Source: Candidatus Aldehydirespiratoraceae bacterium (lineage in GTDB: Bacteria > Actinomycetota > Acidimicrobiia > Acidimicrobiales > Aldehydirespiratoraceae). Taken from it: a stretch of 64,000 nucleotides of DNA. This document shows positions 1 to 64,000 of the stretch, in pieces. The notes below the pieces were generated by a model. The model was not told where the DNA came from and did not search any database. It saw only the letters and a list, made by a program, of their open reading frames with translations. Position 1 is the first letter of the stretch. Every line of letters starts with the position of its first letter. The position numbers and the translations under genes were made by a program. Location: positions 509,586-573,585 of the forward strand of contig OZ240616.1 of assembly GCA_965198315.1 (NCBI GenBank), given 5' to 3'.

Positions 1-1616
1 CGCCCGCCGCGGCCTTGTGTCTTGAACTCTTCTGCCATGACCGTCTTCACATAGCCGGCGGCGCTCATGGTGACCACCAGCGGGTCGTCATCGATCAGAT
101 CCTCGATATCGAATTCGCCCGGATCGATTTCGAGTGTTGAGCGGCGGGGTTCACCGAATTTGTCGCGAATTTCGGTGAGTTCGTCGATGATCACTCCGCG
201 GAGCTTCTGATCGTCGCCCAGGATCGCTTGGAGTTCTGTGATTCTCTCTTGCAGGTTGGCTGCTTCTTCTTCGAGATCAGACCGGCCGAGTCGGGTTAGT
301 CGGCTGAGCTGCATGTCGAGGATGTGGTTGGCTTGCACTTCGGAGAATTCAAACGGGTCTGCCATCAACGCGTCACGGGCCGCGCTGCGGTCCTGGCTGG
401 CGCGGATGGTGGCGATGATCTCGTCGATCAGGTCGAGGGACCTGATCAGGCCTTCAACGATGTGCAGGCGTTTCTCGGCTGCATCGAGACGAGATTGCGA
501 ACGCCGGGTGATGACCTCGATTTGATGGTCAACGTAGGCGACGAGTGCTTCTCGCAGATTGAGGGTGCGGGGCACCCCGGCGACCAGCGCGACCATGTTG
601 ACGCCGAAACTGGTTTGCAGTGGTGTGCTCTTCCAGAGGTTGTTGAGCACGACTTCCGGGTTGGCGTCGCGTTTGAGGGAGATCACGAATCGGGTGTCGT
701 CCCCGGATGATTCGTCGTTGATGTCGGAGATGCCTTCGAGTTCTCGGGTGTCTACCAGGTGGGCGATTTTCCGAGCGACCGCCCCGGCGGAGACCTGATA
801 CGGGAACGCGGTGACGATGAGCGCTTGGCGGTTCTTGATCTCTGCGATCTCGATCGAGGCCCGTGATTTGACCGAACCTCGGCCTTCTCGGTAGGCCGCC
901 TCAATGCCGACCCGGCCCAGTATCTGGCCACCCGTGGGGAAGTCAGGGCCTTTGACGTGTTCCATCAGGTCGTCGACTGTGGCGTCCGGGTTTCGCAACA
1001 GGTGGACAACCGCATCGCATACTTCGTTGAGGTTGTGCGGCGGGATATTGGTGGCCATTCCGACTGCAATGCCTTGACTTCCGTTTACCAGCAGGTTGGG
1101 GAAGCGGGCCGGGAGAACTTGTGGTTCGCTGAAATCGCCTGAGTAGTTGTCGACGAAATCGACGGTGTTCTCGTCGATTCCGGCGAGCATGTGCATGGCG
1201 AGTGGGTGGAGCCGTGATTCGGTGTAGCGGGCTGCGGCCGGTGGGTCTTCTGGCGATCCGTAGTTGCCGTGGAAGTCGATCAGCGGGTGTCGCAGCGAGA
1301 ATGGCTGGGCCATGCGGGCCAGCGCGTCGTAGATGGCGCTGTCGCCGTGCGGATGGAAACGGGCCATGACGTCGCCGGTCACGCGGGCGCATTTCACATG
1401 GGCTCGGTCGGGCCTGAAGCCTTGGTCGAACATTGACCAGAGGATGCGCCGGTGCACCGGTTTGAGGCCGTCACGGGCATCTGGCAGAGCCCGGCTGATG
1501 ATGACCGACATGGCGTAGTCGAGGAAGGAGCTTTCCATCTCTTCCTGGATCTCGATGGCGGTCACCTCACCGGGCTCGTCCTGGTCGTCAAGATCCACAG
1601 TTGGAGTGTCAGCCAT
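1..1616 (-). CDS. gyrA: DNA gyrase subunit A, N-terminal part (3' end lies beyond window start)
   Basis: Absent from ORF track because it is open at the window edge. My reverse-strand translation from ATG (cat 1614-1616) reads [60 protein letters not shown]...[21 protein letters not shown] and stays open to position 1. It lies 10 nt downstream of gyrB. Confidence 0.93.
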
Positions 1617-1626
1617 GTTGGAACCT

Positions 1627-3654
1627 TCAGAAGTCCAGGTTCCGCACTTCGCGTGCGTTGGTGACTATGAAGTTCTTGCGTTGTTCGACATCGTCGCCCA
1701 TCAGTATCGACATCACGTCGTCGGCGATGGCGTCTTGTTCGACCGATACCTGCAGCAGCGACCTGGAGGAAACGTTCATCGTGGTGTTGCGAAGTTCGTC
1801 CCAGTCCATCTCGCCGAGGCCTTTCAGTCGCTGGAAGTCCTTGGTGTAGTTCGGACGGCCGGCTAGGAATTCGTCTTTGGCGGCGTCGTCTTTGAGGTAG
1901 ACGGTTTCTTTGTTGGAGACTTTTGTCGAGTACAGCGGCGGTTGGGCGATGTAGACGTATCCGGCTTCCACGAGTGGCCGCATCTGGCGGAAGAAGAAGG
2001 TGAGCAGCAGGGTGCGGATGTGGCTGCCGTCGACATCGGCGTCGGCTAGCAGAATGATCTTGTGGTAGCGGGCTTGTTCGAGGTCGAACTCATCGGCGAA
2101 TCCTGCCCCGATCGCGGTGATGAGGGTTTTGACTTCGGCGTTTCTCAGCATCTTGTCGATTCGTGCCCGTTCGACGTTGAGGATTTTTCCGCGTATCGGC
2201 AGGATCGCTTGGGTTCGGGGATCTCGGGCTCGCACCGCTGAACCGCCTGCGGAGTCGCCCTCGACGATGAACAGTTCACGCTCGGCTGGGTCTTTCGATG
2301 AACAGTCTTTGAGTTTGTCGGGCATACCCGCACCGTCGAGCAATGATTTGGAGCGGATGGCTTTGCGGGCGTCGGCTGCTGCCACCCGGGCGCGAGCGGC
2401 GTTGGTTGCTTTGGTGATGGTGGCTTTGGCTTCGCCGGGGTGTTCTTCGAGCCAGTCGGCCATGCGTTCGTTGGTCACTCGTTCAACCAGCGAGCGCATT
2501 GAGACATTGCCGAGTTTCGATTTGGTTTGGCCTTCGAATTGGGGTTCGCCGATTCGGGCGGAGATGATCGCGGTGAGGCCTTCTCGAATGTCCTCTCCGG
2601 TGAGGTTGCCGTCTTTTTCTTTGAGCAGCCCTTTGCTCCGCGCATAGCTGTTGACGGAGCGGGTGACCGCGGAGCGGAAGCCTTGTTCGTGCATGCCGCC
2701 TTCGATGGTGGCGATGCCGTTGGCGAAACTGTGTATGCCGTCGGCGTTGAAGCCGGTGTTCCATTGGAAGGCGATTTCGACTTCGTGAGGGTTCTCGTCG
2801 ATCTCTTCGGAGCCGATGAAATATCCGACTGTTTCGAAGAGCGCTTCTTTTGAGGCGTTGATATGGCTGACGAAGTCGATGATCCCGCCGTCGTATTGGA
2901 ACGAGACCCAGTCGTTTGACACCGCGTTCGCTCGTTGGTCCCGCACCCGGATCTCCAGCCCGCGGTTGAGGAATGCCATCATCTGAAAGCGCTCCAGCAG
3001 GGTCTGGAACCGGAATTCGACTTCGTCGAAGATCTCCGGGTCGGGCCAGAATCGCACGGTGGTTCCGGTTCGGGGTCCGGTTTCGCCATTGGCTAGTTCG
3101 CCGATGACTGACGGACCCACCGGCTTCAGCCGTTGAATCAGCTCGCCGCCGTTGCCGAACAGCATGGCGTAGCGTTCGCCGTCACGATCGATCTCGACTT
3201 CGACTCGTTTTGACAGGGCGTTGACTACCGAGACCCCTACCCCGTGCAGTCCTCCAGATACTTTGTAGCCCTTGCCGCCGAACTTGGCGCCCGCATGAAG
3301 GACGGTGAGCACAACTTCAGCGGCTGTCAGGTCTTCGTAGTTGGGATGATTCTCGACTGGGATGCCGCGGCCGTCGTCTGACACTTCGCAGGCGCCGTCG
3401 GCACTCAGGGTGACGTTGACGCGCGTGCAGTGGCCGGCCATTGCTTCATCGACAGAGTTGTCGACGACTTCCCACACCAGGTGGTGCAGGCCGGTGGGTC
3501 CGGTGGAACCGATGTACATACCGGGCCGGGTGCGCACAGCTTCGAGCCCCTCGAGGATCGTTATGTCCTGAGCCTCGTAGGACGATTCGTCAGCGCTGAT
3601 CGTGTCTATTGTCATCTCGTTCTGTCCGTTCGAGACGCTGATTTCCAGGCCCAT
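1627..3654 (-). CDS. gyrB: DNA gyrase subunit B
   Basis: 675-aa ORF with GHKL ATPase and TOPRIM signatures ([72 protein letters not shown]). The true start may be the internal Met at MTIDT. Confidence 0.97.
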
Positions 3655-3672
3655 AACACTGTACTGAGTCTA

Positions 3673-3999
3673 TCAGTCGGGGGGCATTGATCCTTGCGGT
3701 CCAACCCTTACTTTGACGGCTTGAATCCGGTCCGATCCTGAGACTTCTTCGATCTTGGCTATGAGTTCTGTTTCGAGCCATTGAAGCTGGCTGGCCCAGG
3801 TCGGGTCGTCTGCGATTATCAGCAGCGTCTGACCGTCGATGACGCTGGGTCGGGCGTGGGCTGCTACATCTTCACCGACGATTTGGGGCCATTGCAGAAA
3901 CACTGCTCTGAGCACGTCTGTGCTGGGCGCTTTCATTGTGTTCAGTAGGCGCTCGACAGACCATCCAAGTTTTTTGGGCTCGTCGTCACCGCTGCTCAT
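3673..3999 (-). CDS. dciA: DUF721/DciA-like small protein (helicase-loading factor candidate)
   Basis: 108-aa ORF between recF and gyrB with a 4-nt overlap with the recF stop. This is the size and position of the actinobacterial DUF721 protein (mycobacterial Rv0004 position). Assignment rests on synteny and size only. Confidence 0.65.
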   Translation of the reverse strand: MSSGDDEPKKLGWSVERLLNTMKAPSTDVLRAVFLQWPQIVGEDVAAHARPSVIDGQTLLIIADDPTWASQLQWLETELIAKIEEVSGSDRIQAVKVRVGPQGSMPPD

Positions 4000-5081
4000 C
4001 GGGGCATTTCCGTGACGGTCCCTGCAGCCACTTTTAGCACCCGATCAGGTGTCGCTGTGGGGGGAACCCAGGTGGCTGTGGTGAGGAGGCGTTGGCCTTC
4101 GGGCAGGGCCTCGAGCAGCGCTTCGGCACGTCCGGCGTCCAGTTCGGAGAACACATCGTCGAGTAGCAGCACCGGCTCAGCGGTTCCGCCTTGGCGTACT
4201 AGTGCGTCCACTGCGAGCCGCATCGCTAGCACCAGTGATCGTTGCTCGCCTTGTGAGGCGTGGGTTCGAGCCGGCGTGTCTCCTATTTGTAGCGTGATCT
4301 CATCGCGGTGCGGCCCGATGGTTGATAGACCGCGTCGAAGGTCGACCGTGCGTGCCTGTTCGAGGGCTGCAGCTAGTTCGCCTTCCCAGCTTGGCAGGTA
4401 GGCGGCGCTGATCTCTGCGGGCTTTCCTGCTACTGCGTCGTATGCCGCCGATAGCTGGGGTTCGACTTCGGTCAGCAGGGTTTCGCGGGCGGTTCGTAGT
4501 GCGGTTCCGGTGGTGGCGAGTTTGGCGTCCCAGACATCGAGGGTGAAGGTTCCGTCGGCATCGAGTCGGCCTCCGCTGGATCGCAGCAGGGCGTTGCGTT
4601 GTCTGACGATCTTTTCCAACTCGCCGCAGAGTGCGTCGTGGCTGGGTTGCAGACTTGCTGCTGCGTCGTCGAGCCAACGCCGGCGGCCTGCGGGTCCTCC
4701 TTTCACCAGTTCCAGATCGTCGGGCGAGAAGATGGTCACGGGAACGACTCCGATCAGGTCTCCTTTGCGGCGAAGAGCCTGGCGGTTGATCTGCACACGA
4801 TTTCTGCCGACGCGTGGTAGTTCGACTTCGATCAGTTGTTTGCGGCCGTCGGGAGCTGTGGCGTGGGCGCGCATGATCGCCGCGTCTGCACCCATGCGGA
4901 TCAACGAGTCATCGGCTACTCCGCGAAATGATCCACGCCCGGCGATCCAGCTTATGGCTTCAAGCAGACTGGTTTTGCCCTGGCCGTTCTCTCCGACGAT
5001 GACGGTGAGGCCGGGATCGAACTCGACCGCGGCTTGGGTGTAGATGCGGAAGTCGAGTAGTTCCAGGGACTGTATTGCCAT
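3996..5081 (-). CDS. recF: DNA replication and repair protein RecF
   Basis: 361-aa ORF with Walker A GENGQGKTSLLEAI and Walker B-like LLLDDVFSELD, in the canonical dnaN-recF position. Confidence 0.93.
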   Translation of the reverse strand: MAIQSLELLDFRIYTQAAVEFDPGLTVIVGENGQGKTSLLEAISWIAGRGSFRGVADDSLIRMGADAAIMRAHATAPDGRKQLIEVELPRVGRNRVQINRQALRRKGDLIGVVPVTIFSPDDLELVKGGPAGRRRWLDDAAASLQPSHDALCGELEKIVRQRNALLRSSGGRLDADGTFTLDVWDAKLATTGTALRTARETLLTEVEPQLSAAYDAVAGKPAEISAAYLPSWEGELAAALEQARTVDLRRGLSTIGPHRDEITLQIGDTPARTHASQGEQRSLVLAMRLAVDALVRQGGTAEPVLLLDDVFSELDAGRAEALLEALPEGQRLLTTATWVPPTATPDRVLKVAAGTVTEMPR

Positions 5082-5105
5082 GCGGCTCGGCCAAGACGTT
5101 CGTCC

Positions 5106-6203
5106 CTAGCTGACGCGCACCGGCATCAGCAGATACAGAAAGTTGGGATCTTCGGAGGATTTGAGCAGAGCCGGTTTCAACTCGCCGAGGGTCTCCAGCA
5201 TGACCTCCGATCCTGGTGTTACTTCGATCCCGTCGATCAAATACTCGGGATTGAACGCAACCATCAGGTCTTCGCCTTGGTATTCGGCTTCGAGGACCTC
5301 GTGGGCTTCGCCCACTTCTTGGGTGACGGCTGCTACCTCGAGTCCTTCTGCGGACATCGACATGCGGATCGGAGTTGATTCCTGGGCTAGTAGACGAACG
5401 CGGCGCAGTGCATCCAACAGTCTTTCGCGATCAATGGTGAGGCGGTTGTCGTGGGCGTCGGGAATCAACCGGTTGTAGTTCGGGAAGTCGCCTTCGATCA
5501 GGCGGGTGGTGATGGTCACTGATCCGACTGAGAAGCTGGCGTTGTGTTCGCCTAGTGACAGCGTGATCTCCTCTTCCTCCCCGACGATTCGGGCGAGTTC
5601 TTTCAAAGCGCGGCTCGGCACCAGCACTTTTTGACCCTCACCCAGCACCGACAGGCCTGCTATGTCGCAAACTGCCAGGCGGTAGGAGTCGGTTGACACG
5701 AGCCGCAGCCCACCGGACTCCGCGGCCATCAGCACGCCGGTGAGGATGGGCCTGGCGTCGTCAGACGAGGCTGCTTTTTCTACTTGTTCGACGGCTGCTT
5801 TGAAGACGGTCGCGTCGAGGGTGACTACATCACCAGCGGGTTCGGGGATCTCGGGGAAGTCGTCTGTGGTGATCACCCGGATTGAGAATTCGGAGGGGCT
5901 GGCGACGATGCGTGCGTCCTGGGCTTCGATCCTCACGTCGACTGCGCCTGGTCGAAGTGAGCGAACTACATCGGCCATTAGTTTCGAGCGCATGACCGTT
6001 ACGCCGTCGCCGCCACCGTTGACAGTTACGGTCACTGAAATCGTCAGGTCGCCGTCGCTGCCCGTGGCGGTGAGTTGGTCGCCGGCAAGTTCAAGGCGTA
6101 CTCCGCCGATGACTGCTGTTCCCCCGCGGGTGGCTACACCTCGGCCGGCTACACCGAGGGCTTCTGCGAGTACGTCTCTTTCGCATCTGAACTGCATGCT
6201 CAT
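5106..6203 (-). CDS. dnaN: DNA polymerase III beta sliding clamp
   Basis: 365-aa ORF directly downstream of dnaA, with the length of a three-domain clamp and a typical C-terminus ...FLYLLMPVRVS. Confidence 0.93.
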   Translation of the reverse strand: MSMQFRCERDVLAEALGVAGRGVATRGGTAVIGGVRLELAGDQLTATGSDGDLTISVTVTVNGGGDGVTVMRSKLMADVVRSLRPGAVDVRIEAQDARIVASPSEFSIRVITTDDFPEIPEPAGDVVTLDATVFKAAVEQVEKAASSDDARPILTGVLMAAESGGLRLVSTDSYRLAVCDIAGLSVLGEGQKVLVPSRALKELARIVGEEEEITLSLGEHNASFSVGSVTITTRLIEGDFPNYNRLIPDAHDNRLTIDRERLLDALRRVRLLAQESTPIRMSMSAEGLEVAAVTQEVGEAHEVLEAEYQGEDLMVAFNPEYLIDGIEVTPGSEVMLETLGELKPALLKSSEDPNFLYLLMPVRVS

Positions 6204-6261
6204 TGTGCGATTACTTCTCCTGAGTCTTGTATGAACAGTTCTAGTAGGAGTTCATAGGGGT

Positions 6262-6277
6262 TGTGGATTGTGGATGA
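6262..6277. promoter_or_regulatory. two overlapping DnaA-box-like 9-mers (TGTGGATTG / TGTGGATGA) in the dnaA-dnaN spacer
   Basis: Sequence ttgtggattgtggatga. Each 9-mer is the reverse complement of a xxATCCACA DnaA-box variant. Confidence 0.5.
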
Positions 6278-6493
6278 ATGTCAGTTTGCCGTGTATTTCT
6301 GCAGTTCTTGCGTCCCCATGGTTTGCCTGTTGGTTCACAGCTTGGTTTGAGCTGAGGCGTTGGCTGTGGGTATTGCAAGAGTTGTGCACTTTGGCGCACT
6401 GGCGTTGCACAAGTGATCTACAGCTTTGTTCACTGCCTGCGTGCTGCGTGGCATAGGCGCCGAGTGCTCGGCCTCCCCCGTGTTGGCGTGGAA

Positions 6494-7918
6494 TCACGGT
6501 GGTTCGTTGAGCCGACGTTGAAGTTCGGTGACTTTGTCGAATATTTGTTGGCGTTCGCCCATTCGGGCTTCGATCTTGCGCACGGCGTGCATCACGGTTG
6601 TGTGATCACGGTCTCCGAAGGCGCGGCCGATGTCGGGGAAGCTGAGGTCGGTGACACTGCGGGTGACGTACATGGCAACTTGTCGTGCATCAACGAGTGG
6701 CCGGCGGCGGCTGCCTCCGATTATTTGTTCGATTTCCAAGCCGAACATCTCGCCTGTGAGTTCGATGATGCGGCCTACGGTTACCGGCGGTTTTTGGGAG
6801 CTGTTGATCAGGTCGGCGAGGACGTAGCTGGCGATTCGCATGTTGAGGGGCTGCTCGGTGAGGCTTGCGTAGGCGGTCACCTTGATGAGAGCGCCTTCGA
6901 GTTCACGGATCGACTGGGTGATGTTCTCGGCGATGAACGTAAAGACCTCGTTGGGGATGTGGACGGTTCGTGATTCGGCTTTTTTGCGGAGGATGGCGAG
7001 CCGGGTTTCGAGATCGGGTCGTTGGATGTCTGTGATCAGTCCCCACTTGAAGCGGTTTCGGAGGCGCTCTTCGAGGGTGGGCATGGCGTCGGGTGTTCGG
7101 TCCGACGACAGCACGATCTGTTTGTTGTTTTGGTGTAGTTCGTTGAATGTGTGGAAGAACTCTTCTTGGAGGCCTTCTTTGCCTTCCATGAACTGGATGT
7201 CGTCAATGAGGAGGACGTCGTTGGTGCGGTAGCGGCGTTTGAATTCGGGTTGCGTGTTGGTGCGGATTGCTTGGACGAATTCGTTGAGGAACGTTTCGGT
7301 TGAGACGTAGCGGACTTTGTAGTGCGAGTAGTGGCTCCCGATGTAGTGGGCGATGCCTCGCAGCAGGTGGGTTTTTCCGAGTCCTGAGTCTCCGTGGATG
7401 AACAGCGGGTTGTAGCTGGCGGCTGGCGTTTCGGCTACGGAGAATGCGGCGGCATGTGCGAAGCGGTTTGACGGGCCGATGACAAAATGCTCGAACGTGA
7501 ACTTCTCGTTGAGTTCGCTTCTGGCCTCGGGAATTGTTTCTGGAAGTGTCTCAGAAATCGTCTTTGACGTGGGCTTATACTCATCAGGTTCGGTTAGGTC
7601 GGCTGGCGGAATATCGAAGGGTTCTTCGATCCAGTCTGTATCGATCTCCACCCGGACGGTTGCGTTGGATCGACTTTCGGTGATCGCGTGTTTGACGAGC
7701 CCGAGGTATCTACCCTCGATTCGTTCTTTCTGCAAACCGTTGGGGACGACGATGACCAGCTCTCCCTCATCGAATGCTGCGGCTCTAGCTCCACTGAACG
7801 TGGTGTGCCAGACGGCGTCGCTTACTTGGGCACGAATACTCTCGGCACAGGCACTCCACAAACCGCTCGCATCGTCTGCCTCTTCGTTGTTCAATTGACT
7901 CTCCACAGGCTTGTCCAC
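6494..7918 (-). CDS. dnaA: chromosomal replication initiator DnaA
   Basis: 474-aa ORF with a GTG start. Walker A GDSGLGKTHLL, Walker B LLIDDIQF, C-terminal DNA-binding region ...AFGDRDHTTVMHAVRKIE. Confidence 0.97.
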   Translation of the reverse strand: MDKPVESQLNNEEADDASGLWSACAESIRAQVSDAVWHTTFSGARAAAFDEGELVIVVPNGLQKERIEGRYLGLVKHAITESRSNATVRVEIDTDWIEEPFDIPPADLTEPDEYKPTSKTISETLPETIPEARSELNEKFTFEHFVIGPSNRFAHAAAFSVAETPAASYNPLFIHGDSGLGKTHLLRGIAHYIGSHYSHYKVRYVSTETFLNEFVQAIRTNTQPEFKRRYRTNDVLLIDDIQFMEGKEGLQEEFFHTFNELHQNNKQIVLSSDRTPDAMPTLEERLRNRFKWGLITDIQRPDLETRLAILRKKAESRTVHIPNEVFTFIAENITQSIRELEGALIKVTAYASLTEQPLNMRIASYVLADLINSSQKPPVTVGRIIELTGEMFGLEIEQIIGGSRRRPLVDARQVAMYVTRSVTDLSFPDIGRAFGDRDHTTVMHAVRKIEARMGERQQIFDKVTELQRRLNEPP

Positions 7919-7929
7919 AGGTGTGGACG
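7911..7929. promoter_or_regulatory. inverted pair of DnaA boxes (TTGTCCACA g GTGTGGACG) overlapping the dnaA start codon
   Basis: TTGTCCACA matches the actinobacterial DnaA-box consensus exactly, and the partner lies 1 nt away in inverted orientation. Another CTCCACA lies at 7901-7907. Confidence 0.55.
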
Positions 7930-8094
7930 ACTATATTCTTGCGGTTGGGAAAAGGGAGCAACGGTGACTGACAAGTTTGTCGTTGTCGGTGAGGCAACCT
8001 AACCGTGGTAAGGGGTGAACTTAGCAACGTTCTCGATCTCTGCAACTTGAAACTGGAGGTCTTTTCATCGGGCCTGTTCACGGGACAATAAGTG

Positions 8095-8160
8095 CATTGA
8101 ATTACATGCGTGAAAGAAAAAATCTCTTTGTTGTAATTTCGATTGGGGATCCGAATTTTG
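8095..8160. promoter_or_regulatory. AT-rich tract in the dnaA-rpmH spacer (candidate DNA-unwinding element)
   Basis: cattgaattacatgcgtgaaagaaaaaatctctttgttgtaatttcgattgg is the most AT-rich stretch I noticed in the left half. Function is inferred only. Confidence 0.3.
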
Positions 8161-8313
8161 GTCTTCGGAGGTGTCTCGGTGACCTCACACAGACCGGTTG
8201 CGTGGTTGTTGCTGTAACCTTGCAACCCTACTGTGATCGAAACTATGTCGGATCCGAGGGACCCGGCGTGTGCCACAGCCGCACTATCTGCGGGTGGCTC
8301 TTGTGGAGGAAAA

Positions 8314-8448
8314 ATGAAGCGGACTTATCAGCCCAATGTGCGCAAGCGAAAAATGAACCATGGCTTTCGCGCTCGCATGAGTACTCGGGGTGGACGTGCA
8401 GTCCTGACCCACCGCCGTCAAAAGAAGCGGACGCGGCTTTCCGCGTGA
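8314..8448 (+). CDS. rpmH: 50S ribosomal protein L34
   Basis: [44 protein letters not shown]. The start is set at the internal ATG of ORF 8233..8448, with GGAGGA just upstream. Confidence 0.95.
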
Positions 8449-8852
8449 TTGAGGCGCTGTCTGGTCGTCGCTCCTTCGAACGTTTACGAACGGAGGGAAT
8501 GCGCCGCGGCCGAGGTCCGCTTCGGCTGGTTTCGCGGCCCGCGCCTGCCCATAAACCCACTCAAAGCGCGAAAATAGGGTTCTCAATCTCACGCAGAGTG
8601 GGAAATGCTGTACAACGCAACAGAATCCGACGCCGAATTCGCGCGATACTGCGCGACATCTCTCGTGACAACCCGTCGATTCTTCCGCCGGGCGACTACC
8701 TGTTCCGGGTCACCTCCAAGATCGAGCACTGGTCGCCCAGACAACTGCGAAACACCGTGACTGAGATTTTGTGCTCGGGACCCGAGCGGCCGGGTCAGCG
8801 TCGCCGACAAGAGCGGGAATCTGAGTCTGCAGTATCGGGTGCCGGCTCATGA
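8445..8852 (+). CDS. rnpA: ribonuclease P protein component
   Basis: These are the last 135 codons of ORF 8097..8852. GTG 8445 overlaps the rpmH stop (GTGA). Basic RNR-type motif [25 protein letters not shown]. Confidence 0.85.
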
Positions 8853-9100
8853 GCTCCTATGCACCCAGTCCGTTGGCACGCCTGATACGCGCGTTGATCG
8901 GGGGGTACCAACGGTTGACCGCAGGACGAATATCACCATGCCGACATGTGCCTGGATGTTCGACTTATACGATTGAGGCCGTTGAGTCTCATGGCGCTAT
9001 CAGCGGTGGTTGGCTGGCAACAAAGCGCATATGTCGTTGTCATCCTTGGGGTACTTACGGGTATGACCCGGTGCCTGTAACTGGGGAGCCAGAATGTTAG
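8849..9100 (+). CDS. yidD: membrane protein insertion efficiency factor YidD
   Basis: 83 aa; [37 protein letters not shown] is the YidD signature. The ORF overlaps the rnpA stop. Confidence 0.9.
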
Positions 9101-10335
9101 ACCCGATCTTCAACCTGACTGGCGAGGTACTCGCGTATTGCTACCAGCTTTGGCCGTCGTATGGCATGGCCGTTGCGGGTCTCACGCTTGTGGTGATGAT
9201 CATTGTCACGCCATTGACCCTCAAGGGCACCAAATCGATGCTCCAGATGCAGCGTTATCAGCCCGAGTTGAAGGCGATCCAGAATCGCCACCGGGGCGAC
9301 CGTCAAAAATTGAACGAAGAAATGATGGCGTTCCAGCAGGAGCATGGCATCTCCATGTTCGGCGGATGTTTGCCTCTGCTGGTGCAGATGCCGCTGTTCT
9401 TGGTGCTGTTCCGTGTGGTTCAGGGTCTGACTAGCCGGGCGACTAACTTCGGTAACCAATTTGGATGGACGAGTGGCCGCGTTTCTTCTGGCCTAGGACT
9501 CGACAGCACGGCATTCTCTTCGATTGATCGGCCGTTCCTGCCGCAGAATCTCCCGGTCGACAGTGACCTCTACTTGAGGCTTGCAGGCGGCGAGGGAGAC
9601 ACGATTGGGGATCGTCCAACAGAGATGGTGTCTTGGGGAATAGACCTGTCTCGCAGTGCTCAAGACGTGATTGGCGAAAGTTTTTTCTCGGGTCTCCCCT
9701 ATATGCTTTTGATTCTAATTGTGCTGGTATCCAGCCTTTTTCAACAGCGTCAGATCCAGGGACGGAACGCTTCGGCGATGCCTCCTCAGCAACAGATGCT
9801 GATGAAGATCCTTCCCTACATGTTGCCTGTGTTCAGCTTCACGATGCCGGCGGCGCTGGTTGTGTACTTCGTGGTCTCCAACATCTATCGCATCGGTCAG
9901 CAAGCCTACATAACCCGGAGTTTGTACCGCGGCGAGGACAGCCCGGGGGTTTTATTGGCCCAGAAGCGTGAGGCGATGAAGAACGACGAGGGTGATAGTG
10001 CCGGGCCGAAAGGGAGTATTACTCCGAAAAAGGGAGTGCCAACCCCAAAACGAGATGGCAGCTTTGCCAACAAGAAGGGTGGGAGACCAGCGGCCCGCAA
10101 GAATGTGCCGAGACAGTCGGGCGGTAAGAAAGACACAAGTCGATCGAAAAAGGATACGGGTCGATCGGAGGGCAGGAGAGCTGCGGACAAGTCTGGGGCT
10201 AAGGACAAAACGAGCAAGCCCGAACCGAAACGCACTGGTGCGGGTAGGACAGGGAACGCCCCGACTCGGCACCACGGGGGGTCTGGTCGTACGACCGAAC
10301 CAGGTTCTCCACAACACAAGAAACGAAAGAAGTAG
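9094..10335 (+). CDS. yidC: membrane protein insertase YidC with long Lys/Arg-rich C-terminal tail
   Basis: 413 aa with a YidC/Oxa1 core ([33 protein letters not shown]), followed by ~120 aa of basic low-complexity tail. Confidence 0.9.
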
Positions 10336-10403
10336 CGTCCAATCCCCCACCGCGGTGGGACTTCTAGGTGGGGTTGGCAGCGCACACAGCGAAAGGAGAA
10401 GTG

Positions 10404-11321
10404 ATGGAATGGGTAGAAAGCATCGGCGATTCGATCGAACTGGCAAAAGAACACGCCTTGGATCGGTTGGGAGTGCATGAAGACGACGCGGAGTTTGATG
10501 TCCTTAGCGATGCAAAGACGGGGGTGTTCGGTCGCGTCAAAGAACCGGCTCGGGTGAGAGCGCGAGTTCGCCCGCAGACTCCGAGGACGAAAGAAAATCG
10601 CGGTCGGCGTGATCGCGGAAACAGACGGGGTCGGCAAGGCCAGGGCCACCGAGACCGCAACGGCAGCAACCGTGGAAACCAGGATTCTGGCCGGCGCAAA
10701 CAGGAACGCTCCCAGAATGGTAAAGCTAGGAAATCCTCAGCGAAGAAATCGGCCAGCAAACCTTCGAAAAATCAACAAACAGACCAGAAGAAGCAAACAC
10801 CACAAAAACCCAAGAAAAAGGCAGAAACTGTGAACCAAGACCAAGAAATGATGCCCTTGCCGCAGCAGGCTGATATTGCCGAGGAGTTTGTTAGAGGCTT
10901 GGCTGAGCGGTTTGGCACGACCGTCAACTTCGAAAGAGAGAATATCGGGACCGACGAGATCCGTATTACCGTCAGCGGCGACGAACTGGGTCGTATGGTT
11001 GGTCGCCGGGGGATGACCGCTGGGGCGATCGACGACCTGGTACGGACGGTTTTGCAGCGCCGAGCAGGTAGTGCCCGGAATGGCCGCGTTCGAGTGGACA
11101 TTGGAGGGGTTATTGCGCGAAGAAACGAAGCACTTGTTCGGTTTGCTCGTGACAAAGCAGTCGAAGTGCAGGATTCCGGAGTGCCTCGATCACTTGAGCC
11201 TATGAATGCAGCGGATCGAAAGATCGTTCATGATGCTGTTGACAGGACAGACGGTGTCCAAACCATCTCCGAAGGTGAAGATCCTCGCCGCTACGTGGTG
11301 ATTGTTCCTTCGGGAGAGTAG
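10404..11321 (+). CDS. jag: Jag/KhpB-type R3H RNA-binding protein
   Basis: N-terminus MEWVESIGDSIELAKEHALDRLGV, C-terminal R3H-like LEPMNAADRKIVHDAV...SEGEDPRRYVVI. The start is moved to ATG 10404, which has AGGAG upstream. Conserved position after yidC. Confidence 0.85.
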   Translation: MEWVESIGDSIELAKEHALDRLGVHEDDAEFDVLSDAKTGVFGRVKEPARVRARVRPQTPRTKENRGRRDRGNRRGRQGQGHRDRNGSNRGNQDSGRRKQERSQNGKARKSSAKKSASKPSKNQQTDQKKQTPQKPKKKAETVNQDQEMMPLPQQADIAEEFVRGLAERFGTTVNFERENIGTDEIRITVSGDELGRMVGRRGMTAGAIDDLVRTVLQRRAGSARNGRVRVDIGGVIARRNEALVRFARDKAVEVQDSGVPRSLEPMNAADRKIVHDAVDRTDGVQTISEGEDPRRYVVIVPSGE

Positions 11322-11335
11322 GCAGCGAAGAACTG

Positions 11336-11965
11336 GTGGCTGATTCTCCCGACGAGGCGTTAGCAGCAGTTTGGGAACCAGCGCGAGCGATCGGCTCGCT
11401 CGGTTCGGTGTCAATTGAAGAGCTCCGCAAGCATGCGGAGGGCTATATTTCTCCGAGCCTCGGCTTACGGCCGGGTGCGCGTTGCGTTGATTTGGGCACG
11501 GGAGTAGGTGTACCAGGGGTATTCCTGGCGATGTTGCATCCAGAAACGACCTGGCGGCTACTGGACGCAAGTGCACGGTGTTGCGAGATCGCTCACGGGG
11601 CGGTTCGCGCGGCTGGTCTGGGCGATCGAGTTGAAGTCGTGCATGGGCGTGCGGACGACTACGCCCGTGAACCGCAGTGGCGATCAGCAAATGATCTGGT
11701 GGTTGCACGACTGTTCGGACCTCCTTGTGAAGTGGCGGAATCCGGGATCCCGCTACTTGCTGCGGGTGGATCTCTGGTGGTGTCGGTATCGGCCGACACG
11801 GCGAATGCTTGGCTGTCTGCAGACTTGTCGCTGCTATCGGCTTCGGTGATCGAACACTGGGAGACGACTTCAGGTAGCTACTTGCGTGTTCAACGCACAG
11901 GCGGAACTATTGCGGATCGACTCCCCCGCCGCCAGGCAGCACGCCGTCGTAAACCGTTGTTTTGA
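11336..11965 (+). CDS. rsmG: 16S rRNA (guanine527-N7)-methyltransferase
   Basis: 209 aa with SAM-binding loop DLGTGVGVPGVFLA, in the conserved jag-rsmG-parA position. Confidence 0.85.
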   Translation: MADSPDEALAAVWEPARAIGSLGSVSIEELRKHAEGYISPSLGLRPGARCVDLGTGVGVPGVFLAMLHPETTWRLLDASARCCEIAHGAVRAAGLGDRVEVVHGRADDYAREPQWRSANDLVVARLFGPPCEVAESGIPLLAAGGSLVVSVSADTANAWLSADLSLLSASVIEHWETTSGSYLRVQRTGGTIADRLPRRQAARRRKPLF

Positions 11966-11966
11966 G

Positions 11967-11982
11967 CGTTTCACGTGAAACC
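11967..11982. promoter_or_regulatory. parS site 1 (cGTTTCACGTGAAACc)
   Basis: Perfect 14-nt palindromic core of the TGTTTCACGTGAAACA parS consensus. Confidence 0.9.
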
Positions 11983-11997
11983 GTTTCACATGAAACA
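11982..11997. promoter_or_regulatory. parS site 2 (cGTTTCACATGAAACa), one core mismatch
   Basis: It abuts site 1 and shares one nucleotide with it. It has a single G>A change in the core. Confidence 0.8.
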
Positions 11998-12017
11998 GAC
12001 GGTTGAGAGTTTCGAGG

Positions 12018-12033
12018 CGTTTCACGTGAAACA
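12018..12033. promoter_or_regulatory. parS site 3 (cGTTTCACGTGAAACa)
   Basis: Perfect palindromic core, 70 nt upstream of the parA start. Confidence 0.9.
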
Positions 12034-12103
12034 ATCGGAGGGTCCTTGACCTTCGGCTTCTGTTGACCGAAGATATTCCTGCTCGGAGGAAGGGAGTTGG
12101 TTT

Positions 12104-12880
12104 GTGACTCAACCCAACACGAGGGTGTTTGCTGTAGCCAACCAGAAAGGAGGGGTTGGGAAGACCACGACGACTATCAACCTTGCGGCCTGTATGGCGC
12201 AGCTTGGCCAACGCGTATTGATCGTCGACTTGGATCCTCAAGCGAATGCCACGCGGGGCCTTGGTATTGATTCGCGTATGGTCGATTATTCTCTCTACGA
12301 TGTGATGCTCCAGGATGTTCTGCTGGAGGATGTGATCGAGCCAGTTTCAGTAAAGAACCTCTACCTTGTTCCGTCAAGCCTTGATCTTGCGGGCGCGGAA
12401 ATCGAGTTGGTTCCTACTATGAACCGTGAGAGGAAATTGAAGATAGCGCTTGAGTCGGTTGCCGACGACTATGACGTTGTGTTCATTGATTGCCCACCCT
12501 CTCTTGGGCTCCTTACGATCAATGGGCTAACTGCGGCTAACGAAGTTCTTGTACCAGTTCAGGCCGAGTACTACGCGCTTGAAGGGCTTGGCCTGTTGAT
12601 TCGCAACATTGACTTGGTGACGCGCAACCTGAATCCAGAGCTTCAGCTCAGCACTATCGTGTTGGGCATGGTTGATGGGCGAACAAAGTTGTCCAGGCAA
12701 GTGTCCGAAGAGGTCCGGAGCCACTTTGGCGACAAAGTGTGTCGACAGGTGATCCCTCGAGCTGTCCGCTTGAGCGAAGCCCCGAGCTTTGGCCAGCCAA
12801 TTTCGGTATTTGACCCTGGGTCGCGTGCGACAACTGCTTACCGCACCCTAGCGAAGGAGGTTCTTGGTGACCAGACGTAG
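12104..12880 (+). CDS. parA: chromosome partitioning ATPase ParA/Soj
   Basis: 258 aa with the deviant Walker A NQKGGVGKTTTTINLA. Confidence 0.93.
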   Translation: MTQPNTRVFAVANQKGGVGKTTTTINLAACMAQLGQRVLIVDLDPQANATRGLGIDSRMVDYSLYDVMLQDVLLEDVIEPVSVKNLYLVPSSLDLAGAEIELVPTMNRERKLKIALESVADDYDVVFIDCPPSLGLLTINGLTAANEVLVPVQAEYYALEGLGLLIRNIDLVTRNLNPELQLSTIVLGMVDGRTKLSRQVSEEVRSHFGDKVCRQVIPRAVRLSEAPSFGQPISVFDPGSRATTAYRTLAKEVLGDQT

Positions 12881-13739
12881 TGGACTTGGTAGAGGCCTTA
12901 GTTCGCTGATTCCAGCGGACTTCACCGCTGACAGCGGTGTCTATCAAGAGATCGATATCAAAGAGGTAGTCCCGAATCGCTACCAACCGCGGGAGCACTT
13001 CGACGAGGAGACGTTGACCTCTTTGTCCAGGTCGATCACGGAAATTGGTGTCATTCAGCCGATTGTCGTCCGAGAGTTGGAGGACGGACAGTATGAGCTG
13101 ATAGCGGGGGAGCGACGTTGGCGGGCCGCAAAGCGCGCCAACCTTGCGGCCATTCCGGCAATCATTCGCACCTCCGATGATTTGTCTTCGCTCGAAACGG
13201 CTGTTGTGGAGAACTTGCACCGGCAGGATCTCAACCCGCTTGAAGAAGCATCTGCATATCAGCAACTGGTTGAAGAGTTCGGTTTGACTCAGGATGATGT
13301 TGCGCAGAGGGTGGGGAGGTCTCGGTCTGCGGTGGCGAACACTCTTCGGTTGCTGCAGCTCCCTCCGATGGTGCAGCGATTGCTGATCGAGGGGCAACTC
13401 AGCGCTGGACATGCTCGAGCGTTGTTGGCTACTCCAGACCGGAGCGAGCAGGAGCGATTGGCGACACAGATTGTTGAGGAAGGTTTGACGGTTCGCCAGA
13501 TCGAGGAGATGCTTCGGGAGGAAGATCCCACTGAATCCGCCGGTGAGGATGAAAGCCCAGCTGAACAGACGATTCCCAAGGTGCCGGATGCTGGAGTGCT
13601 GGAACTTGAGGAACTCTTGGCTGTTCGGCTGGATACCAGGGTCGCTGTGAAATTGGGCAAGGGTCCCGGGAAGCTAGTGGTTGACTTCGCCGATGTCGAT
13701 GACCTTGAGCGGATCTATCGGATCATCGCTGGACAGTGA
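12864..13739 (+). CDS. parB: chromosome partitioning protein ParB/Spo0J
   Basis: 291 aa with ParB boxes (IQPIVVR, GERRWRAA) and HTH QDDVAQRVGRSRSAVANTLRLL. The ORF overlaps the parA end. Confidence 0.93.
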   Translation: MVTRRSGLGRGLSSLIPADFTADSGVYQEIDIKEVVPNRYQPREHFDEETLTSLSRSITEIGVIQPIVVRELEDGQYELIAGERRWRAAKRANLAAIPAIIRTSDDLSSLETAVVENLHRQDLNPLEEASAYQQLVEEFGLTQDDVAQRVGRSRSAVANTLRLLQLPPMVQRLLIEGQLSAGHARALLATPDRSEQERLATQIVEEGLTVRQIEEMLREEDPTESAGEDESPAEQTIPKVPDAGVLELEELLAVRLDTRVAVKLGKGPGKLVVDFADVDDLERIYRIIAGQ

Positions 13740-13797
13740 TCTCACACAACTATTGTCAGTAGGACTGTCAATATAATAGGGAGAGCTTACGGGGAGT

Positions 13798-14772
13798 TCA
13801 CTCTGTGTGGGGGCCGTCACACCAAGTGGTCACAGCATCGCGTAACGCGTTGGCGATTGCCTCAGCTCGCTCCACCACCACTGGCCCAGGTCCTACGCGG
13901 CACCACACTGCGGTCATCCTGGTTTCCCTCAGGATCGGCAAGCGCATCCCGGTTGCAGGGATGTCGCTGTCCAATACAGACCGGATTTTGGCCGTGCACT
14001 GCTGGGCCAGCAGGCGCCCTCCGTTGGAGGTGAAGCCCTCGGTTTGGAAGTATGCGACTCGGAAATCGTCGGTGGCGAGGGTGACACCGAGGTAAGCGTC
14101 ACCGCCCCAGCCGTTGGCGATCCGGGCATGTGAGGAGAGATCGGGATGGTGGAGTGTGAGTACTGTCGCCCCGTCAAGTTGCAGCAAGCGGGCAAGCGAA
14201 TTCACCACCGCGGGCAGGCCTCCTGTTTCGCCCAACAGAATTCGTCGTCCCTCAACACCGGCGTGTTGCCGGAGCGTCTCTGCTTGTCGGACCTCGGCAA
14301 TCGTTTTGCCACCCACCTGTCGGCCGGCGAGTCGGTCGAGCGCGGCAACGGTCGTGCGGCCGACGGTGCCATCTGCGCTGAGTCCCTGATTGTGTTGGAA
14401 ATCCCGTACTGCCGCTTCGGTGTCGGGTCCGAATATGCCATCAAGCCACCCGGCGTCGAACCCGAGATTGCCCAGGCGCAACTGGAGATCAGCTACGTCA
14501 TCGCCGCGGGTCATCGGCGAACGGAGGTAGAGCATCCGGTCACCGAGACGGAAATGAGCGTCAACCAACGCAGCCCAGGTTTGTTGGGCACAGATTCCGT
14601 CCTCAACCAAGCGACGCGCGGCTTGAAATTCACGAAGCGCTTGTTCGGTGGTTTCGTCGAAGACATCGAGATCCCCGACATCGCTGAATCCCGCTGAGGC
14701 CAGTCGACGATGTAGATCTCGCACCCCAGCCCCGGCGTCGCCGCGCCGAAGGGGAAGCCCGGGCGGATTCAT
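13798..14772 (-). CDS. cwlM: CwlM-like protein: two peptidoglycan-binding repeats plus N-acetylmuramoyl-L-alanine amidase-like domain
   Basis: 324 aa with two PG_binding_1-like repeats (VRDLHRRLASAGF..ALREFQAARRL; VADLQLRLGNLGF..AVRDFQHNQGLSADG). It is the third gene of trxB-trxA-cwlM, the same order as in mycobacteria. Confidence 0.75.
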   Translation of the reverse strand: MNPPGLPLRRGDAGAGVRDLHRRLASAGFSDVGDLDVFDETTEQALREFQAARRLVEDGICAQQTWAALVDAHFRLGDRMLYLRSPMTRGDDVADLQLRLGNLGFDAGWLDGIFGPDTEAAVRDFQHNQGLSADGTVGRTTVAALDRLAGRQVGGKTIAEVRQAETLRQHAGVEGRRILLGETGGLPAVVNSLARLLQLDGATVLTLHHPDLSSHARIANGWGGDAYLGVTLATDDFRVAYFQTEGFTSNGGRLLAQQCTAKIRSVLDSDIPATGMRLPILRETRMTAVWCRVGPGPVVVERAEAIANALRDAVTTWCDGPHTE

Positions 14773-14797
14773 CCGGCTTGCGAGCGCATACGGCCGC

Positions 14798-15124
14798 TTA
14801 CAGGAACGGGGTTACGTCGTCGAGAAGAGCACCCTTCGGCTTTGCACCGATGATGCGTTTTGCTTCCGCGCCGTCCTTGAAAAGGATCAGAGTAGGAATG
14901 CTCATGACCTGGAACCGTTGAGCGATCGAAGGGGCATCGTCAACGTTGAGTTTGAGAATCTTGAGAGCATCGCCCTGCTCATCGGCGATTTCTTCGAGGA
15001 TCGGTCCGATCATCTTGCATGGGCCGCACCACTCAGCCCAGAAGTCGACCAGAACGGGCGTGGTAGCGCTGCCGATCTCCTCGTCAAAGGTGCTGTCGTC
15101 GATGGTTCCAAGGGATCCGGCCAT
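14798..15124 (-). CDS. trxA: thioredoxin
   Basis: 108 aa from the internal ATG 15124. WCGPC active site (VLVDFWAEWCGPCKM). The 175-aa ORF-track version adds an implausible leader. Confidence 0.93.
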   Translation of the reverse strand: MAGSLGTIDDSTFDEEIGSATTPVLVDFWAEWCGPCKMIGPILEEIADEQGDALKILKLNVDDAPSIAQRFQVMSIPTLILFKDGAEAKRIIGAKPKGALLDDVTPFL

Positions 15125-15158
15125 GGTTGATTCTCTTTCAGTCGGCTTGTTGGTGACT

Positions 15159-16121
15159 CTAGCTGTGTTGCGCCTCAAGCCAACGCTCGGCGTCGAGTGC
15201 AGCCATGCATCCGGAGCCGGCCGCGGTAACGGCCTGTCGATAGATGTCGTCTTGCACGTCACCACATGCAAAAACTCCCTCAACGTTGGTGCGTGCGCAG
15301 TCAGGTTGAGTAACCAGGTAGCCATTGTCTTTCATCTCGAGTTGACCCTTGAAGATGTCGGTGTTGGGTCGGTGCCCGATCGCAATAAAGACGCCTGTTA
15401 CTGCCAAATTGTAACTCTCGTCGGTTTTCACGTTGCGCAGTCCCAAACCGCTGATGGAGTCCTCGCCGAGGTATTCGGTAACGACGGTGTCCCAGATGAA
15501 CTCGATCTTGGGGTTGTCGAAGGCGCGCTGCTGCATGATCTTCGATGCGCGTAGGGCGTCGCGCCGGTGGATGATCGTGACTTTGCTGGCGAATCGGGTT
15601 AGGAAGTTGGCTTCTTCGATGGCTGAGTCGCCTCCGCCGATCACGGCGATCTCCTGGTCGCGAAAGAAGAACCCGTCGCACGTTGCACAGGTGGAGAGCC
15701 CGTGACCGACAAGTTCGATTTCGCGGTCAAGGTTGAGCATCAGCGATTGAGCTCCGGTTGAGACGATCAGACAACTGGCTTGATAGGTCGGTTCTGCAGC
15801 TTCAGGATCACCGACCCAGACCTTGAACGGGCGTCTGGAGAGGTCGACTCTGGTGGCTTTGACCGTCTTGATTTCAGTCCCGAACCGTTGCGCCTGGGCT
15901 CTGAAGTCAATCATCAACTCGGGGCCCATGACGCCGTCGGGGAAACCGGGGTAGTTCTCTACATCGGTGGTGAGCATGAGCTGCCCACCGGGCTGGTCGC
16001 TGGTGCTGCTGGGTTCGCCCTCGAGCAGTAGCGGGGAGAGGTTGGCACGAGAGGTGTAGAGGGCGGCGGTGAGCCCGGCCGGTCCGGAGCCGATGATGAT
16101 CACTTCATGGGTTTCGGGCAT
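15159..16121 (-). CDS. trxB: thioredoxin-disulfide reductase
   Basis: 320 aa with FAD loop IIIGSGPAG, redox centre CATCDG and NADPH loop VIGGGDSA. Confidence 0.95.
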   Translation of the reverse strand: MPETHEVIIIGSGPAGLTAALYTSRANLSPLLLEGEPSSTSDQPGGQLMLTTDVENYPGFPDGVMGPELMIDFRAQAQRFGTEIKTVKATRVDLSRRPFKVWVGDPEAAEPTYQASCLIVSTGAQSLMLNLDREIELVGHGLSTCATCDGFFFRDQEIAVIGGGDSAIEEANFLTRFASKVTIIHRRDALRASKIMQQRAFDNPKIEFIWDTVVTEYLGEDSISGLGLRNVKTDESYNLAVTGVFIAIGHRPNTDIFKGQLEMKDNGYLVTQPDCARTNVEGVFACGDVQDDIYRQAVTAAGSGCMAALDAERWLEAQHS

Positions 16122-16170
16122 TGGTTCTCCTAGAGAGTTCTCCTGGTGCCTGCACTGGTGGGACTTGCGG

Positions 16171-16578
16171 TCACGCGAACGAGTCGATGATGCCGTAGCA
16201 GACGATTGCGACGATGATCAGGGCGTCGAGAATCAACGCTGAGATGACCCAGCGCATACCGTCGATTCTGCGGTTGAGCCAGAATCCGAAGCCGAGGATC
16301 GCCAAGAGACCGCCGATGAAGAGGTGGGCGGCCCAGGTTGCATCGCCCACGCCGGAGCCGATTGGCAGGTAGGCATCGGCGAGGCGGACTCCGATGATGA
16401 TCAGCAGGGTGAGTGCGGCGGTGGTGAAAACCAGCGCGACCAAGCCGTAGACGATTGCTCGCACGACCCGGATTGCGTTCTCGGTGCCGTGGGTGCGGAC
16501 CTTGTCGACGTTGTCGACGATTGCGTCGACGACACCGGATATCCAGTCGTTCTCAACTGGCGCGGTCTCGTCGTTCAT
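16171..16578 (-). CDS. hypothetical integral membrane protein
   Basis: 135 aa with about four hydrophobic helices (VYGLVALVFTTAALTLLIIIGV, HLFIGGLLAILGFGFWL, ISALILDALIIVAIVCYGII). I recognise no family motif. Confidence 0.5.
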   Translation of the reverse strand: MNDETAPVENDWISGVVDAIVDNVDKVRTHGTENAIRVVRAIVYGLVALVFTTAALTLLIIIGVRLADAYLPIGSGVGDATWAAHLFIGGLLAILGFGFWLNRRIDGMRWVISALILDALIIVAIVCYGIIDSFA

Positions 16579-16659
16579 GGCCTCGGAGCCTAGCGCCAGC
16601 GCAATATTTCAGGCACCCCGCGGTGGCCGCGTTGATATACGTAGATTGTCAGTTAAGGT

Positions 16660-16896
16660 ATGCGCATGCCGAACCGCACGATCTATCTGCCCGAGGAGTT
16701 GGACGACTTGAGTCGCCGTGTCGGATTGAACTTGTCACGTCTGACTCAGCAGGCGATCAGAGACTTCATGGCGGACCATCGAGAGGAGATCTTCGAAGCT
16801 CGTCTTGAGGCGGCTTGTGCCCGTGCGGAGGCCCTGGGGATCGACTGGCCCGACAGGTACTTGGAGGACCAGCGGGCCGAGGCTCAGGAGCGGTGA
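16660..16896 (+). CDS. type II antitoxin, ribbon-helix-helix-like (VapB-type)
   Basis: 78 aa with N-terminus RTIYLPEELDDLSRRVGLNLSRLTQQAIRDF. Its stop overlaps the downstream PIN gene start (GTGA at 16893-16896). Confidence 0.6.
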   Translation: MRMPNRTIYLPEELDDLSRRVGLNLSRLTQQAIRDFMADHREEIFEARLEAACARAEALGIDWPDRYLEDQRAEAQER

Positions 16897-17285
16897 CCAT
16901 TGTCGTTGACGCAAATGTTGCGATAGCGGTTCTCGACTCTCAGCACCCGTTTCATCGGTCAGCTGTCTGGCGCTGTCTGCGTGCGGATGGGATTGTTGTC
17001 TTGAACGTGACGAGAGCTGAGGCGCTGATTCATCCCAGCCGTTCGGGCAAGCTGGTCGAAGCAGGCGAGGTGTTGGACCAGCTGGGTTTTCGAACCGAAG
17101 CGGTTACCAACGATGTCGCCGATTGTGCTCGAGCCTTGCGTGCTGATTACGGCAACCGGAGCTTCCCGATGGTCGATGCGCTTGTGGTGGCCGTCGGCGT
17201 GGTGCACGGCTTCACGATTGTGACCTGCGACCAGAAGTGGCCGGATATGACCGAAGCCGACATCGAGGTTCTTGCACCCGGATGA
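16893..17285 (+). CDS. vapC: PIN-domain ribonuclease toxin (VapC-type)
   Basis: 130 aa from GTG 16893. PIN acidic positions are present (IVVDANVAI, FPMVDALVVA, IVTCDQ). Confidence 0.8.
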   Translation: MTIVVDANVAIAVLDSQHPFHRSAVWRCLRADGIVVLNVTRAEALIHPSRSGKLVEAGEVLDQLGFRTEAVTNDVADCARALRADYGNRSFPMVDALVVAVGVVHGFTIVTCDQKWPDMTEADIEVLAPG

Positions 17286-17336
17286 CCGACAGCGTGGTGA
17301 GAGCGCCGTGAGCGCGCCGACAGCGGGCGGATGCTG

Positions 17337-17642
17337 TTAGAGGTCGAGGCCGGAGGCGGCGACGGGGGAGTACATCGCCATCTGCGGGGGGCTTGCGAGC
17401 AGTTCCATGAACTCGGCCATGACGGCCTGCAGGGCTTCGGACTGGCCCTGTGACTGGATCGACTCCATCGACGAGAACAACGCGAAGTACGAGTAGTTGT
17501 TGCCCTCACCGCGGTGGTACGAGTAGACCTCCACGCCTTCGAGTTCGGCTGCGACCGCGACCTGGGCCGCCAACGCGGCGTCCATCTCGTCGTTCTTGCC
17601 TTCCTTGCAGGTGAATGTTGCGACCATCGACACTTTGGACAT
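17337..17642 (-). CDS. ABM-domain (antibiotic biosynthesis monooxygenase-like) small protein
   Basis: 101 aa with a ferredoxin-like layout typical of YgiN/ABM proteins (VSMVATFTCKEG..., VEVYSYH...). Assigned by eye only. Confidence 0.55.
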   Translation of the reverse strand: MSKVSMVATFTCKEGKNDEMDAALAAQVAVAAELEGVEVYSYHRGEGNNYSYFALFSSMESIQSQGQSEALQAVMAEFMELLASPPQMAMYSPVAASGLDL

Positions 17643-17703
17643 GTGGGGTTTCCTCTGGTTTCAGTTGGGTTGCTCAGCATAAGTTGTTGTGAGGAGGGTG
17701 CCT

Positions 17704-18600
17704 ATGCGGATCGGCTTCGTCGGATTGGGGAACATCGGTGGTCGCTGTGCGCGTCATGTTCTGGCCGCGGGCCACGAGTTGACGGTCGCAGACCTTGAAG
17801 AGGCGGCTTGCGCAGGGCTCGTTGAGGCCGGCGCCACCGCAGCCGAGGATCCGGCGGGTGTGGCCGAGGCGAGCGAGGTTGTGATCTTGTCGCTGCCTTC
17901 CCCGGAGGCGTCCCGGGCGGTCATGACCGGCGAGGGCGGCATCGTTTCGGCGTCGGGGCCGGGGTTGGTGGTGGTGGACCTGTCCACCAACAGCGTCGAT
18001 GTCACCAGGGAGCTCTTCGAGGCCTGCGCGGTGGCGGGGATCGATTTCGTGGATTGCCCCGTCTCCGGTGGACACATGGGTGCTGATGCCGGGGAGCTCA
18101 CTCTGATGCCTTCCGGCGACGAAGCCGCTTTCGATCGTTGTCGTGAGGTGCTGGTGTGTTTTGGCAAGGCGGAGACTGAGTGGCTCGGGCCGTCGGGTAC
18201 AGGCACGCTCCTGAAGCTGATCAACAACCTCGTTTTTCTGGTCGGAACCCAGGTGTTCGAGGAGGCGTATCTGATGGCCGCGAAGGCGGGCCTTGACATT
18301 CCGAAGTTCCTCGACGTGCTGCGCGCCAGTTCGGCCGGCTTCTACATGGCGCTTGCATCGATGATCGTCGACCGGCAGTGGGACGATTCGACTTACGACC
18401 TGGCTCTGGCCGAGAAGGATTTGCGTCTGGCCTTGGACTCAGCGGCCGACATCGACACCCCGCTGCCGCTCACTGAGGCCGCTCATCGGGTGTTGGTTGC
18501 TTCGGTCGAGATGGGCCTCGGCGAGAAGTTCTTCATCGGAGCTTTGGAAGCGCTCGAAGAACAGGCTGGTTTCACCGCACCGGTGCCGGAACAAGGTTGA
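17704..18600 (+). CDS. NAD(P)-dependent oxidoreductase, 3-hydroxyisobutyrate/6-phosphogluconate dehydrogenase family
   Basis: MRIGFVGLGNIGG Rossmann start preceded by GAGGAGGG, with the family core ...VDCPVSGG...GTGTLLKLINN. Confidence 0.8.
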   Translation: MRIGFVGLGNIGGRCARHVLAAGHELTVADLEEAACAGLVEAGATAAEDPAGVAEASEVVILSLPSPEASRAVMTGEGGIVSASGPGLVVVDLSTNSVDVTRELFEACAVAGIDFVDCPVSGGHMGADAGELTLMPSGDEAAFDRCREVLVCFGKAETEWLGPSGTGTLLKLINNLVFLVGTQVFEEAYLMAAKAGLDIPKFLDVLRASSAGFYMALASMIVDRQWDDSTYDLALAEKDLRLALDSAADIDTPLPLTEAAHRVLVASVEMGLGEKFFIGALEALEEQAGFTAPVPEQG

Positions 18601-18609
18601 GGGGGGTTG

Positions 18610-19851
18610 ATGACCACGCTCGAGATTCCCGATCTCAGCAGTTTCGAGACTTTCGTCAACGGGTTTCCTCACGACGCTTTGAAGGTGCTGCGAGAGCAGG
18701 CCCCCGTCTGGTGGCACGAGCCGACTTCCTTGACGCCGGACGGGGAGGGTTTTTGGTGCGTGAGCAGCCACGAACTGGTTGTCGAGGTGTTCCGCAATCC
18801 GAAAACCTATTCGAGTCATACCGGTGGGGATCGTCCCTTCGGCGGTACGACGATCGACGACATGGAGATGAGCGGGAAGCTGCTCAACATGATGGACGAC
18901 CAGCGGCATCAGCGGATCCGCCAACTCGTCAACAAGGGGTTCACGCCGCGAATGATCGGCCGTATCCGCGATGACCTGAGCGACAAGGCGCAACAGATCC
19001 TCGACAGCGTCGCGCCGTCCGACGGGGCTCGGGGGTCGTGTGATCTGGTGGTTGACATGGCCGCTGAGTTGCCTTTGCAGGCGATCTGCATGCTGTTGGG
19101 GGTGCCGGTTGAGGATCGCCGCAAGCTGTGTGAGTGGGTTGATGAACTTTCGGAGAATTACAGCCAAGAGGACCGTCCAGACGTGCCGAGGGAGGCGAGT
19201 GCCCAGATGTTCCAGTACGGTCAGCGCCTGATTTCCGAGCGGACCGTGGCACCTGGCGACGATCTCTTGTCGGTGGTGATCCATGGTGAGTTGGCCGGGC
19301 AGGAGGAGTCGCGGCTCGACGGTGTGGAGCTGGCGATGTTCTGGTCGTTGTTGTTCACCGCCGGGGCCGAGACGACCCGCAAGGCCATCGCCGGCGGTTT
19401 GTGGGAGCTCACCAAGTCACCGGATCAGTTGGCTCGGCTCACCGCGGACCGGTCGTTGATGCCTACCGCGATCGAGGAGACTGTGCGTTGGGCGACGCCG
19501 TCGGTGTACAAGCGGCGTACCGCTACCCATGACACCGAGTTGGGTGGCCACCTGATTCGGGCTGGGGAGAAGGTTGTGGTGTGGGAGATGTCGGCCAACC
19601 GCGATGCGGCGGTGTTCGACTCTCCGTTCGAGTTTCGGATCGACCGTCGCCCCAACAACCATGTGGGTTTCGGCCACGGACCCCACTTCTGTTTGGGGGC
19701 CAACCTGGCGCGCCTGGAGATCGACGTGATGCTCAACGCCGTCCTCGACCGCTGGACCGATATTGAGGTGGTGGGACCGCCCACCTGGACCCGCACCAAC
19801 CGGCTCAGCGGACTCAAGACCCTGCCGGTTCAGTTCACGGATTCGGTCTGA
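18610..19851 (+). CDS. cytochrome P450
   Basis: About 413 aa with EXXR (ETVRW) and the heme-thiolate loop FGHGPHFCLGANLA. Confidence 0.92.
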   Translation: MTTLEIPDLSSFETFVNGFPHDALKVLREQAPVWWHEPTSLTPDGEGFWCVSSHELVVEVFRNPKTYSSHTGGDRPFGGTTIDDMEMSGKLLNMMDDQRHQRIRQLVNKGFTPRMIGRIRDDLSDKAQQILDSVAPSDGARGSCDLVVDMAAELPLQAICMLLGVPVEDRRKLCEWVDELSENYSQEDRPDVPREASAQMFQYGQRLISERTVAPGDDLLSVVIHGELAGQEESRLDGVELAMFWSLLFTAGAETTRKAIAGGLWELTKSPDQLARLTADRSLMPTAIEETVRWATPSVYKRRTATHDTELGGHLIRAGEKVVVWEMSANRDAAVFDSPFEFRIDRRPNNHVGFGHGPHFCLGANLARLEIDVMLNAVLDRWTDIEVVGPPTWTRTNRLSGLKTLPVQFTDSV

Positions 19852-19857
19852 GTCCCC

Positions 19858-20421
19858 CTAGCCGGGGGAGCCGGGGGGTTCGATGTGTTCCTGGGCTGTC
19901 AGCCGGTCGATGATGCCTTCCAACCATTGTTTCTGCCGTTCGCTCAAGCCTTCGTCGGAGAACACGTTCTGCACCAGTGATTCGACTTGCTCGACTGTGT
20001 TGTAGCCGCACGCGCGCAGCAACTGTTCCACGTCGGACTCGTCGACTGAACGTGCCGCTCGGGCTTTCATCGCCAGCAGGTGATCATTGTTTGCGGCGAT
20101 CACTTTGAGGGAGGGATGGTCGTACACCACCGTTCCGCGGCGCTTCTCTGGTGGAGGCATATAGGTGGTCGCCTGCTCGTTGATCCAGGTGCTGGGCCAT
20201 CCGCGCTGTCTGGCGATCTGTTGCGCCGCGTCCATGACCGCGCCGTATCCTTCTTCGATCCAGGCGTCAATGTCGCGGGTGAGCTTGTCGGACTTGTTTG
20301 CCAGGATCATTGCAGCGCCGCCGGCCACATAGATTCGCGCCCGCTTGCCGCGTCGTTGAAGGACGACCGCGAGTTCGCTCAGTGCCTCCTGAAGTTCAGC
20401 TGCCGAGAAGGCGGGAGTCAC
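19858..20421 (-). CDS. minimal nucleotidyltransferase-fold protein (candidate TA component)
   Basis: 187 aa. The GTG start overlaps the upstream stop (GTGA). It has a G[GS]..D.D-type pattern, YVAGGAAMIL...TRDIDAWI. The family is not verified. Confidence 0.45.
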   Translation of the reverse strand: MTPAFSAAELQEALSELAVVLQRRGKRARIYVAGGAAMILANKSDKLTRDIDAWIEEGYGAVMDAAQQIARQRGWPSTWINEQATTYMPPPEKRRGTVVYDHPSLKVIAANNDHLLAMKARAARSVDESDVEQLLRACGYNTVEQVESLVQNVFSDEGLSERQKQWLEGIIDRLTAQEHIEPPGSPG

Positions 20422-20810
20422 ACGACTTCCAGTTCACGTTCGGCTATCCACATGCCGTGTACTTCAAACGCCGCTGGAGTGCTCATCATCACTGAGCCGC
20501 GCTCGAACTCGAAGTAGTGGGCCGGCCACCACATGCGCTCCAGATAGCGGTTCTCCTGCTGTGTCCATGCTGGCGTGGGCAGCTGAGCGTGGTAACTGAG
20601 ATGTTCGACGTAGGCCGCTAAGAATCCATCCCAGCGTTCGTCGAACGGCTCGGGTTCTTCCTCAACCAGTAGGATTCGAGCGGCCCTGTCGGCGTGCTGC
20701 CAGACCATCCCGAAGTCGTGCAGGATCACTCGCAACCGGAACGCGTCGTCGTATTCGCGTAGACCGGGTACGTAGCACGCCAAACGGTTTTCGGTGATCG
20801 TCTTGTCCAT
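20418..20810 (-). CDS. hypothetical protein, translationally coupled partner of the NTase-like gene
   Basis: 130-aa ORF with protein-like composition and no recognised motif, apart from a possible R-x5-H (RMWWPAH). Confidence 0.4.
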   Translation of the reverse strand: MDKTITENRLACYVPGLREYDDAFRLRVILHDFGMVWQHADRAARILLVEEEPEPFDERWDGFLAAYVEHLSYHAQLPTPAWTQQENRYLERMWWPAHYFEFERGSVMMSTPAAFEVHGMWIAERELEVV

Positions 20811-20937
20811 CGTGTTTGAAGTCTAACTTTTGCGAGAGGTCTCCTTGCCTGAGCCGACGCACGCGGTCTCGTGAGCATCCGGACATTCCACACCGCCGAG
20901 GGGGAGCCGGCCTTGTTGAGCTTGGAATGAATGTGGT

Positions 20938-21999
20938 TCAGGGGGCGAGGGTTGTGAGGTGCTCGACGGTGCAGGTTGGTTCGCTGGCGGTCAGCAGTGC
21001 GGCGGTGTCTGTTGGGTGATCGCCGGTGAGTGGGAGAATGGCGATGCTGATCGGGATGCCGGTGATTGTGGTTTCGCTGATTCGGAGGGTATAGGCGCCG
21101 TCGATGTCGGGCATGGCGTAGATGTGGGTGAGGAGGCTTTGCCCGCAAGCGGTGTCGGCCAGAGCTTGTTCGATCGACTCGTAACCTTCCTCGTCTTCGG
21201 TGACGATGAATCCGGCGAAATCCGTAGCAACCAGCTCGCGCCATCGGTCTGCGGTGTGGTCGATCAGCTCACCGAGGGATTCGTAGCTCTCGGCGGTTTC
21301 TATGTTGAGCAGAGTGTGGATCCTGGGTGGGTCGACAGTTGTGGCCGTGGTAGTTGACTCGGTTTGCTCTTCTGTGACGCTCTGCTCCGAGTCGTCGGAC
21401 GTCGCCATGTCGTCGCCCTCGTCTTCGAAATACTCGTCAGCCATGTCGTCGCCGTCGTCGGCCATGGCGGCGCTTTCGGGCATCGCCTCGGCCATGTCGT
21501 CGCCCTCGTCGGCCATGTCACTGTCGGCTGGCATGTCGGCGTCGAATACCATGTCTCCGTCGTCGGCCATGTCGTCGCCGTCGTCTCGGGCGTAATCATC
21601 GGCCATTTCGGCGCTGTCGGCGGTGGTGGCGCTCATTTCGTCGCCGGAATCTGAGTTGAAAGCGATCAGTGCGCCGACTACCCCGGCGAGTAGCACCAAG
21701 GTCGCGGCGATGGTTGCCAGTCGCTGCGGACTGAACGTGCGCATGGCTCTGACCGCGGATAGGTCGGTGATCCGGTCGCTGGTGGTGCTTTGCCACAGGG
21801 CGTTGTCGATGAGCCGGTCCACATCGGCTTCCGGTAGCGGCGTTACGGGGGTGGACAGCAAGTCTTTAGCGGCCTCGAATTCTTGGATGCGTGCTCGCAG
21901 TTCGGGGTCGGCTTGGATGCGAGCGACCTCGTCGAGGGTCGCTTCACCGTCGATGTAGGACGAAATGAGTTCGTCGTCGGAAGGGGTTGGATCACTCAT
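20938..21999 (-). CDS. anti-sigma factor, single-pass membrane protein with acidic repeat
   Basis: 353 aa. The start overlaps the sigma gene stop by 8 nt. It has an N-terminal anti-sigma helix ISSYIDGEATLDEVARIQADPELR and one TM (LATIAATLVLLAGVVGALIAF), followed by D/M/A-rich repeats. Confidence 0.65.
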   Translation of the reverse strand: MSDPTPSDDELISSYIDGEATLDEVARIQADPELRARIQEFEAAKDLLSTPVTPLPEADVDRLIDNALWQSTTSDRITDLSAVRAMRTFSPQRLATIAATLVLLAGVVGALIAFNSDSGDEMSATTADSAEMADDYARDDGDDMADDGDMVFDADMPADSDMADEGDDMAEAMPESAAMADDGDDMADEYFEDEGDDMATSDDSEQSVTEEQTESTTTATTVDPPRIHTLLNIETAESYESLGELIDHTADRWRELVATDFAGFIVTEDEEGYESIEQALADTACGQSLLTHIYAMPDIDGAYTLRISETTITGIPISIAILPLTGDHPTDTAALLTASEPTCTVEHLTTLAP

Positions 22000-22588
22000 T
22001 GGCTTGTTTGTTATGACGAATCTCGGGTGTGGGTTGGTTCCTTGAATTGCCGGGGTTCATGACGTCGACTAGTTGGCGTCGGCCGCGGGCGATCCGGGAG
22101 CGGACTGTGCCAGGCGCGATATTGAGCACTTCGGAGATTTCGCTGTAGCTGAGACCGGCCACGTCGCGCAGTACCACCGCGCTGCGGAATTCTTGGGCCA
22201 GTTGTTTGAGTCCGTTGTCGATGTCCATGCGAGCGGTGACTGTTTCGGCGGGGTCTCGGGGAGCACTGGCAGCCGTGGGGGCGGGGTTGGCTTCTTCGTA
22301 TTCGGACAGGCCGGGTGTGGGCTGTCGTTGTCGACGGCGTAGTTCGTCGATGCAGGCGTTGGTGGCGATTCGGTAGATCCAGGTTGAGAACTTGGAACGC
22401 CCGTCGAAGCGGGGGAGTCCTTTGACGACGGCTATGAGTGCTTCCTGGGTGGCGTCGAGGGCATCCGCGTCGTTGCCGGCTATTCGTCGACAGACTGCGT
22501 AGATGCGGCTTTGGTGCTTTCGCAATAGCTGATCGAGGGCCTGTCGGTCTCCTCTTTGTGCCGCGTTGATGAGGGTCGAGTCGTCCAT
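21992..22588 (-). CDS. ECF-type RNA polymerase sigma factor
   Basis: 198 aa with region 2 (DATQEALIAVVKGLPRFDGRSKFSTWIYRIATNACIDELRR) and region 4 (SYSEISEVLNIAPGTVRSRIARGR). Confidence 0.9.
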   Translation of the reverse strand: MDDSTLINAAQRGDRQALDQLLRKHQSRIYAVCRRIAGNDADALDATQEALIAVVKGLPRFDGRSKFSTWIYRIATNACIDELRRRQRQPTPGLSEYEEANPAPTAASAPRDPAETVTARMDIDNGLKQLAQEFRSAVVLRDVAGLSYSEISEVLNIAPGTVRSRIARGRRQLVDVMNPGNSRNQPTPEIRHNKQANE

Positions 22589-22624
22589 GGGAGCTTCACT
22601 GCGACCCTAGTACGAGTCGGTTCG

Positions 22625-23452
22625 TCAGCTTTGCAGGGCGAAGCCGATGACTCCGGGTCCGCCGTGGGTTCCGACGACCGGGCCAATCAATTCGACTCGT
22701 GCCTCTCTGATGTCGACGACCCCGTCGATCATCCTCAGGAAGTCGTTGAGGTCGGGTGCTTGTCCGTGCATGATGGCCAGGCTCTCCGGATCGTCGTACT
22801 CGGCGAGTTTGTCGCGGAGCCAGGCGAGAGCCTTCTTGCGGGTGCGTTGTTTGCTGGCTTCTTGGACCTCGCCGCTTGACAGGTCGAGGATCGGTTTGAT
22901 CGCCAGCATCGAACCGACGAGGGCTTGCGCTCCTCCGATGCGACCGCCTTTTTTGAGGTTTTCGAGCGTGTCGAGCGCGCCGAATACGTGTGTCCGGTCG
23001 CTGAGGTCGACCACTGCGGTTTCGATTTCGGTCGTTGTAGCTCCGTTGGCTGCCATTTCTGCAGCGGCGATCACGATCGATCCGAGTCCGACGGTTATTG
23101 AGCGACTGTCGACTACGCGGATGTCGCCGTCTATTGAGGCCGCGGCGGTCTTGGCGGACTGCATTGTCGCCGAGAGGGCTGCGGAGAGGTTGATGCAGAC
23201 GATGCCGGAAGCGCCGGCGTCGAGTTGCCGCCGGAAGGCTTGGTCGAAGCGGCCTGGCGCCGGCGCGGCTGTTTCGGGGAGCGTGTCGGCGGACGCCAAC
23301 TTGGTGTAGAACTCCTCGACGCTGAGTTCTTCGCGGTCGGTGTATTCGGTTTCGCCGAAGCGAATCGAGAGGGGCACGACTTCGATGCCGAGCTCGTCGA
23401 CCTCGTCGCCGCGAAGGTCACAGGCACTGTCGGTGACAATACGAACGGTCAC
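22625..23452 (-). CDS. DegV family fatty-acid-binding protein
   Basis: 275 aa with the MTVRIVTDSACDL start and overall DegV layout. Confidence 0.85.
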   Translation of the reverse strand: MTVRIVTDSACDLRGDEVDELGIEVVPLSIRFGETEYTDREELSVEEFYTKLASADTLPETAAPAPGRFDQAFRRQLDAGASGIVCINLSAALSATMQSAKTAAASIDGDIRVVDSRSITVGLGSIVIAAAEMAANGATTTEIETAVVDLSDRTHVFGALDTLENLKKGGRIGGAQALVGSMLAIKPILDLSSGEVQEASKQRTRKKALAWLRDKLAEYDDPESLAIMHGQAPDLNDFLRMIDGVVDIREARVELIGPVVGTHGGPGVIGFALQS

Positions 23453-25503
23453 AGTTCCTCCTGGTTTTGCTGGGGCTGGGTTGGCTGGGTTTGTTGGGTT
23501 TGGTTTGTTTGGGGTTGGGTTGACTGCTCATCGGCGCTTGCTTCTGCTGTGGTTGCTTCGGCGTCGGCTGTTTGGTCAGTAGCCGCGACGGTAGCAGCGG
23601 CGCGGTTGCGGCGTACGCGTCGAATCGTTCGGACCCACCATCCGCCGAGCACGATGAGGGCGATAATCGAGATGACTAGGCCCAGTCCGGAGATTGCTGT
23701 GGAGCGAATATCGATGACGCCTTCGTGGAGTTCGAGTTGCCCTCCGGGCGAGGTTATGGCCACTGTGACTCTGGCGTCTCCGGAGGCGAGTGTTTCGACC
23801 CGTACAGTGATTTCGTTGTCGCCCGGGACCAGGGTTCGGCTGAGTCGCGCTCCATCGGAAAAGCGGAGTTTTTCAGCGCTGAGCAGCAGGTCGACGGTGA
23901 TGGGAAGGGGTTGTCCGTTGCGGATGGTGATCCGCAGGTTGGCTTGTCGGTCGGTTAGCGTGATGCGTTCGGCTGGTTCGATGGTGATGTTGGCTGTTCC
24001 TGCGAGGACTGCCTCGAACACGCTGAGGGTGTAGGCGGAGCTTTGTTCGTCGCTCAGGCTGCTTGAGGCGGCGGCGGCCATGAGCGTTTCGAGTGCGGTG
24101 ATTGGTGTTCGCGCCGGGGCAACCATTGAAGCGTAGGCAACGACTGTTCCTCGGGTGACACCGATATCGGCTGCGCGCTGAGACAGATCCGGTGCTTGGG
24201 TTGGTGTCAAGGTGGCCTGGACTGGTCGCCCGTCTGTGTCGCGGGCGACGGGTACTTGTAAAGCCCGGGTGAGTGGGGATGTTCGGAGGTTGCTGCGTTC
24301 GTTGATGCCGTCTAGGAGCACTTCGAGTGCTGCTGGTTCGAGTTGATCGAAGTCGAACAGGATGGCTTTGTCGAGGGTGGCGTTGGCTGCTTCGATTGCG
24401 AGTTCGGTGAGTGCACGGTGGCCTGCCAGTTCTGGGTCGGCATGGTTCAGTGTTTGGCGCAGCGACGTGTCGATGGAGATGGCGGTCACCGCTGTCCCGG
24501 TGGCGTCGTGCAGTTGAATCGGCGCGAATTCGCTGCTGTCGGTTGTGCTGCCGGTGATCTGGTTGGGTGAGACCAGCACGGCTTGGGTGCCGTTGCTGCG
24601 CAGCAGTGCCAGCGTTTCGATCGTGGCGTCGGCATCGATTTTGGAGATGTTTGTGGGTCCGCGCCCGAGTATTTCTGAGATGACGGTGGCACCGTAGGTG
24701 TACTGGTCAGCGACGAGGGCGGTGTCGCCGGTTAGCCGCCAGGCTTCTTCATCGAGGTCGACCCAGGGGGCGTTCAGTACGGGCCGGTCGGCGATCAACT
24801 CGGCGAACTCGGTTAGCTGTTCGCTGCTGCTGATCGCCAGTGCTTGCAAAGTTTCGGGTTGCAGCGACACGGTGATGGGGATTTCACTGCGTTCCGCTAT
24901 TCGTTCAGCTCGAGCAAACAGGTTCTGGGTGTCGAGGTTGATTGTCTGGTCGGGTTGGATGGCGAGCGGCACGCTCAGGTCGGCGATGAAGGCGACGTGA
25001 AGTGTCGGTCGCGGCTGCTCTTCAAGTACAAGCAGGTGGGTGATGAGCGTGTCGATGACGTCGCCGTTGTTGTCTTCGAGGGTGATGACTACGGGAAGGG
25101 CGCCTTGGTTGATGCGCAGGATCTCGCCGATTTCTTCGTCTGGGATCTCGATCGAGAAGATTTCTCCGGTGCTGTTGAGTTGGCAGTGGGCCTCGTCGAG
25201 GGGTTCGTCCACGTCGCAGATGAAGTTGCTGAAGGGTCTTTGTTCGCCGAGGCCGGTGTAGCTGGCACGGATGTCTTCGCGGGTTGTGCGGGCCTCGTAG
25301 ATTTGTATGCGGATTGTCGAATCGGCTGGGGCGATGACTCTGAGGTCGATGGTTGCAGGGTCGTCGCCGACGAAGGCGGTTTGGGCGACGAGGTCTATGC
25401 GCCCGTCGTTTTGAGCGGCCGCAGCGGTGAGGTTCGTGATCGTCGCGAGTGGCACCAGGACCAGAGCCGCTAGCACGGCAGCGATGCGCGCTCTACCGGT
25501 CAT
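23449..25503 (-). CDS. large secreted, C-terminally anchored protein (positional equivalent of mycobacterial Rv3909/DUF6049-type protein)
   Basis: 684 aa from ATG 25503 (ATGA overlap with the GNAT stop). Signal peptide MTGRARIAAVLAALVLVPLATI, C-terminal TM LGLVISIIALIVLGGWW and a Q/T-rich tail. The 843-aa ORF-track version is an artefactual extension. Confidence 0.6.
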   Translation of the reverse strand: MTGRARIAAVLAALVLVPLATITNLTAAAAQNDGRIDLVAQTAFVGDDPATIDLRVIAPADSTIRIQIYEARTTREDIRASYTGLGEQRPFSNFICDVDEPLDEAHCQLNSTGEIFSIEIPDEEIGEILRINQGALPVVITLEDNNGDVIDTLITHLLVLEEQPRPTLHVAFIADLSVPLAIQPDQTINLDTQNLFARAERIAERSEIPITVSLQPETLQALAISSSEQLTEFAELIADRPVLNAPWVDLDEEAWRLTGDTALVADQYTYGATVISEILGRGPTNISKIDADATIETLALLRSNGTQAVLVSPNQITGSTTDSSEFAPIQLHDATGTAVTAISIDTSLRQTLNHADPELAGHRALTELAIEAANATLDKAILFDFDQLEPAALEVLLDGINERSNLRTSPLTRALQVPVARDTDGRPVQATLTPTQAPDLSQRAADIGVTRGTVVAYASMVAPARTPITALETLMAAAASSSLSDEQSSAYTLSVFEAVLAGTANITIEPAERITLTDRQANLRITIRNGQPLPITVDLLLSAEKLRFSDGARLSRTLVPGDNEITVRVETLASGDARVTVAITSPGGQLELHEGVIDIRSTAISGLGLVISIIALIVLGGWWVRTIRRVRRNRAAATVAATDQTADAEATTAEASADEQSTQPQTNQTQQTQPTQPQQNQEEL

Positions 25504-26327
25504 GTGAGTGTTCGGTACATGACTGTCAGGGGGTGTTCTTGGAGGGTGAACCCGAGTTTTTTGTATAGCTGCAGAGCGTTGTTGTTGGTTTTTTGGGTGT
25601 TGACCCAAGCGGTCCTTGCTCCGCGTCGGCGGATCCACCAGAGGGCGTCGTTGACTAGCAGCGCACCGATTCCTTGCTGCCGATAGGTGGGGTGGACGGC
25701 GAGTCTTTGCAGGTATCCGGTTCGGTCTGAGTGACCGGCGAGGGCGTAGCCGATTATTTGGTTGCTGGGGTTGTCGTTTCTTTCGTTGGTGTCGGGCGGT
25801 TCTGCGTGGTCGGAGCGGCGCATGATGCGGAGTCGGCTGGTGGGAGTGGCCTCGATCGAGTCTTGGAGTCCGTCGCGGTCGAAGTGCCAGAACTCGTCGA
25901 ATGATTGCCTGTCGAGGGTGAGCACGTCGTCCCAGTCGCGGCTGGTTCCGCGGCGGATTCTGGGGCGGCGGCGGTGCCATGGTCGCAGGCGTTGGCCGCG
26001 AGGTTGGCCACCTGGCCCGCTGGGTTGGCCGCCCGGCCCGCTGGCGGCGAAGCGTGGTTGGAGGTCGTAGCGCAGCACGTGGAGATGTTCGCGTTCGCTG
26101 AAGTCGTCGAGCAGGAAGGCGGCCCGTTCCGGTGGCGCGACTGCGGCTGTGACCACGGCTTGGAAACCTCGGTTTCGCAGTATGTTTCGGGCTGTTGAGA
26201 GTGATTCGCGGTCGAGTGTTTGGGCGGCGCTGAGCGGTACGAGGGTGGCCAGGTCGGCGCGGCCCTGCCAGCGTCCGGCGCGAAATCTGGCGTCGCCGAT
26301 CGTGAGCTGGGTGAGGGCCATGGTCAT
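25500..26327 (-). CDS. GNAT family N-acetyltransferase
   Basis: 275 aa with acetyl-CoA loop QRLAVHPTYRQQGIGALLV ... ALQLYKKLGF. Confidence 0.8.
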   Translation of the reverse strand: MTMALTQLTIGDARFRAGRWQGRADLATLVPLSAAQTLDRESLSTARNILRNRGFQAVVTAAVAPPERAAFLLDDFSEREHLHVLRYDLQPRFAASGPGGQPSGPGGQPRGQRLRPWHRRRPRIRRGTSRDWDDVLTLDRQSFDEFWHFDRDGLQDSIEATPTSRLRIMRRSDHAEPPDTNERNDNPSNQIIGYALAGHSDRTGYLQRLAVHPTYRQQGIGALLVNDALWWIRRRGARTAWVNTQKTNNNALQLYKKLGFTLQEHPLTVMYRTLT

Positions 26328-26380
26328 TGTTACGATACGTCGCTCTCCGTTGCGCAGGTAGCGCCCGGTAATGTCTTTGT

Positions 26381-27658
26381 GTGGCCGGCTACACCTACGA
26401 GCTTGAGGCAGTGTTGAAGCGGGCCGATCCGTTGGCGCAGGTGTTCGTAACTGCCGGCTATCGGTTTTTCTTGGTTGGCGGCGTGGTGCGGGATTACTTC
26501 TTGAAGCGTTCTGACGTTGGTCAGGATCTCGACGCCACTACTGATGCGCGACCTGACGCGATCAGGGGTTTGGTAGCTGAGTTGGCTGATGAGGTGTGGT
26601 TCCAGGGCGAGCGGTTCGGCACGATCGGCTGCATCATCGCTGGTCAGAGCTATGAGATCACGACGCACCGTGCGGAGTCGTATCGTCCGGATTCGCGTAA
26701 GCCGACGGTTGTGTTCGGCGATGACATTGTTGATGATCTCGTCCGGCGTGATTTCACGGTCAACGCTATGGCGATCGATATGGCCGATCATTCGTTGGTG
26801 GACCCGTTCGGGGGTGAGGCCGATCTGGTGGCTGCCGTGTTGCGCACTCCGCTCGAGCCTGAGGTTTCGTTGTCTGAGGATCCGTTGCGGATGTTGCGTG
26901 CGGCCCGGTTCTGCGCGAGTTGCGATCTTTTGCCGGCGCCGGAGTTGGTGGCTGCGATGACGGCTGAGGCTGACCGTTTGGAGATCGTTTCGGTGGAGCG
27001 CATTCGTGATGAGTTGCAGAAGTTGTTGTTGCTCGACGATCCGGCTTCAGGTTTGCGGTTGATTGATGACACTGGGGTTGGTCGGATGGTGCCGGTCGTT
27101 GGTGGCTGTGATGGCTGGGAGTCTGCTGCACCTCGTTTGCGAGCGGTGTCGGCAGATCCGGCGATGCGTTGGGCTGCGATGTTGAGTGCGTTGCAGGTCG
27201 ACAGACCGGGTCTGCGCTCGTTGAAGTTTTCGGGCGAGCTGGCCGGAGCGGTGAGGTGGTTGTTGAGTGAGGGCCGGAAGTTGTTGACGGCGGATCTGGC
27301 GACGCTTTCGGATCGACAGCTTCGCGAACTTGCTGGCGGTTGCCCCGCTGGTCGCACGGTGGAGGATCTGCTGACGTTTGTGGCTGGGTTGCGTCTGGGT
27401 GATGGGCTGTCGGGCGATGATGTGGACGAGGCACTTGGGCGACTTGGTGAGTTGCGCCACCGTGAGCCCGATCTGGATGACCCGGCCCCGTTGTTTGGTG
27501 GCTTGGAGGTGGCGGACATGCTCGGGATCGAACCGGGTCCCGAACTTGGCGAGGCGATGAACTTCCTGGTTGAGTTGCGCGTCGCTGAGGGTCCCCTTGG
27601 TGCCGAGGTGGCCGCCCGCCGGTTGCAGGCTTGGTGGTCTGACAAGCAGAGTCCTTGA
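26381..27658 (+). CDS. cca: CCA tRNA nucleotidyltransferase / poly(A) polymerase family
   Basis: 425 aa with head-domain motifs FFLVGGVVRDYFL, DLDATT and RRDFTVNAMA. Confidence 0.88.
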   Translation: MAGYTYELEAVLKRADPLAQVFVTAGYRFFLVGGVVRDYFLKRSDVGQDLDATTDARPDAIRGLVAELADEVWFQGERFGTIGCIIAGQSYEITTHRAESYRPDSRKPTVVFGDDIVDDLVRRDFTVNAMAIDMADHSLVDPFGGEADLVAAVLRTPLEPEVSLSEDPLRMLRAARFCASCDLLPAPELVAAMTAEADRLEIVSVERIRDELQKLLLLDDPASGLRLIDDTGVGRMVPVVGGCDGWESAAPRLRAVSADPAMRWAAMLSALQVDRPGLRSLKFSGELAGAVRWLLSEGRKLLTADLATLSDRQLRELAGGCPAGRTVEDLLTFVAGLRLGDGLSGDDVDEALGRLGELRHREPDLDDPAPLFGGLEVADMLGIEPGPELGEAMNFLVELRVAEGPLGAEVAARRLQAWWSDKQSP

Positions 27659-27821
27659 TCGGCTGCGCCGCGGCGGTTTGGACCGGCGGGGGTGCCTTTC
27701 GGTGGGGTGTGGGGTGTGGGGTCGTGCGGGTGTTTGGCCCTGTGGAGCGAATGGCTCGGCGGGTCTGTGTGTTTCGGTGGGGCGAATGGCTCGGCTGGGT
27801 GAGTGGGGCCCGTCGGCTCGC

Positions 27822-28457
27822 TCAGGGTTTGCGGGCGCGGGCGAGCAGGGTTGCGGGTAGGAGGTCGTCTTCGATGTGGCGTTCGAGCAGTGTGTCGACG
27901 ATGAATTTGGCGCGGCACAGCGATGACACGATGGATTCGATGGAGTGGATATAGCGTCCTTTGATCGGGCGAGTGCCGGTCCAGGGGCGGATTGTTAGAT
28001 CGGGGTTGTCCGGGTCGGCACACAGTGCCGCTGGGTGGGGGAGTGAGATGAGCAGATGGCCGCCGGGTTTGATGACGCGGTGGACTTGTCGGACCACGCG
28101 GTCGAGGTCTTTGACGTAGCACAGCGAGGTCACCGAGATTGCCAGGTCGATTTGGTCGGCGGTCAAGAAGGCCAGTTCAGCGAGTTGGGTTTGATGGAAC
28201 TCGACAGTCGTTTCGTGGTGTATCGCCAGCTCCCGAGCGGCCCGCAGTTGCTTGACGTGTTCGTCGATTGCGGTCACCCGCGCGCCTCGCAGCGCGAGCC
28301 CGACCGCAGCGTGTCCTTGGCCGCATCCCAGTTCTAGAACGCGTCGCCCGGAGACGTATCCGATGAGGCGTCGGTCGAGCGTGGGTTCAACGCCTGAGCC
28401 GAGGTCAACATAGTCAATAGGTCGGTCTGCTGGAGCCCTTGTGTCGTGCAGTTGCAT
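27822..28457 (-). CDS. class I SAM-dependent methyltransferase
   Basis: 211 aa with motif I VLELGCGQGHAAVGLA and a post-I acidic residue (VTAIDEH). Confidence 0.8.
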   Translation of the reverse strand: MQLHDTRAPADRPIDYVDLGSGVEPTLDRRLIGYVSGRRVLELGCGQGHAAVGLALRGARVTAIDEHVKQLRAARELAIHHETTVEFHQTQLAELAFLTADQIDLAISVTSLCYVKDLDRVVRQVHRVIKPGGHLLISLPHPAALCADPDNPDLTIRPWTGTRPIKGRYIHSIESIVSSLCRAKFIVDTLLERHIEDDLLPATLLARARKP

Positions 28458-28468
28458 GGCTCTGATTC

Positions 28469-28936
28469 TTGTCGTCGTGCGTGCAACATGCGTGGACGGT
28501 TACTGTGATGGGCGTGAAGATGGGACTGACTCAGGCCGTTGGTGGTGATGCGGGCATCGACTATCGCTTGATGCGCGAGATGACTCTGAGTGCTTGGCGT
28601 GACGGCAAGGTCGGTATTTCTGAGTTGTGCGATGCTCAACCGGAGTTGCGCCGCAACGCCGAGTTCTGTGGACGGCCTCTGGAGTTGCCCTGCCCGGTTT
28701 GTGAGACGGATGGGCTGGTTGAGGTCACCTATGTGTTCGGTCCGCGGCTGCCGGGGCATGGTCGCTGTGTCACTAGCGACAAGGAGATGACTCGGCTCGA
28801 TGCTCGCAAGCAACCGTCGCGTGGCTACGTGGTTGAGGTGTGCACGGATTGCGGCTGGAACCATCTGACGAGGAGCCGTTCGGTCGGGGGTTGTGCGGTT
28901 GAAGCGGTTGAGGGCGTTGAGGGAGTGGTGGGATGA
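28469..28936 (+). CDS. conserved actinobacterial small Cys-pair protein (DUF5318-like)
   Basis: Two CxxC pairs (CPVCETD, CTDCGWN). The true start is probably the internal MGVKMGLTQ. Family name is recalled, not searched. Confidence 0.5.
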   Translation: MSSCVQHAWTVTVMGVKMGLTQAVGGDAGIDYRLMREMTLSAWRDGKVGISELCDAQPELRRNAEFCGRPLELPCPVCETDGLVEVTYVFGPRLPGHGRCVTSDKEMTRLDARKQPSRGYVVEVCTDCGWNHLTRSRSVGGCAVEAVEGVEGVVG

Positions 28937-29058
28937 TCTCCAGGTTTTGGTCTTCTGGGGCTTGGAGTTGCACCGTTTGATCCGCTAGTCTGTGTTCACC
29001 GCCGGCAGCCACAGACCTACCTGGTCACAGAGGGCGCTGGACGGGAAAGGAGTCAGAC

Positions 29059-29907
29059 ATGGGCAAGCTCACTGCCCCTGCGATTGCATGCAAGAAGGTT
29101 CGTGCTGGTGACGATCCTCTGGTGATGGTGACTGCGTACGATGCGCCTGGTGCGCGTATTTCGTCGGAGGCTGGTGCCGACATTATTTTGGTGGGTGACA
29201 GCCTTGCCATGGTTGTGCTCGGCTACGACGACACGCTGCAGGTGACTATCGACGATATGTGTCATCACACCGCGGCTGTCGCCCGGGTCAAACCGGACTG
29301 TCACATCGTGGCTGACATGCCGTGGATGAGTTATCACGTTTCTCCGGAGGAGACGGTTCAGAACGCGGCCCGGCTCATGCGCGCGGGTGCTCATTCCATC
29401 AAGCTCGAGGGTGGCCGTAAGCGGTTGCCGATGATCGATCGGATCATCGCCGCGGAGATTCCGGTGATGGGTCACATTGGTCTTACGCCTCAGTCGATTC
29501 ATGCGATGGGTGGTTTCAAGGTGCAGGCCAAGCAGGCTGAACATGCCCGCAAGCTGGTGCAGGCAGCGAAGTCGCTGGCTCATGCCGGTTGTTACGCGGT
29601 GGTTCTTGAGGGCGTGCCTGATCGGGTTGCCGAGACGGTCACCGACGCTGTCGATATTCCGACGATCGGGATTGGGGCTGGTTCTCGCTGTGATGGCCAG
29701 GTGCTCGTTTACCACGACCTCTTGGGCATTGAGGATCGCTTTGTGCCGAAGTTCGTGCGGAGGTACGCGGATGTGAAGTCTGTGTCGGTTTCGGCGGTTG
29801 CCGCCTATGCCGCTGATGTGCGTTCTGGTGCGTTCCCCAACCATGCCGAGAGCTATCACATGGCCGACGCTGAGGCTTCCGAACTGCAACTCTACGGCGG
29901 CGAATAG
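29059..29907 (+). CDS. panB: 3-methyl-2-oxobutanoate hydroxymethyltransferase
   Basis: 282 aa with MVTAYDAPGARISSEAGADIILVGDSLAMVVLGY and KLEGG motifs. Confidence 0.95.
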   Translation: MGKLTAPAIACKKVRAGDDPLVMVTAYDAPGARISSEAGADIILVGDSLAMVVLGYDDTLQVTIDDMCHHTAAVARVKPDCHIVADMPWMSYHVSPEETVQNAARLMRAGAHSIKLEGGRKRLPMIDRIIAAEIPVMGHIGLTPQSIHAMGGFKVQAKQAEHARKLVQAAKSLAHAGCYAVVLEGVPDRVAETVTDAVDIPTIGIGAGSRCDGQVLVYHDLLGIEDRFVPKFVRRYADVKSVSVSAVAAYAADVRSGAFPNHAESYHMADAEASELQLYGGE

Positions 29908-30125
29908 AGCGCTGTTGGTTGCCTTGCGGGGCTGACTGTCACACCCCCTCGGCAAGATGTGACCATGCAGTTTTTCAAGGTGTGGGCATGCGGTTTGCCG
30001 CGGTAGCCTTAGGCGATTCCCCCAGGTGGCGTTTCCAACGGAAGCAACTCCGAAAGGAAACAACTTCAGCCAGCAACCCCTGCCCCGGGAAGGGGCCCCG
30101 GCTTTGTCGGGTCCGTAGGAGGTGA

Positions 30126-30473
30126 GTGCTCGTGGATATTTCTCGAGCCTATGAATTGATGATCATCGTCGACTCTGATGTTGATGATGGTGATATTGAT
30201 GCGGTGATCTCTCGCATCGACGGCCTTATTGTCGACGAAGGTGGCCGGATTGCGTCCACCGACAATTGGGGTCGTCGTCGGTTTGCGTACGAGATCGACC
30301 ACAAGTTTGAAGGCACCTATGTGGTGTGGGAGATCGTTACCGAATCGGCAGGTCTTCCCAACACCGAACGCCAGTTGCGTCTTGCGGACGACATTGTCCG
30401 CCACAAGCTTTTTCGTCTCCCAGAAAAGGAAGCGGCTCGCCGCGGCCTGTTTGGGGAGACGGTACCGGCATAG
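30126..30473 (+). CDS. rpsF: 30S ribosomal protein S6
   Basis: 115 aa (RAYELMIIVDSDV..., NWGRRRFAYEI). First gene of rpsF-ssb-rpsR-rplI. Confidence 0.93.
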   Translation: MLVDISRAYELMIIVDSDVDDGDIDAVISRIDGLIVDEGGRIASTDNWGRRRFAYEIDHKFEGTYVVWEIVTESAGLPNTERQLRLADDIVRHKLFRLPEKEAARRGLFGETVPA

Positions 30474-30497
30474 GCCGGTTTACCAGGAGGTACCTAC

Positions 30498-30959
30498 ATG
30501 GGATTTGACAACACCGTAACTGTTGTGGGCAACGTGACCCGCGATCCAGAACTGCGCTTCACGCAGGGCGGGCTGGCCGTCGCCAACTTTGGCGTGGCCT
30601 GGAACAAGAAGAAGAATGATGGCGAGGACGAGGTTTCGTTCTTCGACGTGACCTGTTTCCGTCAGCTTGCTGAGAATGTTGCTGACTCGATCAGCAAGGG
30701 AGCGCGGGTCGTCATTTATGGAACGCTTACGCAGCGAAGCTGGGAGAACCAGCAAGGCGAGCGCCGCTCGAAGATCGAGATCCTTGCTGATGATGTGGCG
30801 CCGAGCCTCAAGTGGGCCTCAGCCGAGGTCACCCGCAATGAGTTCCGAGGCGGCGCTGAGGGTGGCGGCCGACCAAGCGGCGGCGGCGCTGCTAGGTCGC
30901 AGGCTCCCGAACGCTCTCAGCCTCAACCGACGTATGACCTTGATGAGGAGCCGTTCTAG
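30498..30959 (+). CDS. ssb: single-stranded DNA-binding protein
   Basis: 153 aa with an OB fold (VTVVGNVTRDPELRFTQGG), a Gly-rich linker and the acidic tip DLDEEPF. Confidence 0.95.
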   Translation: MGFDNTVTVVGNVTRDPELRFTQGGLAVANFGVAWNKKKNDGEDEVSFFDVTCFRQLAENVADSISKGARVVIYGTLTQRSWENQQGERRSKIEILADDVAPSLKWASAEVTRNEFRGGAEGGGRPSGGGAARSQAPERSQPQPTYDLDEEPF

Positions 30960-31037
30960 CTCGTCAGCGAGCAGCGGCTTAAGCACCGAACATCAACCAC
31001 GAACGACAAGAACACAGACTACAGAACTGGAGAAGTA

Positions 31038-31514
31038 ATGGCCAAGGGAAACAAGGGAAAGAAGCGGGGCAAACCCAAGGACAGTGGCCGCAGGGTCAAG
31101 AAGAAGGTCTCGATCCTCAACGTCGAGAAGATTGAGTACATCGATTGGAAGGACGCCAACCTTCTTCGTCGATTCTTGTCTGAGCGATCCAAGATCCGCG
31201 CTCGCCGGGTCACAGGCAACAACACTCAGCAGCAGAAGATGGTTGCCGACGCCATCAAGATTGCTCGTGAGATGGCCCTTGTCCCGTACGCCAACCGGGT
31301 GACCACTCAACGCAGCGGCCGGGGTGATCGTGATCGCATCGGTCGTGCCGATGCTCCGTTGCCGCGCCCCAGCGGTCCGCCACCTGCTTCTCGTGATGAA
31401 GACGACGACATGATCTACGAAGAGGCTGATCACGCTGCTGGTGCTGATGACGCTGTTGGTGTTGATCACGCTGCTGGTGCAGGCTTTGCGGCTACTGAAT
31501 CGGGCAGACCATGA
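31038..31514 (+). CDS. rpsR: 30S ribosomal protein S18 with ~70-aa C-terminal extension
   Basis: S18 core KIEYIDWKDANLLRRFLSERSKIRARRVTGNNTQQQKMVADAIKIAREMALVPY. The total length of 158 aa is about twice the usual. Confidence 0.9.
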   Translation: MAKGNKGKKRGKPKDSGRRVKKKVSILNVEKIEYIDWKDANLLRRFLSERSKIRARRVTGNNTQQQKMVADAIKIAREMALVPYANRVTTQRSGRGDRDRIGRADAPLPRPSGPPPASRDEDDDMIYEEADHAAGADDAVGVDHAAGAGFAATESGRP

Positions 31515-31957
31515 AGGTCGTTCTCCGTCAAGACGTTGCTGGTCTCGGTCGCAAGGGCGAGATCTGCGATGTTGCCGATGGCTATTTTCGCAACCTGTTG
31601 TCTCCTCGCGGGTTGGCTCTGAAGGCGAGCAAGGGCGTGGAGGTTCAGGCTGAGTCGATGCGCCGTGCTGCGGTCTTGCGAGACGCCAAGAGTCGGGCGG
31701 AGGCTGAAGAGATTGCTGCACGCCTGGTTCCGATGGTGATAACCATCAGCGCACGCGCTGGAGAAGGTGGTCGCCTGTTTGGTTCAGTGAGCAAGTTCGA
31801 CATCGTTGAAGCCCTCGAGGCGCAGGCCGGTGTTGTTATCGATCGTCATACCTTGGCGCTGGACGCTCCGCTGAAAGAACTTGGCCAAGTATCGGTGAAC
31901 TGCAAGCTTCAAGACGAAGTGGAGTTCCCGATCACGGTGGAGGTAATTCCAGAGTGA
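31511..31957 (+). CDS. rplI: 50S ribosomal protein L9
   Basis: 148 aa starting MKVVLRQDVAGLGRKGEICDVADGYFRNLL. ATGA overlap with rpsR. Confidence 0.93.
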   Translation: MKVVLRQDVAGLGRKGEICDVADGYFRNLLSPRGLALKASKGVEVQAESMRRAAVLRDAKSRAEAEEIAARLVPMVITISARAGEGGRLFGSVSKFDIVEALEAQAGVVIDRHTLALDAPLKELGQVSVNCKLQDEVEFPITVEVIPE

Positions 31958-31961
31958 ACTG

Positions 31962-31983
31962 GTTGTCGCCCTCCGGTGACAAC
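31962..31983 (+). terminator. hairpin after rplI (GTTGTCGCC-ctcc-GGTGACAAC)
   Basis: 9-bp stem including one G-U pair, starting 5 nt after the rplI stop. There is no clear U-tract. Confidence 0.35.
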
Positions 31984-32155
31984 AGCTTGATATCTCGTGT
32001 TTGCCGGCGGTTTGAGAGGCGCGCGTCCGCCGTTGAGGAAAGTACACAAGAAATCCCCAGAAATACGACGATTTCCCCTGGTCTCCCACGGGGGAAGCGG
32101 GCCAATTTAAAGGTTGGCTCAGATGACGAACGGGTGACGATCAGGTGACGAACGA

Positions 32156-33514
32156 ATGGCAATGACTCAAACCAGTACGCGGCAAGACAGTCGTGTGCCT
32201 CCCCACAACCTTGAGGCTGAGGAGTCTTTGCTTGGTGCCATGCTGCTTTCGAGTCACGCGATAGCGGACTCGATTGAGCTCGTCAGCGCTGAGCAGTTCT
32301 ATCGACCGGCACACGCCCACGTCTATGACGCTATTGCTGCGTTGTATGCCTCTGGCGACCCGGTTGATCCTGTCACGGTCACCGATGAACTTGAGCGGGC
32401 CGGCGTAGCAGAAGCGGTTGGCGGGCTTGAGGGCTTGCATCGACTTCAAATGAACACTCCGGCATCGTCGAACGCGACGAAGTACGCCAGCATCGTGCGC
32501 GGGCACTACATGCTCAGAAAGCTCATCAGGGTTTCGGGCGAAATCGCCGAGATCGGTTACAGCCAGCCCAGTGACGCTATTGCAGCCATCGATGAGGCTG
32601 AAAACATGGTGTTCCAGATCGCAGAAGGTCAAGACACCGAATCGATGAGCAAGATCGAAGTGCTCCTCAAGGAGACGCTGGAGCACCTCATCGCTCGTAA
32701 CGAGTCTGGGAAGGGCATTATCGGCACGCCAACCGGATTTGTTGATCTTGACCACAAGTTGTCGGGGTTGCAGCCCAATGCTTTCATCGTGGTCGGCGCT
32801 CGGCCTGCCATGGGCAAGACGTCGTTCATTCTCAACATTGCGGCCCATGCTGCGATTCGCGAACAAAAACCTGTGCTCGTCTTCAGTTTGGAGATGGGCC
32901 ATATTGAGATCAGTCAGCGCATCCTGTCGGCTGAGACTCGTGTCGACTCCAAGGACATGAGCGATGGCCGAGTCAAGGAGCATGAATGGCATCGGATCAC
33001 CTCCACCATCGACCGTCTCAATAATGTGCCGTTGTGGCTTGACGACAACCCGAATCCGACGATTATGGATATCCGCTCGAAGGCGCGGCGACTGAAGAGC
33101 TCCGTTGGCGATCTGGGGTTGGTGGTAGTCGACTATCTCCAGTTGATGACGGGTCGTTCTCGTGCTGAGAGTCGTCAGGTTGAGGTGGCTGAGATCAGTC
33201 GTGGCTTGAAGATTCTGGCCCGTGAGTTGAAGTGCCCGGTAATCGGTGTTTCCCAGCTCTCCCGAAACCTTGAGAGCCGGACGGACAAGCGTCCGATGCT
33301 GTCTGATCTCCGCGAGTCGGGTTCGATTGAGCAGGATGCCGATGTGGTCTTGTTTCTGTATCGCGACGAGGTGTACAACCCCACTGACCAGACGACCGAA
33401 GGCTTGGCCGAAGTGATTATTGCCAAACACCGCAATGGGCCGACCGGCACAGTCAACCTCAACTTCGTGCCCAGATTGACGTCGTTCAGGAACCTTGAAA
33501 CCCGGGCAATCTGA
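32156..33514 (+). CDS. dnaB: replicative DNA helicase DnaB (no intein)
   Basis: 452 aa with N-terminus PPHNLEAEESLLGAML and Walker A GARPAMGKTSF. The length is standard. Confidence 0.96.
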   Translation: MAMTQTSTRQDSRVPPHNLEAEESLLGAMLLSSHAIADSIELVSAEQFYRPAHAHVYDAIAALYASGDPVDPVTVTDELERAGVAEAVGGLEGLHRLQMNTPASSNATKYASIVRGHYMLRKLIRVSGEIAEIGYSQPSDAIAAIDEAENMVFQIAEGQDTESMSKIEVLLKETLEHLIARNESGKGIIGTPTGFVDLDHKLSGLQPNAFIVVGARPAMGKTSFILNIAAHAAIREQKPVLVFSLEMGHIEISQRILSAETRVDSKDMSDGRVKEHEWHRITSTIDRLNNVPLWLDDNPNPTIMDIRSKARRLKSSVGDLGLVVVDYLQLMTGRSRAESRQVEVAEISRGLKILARELKCPVIGVSQLSRNLESRTDKRPMLSDLRESGSIEQDADVVLFLYRDEVYNPTDQTTEGLAEVIIAKHRNGPTGTVNLNFVPRLTSFRNLETRAI

Positions 33515-33724
33515 ATGTTTCTCGGTGAGGATCTGCTGGTGTGGCTGGTGTTGGCGCTCGGCGGCGCGATGGCGGTCGGTAATTTACTGGCTTTGCTGCG
33601 CCCGGCGGCCACGCAGCGCCGCGAAGGTGATCTGGAGCGGGCACCGCTCGGTCGTAGCATCGTGTTCATCGTGGTTGGCCTGGTCGCTGCTTTCTGGGCG
33701 CTGGCCAGCCTGGTCACGGGTTAG
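33515..33724 (+). CDS. small two-helix membrane protein
   Basis: 69 aa, starting immediately after the dnaB stop. Two hydrophobic helices (LLVWLVLALGGAMAV, IVFIVVGLVAAFWALASLV). Confidence 0.4.
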   Translation: MFLGEDLLVWLVLALGGAMAVGNLLALLRPAATQRREGDLERAPLGRSIVFIVVGLVAAFWALASLVTG

Positions 33725-33736
33725 CGGGTTAGCGGG

Positions 33737-35371
33737 TTAGCGGTAGAAACCTTGGTGCTGCTCTCGTAAGGCGTTTTTCTGGACTTTCCCCATGGCGTTT
33801 CGGGGCAGCGATGGAACTATCAGGATCTGTTTCGGATGCTTGTAGCGGCTCAGTTGTCTTGCCAGTTCCGCGGTGCAGTTGTCGAGGGCGAATTTTTCGT
33901 CGTCCACGACGATGATGGCCGTCACTGCTTCGCCGAGGTCTCGGTCAGGCACTCCGATCACTGCTGATTCCCGTATCCCGGCGACTCCGTCGAGCACGAG
34001 TTCGATTTCTTTGGGATGAATGTTCTCGCCGCCGCTGATGATCAGGTCGGCGGATCGGCCTTGCAGGGTCAGGCGGCCACTTTCGTCGAGGCTGCCGAGA
34101 TCGCCGGTTGTGAACCATCCGTCATCGTTGAGGGCATTGGTGGAGACCTTGTCTCGGTGCCAGTAGCCCGAGAACACATGTGGCCCGCGAACCTCCACCG
34201 AGCCGATGACTCCAGGCTGGACCGACTTCGCCGGCTCTGCGGACTCCGCTGGTTCGACCGACTTCGCCGGCTCTGCGGACTCCGCTGGTTCGACCGATGT
34301 TGCCGCATTGTCAACCACACGCAGTTCGACCCCCGGTAGGGGATAGCCCACGGTGCCTGCTAAGCGCATGTCGTTGTACGGATTTGAGGTGATGATTCCC
34401 GTTTCGCTCATGCCGTATCGCTCACAGATTCGGTGCCCGGTGCGTTTGGCGAACTCTGCGAACACCGAGTCGCGTAGCGGGGCTGATCCGCAAGTGAACA
34501 GGCGCATCCCTTCCACCAGTTCCGCGTTCAATCGCGGGTTCTGCAGCAGTCGGCTGTAGTGCGTGGGCACGCCCATCATCACGGTTGTGTTTGGCAGCGA
34601 GTCGAGTACTCGCTCAGAGTCGAACCTGGGAAGGAAGGTCACCGGAATCGCTGAGAGCATGGCGCAGTGGAGGGCCACGAACAGTCCATGTGTGTGGAAT
34701 ATCGGCAGGCAGTGAAGCAGGTGGTCGCTGCGGCTGAAGTGCCAGATGTTGTAGAGCGCTTTGGCGTTGTGCCGCAGGTTGGCGTTGCTGAGTGCTGCCC
34801 CCTTCGGCCGACCGGTGGTTCCTGAGGTGTACAGCAGCACGGCGAGGTCGTCGTCTTGGCGGTCGACAATTGGCGCAGTGGCGGCCCGGATGGTTTGGGT
34901 TTCGGCCGCGTTGGCCAGCGCTGTGAGCGTGCCCTTTCCCCCGGGGGTGAGGGTGAGAATTAGACGGTCGTTGCCGGCCGCTGTTCGGGCAGCCTCTGTT
35001 TGAGCGGCCTTTGAGGTGGGATCGAGTACAACCACCGCTGGATTGGCGTCGCTCAAGAAGTAGTCGAGTTCCTCCGCTGTGAAAGCGGGGTTCAAAGGGA
35101 CGTGAACGGTCCCCGCCCGCAGGCACGCGAGATATAGAGCAACCGCTTCGACGCACTTGTAGACCTGTACGAGCACCCGGTCGCCGGTGCCGGCACCGTG
35201 GGCGTTGAGAACGTGTGCGTAGCGTGCCGCTAGGTCGTCGATCTGGCCGTAGCTGTGAGTCTGCCCGCGAGGTTCGATCAGAAAGGGTGCCGATTCGTGC
35301 TGTGACGTGACCGATCTCAAGGCCGAGGCGAAATTCCCACTGGGAAGCACTGTTTTCATTAGATCAGGCAC
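33737..35371 (-). CDS. AMP-dependent acyl-CoA synthetase/ligase
   Basis: 544 aa with AMP-binding LLYTSGTTGRPKGA and GRSADLIISGGENIHPKEIE. The GTG 35371 or ATG 35359 start lies inside the tandem repeat. Confidence 0.88.
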   Translation of the reverse strand: MPDLMKTVLPSGNFASALRSVTSQHESAPFLIEPRGQTHSYGQIDDLAARYAHVLNAHGAGTGDRVLVQVYKCVEAVALYLACLRAGTVHVPLNPAFTAEELDYFLSDANPAVVVLDPTSKAAQTEAARTAAGNDRLILTLTPGGKGTLTALANAAETQTIRAATAPIVDRQDDDLAVLLYTSGTTGRPKGAALSNANLRHNAKALYNIWHFSRSDHLLHCLPIFHTHGLFVALHCAMLSAIPVTFLPRFDSERVLDSLPNTTVMMGVPTHYSRLLQNPRLNAELVEGMRLFTCGSAPLRDSVFAEFAKRTGHRICERYGMSETGIITSNPYNDMRLAGTVGYPLPGVELRVVDNAATSVEPAESAEPAKSVEPAESAEPAKSVQPGVIGSVEVRGPHVFSGYWHRDKVSTNALNDDGWFTTGDLGSLDESGRLTLQGRSADLIISGGENIHPKEIELVLDGVAGIRESAVIGVPDRDLGEAVTAIIVVDDEKFALDNCTAELARQLSRYKHPKQILIVPSLPRNAMGKVQKNALREQHQGFYR

Positions 35372-35640
35372 TCATTAGATCAGGCACTCATTAGATCAGG
35401 CACTGATGTGGTCGGGTACTCATTGGGGTCGGTTCTGATGTGGTCGGGTACTCATTGGGGTCGGTTCTGATGTGGTCGGTTCTGATGTGGTCGGTTCTGA
35501 TGTGGTCGGGTACTCATTGGGGTCGGTTCTGATGTGGTCGGGTACTCATTGGGGTCGGGCACTCATTGGGGTCGGTTCTGATGTGGTCGGGTACTCATTG
35601 GGGTCGGTTCTGATGTGGTCGGGCACTCATTAGATCAGGC
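35357..35640. repeat. degenerate tandem array, about 18 units of 15-17 bp (cattagatcaggcact / gatgtggtcgggtact / cattggggtcggttct)
   Basis: Read directly. The array fills the whole spacer between two same-strand genes and includes the stop of one and the start of the other. Confidence 0.95.
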
Positions 35641-36642
35641 GATCCGGTCGACCATTTCACGGGTTATCGGGTTGCGCAGGGGCGCACCTGTGGCGTAGCG
35701 CTCGACCTCGTCGATCACCCATTCGTTCATGCGGGCAAGTTCGGTGCCCTGTGAGCCTGCGATGTGGGGTGTTAACACGGCGTTGGCGAGAGTCCGAAGC
35801 GGGTGGTCTGACGGTAAGGGTTCTACGGGGTCGGTGACGTCGATGATGCCGAAGAGTCGTTGCGATTCGAGTTCGCTGGTCAACGCCTCGAGGTCCAAGC
35901 AGTGTCCCCGGGAGGTGTTGATGACGGTGGCTCCGTCGCTCAGCGCTGCGAGTTCTTTTTCACCGATGAGGTTGTGGGTGTCGGGAAGGGCGGGTGCGTG
36001 GATTGAGAGCACATCGGCCTGGGCGCAGAGTTCAACCAAAGAATCTTGTTTCGTGGCGCCGAGGGTCTCGATTGTCTTGGCGTCGACGAACGGGTCGTAG
36101 ATCTGGACGTCGAGGTGATCGAAGGCCTGCAGCAGTTGGGCTACCCGTCGGCCGGTCAGCGATGCCGAAACGAGTCCGATCGTCTTGTCCCAGTTGCCGT
36201 GGGCGGCGGCTTCGGGCGGCGGTGTCCAAGAGGCGCGATTGGATTCTCGGTCGATGGCCGCGAAGACTCCTTTGTTGGCCAGCAGGATCATGGCCAACGT
36301 GTATTCGGCGACTGGTTCGGCGTTTGCGTCGGCACCGGAGGTCACGAGTATGTCTCGCTCCCAGAGTTCGTCGCTCAGGTACCACTTGACCGAGCCGGCG
36401 GCGTAGGCGAACAGCCGCAGATTCGACGCAGTTTCGAAGAACTCTGGTCCGAACAGGGGGCAACCCCAGTGTCCGACGATCACTTCTGCCTCGGGTAGTA
36501 ATTCTTGTGCCCGCGGTGCGTCCCAAGAGGAGATTGGTTCACGGTCGAGCAGCCTCCCGACCGTGCCGAGTCGATCCAAAGCGGTTTCGTCAAGGGCGGT
36601 GAAACCCTCGAAGTGCGCAATCACGATCGCCGGTCGGCCCAT
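35635..36642 (-). CDS. D-isomer-specific 2-hydroxyacid dehydrogenase family protein
   Basis: NAD-binding and catalytic regions (IGLVSASLTGRRVAQLL, LSIHAPALPDTHNLIG, TSRGHCLD, HIAGS). The start is set at ATG 36642 rather than the TTG 36678 of the ORF track. Confidence 0.85.
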   Translation of the reverse strand: MGRPAIVIAHFEGFTALDETALDRLGTVGRLLDREPISSWDAPRAQELLPEAEVIVGHWGCPLFGPEFFETASNLRLFAYAAGSVKWYLSDELWERDILVTSGADANAEPVAEYTLAMILLANKGVFAAIDRESNRASWTPPPEAAAHGNWDKTIGLVSASLTGRRVAQLLQAFDHLDVQIYDPFVDAKTIETLGATKQDSLVELCAQADVLSIHAPALPDTHNLIGEKELAALSDGATVINTSRGHCLDLEALTSELESQRLFGIIDVTDPVEPLPSDHPLRTLANAVLTPHIAGSQGTELARMNEWVIDEVERYATGAPLRNPITREMVDRIA

Positions 36643-36781
36643 TGGTTGATCTTGGCCGCTTAGGTGCCTCCACGACAAGACGCACCAGCACCCGGCGTTG
36701 GCCCGAGTGTTGGTCCCGTGTGTTGGTCCAGCTTGGCTCGCAATGTGGATCGGTAATTTGATCGTAGATTGAGACTGCGTT

Positions 36782-36836
36782 TGAGACTGAGACTGAGATT
36801 GAGATTGAGATTGAGATTGAGATTGAGATTGAGATT
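36782..36836. repeat. hexanucleotide microsatellite (TGAGAC)2(TGAGAT)7
   Basis: Read directly. It ends 10 nt before the GTG start of the crotonase gene, and the last unit runs into the GGAGAG Shine-Dalgarno. Confidence 0.95.
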
Positions 36837-36845
36837 GGAGAGATC

Positions 36846-37517
36846 GTGTCGATACCGAGTTTGAGCCGAGACGGTGAGTTGCTGATCATTGACTTCGGCG
36901 ACGATGACAACCGCACCAATGTTGCTTGGGTTGAAACCATGAACGTGCTGCTCGACGAGGCTGAGGCGGAGGCCCTCAGCGGCCCGGCCGTGTTGATCAC
37001 GACGGGTTCGGCGAAGCACTATTCCAACGGACTCGACGTGCATCACATAGCCACGCTTTCACGCCCGGAGATCAAGGCTTATGTGAACACGGTGGAGAAG
37101 GTGCTCGGTCGTATTCTGACTTTTCCGGCTCCGACAGTTGCTGCTGTCAACGGTCACGCTTTCGGCGCAGGTGCTTTCGCGATCCTGGCACACGACCATG
37201 CGGTGATGCGCGCTGATCGGGGGTTTGTCTGTTGGCCCGAGGTGCACCTGCAAATGACTTTCAGTCCTGGCCTTATGGCGATGATCCGAAACCTTCTGAC
37301 TAACTCCACCGCCCGAGAGGCCTTGGCGACTGGTCGTCGGTACAGCGGGCCTGATGCGGTTGCTGCGGGGTTTGTGAATGAGGCGGTGAGCCTTGATCAG
37401 CTCATGGCAGCGGCTTCAGAGTATGGCGGTGCTCACAGCGCGACCGCGGGTGCCAACCTCCAGAAGATCAAGCAGCAGCTACACCGGTCGGTGGTCGACC
37501 GTCTCGGCACCGGTTGA
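36846..37517 (+). CDS. enoyl-CoA hydratase/isomerase (crotonase) family protein
   Basis: 223 aa with oxyanion-hole region AAVNGHAFGAGAFAILAHD. Confidence 0.85.
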   Translation: MSIPSLSRDGELLIIDFGDDDNRTNVAWVETMNVLLDEAEAEALSGPAVLITTGSAKHYSNGLDVHHIATLSRPEIKAYVNTVEKVLGRILTFPAPTVAAVNGHAFGAGAFAILAHDHAVMRADRGFVCWPEVHLQMTFSPGLMAMIRNLLTNSTAREALATGRRYSGPDAVAAGFVNEAVSLDQLMAAASEYGGAHSATAGANLQKIKQQLHRSVVDRLGTG

Positions 37518-37606
37518 GTTCAACGCAGACTCAAGAGCCCGCCCCAGTTCATCCCACCCAGCCCGGGTTCGGTCTAGCCAGCCCTGCTTTGCCCTGTTCG
37601 GTCCAT

Positions 37607-37765
37607 CCAGTCCCCTGTTCAGCCGGTTTGGTTCTTGGGTAGCGGCGGTCGTGGTTCGGCCGGTCGGCTTGGGTCGGTTTTGGGGGTTTGTCGGCTCGGG
37701 TTCGGTTCAGCCAGTCCCCTGTTCAGCCGGTTTGGTTCTTGGGTAGTGGCGGTCGTGGTTCGGCC
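37607..37765. repeat. 55-bp direct repeat (37607-37661 and 37711-37765, 1 mismatch) in a convergent intergenic region
   Basis: ccagtcccctgttcagccggtttggttcttgggtagYggcggtcgtggttcggcc occurs twice. The shorter CTGTTCAGCC-like motif recurs nearby. Confidence 0.9.
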
Positions 37766-37799
37766 CAGCCGGTTCAGCCGGTCCCTGTTCAGCCCTGGT

Positions 37800-39005
37800 T
37801 CAGTTTTTGGGGACGTCGGCCCAGGGGATCTTTTTGTCGACTCGGGGTTCGCCGGGTAGGCCGAGCATCTGTTCACCCATGATGTTGCGGAGTATCTCCG
37901 ATGTGCCGCCTTCGATTGAGTTGGCCCGTGCCCTTAAGAAGAGGTAGCCGAGGCTGCCGCTTTCGCCGGGCAGCACGACTGTGGTTGGGCGACGGAAGGT
38001 GTAGTCAAGGTCAATTTGGGAGGCCATGCCAGCGAGGTTGATGCCTTCGCTGTAGATCTCTTTGTTGAGTTCCGCCCCTGCCAGCTTGGCTACGGAGCCT
38101 TCGGGGCCTGGTTGACCCCGTTTGGCGTTTTGCACGGCACGCATGTTGGTGAGCCGCAGCACTTCGGCCCGGTTCCAGAGTTTCATCAAGTTGTCGCGCC
38201 GCGCGTCGGTGCGCTCGTAGTCAGGTAGTGAGTTCCAGACTTTCACGAGCTCGGAGATGGCGCCGCTGCCTCGGGGTGGGATGCCTCCGCCACCTGATCC
38301 GCCGATGACGGTTCGTTCGTTCATCAGTGTGGTGATCGATACTCGCCAACCTTCGCCTCGTTGTCCGATGCGGTCGGCGTCTGGCACGCGGACATCGGTC
38401 ATGTAGACCTCGTTGAACTCGGCTTCGCCGGTGATTTGGCGGAGTGGCCGCACTTCGACTCCTTCGGCGTGCATGTCGAGCGCGAAGTAGGTCATCCCTT
38501 TGTGTTTGGGCAGTTGTGGGTCGGTGCGGGTGACGAGCATTCCCTTGTCGGCGATGTGAGCGATGGTGTTCCAGACTTTTTGGCCGTTGACCAACCATTC
38601 GTCGCCGTCGAGTTCTGCTTTGGTGGCGAGACCCGCGAAGTCTGATCCGGCGCCTGGTTCTGAGAAGAGCTGACACCATTTCTCTTCGCCGGTGAACATG
38701 GGACGGAGGAAGCGGCGTTGTTGTTCTTCGGTGCCGTGGGCGAGGATCGTGGGTCCCGATAGCGCCATGAAGAACTGACTGGTGTCCATGGACGGAGCGC
38801 CGGCTTCGGCTAGTCGCCGGTTGACGTTGCGTTGCAGTTGCGGCCGCGCTCCCATCCCGCCGTGGCCGACCGGGAATTGGACCCAGGCCAGTCCAGCGTC
38901 GAATTGATGACCGCGAAACTCTTGATACGACTCTTGCATTGGGTCGTGCTCGGCTAGCAGGGCGTCGAGTGCTTCGTTGACTGCGTTGACTTCGCTATCG
39001 CTCAT
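37800..39005 (-). CDS. acyl-CoA dehydrogenase
   Basis: ACAD middle and C-terminal motifs (WCQLFSEPGAGSDFAGL, WLVNGQKVWNT, IEGGTSEILRNIMG). ATG 39005 is preferred over the ORF-track TTG 39026. Confidence 0.9.
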   Translation of the reverse strand: MSDSEVNAVNEALDALLAEHDPMQESYQEFRGHQFDAGLAWVQFPVGHGGMGARPQLQRNVNRRLAEAGAPSMDTSQFFMALSGPTILAHGTEEQQRRFLRPMFTGEEKWCQLFSEPGAGSDFAGLATKAELDGDEWLVNGQKVWNTIAHIADKGMLVTRTDPQLPKHKGMTYFALDMHAEGVEVRPLRQITGEAEFNEVYMTDVRVPDADRIGQRGEGWRVSITTLMNERTVIGGSGGGGIPPRGSGAISELVKVWNSLPDYERTDARRDNLMKLWNRAEVLRLTNMRAVQNAKRGQPGPEGSVAKLAGAELNKEIYSEGINLAGMASQIDLDYTFRRPTTVVLPGESGSLGYLFLRARANSIEGGTSEILRNIMGEQMLGLPGEPRVDKKIPWADVPKN

Positions 39006-39064
39006 AAGTGTCAGTTTGCCTGACAAATTCTCTTGCTGGCAAGCCGCTGGTACTCTGCGGTGCC

Positions 39065-39850
39065 ATGAGCTCCTTTGACGACTATTTTGCTGCCCATCAA
39101 GACCTGTTCGCGCATTACAACGATCTTGTCGGCCGTTTGAGCGACGAGCAGATGGCGGTGCAGTCGCTGTGCCCTGACTGGGATGTGAGGGGAGTCATCA
39201 ACCACGCCGTTGGTGCCGAGTACTGGATGACCGGTTGGGAGCCGTCGGATACGGCCCCGCCGCCTTTTGAGCGGTTCAGCGACTTTGATGCCCGCACCCG
39301 AGGTGCAAGCAGGTCTGAGTTCGCGCAGATTGTCGCCGAAACGACCGCAGCTCGTCTTGATGATCTGCGTGCCATGGGTCCGGAGGTACTTGATCGCCCG
39401 TCGTTCACCCCGGCTGGGATGTCTAGTTACGGCCGTTTCCTGCAGGTACGAGTGTTCGATATGTGGGTGCATTCCCGCGACATCGCAATCCCGCTCGGTG
39501 AGACTCTTGACGACTCGGGCTTCACCGCCGAAACAGCCCTGCAAGAGATTGACGACTCGATCGGCTACATCGTTGGCAAGAAGATCGGTTTGCCCGACCC
39601 GATGAGTATCGCTTTTCGGATCCGTGGGGCGGTTGACCGAGACATCCTGGTGCGTGTGGATGGCCGCGCGGGCCGGCTCTTTGAGCTTGATGACCCTGAC
39701 GTTGAGGTGTTTGCCGACGTCGCAACTTTTGTGATGCTCGCCGGCGGCCGGATTGACCCTCAGTCCCAGATCGATGCCAACAAGATTTCGTGGTCCGGTG
39801 ACGCTCACTGGGGTGAGACCGCAGCCCGCAACCTCGCCTACACCCAGTAG
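39065..39850 (+). CDS. DinB/maleylpyruvate-isomerase-like (mycothiol-dependent family) protein
   Basis: The N-terminus FAHYNDLVGRLSDEQMAVQSLCPDWDVRGVINH matches the DinB-type four-helix domain. The start is set at ATG 39065. Confidence 0.7.
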   Translation: MSSFDDYFAAHQDLFAHYNDLVGRLSDEQMAVQSLCPDWDVRGVINHAVGAEYWMTGWEPSDTAPPPFERFSDFDARTRGASRSEFAQIVAETTAARLDDLRAMGPEVLDRPSFTPAGMSSYGRFLQVRVFDMWVHSRDIAIPLGETLDDSGFTAETALQEIDDSIGYIVGKKIGLPDPMSIAFRIRGAVDRDILVRVDGRAGRLFELDDPDVEVFADVATFVMLAGGRIDPQSQIDANKISWSGDAHWGETAARNLAYTQ

Positions 39851-39874
39851 ATCAGCACCCCCTAGGAGGTAGCA

Positions 39875-40240
39875 GTGGCCAGAGTCAGCTCAATTGATCA
39901 TGTCCAGCTTGCGATGCCTCCCGGTGCCGAAGATCAGGTCCGGGAGTTCTATGCGGGTGTCCTGGGGCTGACCGAGGTGCCGAAACCGCCGGAGTTGGCC
40001 AAGCGTGGAGGGGCCTGGTTCGAGGGTCCCAGCATCAAGCTTCACCTGGGTGTGGAGCAAGAGTTTCGCCCTGCCCGCAAGGCCCATGTCGGTTTTCTTG
40101 TCGACGATGTTGCCGAACTGGTCGATATCTGCCGATCCCAGAACCTAGAGACCACCGACGTCAACGAGATCGACGGTTACCTCCGAGCCCACGTCTTCGA
40201 CCCCCTCGGCAACCGCCTCGAGTTCATGGAGCCCATGTGA
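39875..40240 (+). CDS. VOC/glyoxalase family protein
   Basis: 121 aa (IDHVQLAMPPG...FYAGVLGL..., HVGFLVDD, FDPLGNRLEF). AGGAGG lies upstream of the GTG start. Confidence 0.8.
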   Translation: MARVSSIDHVQLAMPPGAEDQVREFYAGVLGLTEVPKPPELAKRGGAWFEGPSIKLHLGVEQEFRPARKAHVGFLVDDVAELVDICRSQNLETTDVNEIDGYLRAHVFDPLGNRLEFMEPM

Positions 40241-40309
40241 GCCTCCAATTCGTCTCATCCACGGATTTCGTGCCCCTTGACGAGCGATGGTGCCGACGTG
40301 CTGCAACTC

Positions 40310-40657
40310 TCAGTTTTGGGACCAGATTTCATTCCTTGATACGAAGCGGGATGCCTCCCTCAGTTTGCGTTGGATGCTCTTGGGCTTGTCGCCACGCACG
40401 ATCGCATGAGCTGGGTTGTCCTCCTCGGGCTGGCTGACAACCTGTTGGTTGAGACTGCGTGCTGCCCCGGTGGGAAGCTCTGCGATACCAGCGCCCTCTT
40501 TGAGCGTTCTTGGCATCTCAACTTGGATGCTTGCGACATCTACAGACATCTCACGGCCGGTGAATGCGGCAGAGGAGACGCGCCCGTTTGTGATATGTGT
40601 CGGGTGGACGCGTCGCCACAAGAGTTCGTCGTCACCTAGACATTCGGCAGCGGTCAA
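40310..40657 (-). CDS. hypothetical protein (third gene of three-gene operon)
   Basis: 115 aa. The TTG start overlaps the upstream stop (TTGA). Sequence LLWRRVHPTHITNGRVSSAAFTGREMSVD...NPAHAIV has no motif I can assign. Confidence 0.45.
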   Translation of the reverse strand: MTAAECLGDDELLWRRVHPTHITNGRVSSAAFTGREMSVDVASIQVEMPRTLKEGAGIAELPTGAARSLNQQVVSQPEEDNPAHAIVRGDKPKSIQRKLREASRFVSRNEIWSQN

Positions 40658-41190
40658 GTGGTTTCTCGGCCTATTTCAGTGATGAGTTCTCGGAGTGTGG
40701 CCCATACCTCGCTCTGAGAGCCGACTGAATGCTCGGTCTCGGTGTTGTTCGGACCAACGATCAGTACTGACGCCGAACCCTCGGGTGGAATATCCACCTC
40801 GATCTCATAGTCGTTGCCTGTCCACTCGAGTTGGAGCCCTCCCTCGAATGTGGGCACGACCCAGGGAGCAGGCCCCTCGGTTCCGATGGCCTCAAGAACG
40901 TTCAGGGCTCGCTTCACGGCGTTTTCGTGCACGGCCTTTTCGCCGTAACCATTCCAGTTCTCACCAAGCTTCAGCAGTGTTTGAAACCGAGTGAATGTCT
41001 CACCGAACCATGGGCGCGCACGGAGTTCGCTCAAGACGGTGAGGCGGAGCACGGGCCGCGCGGAATCAAAAGGTGGTGGAGGACGAGAACCCGGAGTAAT
41101 CGTCTCGGACATCCCGGTCGTATCGCATGTTCTGTGATGAGATACCTGAGACAACTCGCTGGTCAACAAGGGCTGATTGGTAACCGTCAT
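40654..41190 (-). CDS. hypothetical protein with NWNGYG motif (second gene of three-gene operon)
   Basis: About 178 aa from ATG 41190 (ATGA overlap with the upstream stop). LKLGENWNGYGEKAV...PTFEGGLQLEW. Confidence 0.5.
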   Translation of the reverse strand: MTVTNQPLLTSELSQVSHHRTCDTTGMSETITPGSRPPPPFDSARPVLRLTVLSELRARPWFGETFTRFQTLLKLGENWNGYGEKAVHENAVKRALNVLEAIGTEGPAPWVVPTFEGGLQLEWTGNDYEIEVDIPPEGSASVLIVGPNNTETEHSVGSQSEVWATLRELITEIGRETT

Positions 41191-42002
41191 AAAGTTCGGC
41201 CCCATTTCGCGTGTGCGTCTGATGTCGTTGCGGATGTGAATCCTCGGACAATCCACTCGTGTGCCAAGTCCATGAAATCTAGTGCACCGTCGATGTCGGG
41301 TGATGATGCTCTCCCCCGAGAGGTGAGACGCAACACAAACAGTCTTTCACCACCGTCGCGGTCCGCTGTCCACCCTTCGATGTTGAGCCAGCCTCGTTTG
41401 TCGGGAAGGTGGAAGTGCAACAACATACGGCCATGAGGGTCTGTCGGCAGGAAGTCGTCACTCATAGTTCCGTTCCACGGCGCGATGAACTGCTTTGTAT
41501 CTTCGGCTGAATGCCACCCTTGGTCTGATCCGAGATGGTTGATGTACTGAGCTTCACAGATCGAGGGTTGCGGCATATCGAGATCAAGGTCATTGATACT
41601 CGCCCTCAACTTGCCCCAGGAATCAAGCAGAGCATCGCGGATGCTCCGATAGCGCTGGTAGGTGTCGTCGTCAGTCCCCTGTTTCCAGTTGACGACTATT
41701 CGATCCTGCTGTAATTGCACTACGCGGTCACCGGTTGCGTTTTGGAGCCATAGCCGCGGTGTCTCGATTTCGTCGCTTTCGTCCAACGTCAGATCGGGCC
41801 TGTCCGAGCCGAATCCCATTGTCGGAAGCGGCGTCCTCTCCTCTACGTTTGGGTAATCGTCCTCCCATCGGCGTGCGATTTCGGCTAAGTGATGTGCCTT
41901 GTAGCCGATAACCCTGTCAAGTTGGACCGCCAAGGCGACCTCAACCACAGGCGGGCGTTCGTATTCAGGAAGGCCCTGATCGTGTGTGGTCACCGACCGC
42001 AT
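41187..42002 (-). CDS. TIGR04255-like uncharacterised protein (first gene of three-gene operon)
   Basis: About 271 aa from ATG 42002 (the ORF track uses TTG 42050). The N-terminus EYERPPVVEVALAVQLD and the later AQYINHL resemble the TIGR04255 family pattern as I recall it. Confidence 0.55.
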   Translation of the reverse strand: MRSVTTHDQGLPEYERPPVVEVALAVQLDRVIGYKAHHLAEIARRWEDDYPNVEERTPLPTMGFGSDRPDLTLDESDEIETPRLWLQNATGDRVVQLQQDRIVVNWKQGTDDDTYQRYRSIRDALLDSWGKLRASINDLDLDMPQPSICEAQYINHLGSDQGWHSAEDTKQFIAPWNGTMSDDFLPTDPHGRMLLHFHLPDKRGWLNIEGWTADRDGGERLFVLRLTSRGRASSPDIDGALDFMDLAHEWIVRGFTSATTSDAHAKWGRTL

Positions 42003-42135
42003 CCTATTGCCAAGCCGCCCGATTGTTGGACATACGCCTGCGGAAGACAAAGGTAACTACCTGTCGAGTGTCCACTCGCTGGGTCCGGATCGCTCCATGG
42101 GCTCAGCTCGTCGGGGACCGGCCTTGGCGTGGGCT

Positions 42136-43299
42136 TTAGGGGCCGTTTGGTGGGTTGTTGGGGTTGATGATTTTGTAGCCGGTGTTGGTTTTGATGACTA
42201 CATAGCCGCGGTCGTGGATGTTGTGGTGGCACAGCGGGCAGGCCAGACACATTTTGTCGATGTCGGTGAGCCCGCCGTGTTGCCATGGGACGATGTGGTG
42301 GATTTCGCAGCGTTCGGGTCCGGCGGTGCTGTCTTTGCCTGTGCAGTGCCGGTCACGGGCGATGATGGCTTTGATTTGAGCCTCGGTGGCGTGTCGATGA
42401 TCGCGTCCCACCCAGATGGGTTGTCCTTCACCGTCAAACACGACTCCGGTGATAGCAGCGGTGCACATGAGCCGTTCCAACACGGTTTGCGGGAGTGCTT
42501 CACCCCCGACGATCTCAGCGACCCCGGTCGGGTTATCGCCGCGTAGGCGTTCAATGTCGGCTATGGCGATGAGTTGTGTGCGTGTGCTGCCGGGTCCGCG
42601 TCGTGCCGGGTTGGTCAACAACGCCACGAACGCGTCCGCCATACGCTGCGGCAGTGTGCGCACATCATCAGGGGAACCGTCGCGGCCGCCGTCGTCACGC
42701 CACAACCGGTCATATTCGACGTTGATTGCTTTGACCACCTGTTGATAGCTGGTCGGATCCAACTCAGCCAACAGCACACCCATGCCTTGTTCGTTGATCC
42801 AGTGTTTCAACAACCGGTTGCGGCGCTGTTGTTGATACAACTCGGCGCCGTCGTCGGGTTGGTTGCGGTTCACCCACCGCCGCGACTGTTCAGCAAACAC
42901 ATCAACAGACGAAGTCTCAGCAAGCTTCGACAACTCATCGTCAACTTGCCCAGCAGATGTCTTCCCAGCAGCTCCGACCGCGACCGCGGCGTGCTCTGCT
43001 GTGATCGCGCCTCCAGCCAACGCTTCAGCCAGTCTGGGCATCTCCGCGAGTCCAGCAGCAGTCTTAGCGACTGTGTTCGCGGCGCGAGTCGACATGCGCC
43101 CCGCCTCACGCAACACCGTCTTGGAGTTCACCCCGCCGTCATCGAGAGCTTCGATCTCAGTCGCGCACCGCGTCTGCAACGAACTCAACGCCGCTACAAC
43201 CCGCCCAGCACCCGCCACCAGACACTCCAACTCGCCACGGCAAAGCCCAGAAGTCACCACCTCCCGGGTCTGTTGGATCATCGAATCGAACATGACCAC
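42136..43299 (-). CDS. DUF222-type HNH endonuclease (mycobacterial 13E12-repeat-like protein)
   Basis: 387 aa with a long helical N-domain and then an HNH motif, CEIHHIVPWQHGGLTDIDKMCLACPLCHHNIH. The probable start is ATG 43293. Confidence 0.8.
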   Translation of the reverse strand: MVMFDSMIQQTREVVTSGLCRGELECLVAGAGRVVAALSSLQTRCATEIEALDDGGVNSKTVLREAGRMSTRAANTVAKTAAGLAEMPRLAEALAGGAITAEHAAVAVGAAGKTSAGQVDDELSKLAETSSVDVFAEQSRRWVNRNQPDDGAELYQQQRRNRLLKHWINEQGMGVLLAELDPTSYQQVVKAINVEYDRLWRDDGGRDGSPDDVRTLPQRMADAFVALLTNPARRGPGSTRTQLIAIADIERLRGDNPTGVAEIVGGEALPQTVLERLMCTAAITGVVFDGEGQPIWVGRDHRHATEAQIKAIIARDRHCTGKDSTAGPERCEIHHIVPWQHGGLTDIDKMCLACPLCHHNIHDRGYVVIKTNTGYKIINPNNPPNGP

Positions 43300-43824
43300 A
43301 ACCTAGTCAAAGGGTGTGACACTGTATGATATAAAACATCACAGCACAGCAGTAAACTCCACTAATCTGCCGTGTTCGGTGAGTCCCACAAGCCACACGG
43401 TTACCACTTCGACCGGCCAGTCCCGCAGTCCAGGGCTTGGGGGGGCTTCAGCGCCGTCCGCGGAACTACGTCCTGATTGACAGTCAACGGGGGAGTCCAG
43501 CGTTGGCAAGGAGGAGGATGCCGTTGGTGGTGTTGGTTGGGGTGACCCGGCTGGGTCCGGTGCTGGTGGCTTGGTTTGGGTGGTCGATTCTCGCAAGGGT
43601 TCATACATGGATTGTCGGGTCGAACAGCAGAGGCCGGCGAGAACTCCCGAGCGGATGATCGAAGAGAGGAAGGCAGTGGCCTCAATGCGTGACGCGAGGT
43701 GGTCGCCGCCGAACACAGAAGCGCTGCAGACCTGGGGCGAGATCGAAGACGGTGTCGCAGCAGACGCTTCCGAGGGTGACGGGAAGCTCTGACGTGCCAG
43801 TGCAGCCGCTGAGATCCTAAAACA

Positions 43825-44538
43825 CTAAAACAGCGGTGGCTCTGGGCCGTGGTCGCAATTTACCGGGCTACAAATGCCGCAACGGTCAAGCTCCCACGTG
43901 TGTTTCTTGAGGCAAGCCGCCAAAGGGGGACTAGTCGAGAACTCTGGGTGGAAGTGGCGGCCAATCACAACTGGCAGAAGAACATTCGCTTCGATTTCCG
44001 TGAGTGCGGCGTGAGCAGCGGTGATGTTTCTACCTCTAGTGAACGTATCGTCCAAGAGCAGAACACGCTTCGCCTTCAAGTCGGTGGGCGCCCTGTAAGT
44101 CGGTGAGCCACCTGTGTCGGTATACGTAAGCGCTACGTGGAGCTCACGAAGGTCGGGGAGCTTCTTCACAATGCCCCAAACCGCATCCCGCCTACTTGAC
44201 GGGACCGTAACAACTGCGTCGTACCGACCACCAATGCACTTGTGGTGGTTGTGCAAGAAGAGATGAAGCAACGCCGCGAGTTGTAGTGTGAAGACCTTCT
44301 TCTGCTCCGTGTTCCCGTCTTTGTAATTGCGAAGACGGTGGTGGAGAGCTTTACCGTCAATCGACATCGATATTGGAAGCACCTCCACGATGCCCTCGTC
44401 CTCACATCGGTAGCAGCGTTCATACCCAGGATTAGCACCGCTGCGACACGTACTGCACACGAGGGGTTGGGCTGCGGCAATTGGCACCAATCCCGACTCC
44501 AAGCGTTCGAGGTAGCGCTTAGGATTCAGATTGGTCAT
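43825..44538 (-). CDS. ComF-type phosphoribosyltransferase-domain protein (ShosT-like candidate)
   Basis: 237 aa from ATG 44538 (ATGA overlap with the DprA-like stop). N-terminal Cys pairs CSTCRSG..CYRCE and PRPP loop VLLLDDTFTRGRN. Confidence 0.75.
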   Translation of the reverse strand: MTNLNPKRYLERLESGLVPIAAAQPLVCSTCRSGANPGYERCYRCEDEGIVEVLPISMSIDGKALHHRLRNYKDGNTEQKKVFTLQLAALLHLFLHNHHKCIGGRYDAVVTVPSSRRDAVWGIVKKLPDLRELHVALTYTDTGGSPTYRAPTDLKAKRVLLLDDTFTRGRNITAAHAALTEIEANVLLPVVIGRHFHPEFSTSPPLAACLKKHTWELDRCGICSPVNCDHGPEPPLF

Positions 44539-45464
44539 ACGAAGACGGCGCTGTCGTCGACGGCCAGATCGGCTTCTAGCTCCTTCACAATTTGGTCGGC
44601 GTCGTCGACCACCGTGGTGTTGAGCGATTCCGACTGCATCTGCTGGGCCCACGACTGAGATGTGACAAGGGAATTAACTAGAAAGACTTGCTTGCCGTGC
44701 CTGAGCGCGGCCTGAGCCTGGAGCCGGGCTCCCGAACTCTCCGACGCTTCCACCACGACAGTGGCGAGTGCCAATCCCGAACCGGTGAGGTTGCGTGCCG
44801 GGAACGACCAACGCCCTGTACGCACACTGGGAAGGAACTGCGACACGCAAGCGCCCTGGGCGGTGATCTGTCGAGCCAGAGAGCGGTTCGCGGCGGGATA
44901 GATTTTGTCGATCGGCGTACCAAACACAGCAATAGTTCGTCCGCCCGCATTGAGTGATGCCGCGTGGGCAGCAGTGTCTATTCCCTTAGCCAAACCGGAA
45001 ACAACCGTATAGCCGCGCGCAACCAGCCCTTCTGCAACGTTCTGAGCCAGATCGAGTCCGGCCTTGGATGCCTCACGGGTTCCGACGACCGCCACCGCTC
45101 GGTGATCTTCAGCCTCCAGGCGTCCTTGAACGAACAACAGCGGTGGCCCGTCATGAACCAGCTTGAGATTGATCGGATAGCGGCTGTCTGTACTGGTGAT
45201 CAATTCCACGCCCGCGTCGCGGAGCCGGGACAATTCGTCTTCCCACCAGTCTCTGTTAGATTCGCCGTGACACAGAGCGTCTTCCAACCAGCGCCGGTCA
45301 GCTGCGTCGAGTTGGTCGCCGTCAGAATCAAAGGCAAGTTCGTCGAGCAAAAAAGTCAATCGACGCATAGCTGATCCGTTCATAAACGGAACCAAGTGTT
45401 CGCACGCTGCCAACAGAAGCGGTGGGTCCTTAACGAGATCCGACAAAATCACAGGCACGATCAT
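44535..45464 (-). CDS. DprA/Smf-like DNA-processing Rossmann protein (ShosA-like candidate)
   Basis: 309 aa from ATG 45464. DprA core AVVGTREASKAGLDLA, VVSGLAKGIDTAAHAASL, TIAVFGTPIDKIYPAANRSL, FPARNLTGSGLA, VVEASESSGA. The 430-aa ORF-track version runs into the sulfatase gene. Confidence 0.85.
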   Translation of the reverse strand: MIVPVILSDLVKDPPLLLAACEHLVPFMNGSAMRRLTFLLDELAFDSDGDQLDAADRRWLEDALCHGESNRDWWEDELSRLRDAGVELITSTDSRYPINLKLVHDGPPLLFVQGRLEAEDHRAVAVVGTREASKAGLDLAQNVAEGLVARGYTVVSGLAKGIDTAAHAASLNAGGRTIAVFGTPIDKIYPAANRSLARQITAQGACVSQFLPSVRTGRWSFPARNLTGSGLALATVVVEASESSGARLQAQAALRHGKQVFLVNSLVTSQSWAQQMQSESLNTTVVDDADQIVKELEADLAVDDSAVFV

Positions 45465-45603
45465 CAGGTCCTTTTTGTGGGCGGCGCAGGTCGCTGAGAC
45501 ACACAGCGTTGCTCGAAACAACTGTATACACGGGCTATGACACTGACAGCGATATCTGTGGTCCTTCGTCGTGGTGATCGTCTTGGTTTGGTGCCCGTTG
45601 CCG

Positions 45604-47925
45604 CTACTGGCGGCTGAGTTCGGCGCGGGCTTGGGCGCGGAGGGTTTCGACGTCTTCTCGCGACAACAGTTGGATCTCGACTTGGTGCAGCTTGCCGGTG
45701 AAGGGGTTGGGGTCGGTGTAGGCGCGGCTGACGGGCGAACCGGCGTCGTAGCCCACGCTGGGTCCGACCGAGGAGATCGTGGCCATGATCCACGGGATCC
45801 GCCCCTCGCCGACCACTTCCCCGTCAATCAACAGGCGGGCCTGGGCGGTTCGGGATGGCCCTCGGTGGAATTCGAGACCGAGCTTGTGATCCCCCGCACT
45901 GACAGCAGCACTCGAGCGAACGATGGTGTGGTCGTCGAAGGCGTTGTAGTCGAACACCAGATACCCGTCGTCCAAGAAGATAGAGATACCGGCGTTCTCA
46001 GTCCCGGTGGCAAACAGGACACCATCAGAACCAGCGCCACAAGTAACTGAAGCGGTCAGGTTCCAGCTGCGGCCGCCGACGGGCACGGCGGATTGGCTCC
46101 CCATCGGCGACACCGGCGGGTAGTAGCGGTAAGTCTTGTCGACGGGGTGCGGTGAGCAGTCACGGAAGCGCACCGCAAAGAGTTCTATCATCCGCTCGTC
46201 GAGGGGCAGTACGCCATGCGTCTCGGCCTCCTGCCACCACAGCGCGATCATCTCCTCGAGTTTCTCAGGCTCCGAGGCGGCGAGGTCGTTGCATTCGGAG
46301 GGGTCGGCGTCGGTGTGGTACAACTCCCAGGTGTCGTCGTCGAACGGGACTCCGGGTTCGTGGCGGGTCACGGCTTTCCAGCCGCCGTGCCAGAGTCCGC
46401 GATGCCCGGCCATCTCGAAGTATTGGATCTCTTTGCGGGTGGGGGCCTCAGCATCGGGGAACGTGTAGGCGAGGGAGGTCCCGCTGATCGGAATCTGCTC
46501 GAGACCTCGCCGCACAGCGGGCGGTTGTATATTTATAAGGTCATAAATCGTCGCGGCGATGTCGTTGACGTGATGGAACTGCCCCCGAATTCCACCCGCA
46601 TCGGCTCCCCGCGCCCCGCCGCCGCCACCCGAGCCGCCGCCCGCCGAGCCGCCCGCCGAACCGCTAGCAAGACCGGTGGGCCAATGCACCACCAACGGGA
46701 CGTGCACTCCGCCTTCATGGGTGTTCTGCTTGTACCACTTGAATGGAGTGTTGCCGACTTGCGCCCAGCCCCAGGGGTAGTTGGTGTGGGAGTGTGGCCC
46801 GCCGATCTCGTCGAGGTGCGCCACCGCCTCGTCGGGCGCTTCGAGGATCCCGTTGAAGAATTTCATCTCGTGGAGCACCCCGAACGGCCCGCCCTCCTGC
46901 GACGCACCGTTGTCGCCCAACACCATGATGACGGTGTTGTCGAGCTCCCCGAGCGCCTCCAAGTCGTCGACCAGCCGTCCGATTTGGGCATCGGTGTGGT
47001 CCAGGAAAGCGGTGAAGGCTTCTTGCAGCCGGCATGCCAGCGCTTGTTGGTTTGTAGGTAGGTCGTCCCAGGGTTCGACTCCGGGGTTGCGCGGCGCCAG
47101 AGCCGTCCCCGCAGGAATCACTCCCATGTCGAGTTGGTTGGCGAACCAGCGGGCCCGCACGACGTCCCAGCCCTCGTCGTAACGCCCGCGGTATTTCTCG
47201 AGGTATTCGGCCGGCGCCTGATGCGGGGCATGGGTCGCCCCGAACGCCACATACAAGAAGAAAGGCCGGTCGGGTCGCACGCTTTTCGTGTCGTGCACGA
47301 AGCCGACGGCTCGATCTATCAAGTCTTCGCTGACGTGGTACCCGTCCTCGGCCCGGCCTGGCGGTTCGATGGGATGGTTGTCGTAGGTGAGGGAGGGGCT
47401 GAATTGGTCGGTTTCGCCTTCGAGGAACCCGTAGTAGCGGTCGAAGCCGCGTTGTAGGGGCCATTGGTCCATGGGTCCGGCGGCGCTGCATTCTTCCATC
47501 GGGGCGAGGTGCCATTTGCCGACGGCGAAGGTTGCGTAGCCTTCGTCGTGGAGTACTTCGGCGAGCGTGGCGGCGTGGTTGGAGATGTGCCCGGTCATGT
47601 TGGGGAAGCCGGTGTTGAAGTTCGACACGGCTCGCATGCCGACGCTGTGGTGGTTGCGTCCGGTGAGTAGTGCGGCTCGTGTTGGTGAGCACAGTGGGGT
47701 GACGTGGAAGTTGGTGTAGCGGAGGCCGTTGGCGGCGAGTGCGTCGATGTTGGGGGTGTCGATGTCGGATCCGTAGCAGCCGAGTTGTGCGAAGCCGAGG
47801 TCGTCGAGCAACACGATGACGACGTTGGGTGCGTCTTCGCCGGGGTGGGGCGGTTCGGGGAACCACGGTTGGGATTCGGCGAGGGTCTTGCCGATGGTTC
47901 CTTGCCATTCGCCGTATTGCTTCAC
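45604..47925 (-). CDS. arylsulfatase (formylglycine-dependent sulfatase family)
   Basis: 773 aa with sulfatase signature CSPTRAALLTGRNHH and N-terminus VVIVLLDDLGFAQLGCYGS. Confidence 0.92.
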   Translation of the reverse strand: MKQYGEWQGTIGKTLAESQPWFPEPPHPGEDAPNVVIVLLDDLGFAQLGCYGSDIDTPNIDALAANGLRYTNFHVTPLCSPTRAALLTGRNHHSVGMRAVSNFNTGFPNMTGHISNHAATLAEVLHDEGYATFAVGKWHLAPMEECSAAGPMDQWPLQRGFDRYYGFLEGETDQFSPSLTYDNHPIEPPGRAEDGYHVSEDLIDRAVGFVHDTKSVRPDRPFFLYVAFGATHAPHQAPAEYLEKYRGRYDEGWDVVRARWFANQLDMGVIPAGTALAPRNPGVEPWDDLPTNQQALACRLQEAFTAFLDHTDAQIGRLVDDLEALGELDNTVIMVLGDNGASQEGGPFGVLHEMKFFNGILEAPDEAVAHLDEIGGPHSHTNYPWGWAQVGNTPFKWYKQNTHEGGVHVPLVVHWPTGLASGSAGGSAGGGSGGGGGARGADAGGIRGQFHHVNDIAATIYDLINIQPPAVRRGLEQIPISGTSLAYTFPDAEAPTRKEIQYFEMAGHRGLWHGGWKAVTRHEPGVPFDDDTWELYHTDADPSECNDLAASEPEKLEEMIALWWQEAETHGVLPLDERMIELFAVRFRDCSPHPVDKTYRYYPPVSPMGSQSAVPVGGRSWNLTASVTCGAGSDGVLFATGTENAGISIFLDDGYLVFDYNAFDDHTIVRSSAAVSAGDHKLGLEFHRGPSRTAQARLLIDGEVVGEGRIPWIMATISSVGPSVGYDAGSPVSRAYTDPNPFTGKLHQVEIQLLSREDVETLRAQARAELSRQ

Positions 47926-48039
47926 GAGTCGTTCTCCTGGCTTGTCGGTCGTCCGTGTTTGTGGACAGGGTTTGTGGTCGGGGTTGGTTGGCAGGGGTGG
48001 TTGCCAGTATTGGTTAACGGTGTGACACTACGGCGGGTC

Positions 48040-48068
48040 AACTATTGTCGCCAACACTGACAATAGTT
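48040..48068. promoter_or_regulatory. perfect 10-bp inverted repeat AACTATTGTC-n9-GACAATAGTT in a divergent promoter region
   Basis: Read directly. It lies between the sulfatase (-) and LLM oxidoreductase (+) starts. The operator role is inferred. Confidence 0.4.
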
Positions 48069-48107
48069 ATCCTCACGGAAACCAACCCCCGAACCCCCCG
48101 AACAACC

Positions 48108-48188
48108 GAACCCCCCGACCACACAACCGAAACCCCGAACCCCCCGACCACACAACCGAAACCCCGAACCCCCGACCACACAACCGAA
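48108..48188. repeat. 29-bp C-rich tandem repeat, about 2.8 copies (GAACCCCCCGACCACACAACCGAAACCCC)
   Basis: Read directly. It ends 17 nt before the LLM oxidoreductase ATG. Confidence 0.9.
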
Positions 48189-48205
48189 CTGAAAGCACAA
48201 AGACG

Positions 48206-49243
48206 ATGAAGCTGTCGATGACACTCAATTACTCCGGCGATCCGAAGGCCGCGGCCGAGCAAGCCCGAGATCTGGAATCCGCCGGGATCGATGTTGGCTG
48301 GGTGGCGGAGCTGTACAGCTTCGATGCGGTCAGCATTCTCGGTTATCTGGCGGCTAAGACCGAGACCATGGAGCTCGGCTCGAGCATCCTGCCTATCTAT
48401 TCGCGCACGCCGACCCTCACGGCGATGACTGCGGCCGGTCTCGATGCGGTCTCCGATGGCCGGTTCATTCTCGGTATCGGCGCTTCGGGTCCTCAGGTGA
48501 TCGAGGGTTGGCATGGTGTGCCCTATGACCGCCCGGTCGGTCGCCAGCGTGAGTTGATCGAGATTTGTCGCAAGGTGTGGCGCCGTGAGGTGGTGGTGCA
48601 CGACGGCCCGAGCTACCAGCTGCCGCTCCCGCCCGACCAGGGCACGGGTCTGGGCAAGCCGCTCAAGTTGATCAACCATCCGAAGCGTTCGAACATACCT
48701 ATATATATTGCGTCGCTTGGTCCGAGCAATGTTGCGACGACCGCCGAGGTTGCCGACGGTTGGATTCCGGTGTTCTTCCACCCCGACAAGGCTCGCTCGG
48801 TTTGGGGCGGCACTTTGGCCAAGGGCATGGCCAAGCGTGATCCGGCTCTGGGACCCTTGGAGGTCGTGGCCGGCGGATTGCTTGCGATCTGTGATGAGCC
48901 GCAGGCGCAGAAGATTCGTGACGGCGCCCGTTTCATGGTGGCGTTGTATGTGGGGGGTATGGGTTCGAGGGATCAGAACTTCTACAACAATCTCTTCTGT
49001 CAGTACGGCTATGAACAAGAAGCACACGAGATTCAGGATCTGTACCTTTCAGGCCGCAAGGATGAGGCGATGGCTGCGGTCCCTCAGGATTTCCTTGATG
49101 CCACGCCGATGGTCGGCGACGAGGGCCGGGTCCGGGAGCGTGTGGAGGCGTATGCCGCGGCCGGCGTTACTCGTCTACAGGTCACCCCGGTTGGTGGCGA
49201 TCCGCTGGCCCTGATTGAGAAGGTCAAGTCCTGGACGAGCTGA
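48206..49243 (+). CDS. LLM-class (luciferase-like) F420-dependent oxidoreductase
   Basis: 345 aa (MKLSMTLNYSG..., GRFILGIGASGPQVIEGWHG), a typical actinobacterial LLM. Confidence 0.88.
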   Translation: MKLSMTLNYSGDPKAAAEQARDLESAGIDVGWVAELYSFDAVSILGYLAAKTETMELGSSILPIYSRTPTLTAMTAAGLDAVSDGRFILGIGASGPQVIEGWHGVPYDRPVGRQRELIEICRKVWRREVVVHDGPSYQLPLPPDQGTGLGKPLKLINHPKRSNIPIYIASLGPSNVATTAEVADGWIPVFFHPDKARSVWGGTLAKGMAKRDPALGPLEVVAGGLLAICDEPQAQKIRDGARFMVALYVGGMGSRDQNFYNNLFCQYGYEQEAHEIQDLYLSGRKDEAMAAVPQDFLDATPMVGDEGRVRERVEAYAAAGVTRLQVTPVGGDPLALIEKVKSWTS

Positions 49244-49496
49244 GTTCCAGCACCTTCTCATCAAGCCTTCCGACACTCCTGTCGATTGTGTCGATCTTTG
49301 AGCCGAGGCTTCGTTCAAGCGTCTTGATCTCCTGTTTGAGCCTCTCTTCTCGTTGGTCGTGTTCGCGTTTCAGGTCTCTCTTCCGTTGGTCTCGTTGATG
49401 TTTTCGATCGTCCCGGACCATGCCAACCATCATGGTGAAAAAAAAGACAAGCGCTCCTGACATCACACTGACCCAAACAACTTGTGCTAGTTCCAT
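49224..49496 (-). CDS. small N-terminally anchored coiled-coil protein
   Basis: 90 aa with GGAGAGGG upstream of the ATG. One TM (VVWVSVMSGALVFFFTMMVGMV) is followed by a charged helix with IDTIDRSVGRLDEKV. The 3' end overlaps the LLM gene by 20 nt (convergent). Confidence 0.5.
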   Translation of the reverse strand: MELAQVVWVSVMSGALVFFFTMMVGMVRDDRKHQRDQRKRDLKREHDQREERLKQEIKTLERSLGSKIDTIDRSVGRLDEKVLELSSSRT

Positions 49497-49681
49497 TGTT
49501 GCCCTCTCCTGACCTCAGACGGATCCCCGGTATGGCGAGACGACTGAGATCTATTGTTGATGTGTATCACACTAATACAACCCCTGTGACACAATCACAA
49601 TATGTTCTGTGATATTCTTCGCCCAACTAGGCTTGGCCCACCCAGCGGGCGATTACCAAGGTCGAGCCAAGGCCTGATGAA

Positions 49682-50263
49682 CTAGGTAGCGGCGGTTCCG
49701 AAGGTGGCGCCTTCGAGTGCGCTGATGCGCTCCCCATGCCCCATCATGTGGTCGAGCATGGTGCCGTGCTCCGCTTGGGTTGCCGCTATCGCCGCGACGC
49801 TCGCTATCAACGTGTTGAATTTCTCGTCGAGCTTGTCGATCTTCGTGTCGACATTCTCGTCGAGCTTGTCGATCTTCGTGTCGACATTCTCGTCGAGCTT
49901 GTCGATCTTCGTGTCGACATTCTCGTCGAGCTTGTCGATCTTCGTGTCGAATTTCTCGTCGAGCTTGTCGATCTTCGTGTCGACATTCTTGTCGAGCTTG
50001 TCGATCTTCGTGTCGAATTTCTCGTCGAGCTTGTCGATCTTCGTGTTGACATTCTTGTCGAGCTTGTCGATCTTCGTGTTGACATTCTTGTCGAGCTTGT
50101 CGATCTTCGTGTTGACATTCTTGTCGAGCTTGTCGATCTTCGTGTTGACCTGCACACCTAGGGTTTTGATGTCTGCGCGCACACTCCTGATCAAGTAGCC
50201 GCACACGAAGACCACTAATGTTCCAATAACGCTGATGATCTCTACGATCACGGATAGCTCCAT
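49682..50263 (-). CDS. N-terminally anchored protein with ~10 tandem 11-residue repeats (NTKIDKLDKNV)
   Basis: 193 aa starting MELSVIVEIISVIGTLVVFVCGYLI (TM), followed by perfect hendecad repeats and a unique C-terminus. GAAAGGA lies upstream of the ATG. Confidence 0.6.
   Translation of the reverse strand: MELSVIVEIISVIGTLVVFVCGYLIRSVRADIKTLGVQVNTKIDKLDKNVNTKIDKLDKNVNTKIDKLDKNVNTKIDKLDEKFDTKIDKLDKNVDTKIDKLDEKFDTKIDKLDENVDTKIDKLDENVDTKIDKLDENVDTKIDKLDEKFNTLIASVAAIAATQAEHGTMLDHMMGHGERISALEGATFGTAAT
49811..50150. repeat. 33-bp tandem repeat, 10 full copies plus a partial one, inside CDS 49682..50263
   Basis: Unit cgtgtYgaMattcttgtcgagcttgtcgatctt, read directly. All six frames are stop-free across it. 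Confidence 0.95.
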
Positions 50264-50442
50264 TGTTGTCCTTTCGTGAACCTAACACGCCCTCCGCCAA
50301 GGCGGCACGATTAGGACCGGTTGTCGTTGCTTGTCAAGCTATCACATACCCTGTGACACTACAACAGCACGTTCCGTGATACGCCTCGCCCCACACACCA
50401 CCCAGCACCACCACCCAGCGCTTCGCCCTACACGCCGACGCA

Positions 50443-50568
50443 CCATCCGAAGCGTTCGGACACACCTATATATATTGCAGCTCTCGGCCCGACCAATGTT
50501 GCGGCGACCGCCGAGGTTGCCGACGGTTGGATTCCGGTGTTCTTCCACCCGGACAAGGCGCGCTCGGC
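50443..50568 (+). pseudogene. 126-bp remnant of an LLM oxidoreductase paralog
   Basis: Aligns by eye at roughly 85% identity with 48676-48800 of the intact LLM gene (..ccatccgaagcgttcg..cctatatatattgc..gccgaggttgccgacggttggattccggtgttcttccacc..). There is no start or N-terminal part. Confidence 0.7.
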
Positions 50569-50592
50569 TCAGGCGGCGAAGACTCGGGCGGC

Positions 50593-51519
50593 TCAGGCCG
50601 AACAGGCGCCGGCGTAGTTGGCTGCGGCGAAGTCCCAATTAATAAGGTGCTCGAGGAACGTGGCGATGTAGGCGGGCCGAGCGTTCTGGTAGTCGAGGTA
50701 GTAGGCGTGTTCCCAGATGTCGATCGTGAGCAGTGGTTGGTGCCCGCTGGTGAGTGGGTTGTCGGCATCGTTGGTGTTGATGACGGCCAGCTCCCCGCCA
50801 GCACCACCCCCAACACCAGCACCCCCAACACCAGCACCCCCAACACCAGCCCCCCCAACACCAGCCCCCCCAACACCAGCCCCCCCAACACCAGCACCCC
50901 CAACACCAGCACCCCCAACACCAGCCCCCCCAACACCAGCCCCCCCAACACCAGCACCCCCAACACCAGCCCCCCCAACACCAGCCCCCCCAACACCAGC
51001 CCCCCCAACACCAGCCCCCCCAACACCAGCCCCCCCAACACCAACACCAAGGCGCACGAGCCAGGTCCAGCCAGAACCGAAGTTGCGGGTCGCCGCGGCG
51101 GTCAACTCGTCCCGCAACGTGTCGACAGACCCGAAGCTGGAGGTGATGGCCGAGGCGAGTTCTCCGCTCGGGTCGCCTCCGCCGTCGGGGCTCATGGATT
51201 GCCAGTAGAAGGTGTGGTTCCAGATCTGGGCGGCGTTGTTGAACACCGCAACCGGCCCGGGGGTGGTAATAAGCCTCTCAAGGCTCACCCCCCCGCCGCC
51301 ACCCGCACCGCCAGCCCCACGGCCACCCGCACCCACGCCAGCCACACCACCTGAGGCCCCCACAGTGTTCCCGACCTGACCGGCCCCACCGCTAAGGAGT
51401 CTGTTGAGGTTGGCCACGTAGCCGGCGTGGTGTCTGCCGTAGTGGAATCCCATGGTTCGTTCGCTGATATGCGGGGCGAGGGCGTCTTGGGGATAGGGGA
51501 GTGCTGGGAGTTGGATCAC
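50593..51519 (-). CDS. sodA: Fe/Mn superoxide dismutase with two Gly-rich low-complexity insertions
   Basis: [42 protein letters not shown] and [19 protein letters not shown] are canonical SOD motifs. A GTG 51519 start ([14 protein letters not shown] upstream) is preferred to the ORF-track 51600. Fe-versus-Mn type is not resolved. Confidence 0.85.
50800..51048. repeat. 15-bp microsatellite-like repeat (CCCCCAACACCAGCM), about 16 copies, inside the SOD gene
   Basis: Read directly. It encodes (GVGGA)n on the minus strand, in frame. Confidence 0.95.
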
Positions 51520-51860
51520 AAGGCTTCCATGGGTTGCTAGAGGAGTTGTCGACGGGCTGAGAATCAGTGTCCCGCGGCGACCGGGCGGCCACTTCCGCAC
51601 AGCGTAACGGCCCCTTGCCGAGCCCCCGCCCTGACCCCAGAATCCTCAACAGGAAGAAAGGTGGATCAGTTAGCCCGTGAAAGCATGGCGCGTAACCAAT
51701 TGTGGCGTTATGCTAAAGGCCTTGAATACATGTGCGGTTTTTTACCGACACCTAGCGATTCTGACGCCTCTTCCGGCCCCTATGTCGTTGACTTGGGGGT
51801 TGGGTTGTGTTAGAAATCGGCCTGCGCTAACCTTTGCATGCCGATCGTGATAGGTGTTTT

Positions 51861-51953
51861 CTGTGTCCCAGCAAGGTGCCGGGTGCAGTTAACCGCTAGA
51901 TTTCGACTGGTGTCTGCGAAGAGCCAGACAATCCAACCAAGAATGGAGCAGCA
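51861..51953 (+). promoter_or_regulatory. conserved 5' leader of SLH/FN3 surface-protein gene (copy 1)
   Basis: About 95 nt alignable by eye with 58200-58301 (ctgtgtcc..aaccgMtagRtttcgaYtRgtgKYtgcgaagagccaRRcaatccaacc). Confidence 0.6.
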
Positions 51954-54900
51954 ATGAGTTCAGCAGTAACGGGAAAGGGAGTGCCGGTGAAGGTGCCGAA
52001 CCGATCGATGCGGTTGAGTGTCCTTCGCCTTGTGCGTATGGCGGTGGCCTTTGTCGTCGTCGCGGGCAGTCTCGGTTTGGCTACGGTCACAGCGACCGCG
52101 CAGGACGGCGGTAGTTCGTGCCCATCTGAAGGCGCCGATAACTATTCGGATGTCGTTGAAGGCAGCACGCACGCCGCCAACATCGCATGCCTACGCGAGT
52201 TGGGTATCTCCGATGCTGGTGACACCTACCGTCCTGGCGAAGACATGACTCGTTCGGAAATGGCAGCGTTCATGGCCAATGCTTACGCGGCGCTGACAGG
52301 CGAGGAAGCGCCGATCGCCGAGCACATGTTCGCCGACATCGCCGATGACCCCAACGCTGATGACATTGCGCGCATCAGTCCTAATGGGCTCAAGATCACG
52401 ACCGGCACGACAGATACGACCTACTCGCCCGACGATCCTGTGATTCGTGCGCACATGGCTCTGTTCTTGACACGCCTCTATGAGAGGGTGACTGGTAGCG
52501 AAGCTCCGGCTGCAGACACTGAGTTCACCGACATTGCTGGGCGCAATGACGAGCAGCAGGCCGCTATTGGCCAGCTCTTTGGTCTGGGAGTTACGACGGG
52601 TACGACAGATACGACGTACTCGCCCACAGACAACGTGACACGCGAGCAGATGGCTTCGTTTGTTGCACGTATGTATCGGGAGATTGATGCGCTAGCTGAG
52701 GCTCCGGGAGCTCCGACCGGTGTGGCAGCTGCGGTCAGCGGCGACGATGGCGATGCCCTCGACGTGTCTTGGACAGCCCCTGAAGTCAGCGGCACCAGCG
52801 ACGTCACGGGCTATGTCGTGCAGTGGAAGTCGGGCGACGACGACTACTCCGAAGACAACCAGAGTTCGGTGGAAGACGCTTCATCCAACTTCCCTGGCCT
52901 CACCAAGGGCGCCACATACACATTCCGTGTCGCGGCGGTGAGCGATGACGGCCAGAGCGACTGGTCCGACGAGGCCTCGGCGACGATACCTAAGGCTCCA
53001 GGAGCTCCGACCGGTGTGGCAGCTGCGGTCAGCGGCGACGCTGGCGATGCCCTCGACGTGTCTTGGACAGCCCCTGAAGACAGCGGCACCAGCGACGTCA
53101 CCGGCTATGTCGTGCAGTGGAAGTCGGGAGACGACGACTACTCCGAAGACAACCAGAGCGACGCAACCGACACTTCGGCCACAGTCGATGGCCTCACCCA
53201 GGGCGACACCTACACATTCCGTGTCGCGGCGGTGAGCGCTGACGGCCAGAGCGACTGGTCCGACGAGGCCTCCGCTTTGATACCTGAGGCTTCGGGAGTT
53301 CCGACCGGTGTTGAAGTTGCGGTCAGCGGCGACGCTGGCGATGCGCTTGACGTGTCTTGGACAGCCCCTGAAGACAGCGGCACCAGCGACGTCACCGGCT
53401 ATGTCGTGCAGTGGAAGTCGGGAGACGACGACTACTCCGAAGACAACCAGAGCGACGCAACCGACACTTCGGCCACAGTCGATGGCCTCACCCAGGGCGA
53501 CACCTACACATTCCGTGTTGCCGCGGTGAGCGATGACGGCCAGAGCGACTGGTCCGACGAGGCCTCCGGCAACCCAGCGGTTGCTCCGGGTCTTGTAGGC
53601 GAGCTCACTTCGACGCCTGGTAACAGCACGCTGACCTTGAGCTGGACCGCTCCTGCCGATGACGGTGGCAGCGCGATCACCGGCTATCTGGTTTCGTGGC
53701 GCACCGGACGTCAAGCGTCGGCAGACACCGCCGACGTTGCTGGCGACGCAACGGGCTACACCATCACCGGTTTGAGGAACACAGCGAACTACTCGGTGTG
53801 GGTGGCGGCGATCAACGCTGCAGGCACTGGCGAGAACGCTTCAGTTCCTGCTGGCACCGACAATGTCTCTATCAGTCCAGTACCAACCGCGGCGACCGCT
53901 CCACAGAACGTGACAGTCACACCAGCTCCAGGTGGCGGTGTATTGGTCGTTTCTTGGACAGCGCCCGCTGACGATGGTGGCACGGTTCTGTTGGCCGCTG
54001 GTGCCTACACGGTCCAGCATCGTTGCGGCGACATAAGTGCGTGGAGCGATCCAGGAACGGCAGTTGATGTCGAATCGAACAAGCAGGTTCAGAGTACTAC
54101 GCTCACCGGCTTGACGAACGGCGATGCTTGCGAAGTTCGAGTTCGAGCGAACAGCTACAACGAAACGGATACCCCCGCCGACGGCCAGGACGGCGATGAG
54201 CCGACGCTGAACAGTCCTTGGGCTGAAGGCTCCGGTACTCCAGTAACGCTTCCGAACGCGCCGACCGGTGTGGAAGTCACTACTGCACATCAGTCCTTGC
54301 AGATCACATGGGACGCTCCCGAAGAGGACGGCGGCAGTGACGTCACTGGCTACAAGGTGATCTGGAACGCCGGCATCCCGGCTAACGCGACTGTTCCTGC
54401 CGAGCCACGGATGTACACGATCACTGGTCTGAACAATCAGTATCAGTACGCGGTAACGATCAACACGATCACCGCTGTTGGTGAAAGCACCGAAGCGTCG
54501 ACCGCTGAGAATGGCGATCCTGCTCCGGTACCTGCTGCGCCGACCAATGTCCAAGCGGCGCCACCAGCAGTAGTTGCTGGAGAGGACCATAGCGGTATCT
54601 CCTTGGTGGTCACTTGGAATGCGCCACCCTCCAACGGCACAGGCGCTGTAGTCAGTTACAACGTGCAAACCCGGACTTCCGTTGTGCTAGCCGATGACGG
54701 TTCGGTCACAACACCCGCTGGAGACTGGTCGGCCGCCGTAGTAGTAGCGGCGCCGATGACGAAGACCACTATCGACAGCTTGACGAACGGCACCTCCTAC
54801 GACGTACGGGTCCAGGCCACAAACTTGGACGCGGACGTTGCCACGAGCGGCCCCGGTCCATACGGCGTCGGTTCGGGAACTCCGGCCACACTGCCTGGTG

Positions 54901-55829
54901 AAGTCGCTGCTGCGACAACAGTTGTTGTGCCTGGTTACACCTCGTTGGATGTGCTCTGGGCTCCACCAGCCGACAACGGCAGCGACATCACCCACTACCT
55001 CGTGAGGTATGCAAGCAACGTGACCGGCAATGAGCCGTTCAGCAGCGACAGGCGAGTCCCTGCCCCGCTGACCCGGGTCAATCTCACCGGACTCGCCGTC
55101 GGTATTCCATACGTGATCCAGATCCAGGCCGTCAACGGCATTGGAACCGGAATCAACCCGACTGCTGACTTCGCCGGCTCGACCGGTCTGTACCCGAATG
55201 CTCCGGCATCGGTGACAGCCGTGCCGAAGGTGGACGGCGACGGAACGATGCTGACCGTGACATGGTCGAAGGTCACCCAGACCAACGGCACCGGCCCGGT
55301 CACTAGCTACGTCGTGGAAGTCCTTAATACGACCAACCCGGCCCCGTGGGCAGGGACAACGTTCCAAGTCGCAGACCTGACTGACCTGAAGGGCGACGTC
55401 ACCGTCAGCGACGGGGACACCTACCTGGTGAGGGTCAGGGCTGTAGCAGGGACCAACGGTAGCTTCGGCTACCTGGCTGGCACGGTCACGGCCGCAGGCG
55501 TACCAGACGCTGCTGAATATCCAGCAACGGTGACGGCCGTTGTCGACGAGGCAACCAGTTCCACAGTCAACGTGAGTTGGACAAGTGTCCCCGAAGGCAC
55601 CGATAGCGATATCACGGGCTACGTAGTGACTTGGTCCAATACCACCAACCCAGTGACTGGTAGCCGTGGCAGCGCCGCTGTCTCGGGTGCTGGAACCGGT
55701 GAGTACTCCATCACCGGCTTGAACCCCGGCACCTACAGAGTTCAGGTACGATCGGTCAACCATGTCGGTAGCAGCGACGTTACAGCTGGCGTCGCTGCCG
55801 CCGCTCCGGTGGTACCGCCACCCGAATAA
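51954..55829 (+). CDS. secreted surface protein: signal peptide, three SLH-like repeats, about ten fibronectin type III modules
   Basis: 1291 aa. Signal MAVAFVVVAGSLGLATVTATAQ. SLH-like repeats FADIADDPNADDIARI..TTGT..YSPDDPVIRAHMALFLTRLY. FN3 repeats with recurring W..P..DGGS.ITGY.V.W and Y.F.V.A.N..G. Confidence 0.85.
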   Translation: MSSAVTGKGVPVKVPNRSMRLSVLRLVRMAVAFVVVAGSLGLATVTATAQDGGSSCPSEGADNYSDVVEGSTHAANIACLRELGISDAGDTYRPGEDMTRSEMAAFMANAYAALTGEEAPIAEHMFADIADDPNADDIARISPNGLKITTGTTDTTYSPDDPVIRAHMALFLTRLYERVTGSEAPAADTEFTDIAGRNDEQQAAIGQLFGLGVTTGTTDTTYSPTDNVTREQMASFVARMYREIDALAEAPGAPTGVAAAVSGDDGDALDVSWTAPEVSGTSDVTGYVVQWKSGDDDYSEDNQSSVEDASSNFPGLTKGATYTFRVAAVSDDGQSDWSDEASATIPKAPGAPTGVAAAVSGDAGDALDVSWTAPEDSGTSDVTGYVVQWKSGDDDYSEDNQSDATDTSATVDGLTQGDTYTFRVAAVSADGQSDWSDEASALIPEASGVPTGVEVAVSGDAGDALDVSWTAPEDSGTSDVTGYVVQWKSGDDDYSEDNQSDATDTSATVDGLTQGDTYTFRVAAVSDDGQSDWSDEASGNPAVAPGLVGELTSTPGNSTLTLSWTAPADDGGSAITGYLVSWRTGRQASADTADVAGDATGYTITGLRNTANYSVWVAAINAAGTGENASVPAGTDNVSISPVPTAATAPQNVTVTPAPGGGVLVVSWTAPADDGGTVLLAAGAYTVQHRCGDISAWSDPGTAVDVESNKQVQSTTLTGLTNGDACEVRVRANSYNETDTPADGQDGDEPTLNSPWAEGSGTPVTLPNAPTGVEVTTAHQSLQITWDAPEEDGGSDVTGYKVIWNAGIPANATVPAEPRMYTITGLNNQYQYAVTINTITAVGESTEASTAENGDPAPVPAAPTNVQAAPPAVVAGEDHSGISLVVTWNAPPSNGTGAVVSYNVQTRTSVVLADDGSVTTPAGDWSAAVVVAAPMTKTTIDSLTNGTSYDVRVQATNLDADVATSGPGPYGVGSGTPATLPGEVAAATTVVVPGYTSLDVLWAPPADNGSDITHYLVRYASNVTGNEPFSSDRRVPAPLTRVNLTGLAVGIPYVIQIQAVNGIGTGINPTADFAGSTGLYPNAPASVTAVPKVDGDGTMLTVTWSKVTQTNGTGPVTSYVVEVLNTTNPAPWAGTTFQVADLTDLKGDVTVSDGDTYLVRVRAVAGTNGSFGYLAGTVTAAGVPDAAEYPATVTAVVDEATSSTVNVSWTSVPEGTDSDITGYVVTWSNTTNPVTGSRGSAAVSGAGTGEYSITGLNPGTYRVQVRSVNHVGSSDVTAGVAAAAPVVPPPE

Positions 55830-55924
55830 GAAATACCAAGATGTAGTCGGCTGGCTCCTGGGCTCTCCGCCGGGCCCAGAGAGCCGCCGGCTACTTAGCT
55901 GCAATTGCAACTAAGCATTAGTTC

Positions 55925-55952
55925 AGAGCCCGAGGTCTTGGCCTCGGGCTCT
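55925..55952 (+). terminator. perfect 11-bp stem hairpin (AGAGCCCGAGG-tcttgg-CCTCGGGCTCT) downstream of surface-protein gene 1
   Basis: Read directly, about 95 nt after the stop. A second imperfect palindrome lies at about 55895-55918. There is no U-tract. Confidence 0.5.
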
Positions 55953-56133
55953 AACTATTGTCCCCCCAAGTTCGATCCCACCCCCGAAACACCCCGACGA
56001 CCCGCCCCTGACCCAGCAACAGAGGTTCAACTTCCACCACGGTCCGATCGTCGACTCGATCACAAGGATGCCCCCGCTCCTGACGCCCCTGCGTCCGACG
56101 CGACCATCCGCAACAATAGAAGGAGCAAATCAG

Positions 56134-56832
56134 ATGGTTGAATTCAATGACTACGACATGGACGTTATGAAGGAAGTGGTCGACAGTCTTCCGGAAAGAT
56201 TCAATACCTATGACGTCTCTAAGCATCGTCGGATGCTCGACGAGCACAGGCGCGTGGTCGGGCATAGGAACTACCATGCGTTCGTCGGGAAGTTGCTCAA
56301 GAGCCCTACGAGGGGTTTGGGCTTGGAACAGACAACGCCCGATGGCCATTCACCTGCTTGCTGGAGGAACAGGCCAGCAGTGATAGAGATGCCGGACCCC
56401 GCTCCCCGGCTGCTTCAGGAACTCAGCGGTCACGGTATGGAAGCACTGTCAGGTGATGAAGCAGGGGTGCGGCACCACAGTGTCGGTGCCGTTCCAGAGG
56501 GCGCGAAGACCCGAGTCGAAGTAAACAGGTACGAGCGTGACAGCGGAGCAAGGCAGGCGTGCATCCAGCACTACGGAGCAATCTGCCAAGTGTGCGATTT
56601 GGATTTCTCGAAGCGCTACGGCGCAATCGGTGACGGGTTCATCAATGTCCACCACACAACACCGTTGTCACAGATCACAGATCACGACAACCACACGACC
56701 AATCCCTTGACGGATCTCGTGCCGGTGTGTCCCAACTGTCACGCCATGCTCCACAGAGGCGGGCTAATACCGTTCACCGTCGAGGAGCTTCAGCACCAGA
56801 TGACCCAAGCCGCAATGGGGCAACAGGACTGA
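56134..56832 (+). CDS. McrA-like HNH endonuclease with uncharacterised N-terminal domain
   Basis: 232 aa from ATG 56134 (AGGAG 8 nt upstream). C-terminal HNH: CQVCDLDFSKRYGAIGDGFINVHHTTPLSQI...NPLTDLVPVCPNCHAMLH. Confidence 0.8.
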   Translation: MVEFNDYDMDVMKEVVDSLPERFNTYDVSKHRRMLDEHRRVVGHRNYHAFVGKLLKSPTRGLGLEQTTPDGHSPACWRNRPAVIEMPDPAPRLLQELSGHGMEALSGDEAGVRHHSVGAVPEGAKTRVEVNRYERDSGARQACIQHYGAICQVCDLDFSKRYGAIGDGFINVHHTTPLSQITDHDNHTTNPLTDLVPVCPNCHAMLHRGGLIPFTVEELQHQMTQAAMGQQD

Positions 56833-57002
56833 ATGAAGCCATCCTGACATGCCCGTGCGGGGGTCTGGACCCGTCCATTGGTGGACGTTCGGCCCAACCG
56901 GTTCGCAGTAGTCAAGCGATTCGCGCGTAAGAGAACGATCTATCGGACCCGAACCGTCACTGGAACGTCCGCAACCAGTGCCTTCGGTTTACGGGCGAGC
57001 GT

Positions 57003-57338
57003 CTAGGCGGACGCTGCAGTTCGCTCATCCGACCTCAACGCCCAGATGCTCAGGCTTCGCTGGGACAAAGCGTCAAGATCGGTGATAGCGCCCAGATGGG
57101 AAGCGAGCCTGTCAGTGTCGCTGTCGAAATAGTTGCCATGGGTCTTTTTGACAGTCTCGATACTGGACGATCCGAGCAAGACAATGTCCATGTGCGGAAC
57201 GTCCACGTACTTTTCCTCTTCTGAGGTGTAAGCAGCCACGGCTTCGGTGGAATCCGTGAACTCCTGCAGATCAACTTGCCTGCCCTCAGCGCGGTCAAAC
57301 CGAATCAAGAAATAGACAATCTTCCCGGTTTCGTTCAT
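57003..57338 (-). CDS. hypothetical protein, translationally coupled to the RelA/SpoT-domain gene (candidate antitoxin)
   Basis: 111 aa. Its ATG overlaps the upstream stop (ATGA at 57335-57338). It is acidic and has no recognised motif. Confidence 0.5.
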   Translation of the reverse strand: MNETGKIVYFLIRFDRAEGRQVDLQEFTDSTEAVAAYTSEEEKYVDVPHMDIVLLGSSSIETVKKTHGNYFDSDTDRLASHLGAITDLDALSQRSLSIWALRSDERTAASA

Positions 57339-58051
57339 GGCCCTCTCAAGTCCTGTTGCGCCAGTCTAGTGAGCCTATCCAGGTCGTCAAGGAAGTTCTC
57401 GTCCAACGGCACCCCGGATTCTGTGCAAGCGGTCCCCTCGGCAAGCTTGCAGAGCCAGTCTAGGACCGGCTGAGGGCCAACACCGCTCTTGAGATCATGC
57501 CCAAGCATCACTCCGAGTTCTTCGACGAACACGGCCCACTCGTGCTGACCCGGTGTCCGCAACTGAACTTCAACTCTGCGGCCACGATAAACGGTCCGCA
57601 GGTGCACAGCACGGTAACCCGACGCGCGAGGACGTTCGACATAGTCGATGATCCTGTCGTCCTTACCGTTTCTGGTACGGCTGTTTCTTGAGAACCTGGT
57701 CTTGACTGCCTCTACTTCGTCAGCAGACTGCAGCACCACCCGGCACCCGCCGATGTCATTCATCTGGGAGAGCTTCATGTTGGGATACCGCAACAGCTTG
57801 TCCACGATTGTCGGCACCCGTTTCAACCGCTGTGTAACCTCACCTTCCAAGCGCAACGTGCGAAGGCAGGAACGAAGCCCGTTGTTTGCCGTCACGAGAG
57901 CCATCTTGTGATCATCGCGATACGCACGTACGACCTTCAGCGCTTCGTCGCGTTGTTGTCCAGCTAGAAGTTGTGAGTGGTCCAATTGGATAGCACGGAT
58001 CACGTCCGCAGCTTTGTTCGCTTGATTGTTGCTCACAGACCGCGACCGCAT
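57335..58051 (-). CDS. RelA/SpoT-domain small alarmone-synthetase-like protein (toxSAS candidate)
   Basis: 238 aa with synthetase-domain motifs RLKRVPTIVDKL, MNDIGGCRVV, GYRAVHL, VEVQLRTPGQHEWA. There is no hydrolase, TGS or ACT domain. Confidence 0.85.
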   Translation of the reverse strand: MRSRSVSNNQANKAADVIRAIQLDHSQLLAGQQRDEALKVVRAYRDDHKMALVTANNGLRSCLRTLRLEGEVTQRLKRVPTIVDKLLRYPNMKLSQMNDIGGCRVVLQSADEVEAVKTRFSRNSRTRNGKDDRIIDYVERPRASGYRAVHLRTVYRGRRVEVQLRTPGQHEWAVFVEELGVMLGHDLKSGVGPQPVLDWLCKLAEGTACTESGVPLDENFLDDLDRLTRLAQQDLRGP

Positions 58052-58199
58052 TCAACTCGGAAGGCTAACCACCTGATCCATCTGCGGCTCCGTCTTCTTG
58101 GCGGCCTGGCAGTTCGCACCAGCCTGAACGGCGCATCCCTGGCCGGCAGAGGCGTTCCGTCAACCCTCGTCGCCATTAGCCGAACGGCCTAGTCACGAA

Positions 58200-58301
58200 C
58201 TGTGTCCGGCGCATTATGTAGTCTGTTCAGTGCGGACAACCGATAGGTTTCGATTAGTGGTTGCGAAGAGCCAAGCAATCCAACCCAGAGTGGAGAAGGC
58301 A
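58200..58301 (+). promoter_or_regulatory. conserved 5' leader of SLH/FN3 surface-protein gene (copy 2)
   Basis: Counterpart of 51861-51953. It ends at the ATG 58302. Confidence 0.6.
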
Positions 58302-61300
58302 ATGATCCCAGCAGGCGCAGCAAAGAAGGCCCCAACCGGATTCCCGAACCAATCGATCCAGGCACGCCTGGTCCGTCTCACGCGCATGGCGGTCGCATTT
58401 CTCGTCGTCGCGGGCAGCCTCGGTTTGGCAACGGTCACGGCCACAGCGCAGTCCAACAACAGCTCATGCCCCTCCACCGACGCCGACGCCTACGCCGACC
58501 TGACCGACGAGAACAACTACGCCTACGACGACAGCCGCTGCCTAAAAGAACTCGGCATACCCGCACCGGGCGACAACTACCGTCCCGACGACGACATGAC
58601 CCGATCGGAGATGGCCCGGTTCATGGCCCGGACCTACGCACTCGTCACCGGAAACGAAGCCCCCGTCGTCGCCACCAACTTCACCGACGTCAGTGCCGAT
58701 GATCCCAACGCCGACGACATAGCCCGAATCTTCGGGCTGGGGATCACCACCGGCACCACACCCACCACCTACTCACCCGACAGCCCCGTGATCCGCGGGC
58801 ACATGGCCCTGTTCCTGGCGCGTCTCTATAAGAAGGCAACCGGCAGCGACGCCCCGAGAGCAAACACTCCATTCATCGACATCTCGGCTCGCAGTTCCGA
58901 ACAAGAGACGGCCATCGGCCAGATCTACCGGCTCGGCGTAACCACCGGCACCACAACCACAACCTATTCGCCCGGCGATGATGTAACACGCAGACAGATG
59001 GCCTCGTTCGTCGCACGAATGTACAGCGTCCTTGACGCCATCACCTCAGGAACCGCAGCCGACGCCCCCACCGACCTAGAAGTATCGGTCAGCGGCACCG
59101 ACGGTACTGCCCTCGAAGTCAACTGGACCGCCCCCGACGACACCGGTTCCAGCGACATCGTCAACTACCTCATCCAGTGGAAGACCGACGACACCAGCTA
59201 CACCCGAACAAACCAGCACGACACGACCGCCACATCAGCCACCTTCGACGACCTCACCGCGGGCGAAACCTACACCTTCCGTGTAGCCGCGCGGACAGCT
59301 GTAGGCCTCGGCGACTGGTCCGATGAGGCCTCCGGCAACCCAGCTACCGTTCCGGACGCTCCGACCGGTGTTGAAGTTGCGATCAGCGGCGACGTTGGAG
59401 ATGCGCTTGACGTGTCTTGGACAGCCCCTGAAGACAGCGGCTCTCACGATGTGACTGGTTACGTCGTGCAGTGGAAGTCGGGCGATGACGACTTCTCCGC
59501 TGACAACGAGAGCTCGGTAGACGGCACTTCGGCCACGATCGATGGCCTCACCAAGGGCACGGTGTACACCTTCCGTGTCGCCGCGGTGAACGTTGCCGGC
59601 CTCGGCGACTGGTCCGCCGATGCCTCCGGCAACCCAGCTACCGCTCCGGACGCTCCGACCGGTGTTGAAGTTGCGATCAGCGGCGACGTTGGAGATGCGC
59701 TTGACGTGTCTTGGACAGCCCCTGAAGACAGCGGCTCTCACGATGTGACTGGTTACGTCGTGCAGTGGAAGTCGGGCGATGACGACTTCTCCGCTGACAA
59801 CGAGAGCTCGGTGGACGGCACTTCGGCCACGATCGATGGCCTCACCAAGGGCACGGTGTACACCTTCCGTGTCGCCGCGGTGAACGTTGCCGGCCAAGGC
59901 GACTGGTCCGATGAAGCCTCCGGCAACCCAGCTACCGCCCCAGGCCTAGTCAGCGACCTTAGATCGACACCCCGCAACGCCTTGCTGGCCCTGAGATGGA
60001 CCGCTCCCGCCGACGACGGAGGCAGCGAAATCACCGGCTACGTGATCAGCTGGAAAACCGGACGCCAATCAACAAGAACCGCTGAGATCAACAACGGAGA
60101 CGCCACCTCCTACACCATCACCGGGCTGAGGAACTCCACGGTGTACTCGGTATGGGTACAGGCCACCAACGCTGCGGGCACCGGTGACAGAGCCAGCGCC
60201 CCCACCGGTACCAACAACTTCTCGGTCACCCCGGCACCAAACGCGCCAACCGCGCCACAAGACCTCACGGTCACCCCGGGCAACCGGACCCTGACCCTCA
60301 ACTGGAAGGAACCGGCCGACGACGGAGGGACCACCTTCACCGGTTACACCATCGAGAACCGCTGCGGCACTGCCAGCCGATTCAGTACAGCCAGCGGCTC
60401 GCCACAGCCACACAATACGGCCAGCGCGGTTCAGACCATCACGATCCACGGCTTGGCCAACGGCACCCACTGTGACGTGCGGGTAGCGGCCAACAGCTAC
60501 TACGACGCCGACCGCAACAACTTTCGGAGCTTCAACGAACCGATACTGACCAGCCCCTGGGCACAAGGTTTCGGCACCCCCGCAACTTTGCCGTTCGCAC
60601 CAACAAACGTAATGGTCACCACTGCTCACGAATCCCTGCAAGCCTCCTGGGCACCCCCCACCAACGACGGAGGCAGCGACATCACCGGATACAAGCTGAC
60701 CTGGTCCGCTGGTATCCCAGCCTCAGTCATCATCGGCAACCGCACGACCTACACGATCACCGGCTTGGACAACCGCTTCGCCTACACCGTAAGCGTCAAG
60801 ACGATCACCGATGTGGGCGAAAGCACAGCGGCGTTCGCCAGCGGCGACACGCAACCCCGCGCCGTGCCCGCAACGCCCCGGAACGTTCAAGTCAACACAG
60901 CACCGCTGCTGATCAACGGCAATACCAACGTCAACGCCGGCTCCAGCCTGGTAGTCACCTGGGATGCACCGCAGCCCAACGGCACCAACCCGGTCGACGG
61001 CTATGTCGTACAGCGGCGCGACTCCCTCATCTCCTCCACAACTCCGGGCGTCAATCCGATACCAGCAGGCCAATGGTTCAGCACAGGCGTAGGAACCGTG
61101 GATGTCATCAACAGGACCGTGACCATCGCAGGTCTCCAGACAGGCAGGTCCTACGACATCCGAGTCCAAGCGACCAACGACCACGACAGCAACACCGGCA
61201 CGACCTCAATAGGTGGCCCATGGGCCATGGGATCGGGGACTCCGGCAACCGCGCCCGCCGCAGTCACGCCGACACTCGAACCCGGGCACACATCGATAAT

Positions 61301-62153
61301 CGCGTCATGGATCCCACCCGCCGACAACGGCAGCGACATCACCCACTACCTCATCAGGTATGCCGAGAACCTGACAGGCAATGAGCCCTACAGCACCGAC
61401 ATCCGCGTCAACGCACCCGCCACACGCGCCCGGATCACGGGACTCAAAGTTGGTGTGCCCTATGTCGTGCAGGTCCAAGCCGTCAACGCCATCGGCACCG
61501 GACCGAACCCGGCGGGCGAGATCCAAACCACCACAGGCCTCTTCCCAGACGCTCCAACTTCAGTCAGAGCAGTACCCACACCGAACGGCAACGGGAGCAC
61601 CCTGACCGTGACCTGGAACAGAGTCACCCGGACCAACGGCGCAGGCCCCGTGAGCAGCTACATCGTGGAAACCCTCGACGTGACGAACCCCGGCAACACC
61701 TGGATCCCGACACTCGGCATCGACGGCAATACCACAACGGCAGTCGTCAACGTCATCATCGGCAGAACCTATCTGGTGAGGGTGAAGGCGGTCGCACTCA
61801 ACACCGGCATCTCGGGCTACATCGACGCTCCGGTCAAGGCAGCGGGTTCCCCACCCACACCAGCGCTCCTCGCCGCCACCCTCGCCACCGACGCCAGAAC
61901 AATCAAGGTGGTCTGGACCGCCGTCTCCCCAGGCACACCGAGCGACATCATCAGCTACACCGTCAGCTGGTTCTCTACCACAGACCCCGTGCACGGTGCC
62001 CGAGGCGCCGTGCTCATCACCAGCAACACCCGCGGGACCTACTCCATACACGGCCTTCCCTCCGGCTCCTACACCGTGCAAGTCGTGGCAACCAACCACA
62101 TCGGCAACAGCCCCCCTCGCACTGCCAACATATTCATCCCAGCCCGTTCCTAA
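58302..62153 (+). CDS. secreted surface protein paralog: signal peptide, three SLH-like repeats, about ten FN3 modules
   Basis: 1283 aa from ATG 58302 (the ORF-track start 58230 reads through the leader). It has the same architecture and an identical signal core MAVAFLVVAGSLGLATVTATAQ. Confidence 0.85.
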   Translation: MIPAGAAKKAPTGFPNQSIQARLVRLTRMAVAFLVVAGSLGLATVTATAQSNNSSCPSTDADAYADLTDENNYAYDDSRCLKELGIPAPGDNYRPDDDMTRSEMARFMARTYALVTGNEAPVVATNFTDVSADDPNADDIARIFGLGITTGTTPTTYSPDSPVIRGHMALFLARLYKKATGSDAPRANTPFIDISARSSEQETAIGQIYRLGVTTGTTTTTYSPGDDVTRRQMASFVARMYSVLDAITSGTAADAPTDLEVSVSGTDGTALEVNWTAPDDTGSSDIVNYLIQWKTDDTSYTRTNQHDTTATSATFDDLTAGETYTFRVAARTAVGLGDWSDEASGNPATVPDAPTGVEVAISGDVGDALDVSWTAPEDSGSHDVTGYVVQWKSGDDDFSADNESSVDGTSATIDGLTKGTVYTFRVAAVNVAGLGDWSADASGNPATAPDAPTGVEVAISGDVGDALDVSWTAPEDSGSHDVTGYVVQWKSGDDDFSADNESSVDGTSATIDGLTKGTVYTFRVAAVNVAGQGDWSDEASGNPATAPGLVSDLRSTPRNALLALRWTAPADDGGSEITGYVISWKTGRQSTRTAEINNGDATSYTITGLRNSTVYSVWVQATNAAGTGDRASAPTGTNNFSVTPAPNAPTAPQDLTVTPGNRTLTLNWKEPADDGGTTFTGYTIENRCGTASRFSTASGSPQPHNTASAVQTITIHGLANGTHCDVRVAANSYYDADRNNFRSFNEPILTSPWAQGFGTPATLPFAPTNVMVTTAHESLQASWAPPTNDGGSDITGYKLTWSAGIPASVIIGNRTTYTITGLDNRFAYTVSVKTITDVGESTAAFASGDTQPRAVPATPRNVQVNTAPLLINGNTNVNAGSSLVVTWDAPQPNGTNPVDGYVVQRRDSLISSTTPGVNPIPAGQWFSTGVGTVDVINRTVTIAGLQTGRSYDIRVQATNDHDSNTGTTSIGGPWAMGSGTPATAPAAVTPTLEPGHTSIIASWIPPADNGSDITHYLIRYAENLTGNEPYSTDIRVNAPATRARITGLKVGVPYVVQVQAVNAIGTGPNPAGEIQTTTGLFPDAPTSVRAVPTPNGNGSTLTVTWNRVTRTNGAGPVSSYIVETLDVTNPGNTWIPTLGIDGNTTTAVVNVIIGRTYLVRVKAVALNTGISGYIDAPVKAAGSPPTPALLAATLATDARTIKVVWTAVSPGTPSDIISYTVSWFSTTDPVHGARGAVLITSNTRGTYSIHGLPSGSYTVQVVATNHIGNSPPRTANIFIPARS

Positions 62154-62682
62154 CCCCCCGCCGGGCGAACCCCGGATCTGTTCGCGTGCCGTCGCGTACG
62201 AGCACTATGGACACGGGCCTAATGATCGGCGCTGGGGCCACTCAAGCAGAAAGAAGACAAGGTACTCAGCGTCCAGCTTCCTCGGTGGTTGCCTAGGTCA
62301 ACTCGCCACCGAAGGCGTCATCTCGACCCGCCGGCACCACACCACCACCGGCTACTGGTCATACCTCCCCGAAGTAACCCACGCAGCCGGCATCCCCGCA
62401 CCCCCCGAGGACAATTTCCTCAGCTGGCAAACCTACGCCACCCAAGAGGGCCTCGATCCGACCCGCTGGACGCTGGACGACTGACTACTGTCAGCCGATT
62501 AGTGCTGCCAAACGCTCCGGGCAGTGCCGCGGCGAGCGGCGTTGGCATACTCCGCCGGGGGACGTTCGGCGTCGACCTCAGGTTCAGGGATGATGGGCCT
62601 GGTCACCGGGTCCTCCGTATGCGTTGGGTGGTCATGGTGTGAAGTCTGGTGGCGGTCGGTTGTTGGTGGTTCTCGTGGGTTG

Positions 62683-63082
62683 CTAGTCCCTAAGGGTGAA
62701 GTACCCGTCGTGCATGGTGATGTGAAACGAAGCGAGGATGTCCATACCTAGCAGCACATCAAAATTCGGGTGGGTCGGCCGGGAGAAGCTGTACGTAGAG
62801 CTCCTTCAACGCGGAACAGGTCCCTGAGGTGCTGCTCCCCACGCTGATCCTGAGTCTGTACACGGGTGATTCAACGGGCTCCCCGCCGAGAGAGACGATA
62901 TTTCTCCTGCCCACGGAGGTCGCACCGAGTGCGGTGGCAACCTTGGCCGAGACCATCGTAGCCTGAGCACCTGTATCAACCAGAGCTGTGAACGGATCGC
63001 TCTTCGGGCCGTCGGGCGGTACAGACAGCGTCGCTTCAACCATGATTCGGTCGTCGACGATCTCGACGTTGAACGTGGGCAC
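62683..63082 (-). pseudogene. retropepsin-like (clan AA) aspartic protease, interrupted by a +1 frameshift at a T4 run
   Basis: The ORF 62759..63082 has the active site LVDTGAQATMVS and ends ...PPEF*. The next frame continues DVLLGMDILASFHITMHDGYFTLRD* (62683-62760), the normal C-terminus of this family. The shift lies in aaaa 62761-62764. Confidence 0.7.
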
Positions 63083-63092
63083 GACGGGCGGT

Positions 63093-63341
63093 TTATGCCA
63101 GTGCTATCGACATCACGCCGAGTTGGACAGGTTTTTCGCCGACTGTGATGAGCGTGAACTGCCCAAGTCCGAAATCCTCGTAGCCGCGGCGGTAGGCTAT
63201 TCCTGGGTCCTCGAACATGTCAATGATCTCTTCGTCGTGCATGAGGAGGGTCTTGCCGAGATGGGTCTGTTCCATTTCAGCTTGGAGTCCGTTGATGTAG
63301 GCCTCGTAGTTCTTTTGGATCTGCTCGTCGATGGTTCTCAT
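63093..63341 (-). CDS. small hypothetical protein upstream of the aspartic protease
   Basis: 82 aa from the internal ATG 63341 (MRTIDEQIQKNYEAYINGLQAEMEQTHLGKTLLMHDEEII...). The longer ORF-track start looks artefactual. Confidence 0.4.
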   Translation of the reverse strand: MRTIDEQIQKNYEAYINGLQAEMEQTHLGKTLLMHDEEIIDMFEDPGIAYRRGYEDFGLGQFTLITVGEKPVQLGVMSIALA

Positions 63342-63551
63342 GCTCGGGCGGAGACATCGATCATCGTCGCGACCGCTGCTGAAGAAACGGTAGGCGGATT
63401 CGCCATGGCTGATGCCCTCTCTCCTCTGGCGTGTGTCCATTGATCCTACATCCGTGTGGTGTCGCACCTCGGCATTGGTTACACGCTTTTTCGACTACGC
63501 CTCGAACGTTCAGCGGACCGTTGCCGCTCTTAGCAGATTTCGCGAACCTTT

Positions 63552-63845
63552 TCAGCCTGCTCTGCGTCCTGCTTCCTCCCAACTGGAACACTGGGGCGAC
63601 GACATCCCCCTCCTGTGCGGCGTCAACTTCAATCCCGCTTGATGGACGAGAGACAGCGCGTTGAGGTCGTCTTTGGTAGCGACCTGGTCCCAAGAGAATG
63701 GAGGTAGGGAGTCCATGAGTTTGTGGGCCACATCCTCTCCGAGCGCTTCGATCAAACTGTTGAGGAGCTCGAAACGCTCCCCCTCGCCTGCCGCCATGGC
63801 AAGTTCCCTTCGTTGTAGTCGCTTGTGATGGGAAGTTGTCGCCAT
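63552..63845 (-). CDS. hypothetical protein (helical, ...WDQVATKDDLNAL motif); start and C-terminus uncertain
   Basis: Only the middle part (ERFELLNSLIEALGEDVAHKLMDSLPP..ATKDDLNAL) looks protein-like. The tail may be frameshifted. Confidence 0.25.
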   Translation of the reverse strand: MATTSHHKRLQRRELAMAAGEGERFELLNSLIEALGEDVAHKLMDSLPPFSWDQVATKDDLNALSLVHQAGLKLTPHRRGMSSPQCSSWEEAGRRAG

Positions 63846-64000
63846 TGCGCAGCGAGTACCCCGTACCGTATCACCCGGAATGTGGTTGGCTGCTGTTGGT
63901 CTGATTCGATTGTCTCTGGATGGCTTTGATGATACGGTGATGCCCGTAAGCCACTTCCCCCCTGACATCACGAATTGGATGGAGACCAGAGTGGCCCTGA

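Follow-up and report, generated by a model that had tools for sequence, protein, structure and literature searches.

Three minus-strand genes of the window (the whole 64-kb stretch of DNA that was analysed), here called g1, g2 and g3, form one translationally coupled operon whose structure is conserved in relatives (Table 1). The three genes are co-inherited across phyla and associated with defence and mobile genes. With moderate confidence, we take the trio as a conflict module that moves horizontally and most likely defends against phage in the manner of toxin-antitoxin or abortive-infection systems, with a sensor, an adaptor and an effector as its parts. The conflict role is well supported by the context, and we infer the assignment of the three roles and their chemistry. 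A novel conflict module, for defence or toxin-immunity, had been proposed in the sequence-only reading; the single operon and the candidate conflict role stood, and the context became stronger with a Shosta pair and a BREX-embedded homologue, whereas the word novel has to be qualified by a distant kinship to PDC-M32A/B.

Table 1. Positions of the trio and of its neighbours in the window
Feature	Position	Strand	Description
g1	41187-42002	minus	271 aa from ATG at 42002; TIGR04255 family; proposed sensor/ligand-binding front end
g2	40654-41190	minus	178 aa from ATG at 41190; acidic protein
g2 C-terminal domain	40666-41040	minus	residues ~51-175; motifs W-[DN]-G-Y and G-G-x-Q-x-E-W; proposed non-catalytic partner/adaptor of g3
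g3	40310-40657	minus	115 aa, TTG start; proposed effector
DUF222+HNH endonuclease gene (context, not core)	42136-43299	minus	directly upstream of trio; Pfam DUF222 E 3.9e-16, HNH E 3.2e-7
Shosta system (context, not core)	43825-45476	minus	ShosA ~44535-45476, ShosT 43825-44538, ATGA overlap

The chaining of three minus-strand ORFs by ATGA and TTGA overlaps, as first described, was confirmed by the ORF coordinates, the plus-strand letters and the conservation in relatives. The plus strand reads tcat at 41187-41190 (ATGA on the coding strand), which places the g2 ATG over the g1 stop, and tcaa at 40654-40657 (TTGA on the coding strand), which places the g3 TTG over the g2 stop. At its maximum the g1 ORF extends over 41187-42050 (287 aa from a TTG at 42050), and either start, 42002 or 42050, is possible; the maximum for g2 is 40654-41256 (200 aa). 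The peptide motifs quoted earlier for g1, g2 and g3 were all present in the translations. The g1/g2 ATGA overlap, with the g2 ATG at -4, was found in 12 of the 13 non-redundant loci with a detected g1. The g2/g3 NTGA overlap was found in 17 loci and the remaining junctions had a candidate start at no more than ~14 nt from the g2 stop, with the exception of L017 and L031, where no candidate g3 start was found within this distance (~14 nt). The position of the g3 start was constant among relatives and its codon varied (TTG, ATG or GTG). All three genes are under purifying selection, with dN/dS values of 0.13-0.51 over g1, g2 and g3, and of 0.29 for the non-conserved N-terminus of g2.

No promoter, terminator, Rfam family or tRNA was detected in scans of the region surrounding the operon, no significant hairpin was found downstream of g3, and there was no second copy of the trio within the 64-kb window. 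The locally lower GC content reported earlier does exist (0.567 vs a window mean of 0.5985), but the dip is marginal, at the 10th percentile of same-size windows, and makes a weak argument. The GC3 of the trio was 0.62, vs 0.67-0.79 in the housekeeping neighbours.

When metagenome contigs were scanned with g1, 260 relatives were obtained, of which the best 80 were examined for g2 and g3. At these loci, whose g1 relatives went down to 29% identity, g2 was present in 63 of the 70 with enough downstream sequence and g3 in 56 of 61, so that the trio is conserved as a unit elsewhere. When seven g1 homologues were chosen by g1 similarity alone (six metagenomic ones and that of a Mycobacterium plasmid), all seven had a g2 homologue directly downstream, followed by a third small ORF that clearly matched g3 in five loci, weakly on the plasmid and not at all in L051. 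The same gene order was observed in Reyranella, Rhizobium, Chamaesiphon, many Acidimicrobiia and the one Mycobacterium plasmid, and the distribution of the trio was patchy across at least five phyla, with 29-50% identity and mutually unrelated neighbourhoods. Homologues in culturable hosts include those of Nostoc sp. C117, Rhizobium and Mycobacterium paragordonae, the last on the plasmid.

Within the trio, the C-terminal domain of g2 and g3 constitute a conserved two-gene core that is combined with at least three front ends unrelated to one another: a separate TIGR04255 gene, as in the window; a fused N-terminal domain of ~250 aa, in relatives with a long g2; and an unrelated Nostocales gene encoding ~230 aa. 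The g2 C-domain was located directly upstream of a g3 homologue in loci L001-L044, L021 and L022 excepted. The possibility that the ~250-aa N-domain of the long-g2 relatives is a diverged TIGR04255 was rejected (hhalign probability 0.3), and no support was obtained for the upstream Nostocales protein as a TIGR04255-like or PDC-M32A-like protein. Exchangeable front ends of this kind would offer a natural experiment on the wiring of one effector to different phage sensors.

The long-g2 relatives lead to the nearest catalogued system. PDC-M32 is a computationally predicted PADLOC phage defence candidate of two genes, A and B, and the PDC candidates were picked for their embedding in BREX, DISARM or type I restriction-modification systems (Payne et al., bioRxiv 10.1101/2024.01.29.577857). 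Residues 66-173 of g2 aligned with positions 259-370 of the 375 of PDC-M32A (E 9e-12, 42.7 bits), short of a full-length match, and residues 9-36 only of g3 gave a partial and weak match to positions 3-30 of the 123 of PDC-M32B (E 1.5e-8, 33 bits); the g3 proteins of long-g2 relatives aligned with PDC-M32B over positions 3-93. As in PDC-M32, where A is followed by an adjacent B on the same strand, g2 and g3 are tightly coupled in this order, the C-terminal third of A resembling the g2 C-domain, with an additional coupled gene upstream. The long-g2 relatives (369-380 aa) share the two-gene layout, and a homologous trio is, like PDC-M32, embedded in a defence locus; embedding in BREX, DISARM or type I restriction-modification was seen for L048 (pglX/pglZ) and not in the window, where Shosta is found past the HNH gene instead. 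In contrast to PDC-M32, the system of the window has three genes, and the N-terminal part of PDC-M32A, of ~250 aa, is absent from g2, with the separate TIGR04255 gene in its place. The N-domain of the long g2 showed no profile similarity to g1 and could itself be aligned to PDC-M32A only in part. Judged by these profile alignments, the trio is a distant three-gene relative of the PDC-M32 candidate, and the two-gene PDC-M32 would represent one branch of a larger modular superfamily. Since g1 had no match and g2 and g3 gave partial matches only, the three-gene form would escape current defence finders. Our literature search on PDC-M32 found it only in a PADLOC match list for Sinorhizobium prophages.

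The first gene of the operon had been read as TIGR04255-like, and on its profile score it is a true full-length member of this family (NCBIfam 'sporadTIGR04255'): g1 scored 67 bits, where the cut-off is 30, and its residues 14-268 covered positions 2-252 of the 252 of the model. No match to g1 was obtained in Pfam or PADLOC, and literature searches on TIGR04255 found no function, structure or paper for the family. The AF2 model of g1 (pLDDT 91.6) and the predicted secondary structure consist of two beta-alpha-beta4-alpha repeats, and no internal repeat or duplication was detectable in the sequence. Its best Foldseek matches in the PDB were TBP, di-domain START/ARO-CYC proteins, PYR/PYL and guanidino kinases, all with E>=1.5e-3 and TM<=0.38; TBP (E 1.5e-3, probability 0.95) and DynU16 (E 1.5e-3) came with low TM values of 0.25-0.38. 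The invariant polar residues of g1 include E21, R83, Q96, Q98, N105, Y153 and N155, and D100, R101, E150, R229 and H264 are near-invariant. The predicted fold and the near-obligatory linkage of this branch of the family to g2 and g3 are new additions for TIGR04255, which is now linked to a defence-type cassette.

The second protein has a pI of 4.76. Its first ~45 residues are proline-rich and their conservation is confined to Acidimicrobiia. The alignment of the C-domain contained few polar invariant residues (the invariants being W, Y, P, P, G, E, W and E), and no Pfam or PDB sequence relative of this domain was found.

The third protein had been called an orphan, which it is not, because 2,873 clusters (50% identity) matched it at E<=1e-3, consisting of stand-alone proteins of 110-160 aa. 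Among 147 diverse members, H84 was invariant and R15, S29 and S38 were kept in at least 90%, with the conserved motifs E-x-L-h-R-R-v-H-P, S-S-A-A-F, E-M-S-V-D and N-P-A-H-A. The pI of g3 is about 6.8, near neutral; many toxins are strongly basic. Searches of Pfam, PHROGs and PDB sequences gave no match for g1, g2 or g3, profiles built from the g1, g2, g3 and long-g2 alignments retrieved nothing from the PDB, and a Pfam scan of the 147 g3 and 34 g2 members taken singly gave noise, with lone matches to HEPN_RES_NTD1 (E 0.005) and EAD7 (E 0.012). The failure to tie any of the three proteins to a known enzyme was thus borne out, none of them matching a housekeeping enzyme in the Pfam, NCBIfam, PHROGs and PDB searches. 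No Pfam model, solved relative or paper was found for any protein of the trio, yet the g3 family comprises ~2,900 clusters at 50% identity.

The AF2 model of g3 had a pLDDT of 89.8. Nothing significant was found with it by Foldseek in the PDB (best E 0.25), and 10 of the 26 top matches, all of them non-significant, corresponded to the ADP-ribosyltransferase superfamily (HopF, KptA/Tpt1, RES and DarT), with query-normalised TM values of 0.35-0.50 for the matches to this superfamily. Viral RNA 2'-phosphotransferases were among the Foldseek matches in BFVD. The model suggests that g3 is possibly a member of the ADP-ribosyltransferase superfamily, in which case H84, at the start of the fifth strand, would occupy the place expected for the catalytic Glu. 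The canonical triads of these enzymes (H-Y-E, R-S-E or the RES-type R-E-S) were absent from g3, with no conserved Glu at the third position.

Several known systems resemble the trio to some extent. In DarTG, a known anti-phage system, as well as in Xre-RES/MbcTA and ParST, a small toxin is found beside a dedicated neutralising partner, and g3 possibly has a fold of the same superfamily, since DarT, RES and KptA/Tpt1 were among its nearest structural neighbours (weak matches). Searches for a sequence or profile relation between g3 and the toxins with this fold found none. In contrast to them, g3 is smaller (115 aa) and has R/S/S/H instead of H-Y-E, R-S-E or R-E-S; unlike the partners in DarTG, Xre-RES and ParST, g2 is not a macrodomain, Xre HTH or DUF2384 protein, and the trio has a third gene. 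The fused toxin-antitoxins of the CapRel type and the tripartite toxin-antitoxin-chaperone systems seem to share with it the logic of an effector-neutraliser core plus an exchangeable recognition module (fused in the long g2, separate as g1), but their domains are entirely different and the likeness would be architectural only.

According to the proposed mechanism, g3 would be the effector, a small enzyme-like alpha/beta protein with the R15/S29/S38/H84 constellation. As a member of the ADP-ribosyltransferase superfamily, if it is one, it would use NAD+ or act by modifying nucleic acid. We read g3 as the effector because its H is invariant and its R and two S are nearly so, as opposed to the few polar invariants of the g2 domain. 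The ADP-ribosyltransferase-superfamily proteins among its weak Foldseek matches and the gene order, which is that of type II toxin-antitoxin pairs, speak for the same assignment. The acidic C-domain of g2, having few of these residues, would bind g3, hold it inactive and also connect it to the front end. The exchangeable sensor would be g1, with a predicted two-repeat TBP/START-like fold and conserved polar residues on the strands, and the binding of a phage-derived ligand or macromolecule by g1 would trigger the release of g3. If confirmed as the effector, g3 could rank among the smallest ADP-ribosyltransferase-like toxins known and be unusual in its catalytic residues. The trio is one among many candidate defence systems.

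A bolder version of the mechanism, speculative and on balance unlikely, is that the g2 C-domain and g3 make up a widespread plug-in effector cassette serving at least three unrelated sensors. Here g3 would represent a new minimal clade of ADP-ribosyltransferases (~110 aa) in which R-S-H replaces R-S-E/H-Y-E and which on release would use NAD+ or modify nucleic-acid ends, and TIGR04255 would be a TBP-like saddle sensing phage DNA, a DNA-mimic anti-restriction protein or a nucleotide signal. If true, this would provide a first function for TIGR04255 and for the g3 family of ~2,900 clusters.

The genomic neighbourhood gives good support to a role in conflict. The neighbours of the trio in the window were, as initially reported, an HNH nuclease gene and a DprA/PRTase pair. 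The L001 group, L011, L013 and L014 also have a homologue of the HNH gene upstream of their trio, and other lineages do not. By its profile matches and the adjacency of ShosA and ShosT, the pair is a Shosta defence system: the DprA-like ShosA matched the PADLOC model with E 6e-66 and Pfam DNA_processg_A with E 4.8e-60, and the PRTase ShosT matched its PADLOC model with E 1.4e-5. It is located ~1.8 kb from the trio, past the HNH gene, and a homologous pair was found close to the trio in L009. Shosta (ShosTA) is comparable with what we propose for the trio, being a two-gene defence of the toxin-antitoxin type that has an ATGA overlap as well and lies in the same island, and the two co-occur in the window and in L009, but its PRTase and DprA-like proteins are unrelated to those of the trio. 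Because L001, the closest relative, has no Shosta, we regard this system as cargo independent of the trio.

In other genomes, the trio was found inside a BREX system, with pglX on one side and pglZ on the other (L048), amid HepT/MNT and SymE toxin-antitoxin genes (L046 and L052), flanked by a Schlafen/AlbA_2 gene and a restriction-modification system of type III (L049), beside genes for an integrase, SocA and an ABC ATPase (L051), and next to a MobF relaxase on a plasmid (L045); restriction-modification genes adjoined it in L009 and L049. A census of 150 neighbouring ORFs from 27 loci contained mostly housekeeping genes and few defence or mobile genes, and therefore enrichment in defence islands is modest overall. 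The expected association with defence or mobile genes thus held for individual BREX, Shosta, restriction-modification, toxin-antitoxin, integrase and relaxase cases and was modest in the census. No homologues were found in phage genomes by tblastn or in a scan of viral contigs, and a tblastn search of 72,556 plasmids gave a single match, at 79746-81485 of the Mycobacterium paragordonae plasmid NZ_CP025547.

The trio could instead be a classical addiction-type toxin-antitoxin module, or a tripartite one with an accessory gene, which stabilises mobile elements or genomic islands and has no dedicated anti-phage role. We consider this unlikely, but it overlaps with the preferred explanation because many toxin-antitoxin systems also defend against phage. 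In type II toxin-antitoxin pairs the partner is encoded upstream and the small enzyme-like protein downstream, in overlapping genes, and this is the arrangement of g2 and g3, adjacent small genes with the putative antitoxin first. The copy beside the MobF relaxase on a conjugative-type plasmid, those in toxin-antitoxin-rich islands and beside integrases and the many that stand alone among housekeeping genes are consistent with addiction, as are the broken copies, which comprise a frameshifted or truncated g3 in L017 and L033, a split g1 in L031 and repeat-disrupted g1 homologues. On the other hand, autoregulating antitoxins commonly, not universally, carry a DNA-binding domain of the HTH or RHH type, and neither g2 nor any of 34 homologues scanned with Pfam one by one gave a match to an HTH, RHH or AbrB domain. 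The single match among 72,556 plasmids also argues against addiction, and the BREX embedding and the Shosta and restriction-modification adjacency indicate defence.

The roles might also be reversed, with g1 (TIGR04255) in the place of the enzyme or effector and g3 acting as an antitoxin, a small regulator or a binder of nucleic acid, which seems to us rather improbable. Of the three proteins, g1 has the most invariant polar residues and could itself be an enzyme, and its Foldseek matches with the highest TM values (0.30-0.38, probability up to 0.97) were the catalytic domains of guanidino kinases and McsB. Against this, g1 is dispensable for the core, since the g2 domain and g3 persist with unrelated front ends and the exchangeable part is not normally the effector, and the His of g3 is invariant and its Arg, Ser and Ser are near-invariant across about 2,900 clusters.

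A further explanation takes PrrC, which occurs in type I restriction-modification loci, as its model: the trio would guard DNA-targeting defences or act as their accessory, and would remain silent as long as no phage inhibits the BREX, restriction-modification or Shosta system next to it. The copy embedded between pglX and pglZ, the definition of the PDC candidates by embedding of this sort, the restriction-modification genes in L009 and L049 and the weakly TBP-like fold of g1, which could bind DNA or a DNA mimic, are all compatible with this analogy. Most copies have no recognisable restriction-modification or BREX neighbour, so a general dependency on one host system is unlikely, and we regard a guard function as distinctly improbable.

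That the operon is an ordinary one, with a housekeeping, regulatory or metabolic task and no part in conflict, is highly improbable, since the many housekeeping neighbours, and the recurrence of the trio near the same MDMPI, acyl-CoA dehydrogenase and enoyl-CoA hydratase genes in Acidimicrobiales, are outweighed by its patchy spread over at least five phyla at 29-50% identity in unrelated neighbourhoods, by an insertion point that differs even within Acidimicrobiales (window vs L009), by the lack of an enzyme-family match for the trio, by a GC3 below that of the flanking genes and by the existence of pseudogenised copies. The context of the trio varies among genomes, and a stable core-metabolic synteny, which the sequence-only reading had named as evidence against a conflict module, was not seen.

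Three long g1 homologues (P0248, P0268 and P0270; 378-452 aa) were considered as g1-g2 fusions and rejected, since they correspond to g1 copies disrupted by a tandem peptide repeat.

The three minus-strand ORFs proposed by the sequence-only reading (g1, g2 and g3) were all present, and each of the peptide motifs that it quoted was found in their translations. The two 4-nt overlaps were also there, the plus strand reading tcat at 41187-41190 and tcaa at 40654-40657 (coding strand: ...ACTTTATGACGG... where g1 meets g2, ...ACCACTTGACCG... where g2 meets g3). Related loci were gathered and the three genes were located in them with HMMs. g2 started at the -4 ATG in 12 of the 13 non-redundant loci with a detected g1, and g3 started at the -4 NTGA in 17 loci; the remaining g2/g3 junctions having a candidate g3 start placed it no more than about 14 nt from the g2 stop, and loci L017 and L031 had no candidate g3 start near that stop. 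The conservation of these overlaps showed that the operon is real, with g1, g2 and g3 coupled in it. Across loci the g3 start codon alternated among TTG, ATG and GTG while its position was kept, supporting the unusual TTG start of the window. The pairwise dN/dS values of g1, g2 and g3 were 0.27, 0.36 and 0.51 against L001, a 90%-identical relative, and 0.13, 0.31 and 0.20 against L011, a relative of about 60% identity; that of the proline-rich, poorly conserved N-terminus of g2 was 0.29. Around the operon, simple scans for promoters, terminators, Rfam families and tRNAs were negative. The low local GC first noticed was a real dip (0.567 in the trio, window mean 0.5985), although a marginal one, at the 10th percentile of same-size windows; GC3 was 0.62 in the trio versus 0.67-0.79 in its housekeeping neighbours.

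Coordinates of the trio, of its neighbours in the window and of DUF222-HNH genes at related loci
Feature	Position	Strand	Remarks
g1	41187-42050 (maximum)	minus	271 aa from ATG at 42002; candidate starts 42002 or 42050
g2	40654-41256 (maximum)	minus	178 aa from ATG at 41190
g3	40310-40657	minus	115 aa; TTG start
DUF222+HNH endonuclease gene	42136-43299	minus	directly upstream of g1, same strand
Shosta, complete	43825-45476	minus	ShosA ~44535-45476, ShosT 43825-44538, ATGA overlap
DUF222-HNH, L001	5371-6528
DUF222-HNH, L013	1884-4148
DUF222-HNH, L014	766-2535, 2635-3810
DUF222-HNH, L011	2-1081

A g3-profile scan of one genome per GTDB species yielded 35 loci from Acidimicrobiia, Rubrobacter, Acidobacteriota, Myxococcales, Alphaproteobacteria and Cyanobacteria, the closest being in an Acidimicrobiales MAG (90% identity), which places the window in that order. 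A g2-domain ORF lay directly upstream of g3 in all of them but one g2-less second copy in one genome. Three architectures were observed: TIGR04255 + short g2 + g3 (Acidimicrobiia, Reyranella, Rhizobium, another alphaproteobacterium and Chamaesiphon); a long g2 (369-380 aa, up to 462) + g3; and, in Nostocales, an unrelated gene of about 230 aa + g2 + g3. Starting from g1, seven homologues of about 30-36% identity (six metagenomic and one Mycobacterium paragordonae plasmid gene), chosen solely for their similarity to g1, all had a g2 homologue directly downstream and then a third small ORF. In five of them this ORF was a clear match to g3; that of the plasmid matched weakly, and that of L051 gave no match. 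A metagenome scan with g1 gave 260 relatives, and 86 g1-bearing loci (L051-L136; the best 80 of the 260 and six others) were examined. Contrary to the first refuting outcome named in the sequence-only reading, the trio was clearly co-conserved, g2 being present in 63 of the 70 loci with at least 350 nt downstream and g3 in 56 of the 61 with at least 850 nt. The g2 domain and g3 form a conserved core, whose front ends are exchangeable.

The g2-less g3 belonged to an Acidimicrobiales chromosome (OZ224042) with a full trio and, about 16 kb apart, a second g3-like ORF without g2 or g1 upstream (L019 6001-6315 and L022 6001-6306). The conserved Nostocales protein, which replaces TIGR04255 in L036-L044 (e.g. 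L036 4630-5337), bore the motifs RDFS, NPSILNPDFLKYN and ANFHR, had no family match and no profile similarity to TIGR04255, and possibly represents a third kind of front end. The N-domain of long g2 was considered as a TIGR04255 relative and rejected, the two being unrelated. Decayed copies also occurred, with g3 truncated to 84 aa (L017), g1 in two ORFs (L031) or g3 in two ORFs (L033).

The core resembled PDC-M32, a two-family cassette with 98 RefSeq occurrences that belongs to the phage defence candidates picked for their embedding in BREX, DISARM or type I restriction-modification loci (bioRxiv 10.1101/2024.01.29.577857). In PADLOC-DB, the g2 domain aligned to the last third of PDC-M32A (positions 259-370 of 375; E 9e-12) and the first 30 or so residues of g3 matched PDC-M32B (E 1.5e-8). 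Even the two-gene relatives with long g2 matched the PDC-M32 models no more than weakly (49 bits); the window system and PDC-M32 are thus branches of one larger superfamily. Unlike two-gene PDC-M32, the three-gene TIGR04255 form is absent from the PADLOC models, g1 having no match; it is a variant of an already known type of candidate system. Our literature search found no paper testing PDC-M32. Of the proposal of a novel conflict module, the conflict role appears well founded and we hold it to be probable, but the novelty is reduced by this partial match of the core.

The claim that g3 is an orphan failed: a word-index search gave 35 relatives, and a profile run over 1.84 billion cluster representatives yielded 2,873 clusters at E<=1e-3, of which 946 reached E<=1e-10; the best 150 were all stand-alone proteins of about 90-170 aa. 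Among 147 diverse members H84 was invariant, and L13, R15, S29, A31, F32, S38, V39 and G89 were conserved in at least 90%. The AF2 model was confident (pLDDT 89.8), and Foldseek gave no significant match (best PDB E 0.25). Nevertheless, 10 of the 26 top PDB matches were of the ADP-ribosyltransferase (ART) superfamily (AvrPphF/HopF, KptA/Tpt1, a RES toxin and DarT), their query-normalised TM reaching at most 0.50, and the weak viral structural matches again included RNA 2'-phosphotransferases. In the strand order of the model, R15 falls on strand 1 and S38 on strand 2, while strand 5 begins at H84; the three would there occupy the positions of the ART triad, a non-canonical one. An ART-like activity is a tentative proposal, somewhat short of an even chance; from this weak fold resemblance, candidate chemistries would be NAD+ use, ADP-ribosylation or Tpt1-like phosphotransfer. 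The system would be of high interest if g3 turned out to be a new minimal ART-like effector and TIGR04255 a phage sensor; at present the interest is moderate.

We propose that g3 may be the effector, because of its enzyme-like conserved H/R/S/S set and downstream 'toxin' position, and because it is found in every g3-collected and most g1-collected loci. Conservation in g2 was confined to residues ~51-175 (motifs W-[DN]-G-Y and G-G-x-Q-x-E-W), with no relatives found in Pfam or PDB. With a median pI of 4.8 this domain is strongly acidic, and invariant polar residues are few in it, favouring binding over catalysis; being also nearly always adjacent and coupled to g3, it could be an adaptor that neutralises g3. 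A pure addiction toxin-antitoxin system is the leading rival reading of the module, and HepT/MNT, SymE and UPF0175/DUF433 toxin-antitoxin genes surround the trio in L046 and L052. The long form fuses the g2 domain to another domain, which by Rosetta-stone logic points to front end and adaptor working as one unit. g1 would thus act as a sensor of a phage cue, bound to g2 perhaps by way of the lineage-specific N-terminal tail of g2. We consider the sensor-adaptor-effector scheme, as a whole, evenly balanced.

As first suggested, g1 belonged to TIGR04255, and did so at full length (67 bits; the cut-off is 30), with no match in Pfam, PADLOC or PDB sequence searches; we found no paper mentioning the family. 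Its AF2 model, built from 66 homologues, was confident (pLDDT 91.6) and consisted of two consecutive beta-alpha-beta4-alpha units, with no detectable internal sequence repeat. The best Foldseek PDB matches were TBP, the di-domain START-like DynU16, the ARO/CYC protein StfQ, PYR/PYL receptors and guanidino-kinase/McsB catalytic domains. Since the E values were no better than 1.5e-3 and TM was 0.25-0.38, a TBP-like/helix-grip class, a ligand- or nucleic-acid-binding scaffold, is suggested, not proven. Reversed roles, with g1 as the enzyme, an unlikely rival, would draw on the catalytic domains among these matches and on its many invariant polar residues (E21, R83, Q96, Q98, N105, Y153 and N155). 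P0213, a TIGR04255 paralogue outside the window, was 51% identical to g1; the contigs recorded for it and for the window's own g2 protein (P0036) have the same length, 4,152,244 bp, and the source genome may hold a second copy of the system. Three metagenomic homologues (P0248, P0268 and P0270) had a long tandem peptide repeat, with units of type PEIPAADPRFLPPTRDSCRR, inserted after about residue 200, and appear to be copies inactivated via DNA tandem-repeat expansion.

The trio occurred in a context of defence and mobile genes. It was flanked by pglX and pglZ of a BREX system in L048, while in L049 its neighbours were a Schlafen/AlbA_2 gene on one side and a type III restriction-modification system on the other; these loci would suit an unlikely rival, a guard of restriction-modification or BREX. 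Next to the L051 trio were an integrase, transposase fragments, a SocA gene and an ABC ATPase, and in L045 a MobF relaxase precedes the trio. A housekeeping operon is the weakest rival. Housekeeping genes surround L053-L055 and predominate in a neighbour census (150 ORFs within 3 kb, 27 loci), which otherwise included four transposases, two HNH genes and a few defence genes. Integrases lay near four further loci. Sequenced phages and viral contigs did not carry the module, and plasmids hardly ever did. The picture is that of a small mobile module, often standing alone and only at times in an island or inside another system, the same pattern that Payne et al. described for candidates found by embedding (bioRxiv 10.1101/2024.01.29.577857).

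In the window, one flank of the trio is made up of housekeeping genes (glyoxalase, MDMPI, acyl-CoA dehydrogenase, enoyl-CoA hydratase); the other has the HNH gene and then the DprA/PRTase pair already noticed, the pair being a Shosta defence system. L001, the closest relative, has the trio and the HNH gene without Shosta; in L009 a closely related Shosta pair adjoins the trio, with a type I methylase fragment in the same neighbourhood and an insertion point different from that of the window. Shosta is thus separate cargo in the same hotspot. Four diverged Acidimicrobiales genomes had DUF222-HNH genes upstream of the trio, L014 with two copies, and no other lineage did; the gene may travel along as a selfish element or mark an insertion hotspot. 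In the gap that separates the genes for enoyl-CoA hydratase and acyl-CoA dehydrogenase there was an imperfect 58-nt tandem repeat (37617-37782; 3.2 copies, 61% matches), and a hexanucleotide microsatellite (AGATTG, 12 copies, 36766-36837) lay directly upstream of the enoyl-CoA hydratase start (36846).

Follow-up and report, generated by a model that had tools for sequence, protein, structure and literature searches.

A probable bicistronic CapRel-type toxSAS toxin–antitoxin module in a variable islet between surface-protein paralogues of an Acidimicrobiia bacterium

In the stretch of DNA analysed here (the window, 64,000 nucleotides), two overlapping genes encode a putative toxin and, directly downstream, a smaller partner (Table 1). 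Both had been predicted from the letters alone, and our ORF check recovered the two reading frames with the boundaries and the shared ATGA originally called, and placed them on the minus strand. Here, the tcat at 57335-57338 of the plus strand reads as ATGA on the coding strand, so that the toxin's TGA stop and the partner's ATG start overlap by 4 nt. Overlaps of the -4, -1 or -8 type likewise recur between the toxin and antitoxin genes in most of the related loci. We regard both genes as real, and not as chance ORFs, since their homologues are numerous (629 for the toxin and 1166 for the partner) and their dN/dS, measured against sufficiently diverged relatives, stays below 0.4 (toxin, 0.25-0.39; partner, 0.33-0.34). 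The two proteins are opposite in charge, with a pI of 9.53 for the basic toxin and of 4.61 for the acidic partner. The partner, in which no recognisable motif had been noted from the letters alone, matches no Pfam or NCBIfam family. Scans of the surrounding islet for promoters, terminators and repeats gave nothing except one weak internal promoter-like site (1 found versus 0.3 expected in shuffles). Moreover, within the window there is no second copy of the small alarmone synthetase (SAS) or of the antitoxin, and there are no tRNA genes or Rfam matches.

Table 1. Features of the locus, in coordinates of the window
Feature	Position	Strand	Basis or remark
Paralogous SLH and fibronectin-III surface-protein genes	51954-55829; 58230-62153
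Variable islet between the SLH/fn3 paralogues, with the HNH gene and the TA cassette inside	55830..58229	.	GC, relatives
HNH gene	56068-56832	+
Toxin gene, capRel-type toxSAS	57335..58051	-	238-aa ORF, ATG start
toxSYNTH catalytic core, toxin residues 74-174	57530..57832	-	Pfam RelA_SpoT
Core site R75	57827-57829	-
Core site R104	57740-57742	-
Core site Y146 (G-loop)	57614-57616	-
Core site EVQLRT	57554-57571	-
Weak promoter-like TTGACG-16-TAGACT, within the 3' end of the toxin gene, shortly before the antitoxin start codon	57363..57390	-	consensus match only
ATGA stop/start overlap, putative translational coupling; GAGAGGG Shine-Dalgarno-like run ahead	57335..57338	-	sequence
Antitoxin gene, ATcapRel/ATphRel-type pseudo-zinc-finger domain and clade-specific tail	57003..57338	-	111-aa ORF, ATG start
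T66-H67-G-N-Y70-F71, conserved neutralisation motif (predicted)	57126..57143	-	codons ACC CAT GGC AAC TAT TTC
Antitoxin C-terminal extension, residues 75-111	57006..57116	-	only in the window's close clade

Both the gene calls and the domain search agree that the pair is inserted between two paralogous surface-protein genes and adjoins an HNH gene. The islet that holds them has a GC content of 0.56-0.59, as against 0.62-0.64 in the flanks, and in relatives the same slot carries RES, DarT-Macro, transposase, and HNH/mREase_IV-like genes. With DarTG, RES, and type-IV-restriction-like HNH genes as sister-genome neighbours, the setting is defence-island-like. As regards the HNH gene, its adjacency in the window holds, but such a neighbour accompanies the pair only in the closest relatives; with homologues confined to the four closest loci, it was rejected as a third component of the module.

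The four catalytic motifs originally read in the toxin (QRLKRVPTIVDKL, DIGGCRVV, SGYRAVHL, and VEVQLRTPGQHEWA) are all found in its translation. Pfam RelA_SpoT matches residues 74-174 (E 4.3e-15) and no hydrolase or regulatory domain was detected in the domain search, which bears out the call of a RelA/SpoT single-domain protein; the architecture is that of one toxSYNTH domain flanked by N- and C-terminal helices. Residues R75, R104, and Y146 align with R79, R116, and Y155 of CapRelSJ46, and these three, together with D99 and Q163, are invariant in 95 toxin homologues, with E161 kept in at least 90%. Foremost among PDB sequence matches was CapRelSJ46 (PDB ID: 7ZTB/9ERV; E 1.3e-15), with RelQ second (1.4e-7). 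Similarly, the AF2 model of the toxin (pLDDT 95) gave 9ERV/7ZTB as the best Foldseek matches (TM 0.75-0.77 over ~250 columns, compared with 0.54-0.60 for RelQ).

The toxin also matches the PADLOC model PDC-S33 over positions 6-219 (E 3e-52, 176 bits), as against 1e-23 and 82 bits for Phrann PhRel. A literature search for "PDC-S33" found nothing, and we identified the model as CapRel-like by scanning CapRelSJ46 itself, which matches it over positions 4-342 (7e-87). As positions 262-342 match the partner (E 3.6e-9), the two window proteins correspond to the two ends of this one model, and a fused natural relative (P0263, 331 aa) has the toxin and antitoxin halves on a single chain. When the toxin was placed phylogenetically, as the original prediction had proposed for its SYNTH domain, the window clade joined CapRelSJ46 with bootstrap support of 100/100 and PhRel formed a separate clade (100/100), in a neighbour-joining tree with few references and without the FaRel, FaRel2, PhRel2, and actinobacterial housekeeping SAS subfamilies. 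Clustering with housekeeping SAS was not seen, the references here being RelQ/RelP-like SAS and long RelA, none of them actinobacterial. By the tree, PDC-S33, PDB, and Foldseek comparisons, the toxin groups with CapRel, apart from PhRel, other SAS, and long RSH proteins.

The partner, for its part, shares 37% identity over 62 residues with gp30 (ATphRel) of Phrann (E 3e-6), and an hhalign comparison relates it to residues 302-369 of CapRelSJ46 (E 1.2e-4, probability 54%). Its AF2 model shows a beta-beta-alpha-beta-alpha arrangement with pLDDT above 90 for residues 8-72, and this predicted topology agrees with the published description of the pseudo-zinc-finger domain (pZFD) (PMC9712102). In a Foldseek search with the model, CapRel chains took ranks 1-3 of 350,542, at non-significant scores (E 0.4-0.8, TM 0.30-0.35). 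The structure search suggested for the partner is thus consistent with a CapRel relationship, CapRel being first in rank, but does not prove it, and the hhalign probability is likewise low. The sole PDB sequence match, eL18 (E 0.46), was set aside as a chance hit. Its sequence, with homology both to gp30 and to the C-terminal pZFD of CapRel, identifies the partner as the CapRel/PhRel antitoxin domain already known.

In the BLASTP and hhalign alignments, T66-H67-G-N-Y70-F71 of the antitoxin lies opposite A351-Y352-P-N-Y355-F356 of CapRelSJ46, which includes the YXXY motif, and the AF2 model has a short helical turn at this point. The T, H, Y, and F of THxxYF are invariant in 27 diverse antitoxins, Phrann gp30 included, while across 122 antitoxin sequences the invariant positions are T, H, N, and Y, with F71 in at least 90%. 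Where canonical YXXY has its first tyrosine, the partner has a histidine, as does Phrann gp30. The strict Tyr-Tyr form is therefore absent, and we infer that H67-x-x-Y70 would be functionally equivalent to Y352-x-x-Y355, this T-H-x-x-Y-F version of the neutralisation motif being that of the actinobacterial branch.

The suggestion of a possibly undescribed antitoxin family is contradicted by the homology to Phrann gp30/ATphRel, and the antitoxin shared by PhRel and CapRel, as well as the mostly unfused state of CapRel in Actinobacteria, is already in print (PMC7229694, PMC9712102). Rather than an undescribed family, the antitoxin is an unannotated one, for which there is no Pfam or NCBIfam model. 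The pair as a whole also has its place among known systems, as an example of the unfused CapRel found in Actinobacteria. What is added is little: the validated CapRel:ATcapRel family is extended to uncultured Acidimicrobiia, relatives of sponge-associated lineages included.

Among characterised systems, the AB308 CapRel:ATcapRel pair of Mycobacterium, validated as a TA pair along with Phrann PhRel:ATphRel, with which it has a homologous antitoxin in common (PMC7229694), is like the window pair in being actinobacterial and bicistronic, with the toxin first and a small CapRel/PhRel-family antitoxin downstream. Three mycobacterial relatives (L053, L067, and L076) have the same gene layout and are 39-43% identical. 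The window pair differs from AB308 in its host, one of the Acidimicrobiia and a relative of Ca. Aldehydirespiratoraceae, and its antitoxin is 111 aa with a clade-specific tail of ~37 residues, compared with about 85 aa in the recovered mycobacterial relatives. CapRelSJ46, from Salmonella phage SJ46, is the solved structure nearest to the toxin by sequence and fold, and both its catalytic residues (the R79/R116/Y155 equivalents) and its C-terminal pZFD with the motif have counterparts in the window pair. However, CapRelSJ46 is one polypeptide of 373 aa that is neutralised in cis and senses a phage capsid (PMC9712102), whereas the window pair consists of two polypeptides with a proposed action in trans, ~27-31% identity, and HxxY in place of YxxY. 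Phrann gp29/gp30 (PhRel:ATphRel) is also bicistronic, toxin then antitoxin, with the T-H-x-x-Y-F motif in the antitoxin; in contrast to the window toxin, PhRel toxins form a separate clade, have a longer C-terminal region (292 aa), and are prophage-encoded, and gp30 is 71 aa long versus 111 aa for the window antitoxin.

With these likenesses in view, the pair probably constitutes a bicistronic (unfused) CapRel-type toxSAS toxin–antitoxin module, the proposed tRNA chemistry, ATP-site neutralisation, and defence or stabilisation role included. The toxSAS–antitoxin reading put forward at the outset appears sound at the level of sequence, given a toxSAS-type SAS homologue, a cognate small partner, and a TA-like overlapping operon. 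The analysis itself shows how the genes are built, which family the toxin falls in, the homology of the antitoxin, the conservation of its motif and of the catalytic residues, strict co-occurrence, and purifying selection; toxicity, the tRNA substrate, ATP-site neutralisation, and a defence role would follow by analogy with the characterised systems. In published work, translation is the specific target of CapRel and PhRel, and members of the family attach pyrophosphate to the tRNA CCA (bioRxiv 10.1101/2021.04.30.441581; PMC9712102). The AB308 CapRel of M. tuberculosis was only weakly toxic in E. coli (PMC7229694). By analogy, the free, basic toxSYNTH enzyme would most likely move pyrophosphate from ATP onto tRNA 3'-CCA ends, by which aminoacylation and translation would be blocked. 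The translationally coupled acidic pseudo-zinc-finger antitoxin would most likely bind the toxin in trans, its T-H-x-x-Y-F turn inserting between R75 and R104 and thereby closing off the adenine pocket at the ATP-donor site. The best structural precedent is the bipartite, tRNA-targeting FaRel2:ATfaRel2 of Coprobacillus, in which the YXXY 3-10 turn of a pZFD-like antitoxin acting in trans obstructs the ATP-donor site (PMC11782079). FaRel2, however, is of another toxSAS subfamily than the window toxin, and ATfaRel2 is circularly permuted and without detectable sequence similarity; with the toxin as query, FaRel2 was absent from the phmmer matches and from the 50 Foldseek matches listed.

Across genomes, the toxin gene is followed immediately by an antitoxin homologue on its own strand in 79 of 80 loci from Actinomycetota, Dormibacterota, and Chloroflexota, found with an alignment of closer homologues as the query, from which PhRel and CapRelSJ46 were excluded. 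In the 80th locus the contig stops at the toxin stop codon, leaving 79 testable loci. The co-occurrence of partner and toxin on which the original prediction staked its reading is therefore complete (79/79), and the two appear essentially inseparable. No conserved third gene accompanies the pair in the 80 loci, the commonest flanking family being tyrosine integrase (9/80). Taken with the islet, this suggests an autonomous, mobile two-gene cassette in a hypervariable setting with other TA and defence genes in sister genomes, whose likely role would be abortive-infection phage defence and/or stabilisation of the islet. Some of the same counts would also fit a cassette that is selfish, an addiction module or a remnant in decay whose only effect is to stabilise the islet, with no part in phage defence: toxins are split or truncated in 15 of the 80 loci (antitoxins in none of 79), two sister contigs retain the antitoxin with the toxin deleted or broken, integrases lie nearby in nine loci, and a phage trigger is known for no bipartite CapRel. 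We consider this somewhat unlikely, as the window copies of both genes are intact and under purifying selection, with every catalytic residue in place, the sister cassettes lie beside the DarTG, RES, and type-IV-restriction-like HNH genes, and phage defence is known both for the Phrann pair, which is homologous, and for CapRel in its fused form (PMC7229694, PMC9712102). The surplus of broken toxins over broken antitoxins, together with the opposite charges of the two proteins, at the same time hints indirectly at a type II module, in which the toxin would be toxic by itself and neutralised by its partner.

Within the same TA architecture, the toxin could instead make (pp)pApp or (p)ppGpp and deplete ATP, like FaRel and Tas1, and not modify tRNA. 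The SYNTH fold and the G-loop tyrosine, common to all RSH synthetases, would fit this chemistry too, and the tRNA assignment rests on clade membership because no sequence signature distinguishes tRNA-targeting from nucleotide-synthesising toxSAS (bioRxiv 10.1101/2021.04.30.441581). Nevertheless, nucleotide synthesis seems improbable here: the toxin clusters at 100/100 with the tRNA-targeting CapRelSJ46 in the neighbour-joining tree, it is basic, the cassette has no neighbouring SAH/HD hydrolase gene such as FaRel operons carry, and the partner is a pZFD antitoxin with an intact motif. In published work, such antitoxins neutralise tRNA-targeting, translation-blocking toxSAS via the ATP-donor site, whereas producers of (pp)pApp are neutralised at the acceptor site by Tis1-like proteins (PMC11782079). 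Of the two chemistries originally offered, tRNA CCA pyrophosphorylation is thus favoured over (pp)pApp synthesis by the CapRel placement and the pZFD pairing.

Housekeeping RelQ/RelP (PDB ID: 5DEC, 6EWZ) share the SYNTH fold and catalytic motifs with the window toxin, but they match it more weakly (E about 1e-7, TM 0.54-0.60), lack the CapRel-type N- and C-terminal helices, and are non-toxic (p)ppGpp synthetases with no linked antitoxin. A RelQ/RelP-like SAS was accordingly rejected, given the linked antitoxin in all testable loci, the variable flanks, and the rank of RelQ/RelP as distant second matches. PANGU type I, in which a nucleoid-associated, DNA-clamping partner (NAP) accompanies an SAS (GRel) with a C-terminal DNA-mimic domain (bioRxiv 10.64898/2026.04.06.716658), was discarded too, the window pair having an acidic pZFD homologue and a single-domain SAS of 238 aa. 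A role of the partner in activating or sensing for a non-toxic SAS after this fashion, or in regulating a housekeeping enzyme that makes (p)ppGpp, has the precedent of a toxSAS with an activating partner in that 2026 preprint and yet is highly improbable. The partner is unlike a basic nucleoid protein, and its homologues include two antitoxins with neutralisation shown by experiment, whose motif it keeps; the SAS has no extra C-terminal DNA-mimic domain, falls outside the RelQ/RelP-like references, and occupies no conserved genomic position of the housekeeping kind.

Returning to the CapRel-type module, its antitoxin carries a tail (residues 75-111) that is missing from the usual antitoxins of 82-100 aa. 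In the AF2 model this tail has a pLDDT below 50, and its dN/dS of 0.35-0.86 exceeds that of the core (0.16-0.31). Quite unlikely, in our view, is that the tail serves as a trans-acting sensor or oligomerisation element through which a phage protein releases the toxin; were it so, the cassette described here would offer a way into the triggering of unfused CapRel/PhRel systems. For annotation, more than 1100 "hypothetical" proteins of 80-110 aa could be named ATcapRel/ATphRel-type antitoxins, and the slot that the surface-protein paralogues enclose could be marked in genomes of this lineage as a hotspot for TA and defence genes.

The minus-strand gene pair is an unfused CapRel:ATcapRel system in Acidimicrobiia. 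Of the original prediction, a toxSAS-antitoxin module with a possibly new antitoxin, the module is supported by the grouping of the toxin with CapRel and by its linkage to the partner (79/80 loci), while the antitoxin belongs to the known ATcapRel/ATphRel proteins. Both ORFs and their ATGA overlap are present in the sequence, as are the flanking paralogous surface-protein genes and the HNH gene. All four alarmone-synthetase motifs quoted in that prediction were found in the toxin translation, whose sole Pfam domain is RelA_SpoT (residues 74-174, E 4.3e-15), with no hydrolase or regulatory domain. The partner, described as acidic and lacking a recognisable motif, indeed has a pI of 4.61 (versus 9.53 for the basic toxin) and matched no family in a Pfam search. 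The NCBIfam search gave only sub-threshold matches, to long RSH and YjbM models. The ATGA overlap, together with a GAGAGGG run that precedes the antitoxin start, indicates translational coupling of the two genes. A weak promoter-like site within the toxin 3' end could supply additional antitoxin.

Coordinates (window) of the gene pair and its neighbours
Feature	Position	Strand	Description
SLH + fibronectin-III surface-protein paralogues	51954-55829, 58230-62153	+	tandem, about 1300 aa each
HNH protein gene	56068-56832	+	254 aa; C-terminal HNH, Pfam E 4.8e-6
Partner ORF	57003-57338	minus	111 aa, ATG start
Toxin stop/partner start overlap	57335-57338	minus	ATGA common to both ORFs
Toxin ORF	57335-58051	minus	238 aa, ATG start
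Retropepsin-like protein	62759-63082	minus	107 aa; Asp_protease_2, E 6.8e-7

Among all PDB sequences, the top match of the toxin was the fused toxin-antitoxin CapRelSJ46 (PDB ID: 7ZTB/9ERV; E 1.3e-15), followed by RelQ at eight orders of magnitude weaker. Its best matches in 50,697 phage records were the CapRel of Salmonella phage SJ46 (31% identity with 81% of the query covered) and Phrann gp29. Similarly, the AlphaFold2 model of the toxin (95 homologues as input; pLDDT 95) superposed most closely on CapRelSJ46, with a TM of 0.75-0.77 for about 250 columns, and thus with the N- and C-terminal helices covered too, as against 0.54-0.60 for RelQ. Here, Arg residues R75 and R104 align with the ATP adenine-holding R79 and R116 of CapRelSJ46, and Y146 with its G-loop tyrosine Y155; R75, R104, Y146, D99, and Q163 are invariant across 95 toxin-family sequences, and E161 is kept in at least 90% of them. 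A neighbour-joining tree built on 151 columns of the SYNTH core from 25 sequences puts the window clade and CapRelSJ46 in a single group (100/100 bootstraps) and the PhRel phage proteins in their own (100/100); RelQ-like SAS sequences, an archaeal provirus SAS, and a long RelA lie outside. Clustering with housekeeping actinobacterial SAS, which had been named as evidence against a toxSAS, was not seen with references that comprised RelQ-like SAS and a long RelA and no actinobacterial housekeeping SAS.

The PADLOC model PDC-S33 (349 positions) describes one protein, and is matched by the toxin at positions 6-219 (E 3e-52) and by the partner at positions 262-342 (E 3.6e-9). Since CapRelSJ46 matches it end to end (positions 4-342, E 7e-87), PDC-S33 is a fused-CapRel model, of which the window pair is the split form. 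The partner itself shares 37% identity over 62 residues with Phrann gp30/ATphRel (E 3e-6) and aligns with CapRelSJ46 residues 338-358 (E 4e-4), while hhalign matched a 27-sequence antitoxin profile to CapRelSJ46 302-369 (E 1.2e-4, probability 54%). In fact, the partner T-H-x-x-Y-F aligns with A351-Y352-P-N-Y355-F356 of CapRelSJ46, the YXXY motif that mutagenesis found to be required for autoinhibition (PMC9712102). T66, H67, Y70, and F71 do not vary among 27 diverse antitoxins, gp30 being one of these, and in 122 sequences T66, H67, N69, and Y70 are invariant with F71 in at least 90%. The invariant His that replaces the first Tyr of YXXY is not new, because gp30 has it as well; this His and a weakly constrained C-terminal tail (residues 75-111, 37 residues), confined to the window clade, make the antitoxin mildly unusual. 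The AlphaFold2 model of the partner (pLDDT above 90 up to residue 72) has strands at 8-15 and 20-27, a helix at 30-43, a strand at 50-57, a helix at 60-66, and a short helical turn at 68-70, a predicted order of elements that agrees with the published pseudo-ZFD topology. A Foldseek search of the PDB with the model ranked the three CapRel chains on top, though at non-significant values (E 0.4-0.8, TM 0.30-0.35), and is no more than consistent with this fold.

Library-wide, 1343 cluster representatives match the antitoxin profile. Among these, P0263 (331 aa) is a natural fusion of the antitoxin domain to its own toxin within an otherwise bicistronic clade, with 42% identity to the toxin at its N-terminus and, the THANYF motif being kept, 42% to the partner at its C-terminus. 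Two other representatives, P0327 (227 aa) and P0328 (207 aa), carry the antitoxin domain N-terminally and have unrelated C-terminal regions. According to published work, PhRel and CapRel have a homologous antitoxin in common (PMC7229694), the fused CapRel C-terminus is homologous to ATphRel and ATcapRel (PMC9712102), and CapRel is mostly fused, "except in Actinobacteria" (PMC9712102). Because of these statements and the homology to gp30 and the CapRel C-terminus, the proposed undescribed antitoxin family is not supported; the family is already described, and absent merely from Pfam and NCBIfam.

Relatives were sought in one genome per GTDB species, which gave 210, with the best 80 loci kept. 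The nearest is from a Ca. Aldehydirespiratoraceae MAG (Acidimicrobiia) with 92% identity, and others include loci from Ca. Aldehydirespirator, Poriferisodalis, and Spongiisocius, from Mycobacterium, Microbacterium, Nocardioides, Micrococcus, and a Bifidobacterium breve MAG, and, beyond Actinomycetota, from Dormibacterota and Chloroflexota. In 79 of these best 80 loci, an HMM seeded by the window-clade partners and gp30 alone located an antitoxin homologue directly 3' of the toxin and in its orientation (seed-only E 1e-15 to 1e-23), usually overlapping the toxin stop by 1-8 nt; in the remaining locus, the contig ends at the toxin stop. The partner therefore co-occurs with the toxin in other genomes, where a failure to do so had been listed as counting against the module. 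No conserved third gene was found beside the pair in the best 80 of 210 loci, and the commonest flanking family is a tyrosine integrase (9/80). In some Acidimicrobiales genomes, at least two CapRel-type cassettes lie near one another or the antitoxin has a further copy beside it (L013/L020, L015, L032), with L013 and L020 about 9 kb apart on the same contig (CBDEFI010000001.1), which suggests local duplication of the module.

CapRelSJ46, FaRel2, and PhRel2 take pyrophosphate from ATP and attach it to the 3'-CCA of tRNA, and AB308 CapRel and Phrann PhRel inhibit translation specifically (bioRxiv 10.1101/2021.04.30.441581; PMC9712102). PhRel binds tRNA with sub-micromolar affinity, and pZFD antitoxins block the ATP-donor site by stacking two aromatics against two arginines (PMC11782079). 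By homology, the window toxin would likewise pyrophosphorylate tRNA, and the antitoxin, acting in trans, would neutralise it through insertion of H67/Y70 between R75 and R104. Synthesis of (pp)pApp by the toxin is a possible alternative, as a sequence signature for the substrate does not exist, but is disfavoured by the clade placement of the toxin and by the published coupling of pZFD antitoxins to translation-targeting toxSAS. That the toxin is a housekeeping SAS is similarly disfavoured, being contrary to its tree placement, its strict antitoxin linkage, and its variable genomic context. A PANGU-like activator would be an unlikely identity for a partner that is acidic and homologous to validated antitoxins with the motif kept. 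The role of the CapRel:ATcapRel module could, by analogy with Phrann gp29/gp30 and fused CapRel, be abortive-infection defence, or else islet addiction.

Measured against sufficiently diverged relatives, the toxin had a dN/dS of 0.25-0.39 and the antitoxin one of 0.33-0.34, with 0.16-0.31 in the antitoxin core (1-74) versus 0.35-0.86 in the clade-specific tail (75-111). The toxin is split or N-terminally truncated in 15 of 80 loci, where assembly errors are possible, and a partial antitoxin occurs in 0 of 79. Were disruptions proportional to gene length (about 74:26), the probability of 0 of 10-15 in the antitoxin would be about 0.01-0.05. Two close relatives have kept the antitoxin but have a broken (L005) or replaced (L007) toxin gene. 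Such an asymmetry would be expected if the toxin gene is harmful and its partner protects against it, and is only suggestive.

In L007, a chimeric ORF (7660-8004 of that locus) stands in place of the toxin gene and the antitoxin is orphaned; the ORF N-terminus (IEALGEDVAHKLMDSLPPFSW...) shares its family with a 139-aa ORF at the window end (63552-63971, minus strand), and its final residues come from the toxin 3' end. Compared with the nearest genomes (L009, L004, L006), window 56200-58100 is mosaic in identity, with 98-100% at the nucleotide level over 56200-57600 (HNH gene, antitoxin, and last third of the toxin gene) and only 77-94% over 57600-58051, which is the toxin gene's 5' two-thirds, and similarity ends ~50 bp upstream of the toxin start. 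Recombination seems to have had a breakpoint within the toxin gene, and the L005 break is at about the same place.

Between the surface-protein paralogues lies a slot that is hypervariable and a TA/defence hotspot. In the window (55830-58229), it holds the HNH gene and TA pair alone, and in sister contigs (L004-L008) variously HEPN_RES_NTD1-RES, DarT-Macro (DarTG), IS110/rve/DDE transposases, and a Peptidase_M78-like gene. Because of these varying contents and a mild GC dip in the window (0.56-0.59 vs 0.62-0.64 in the flanks), we regard the cassette as a mobile two-gene unit in this hotspot. The HNH gene, convergent with the antitoxin gene, is common to the four closest loci only, and its product weakly matches PADLOC type IV methyl-directed restriction enzymes (E 2.4e-7), with no family for the N-terminal ~140 residues. 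Each surface-protein paralogue has SLH domains and 9-10 fibronectin-III repeats (S-layer-like); there are near-identical internal repeats within each gene, and the 5' regions of both are alike. The retropepsin-like gene recurs near the module in L005-L007, always preceded by an 82-aa ORF, with which it may form another small two-gene islet unit.
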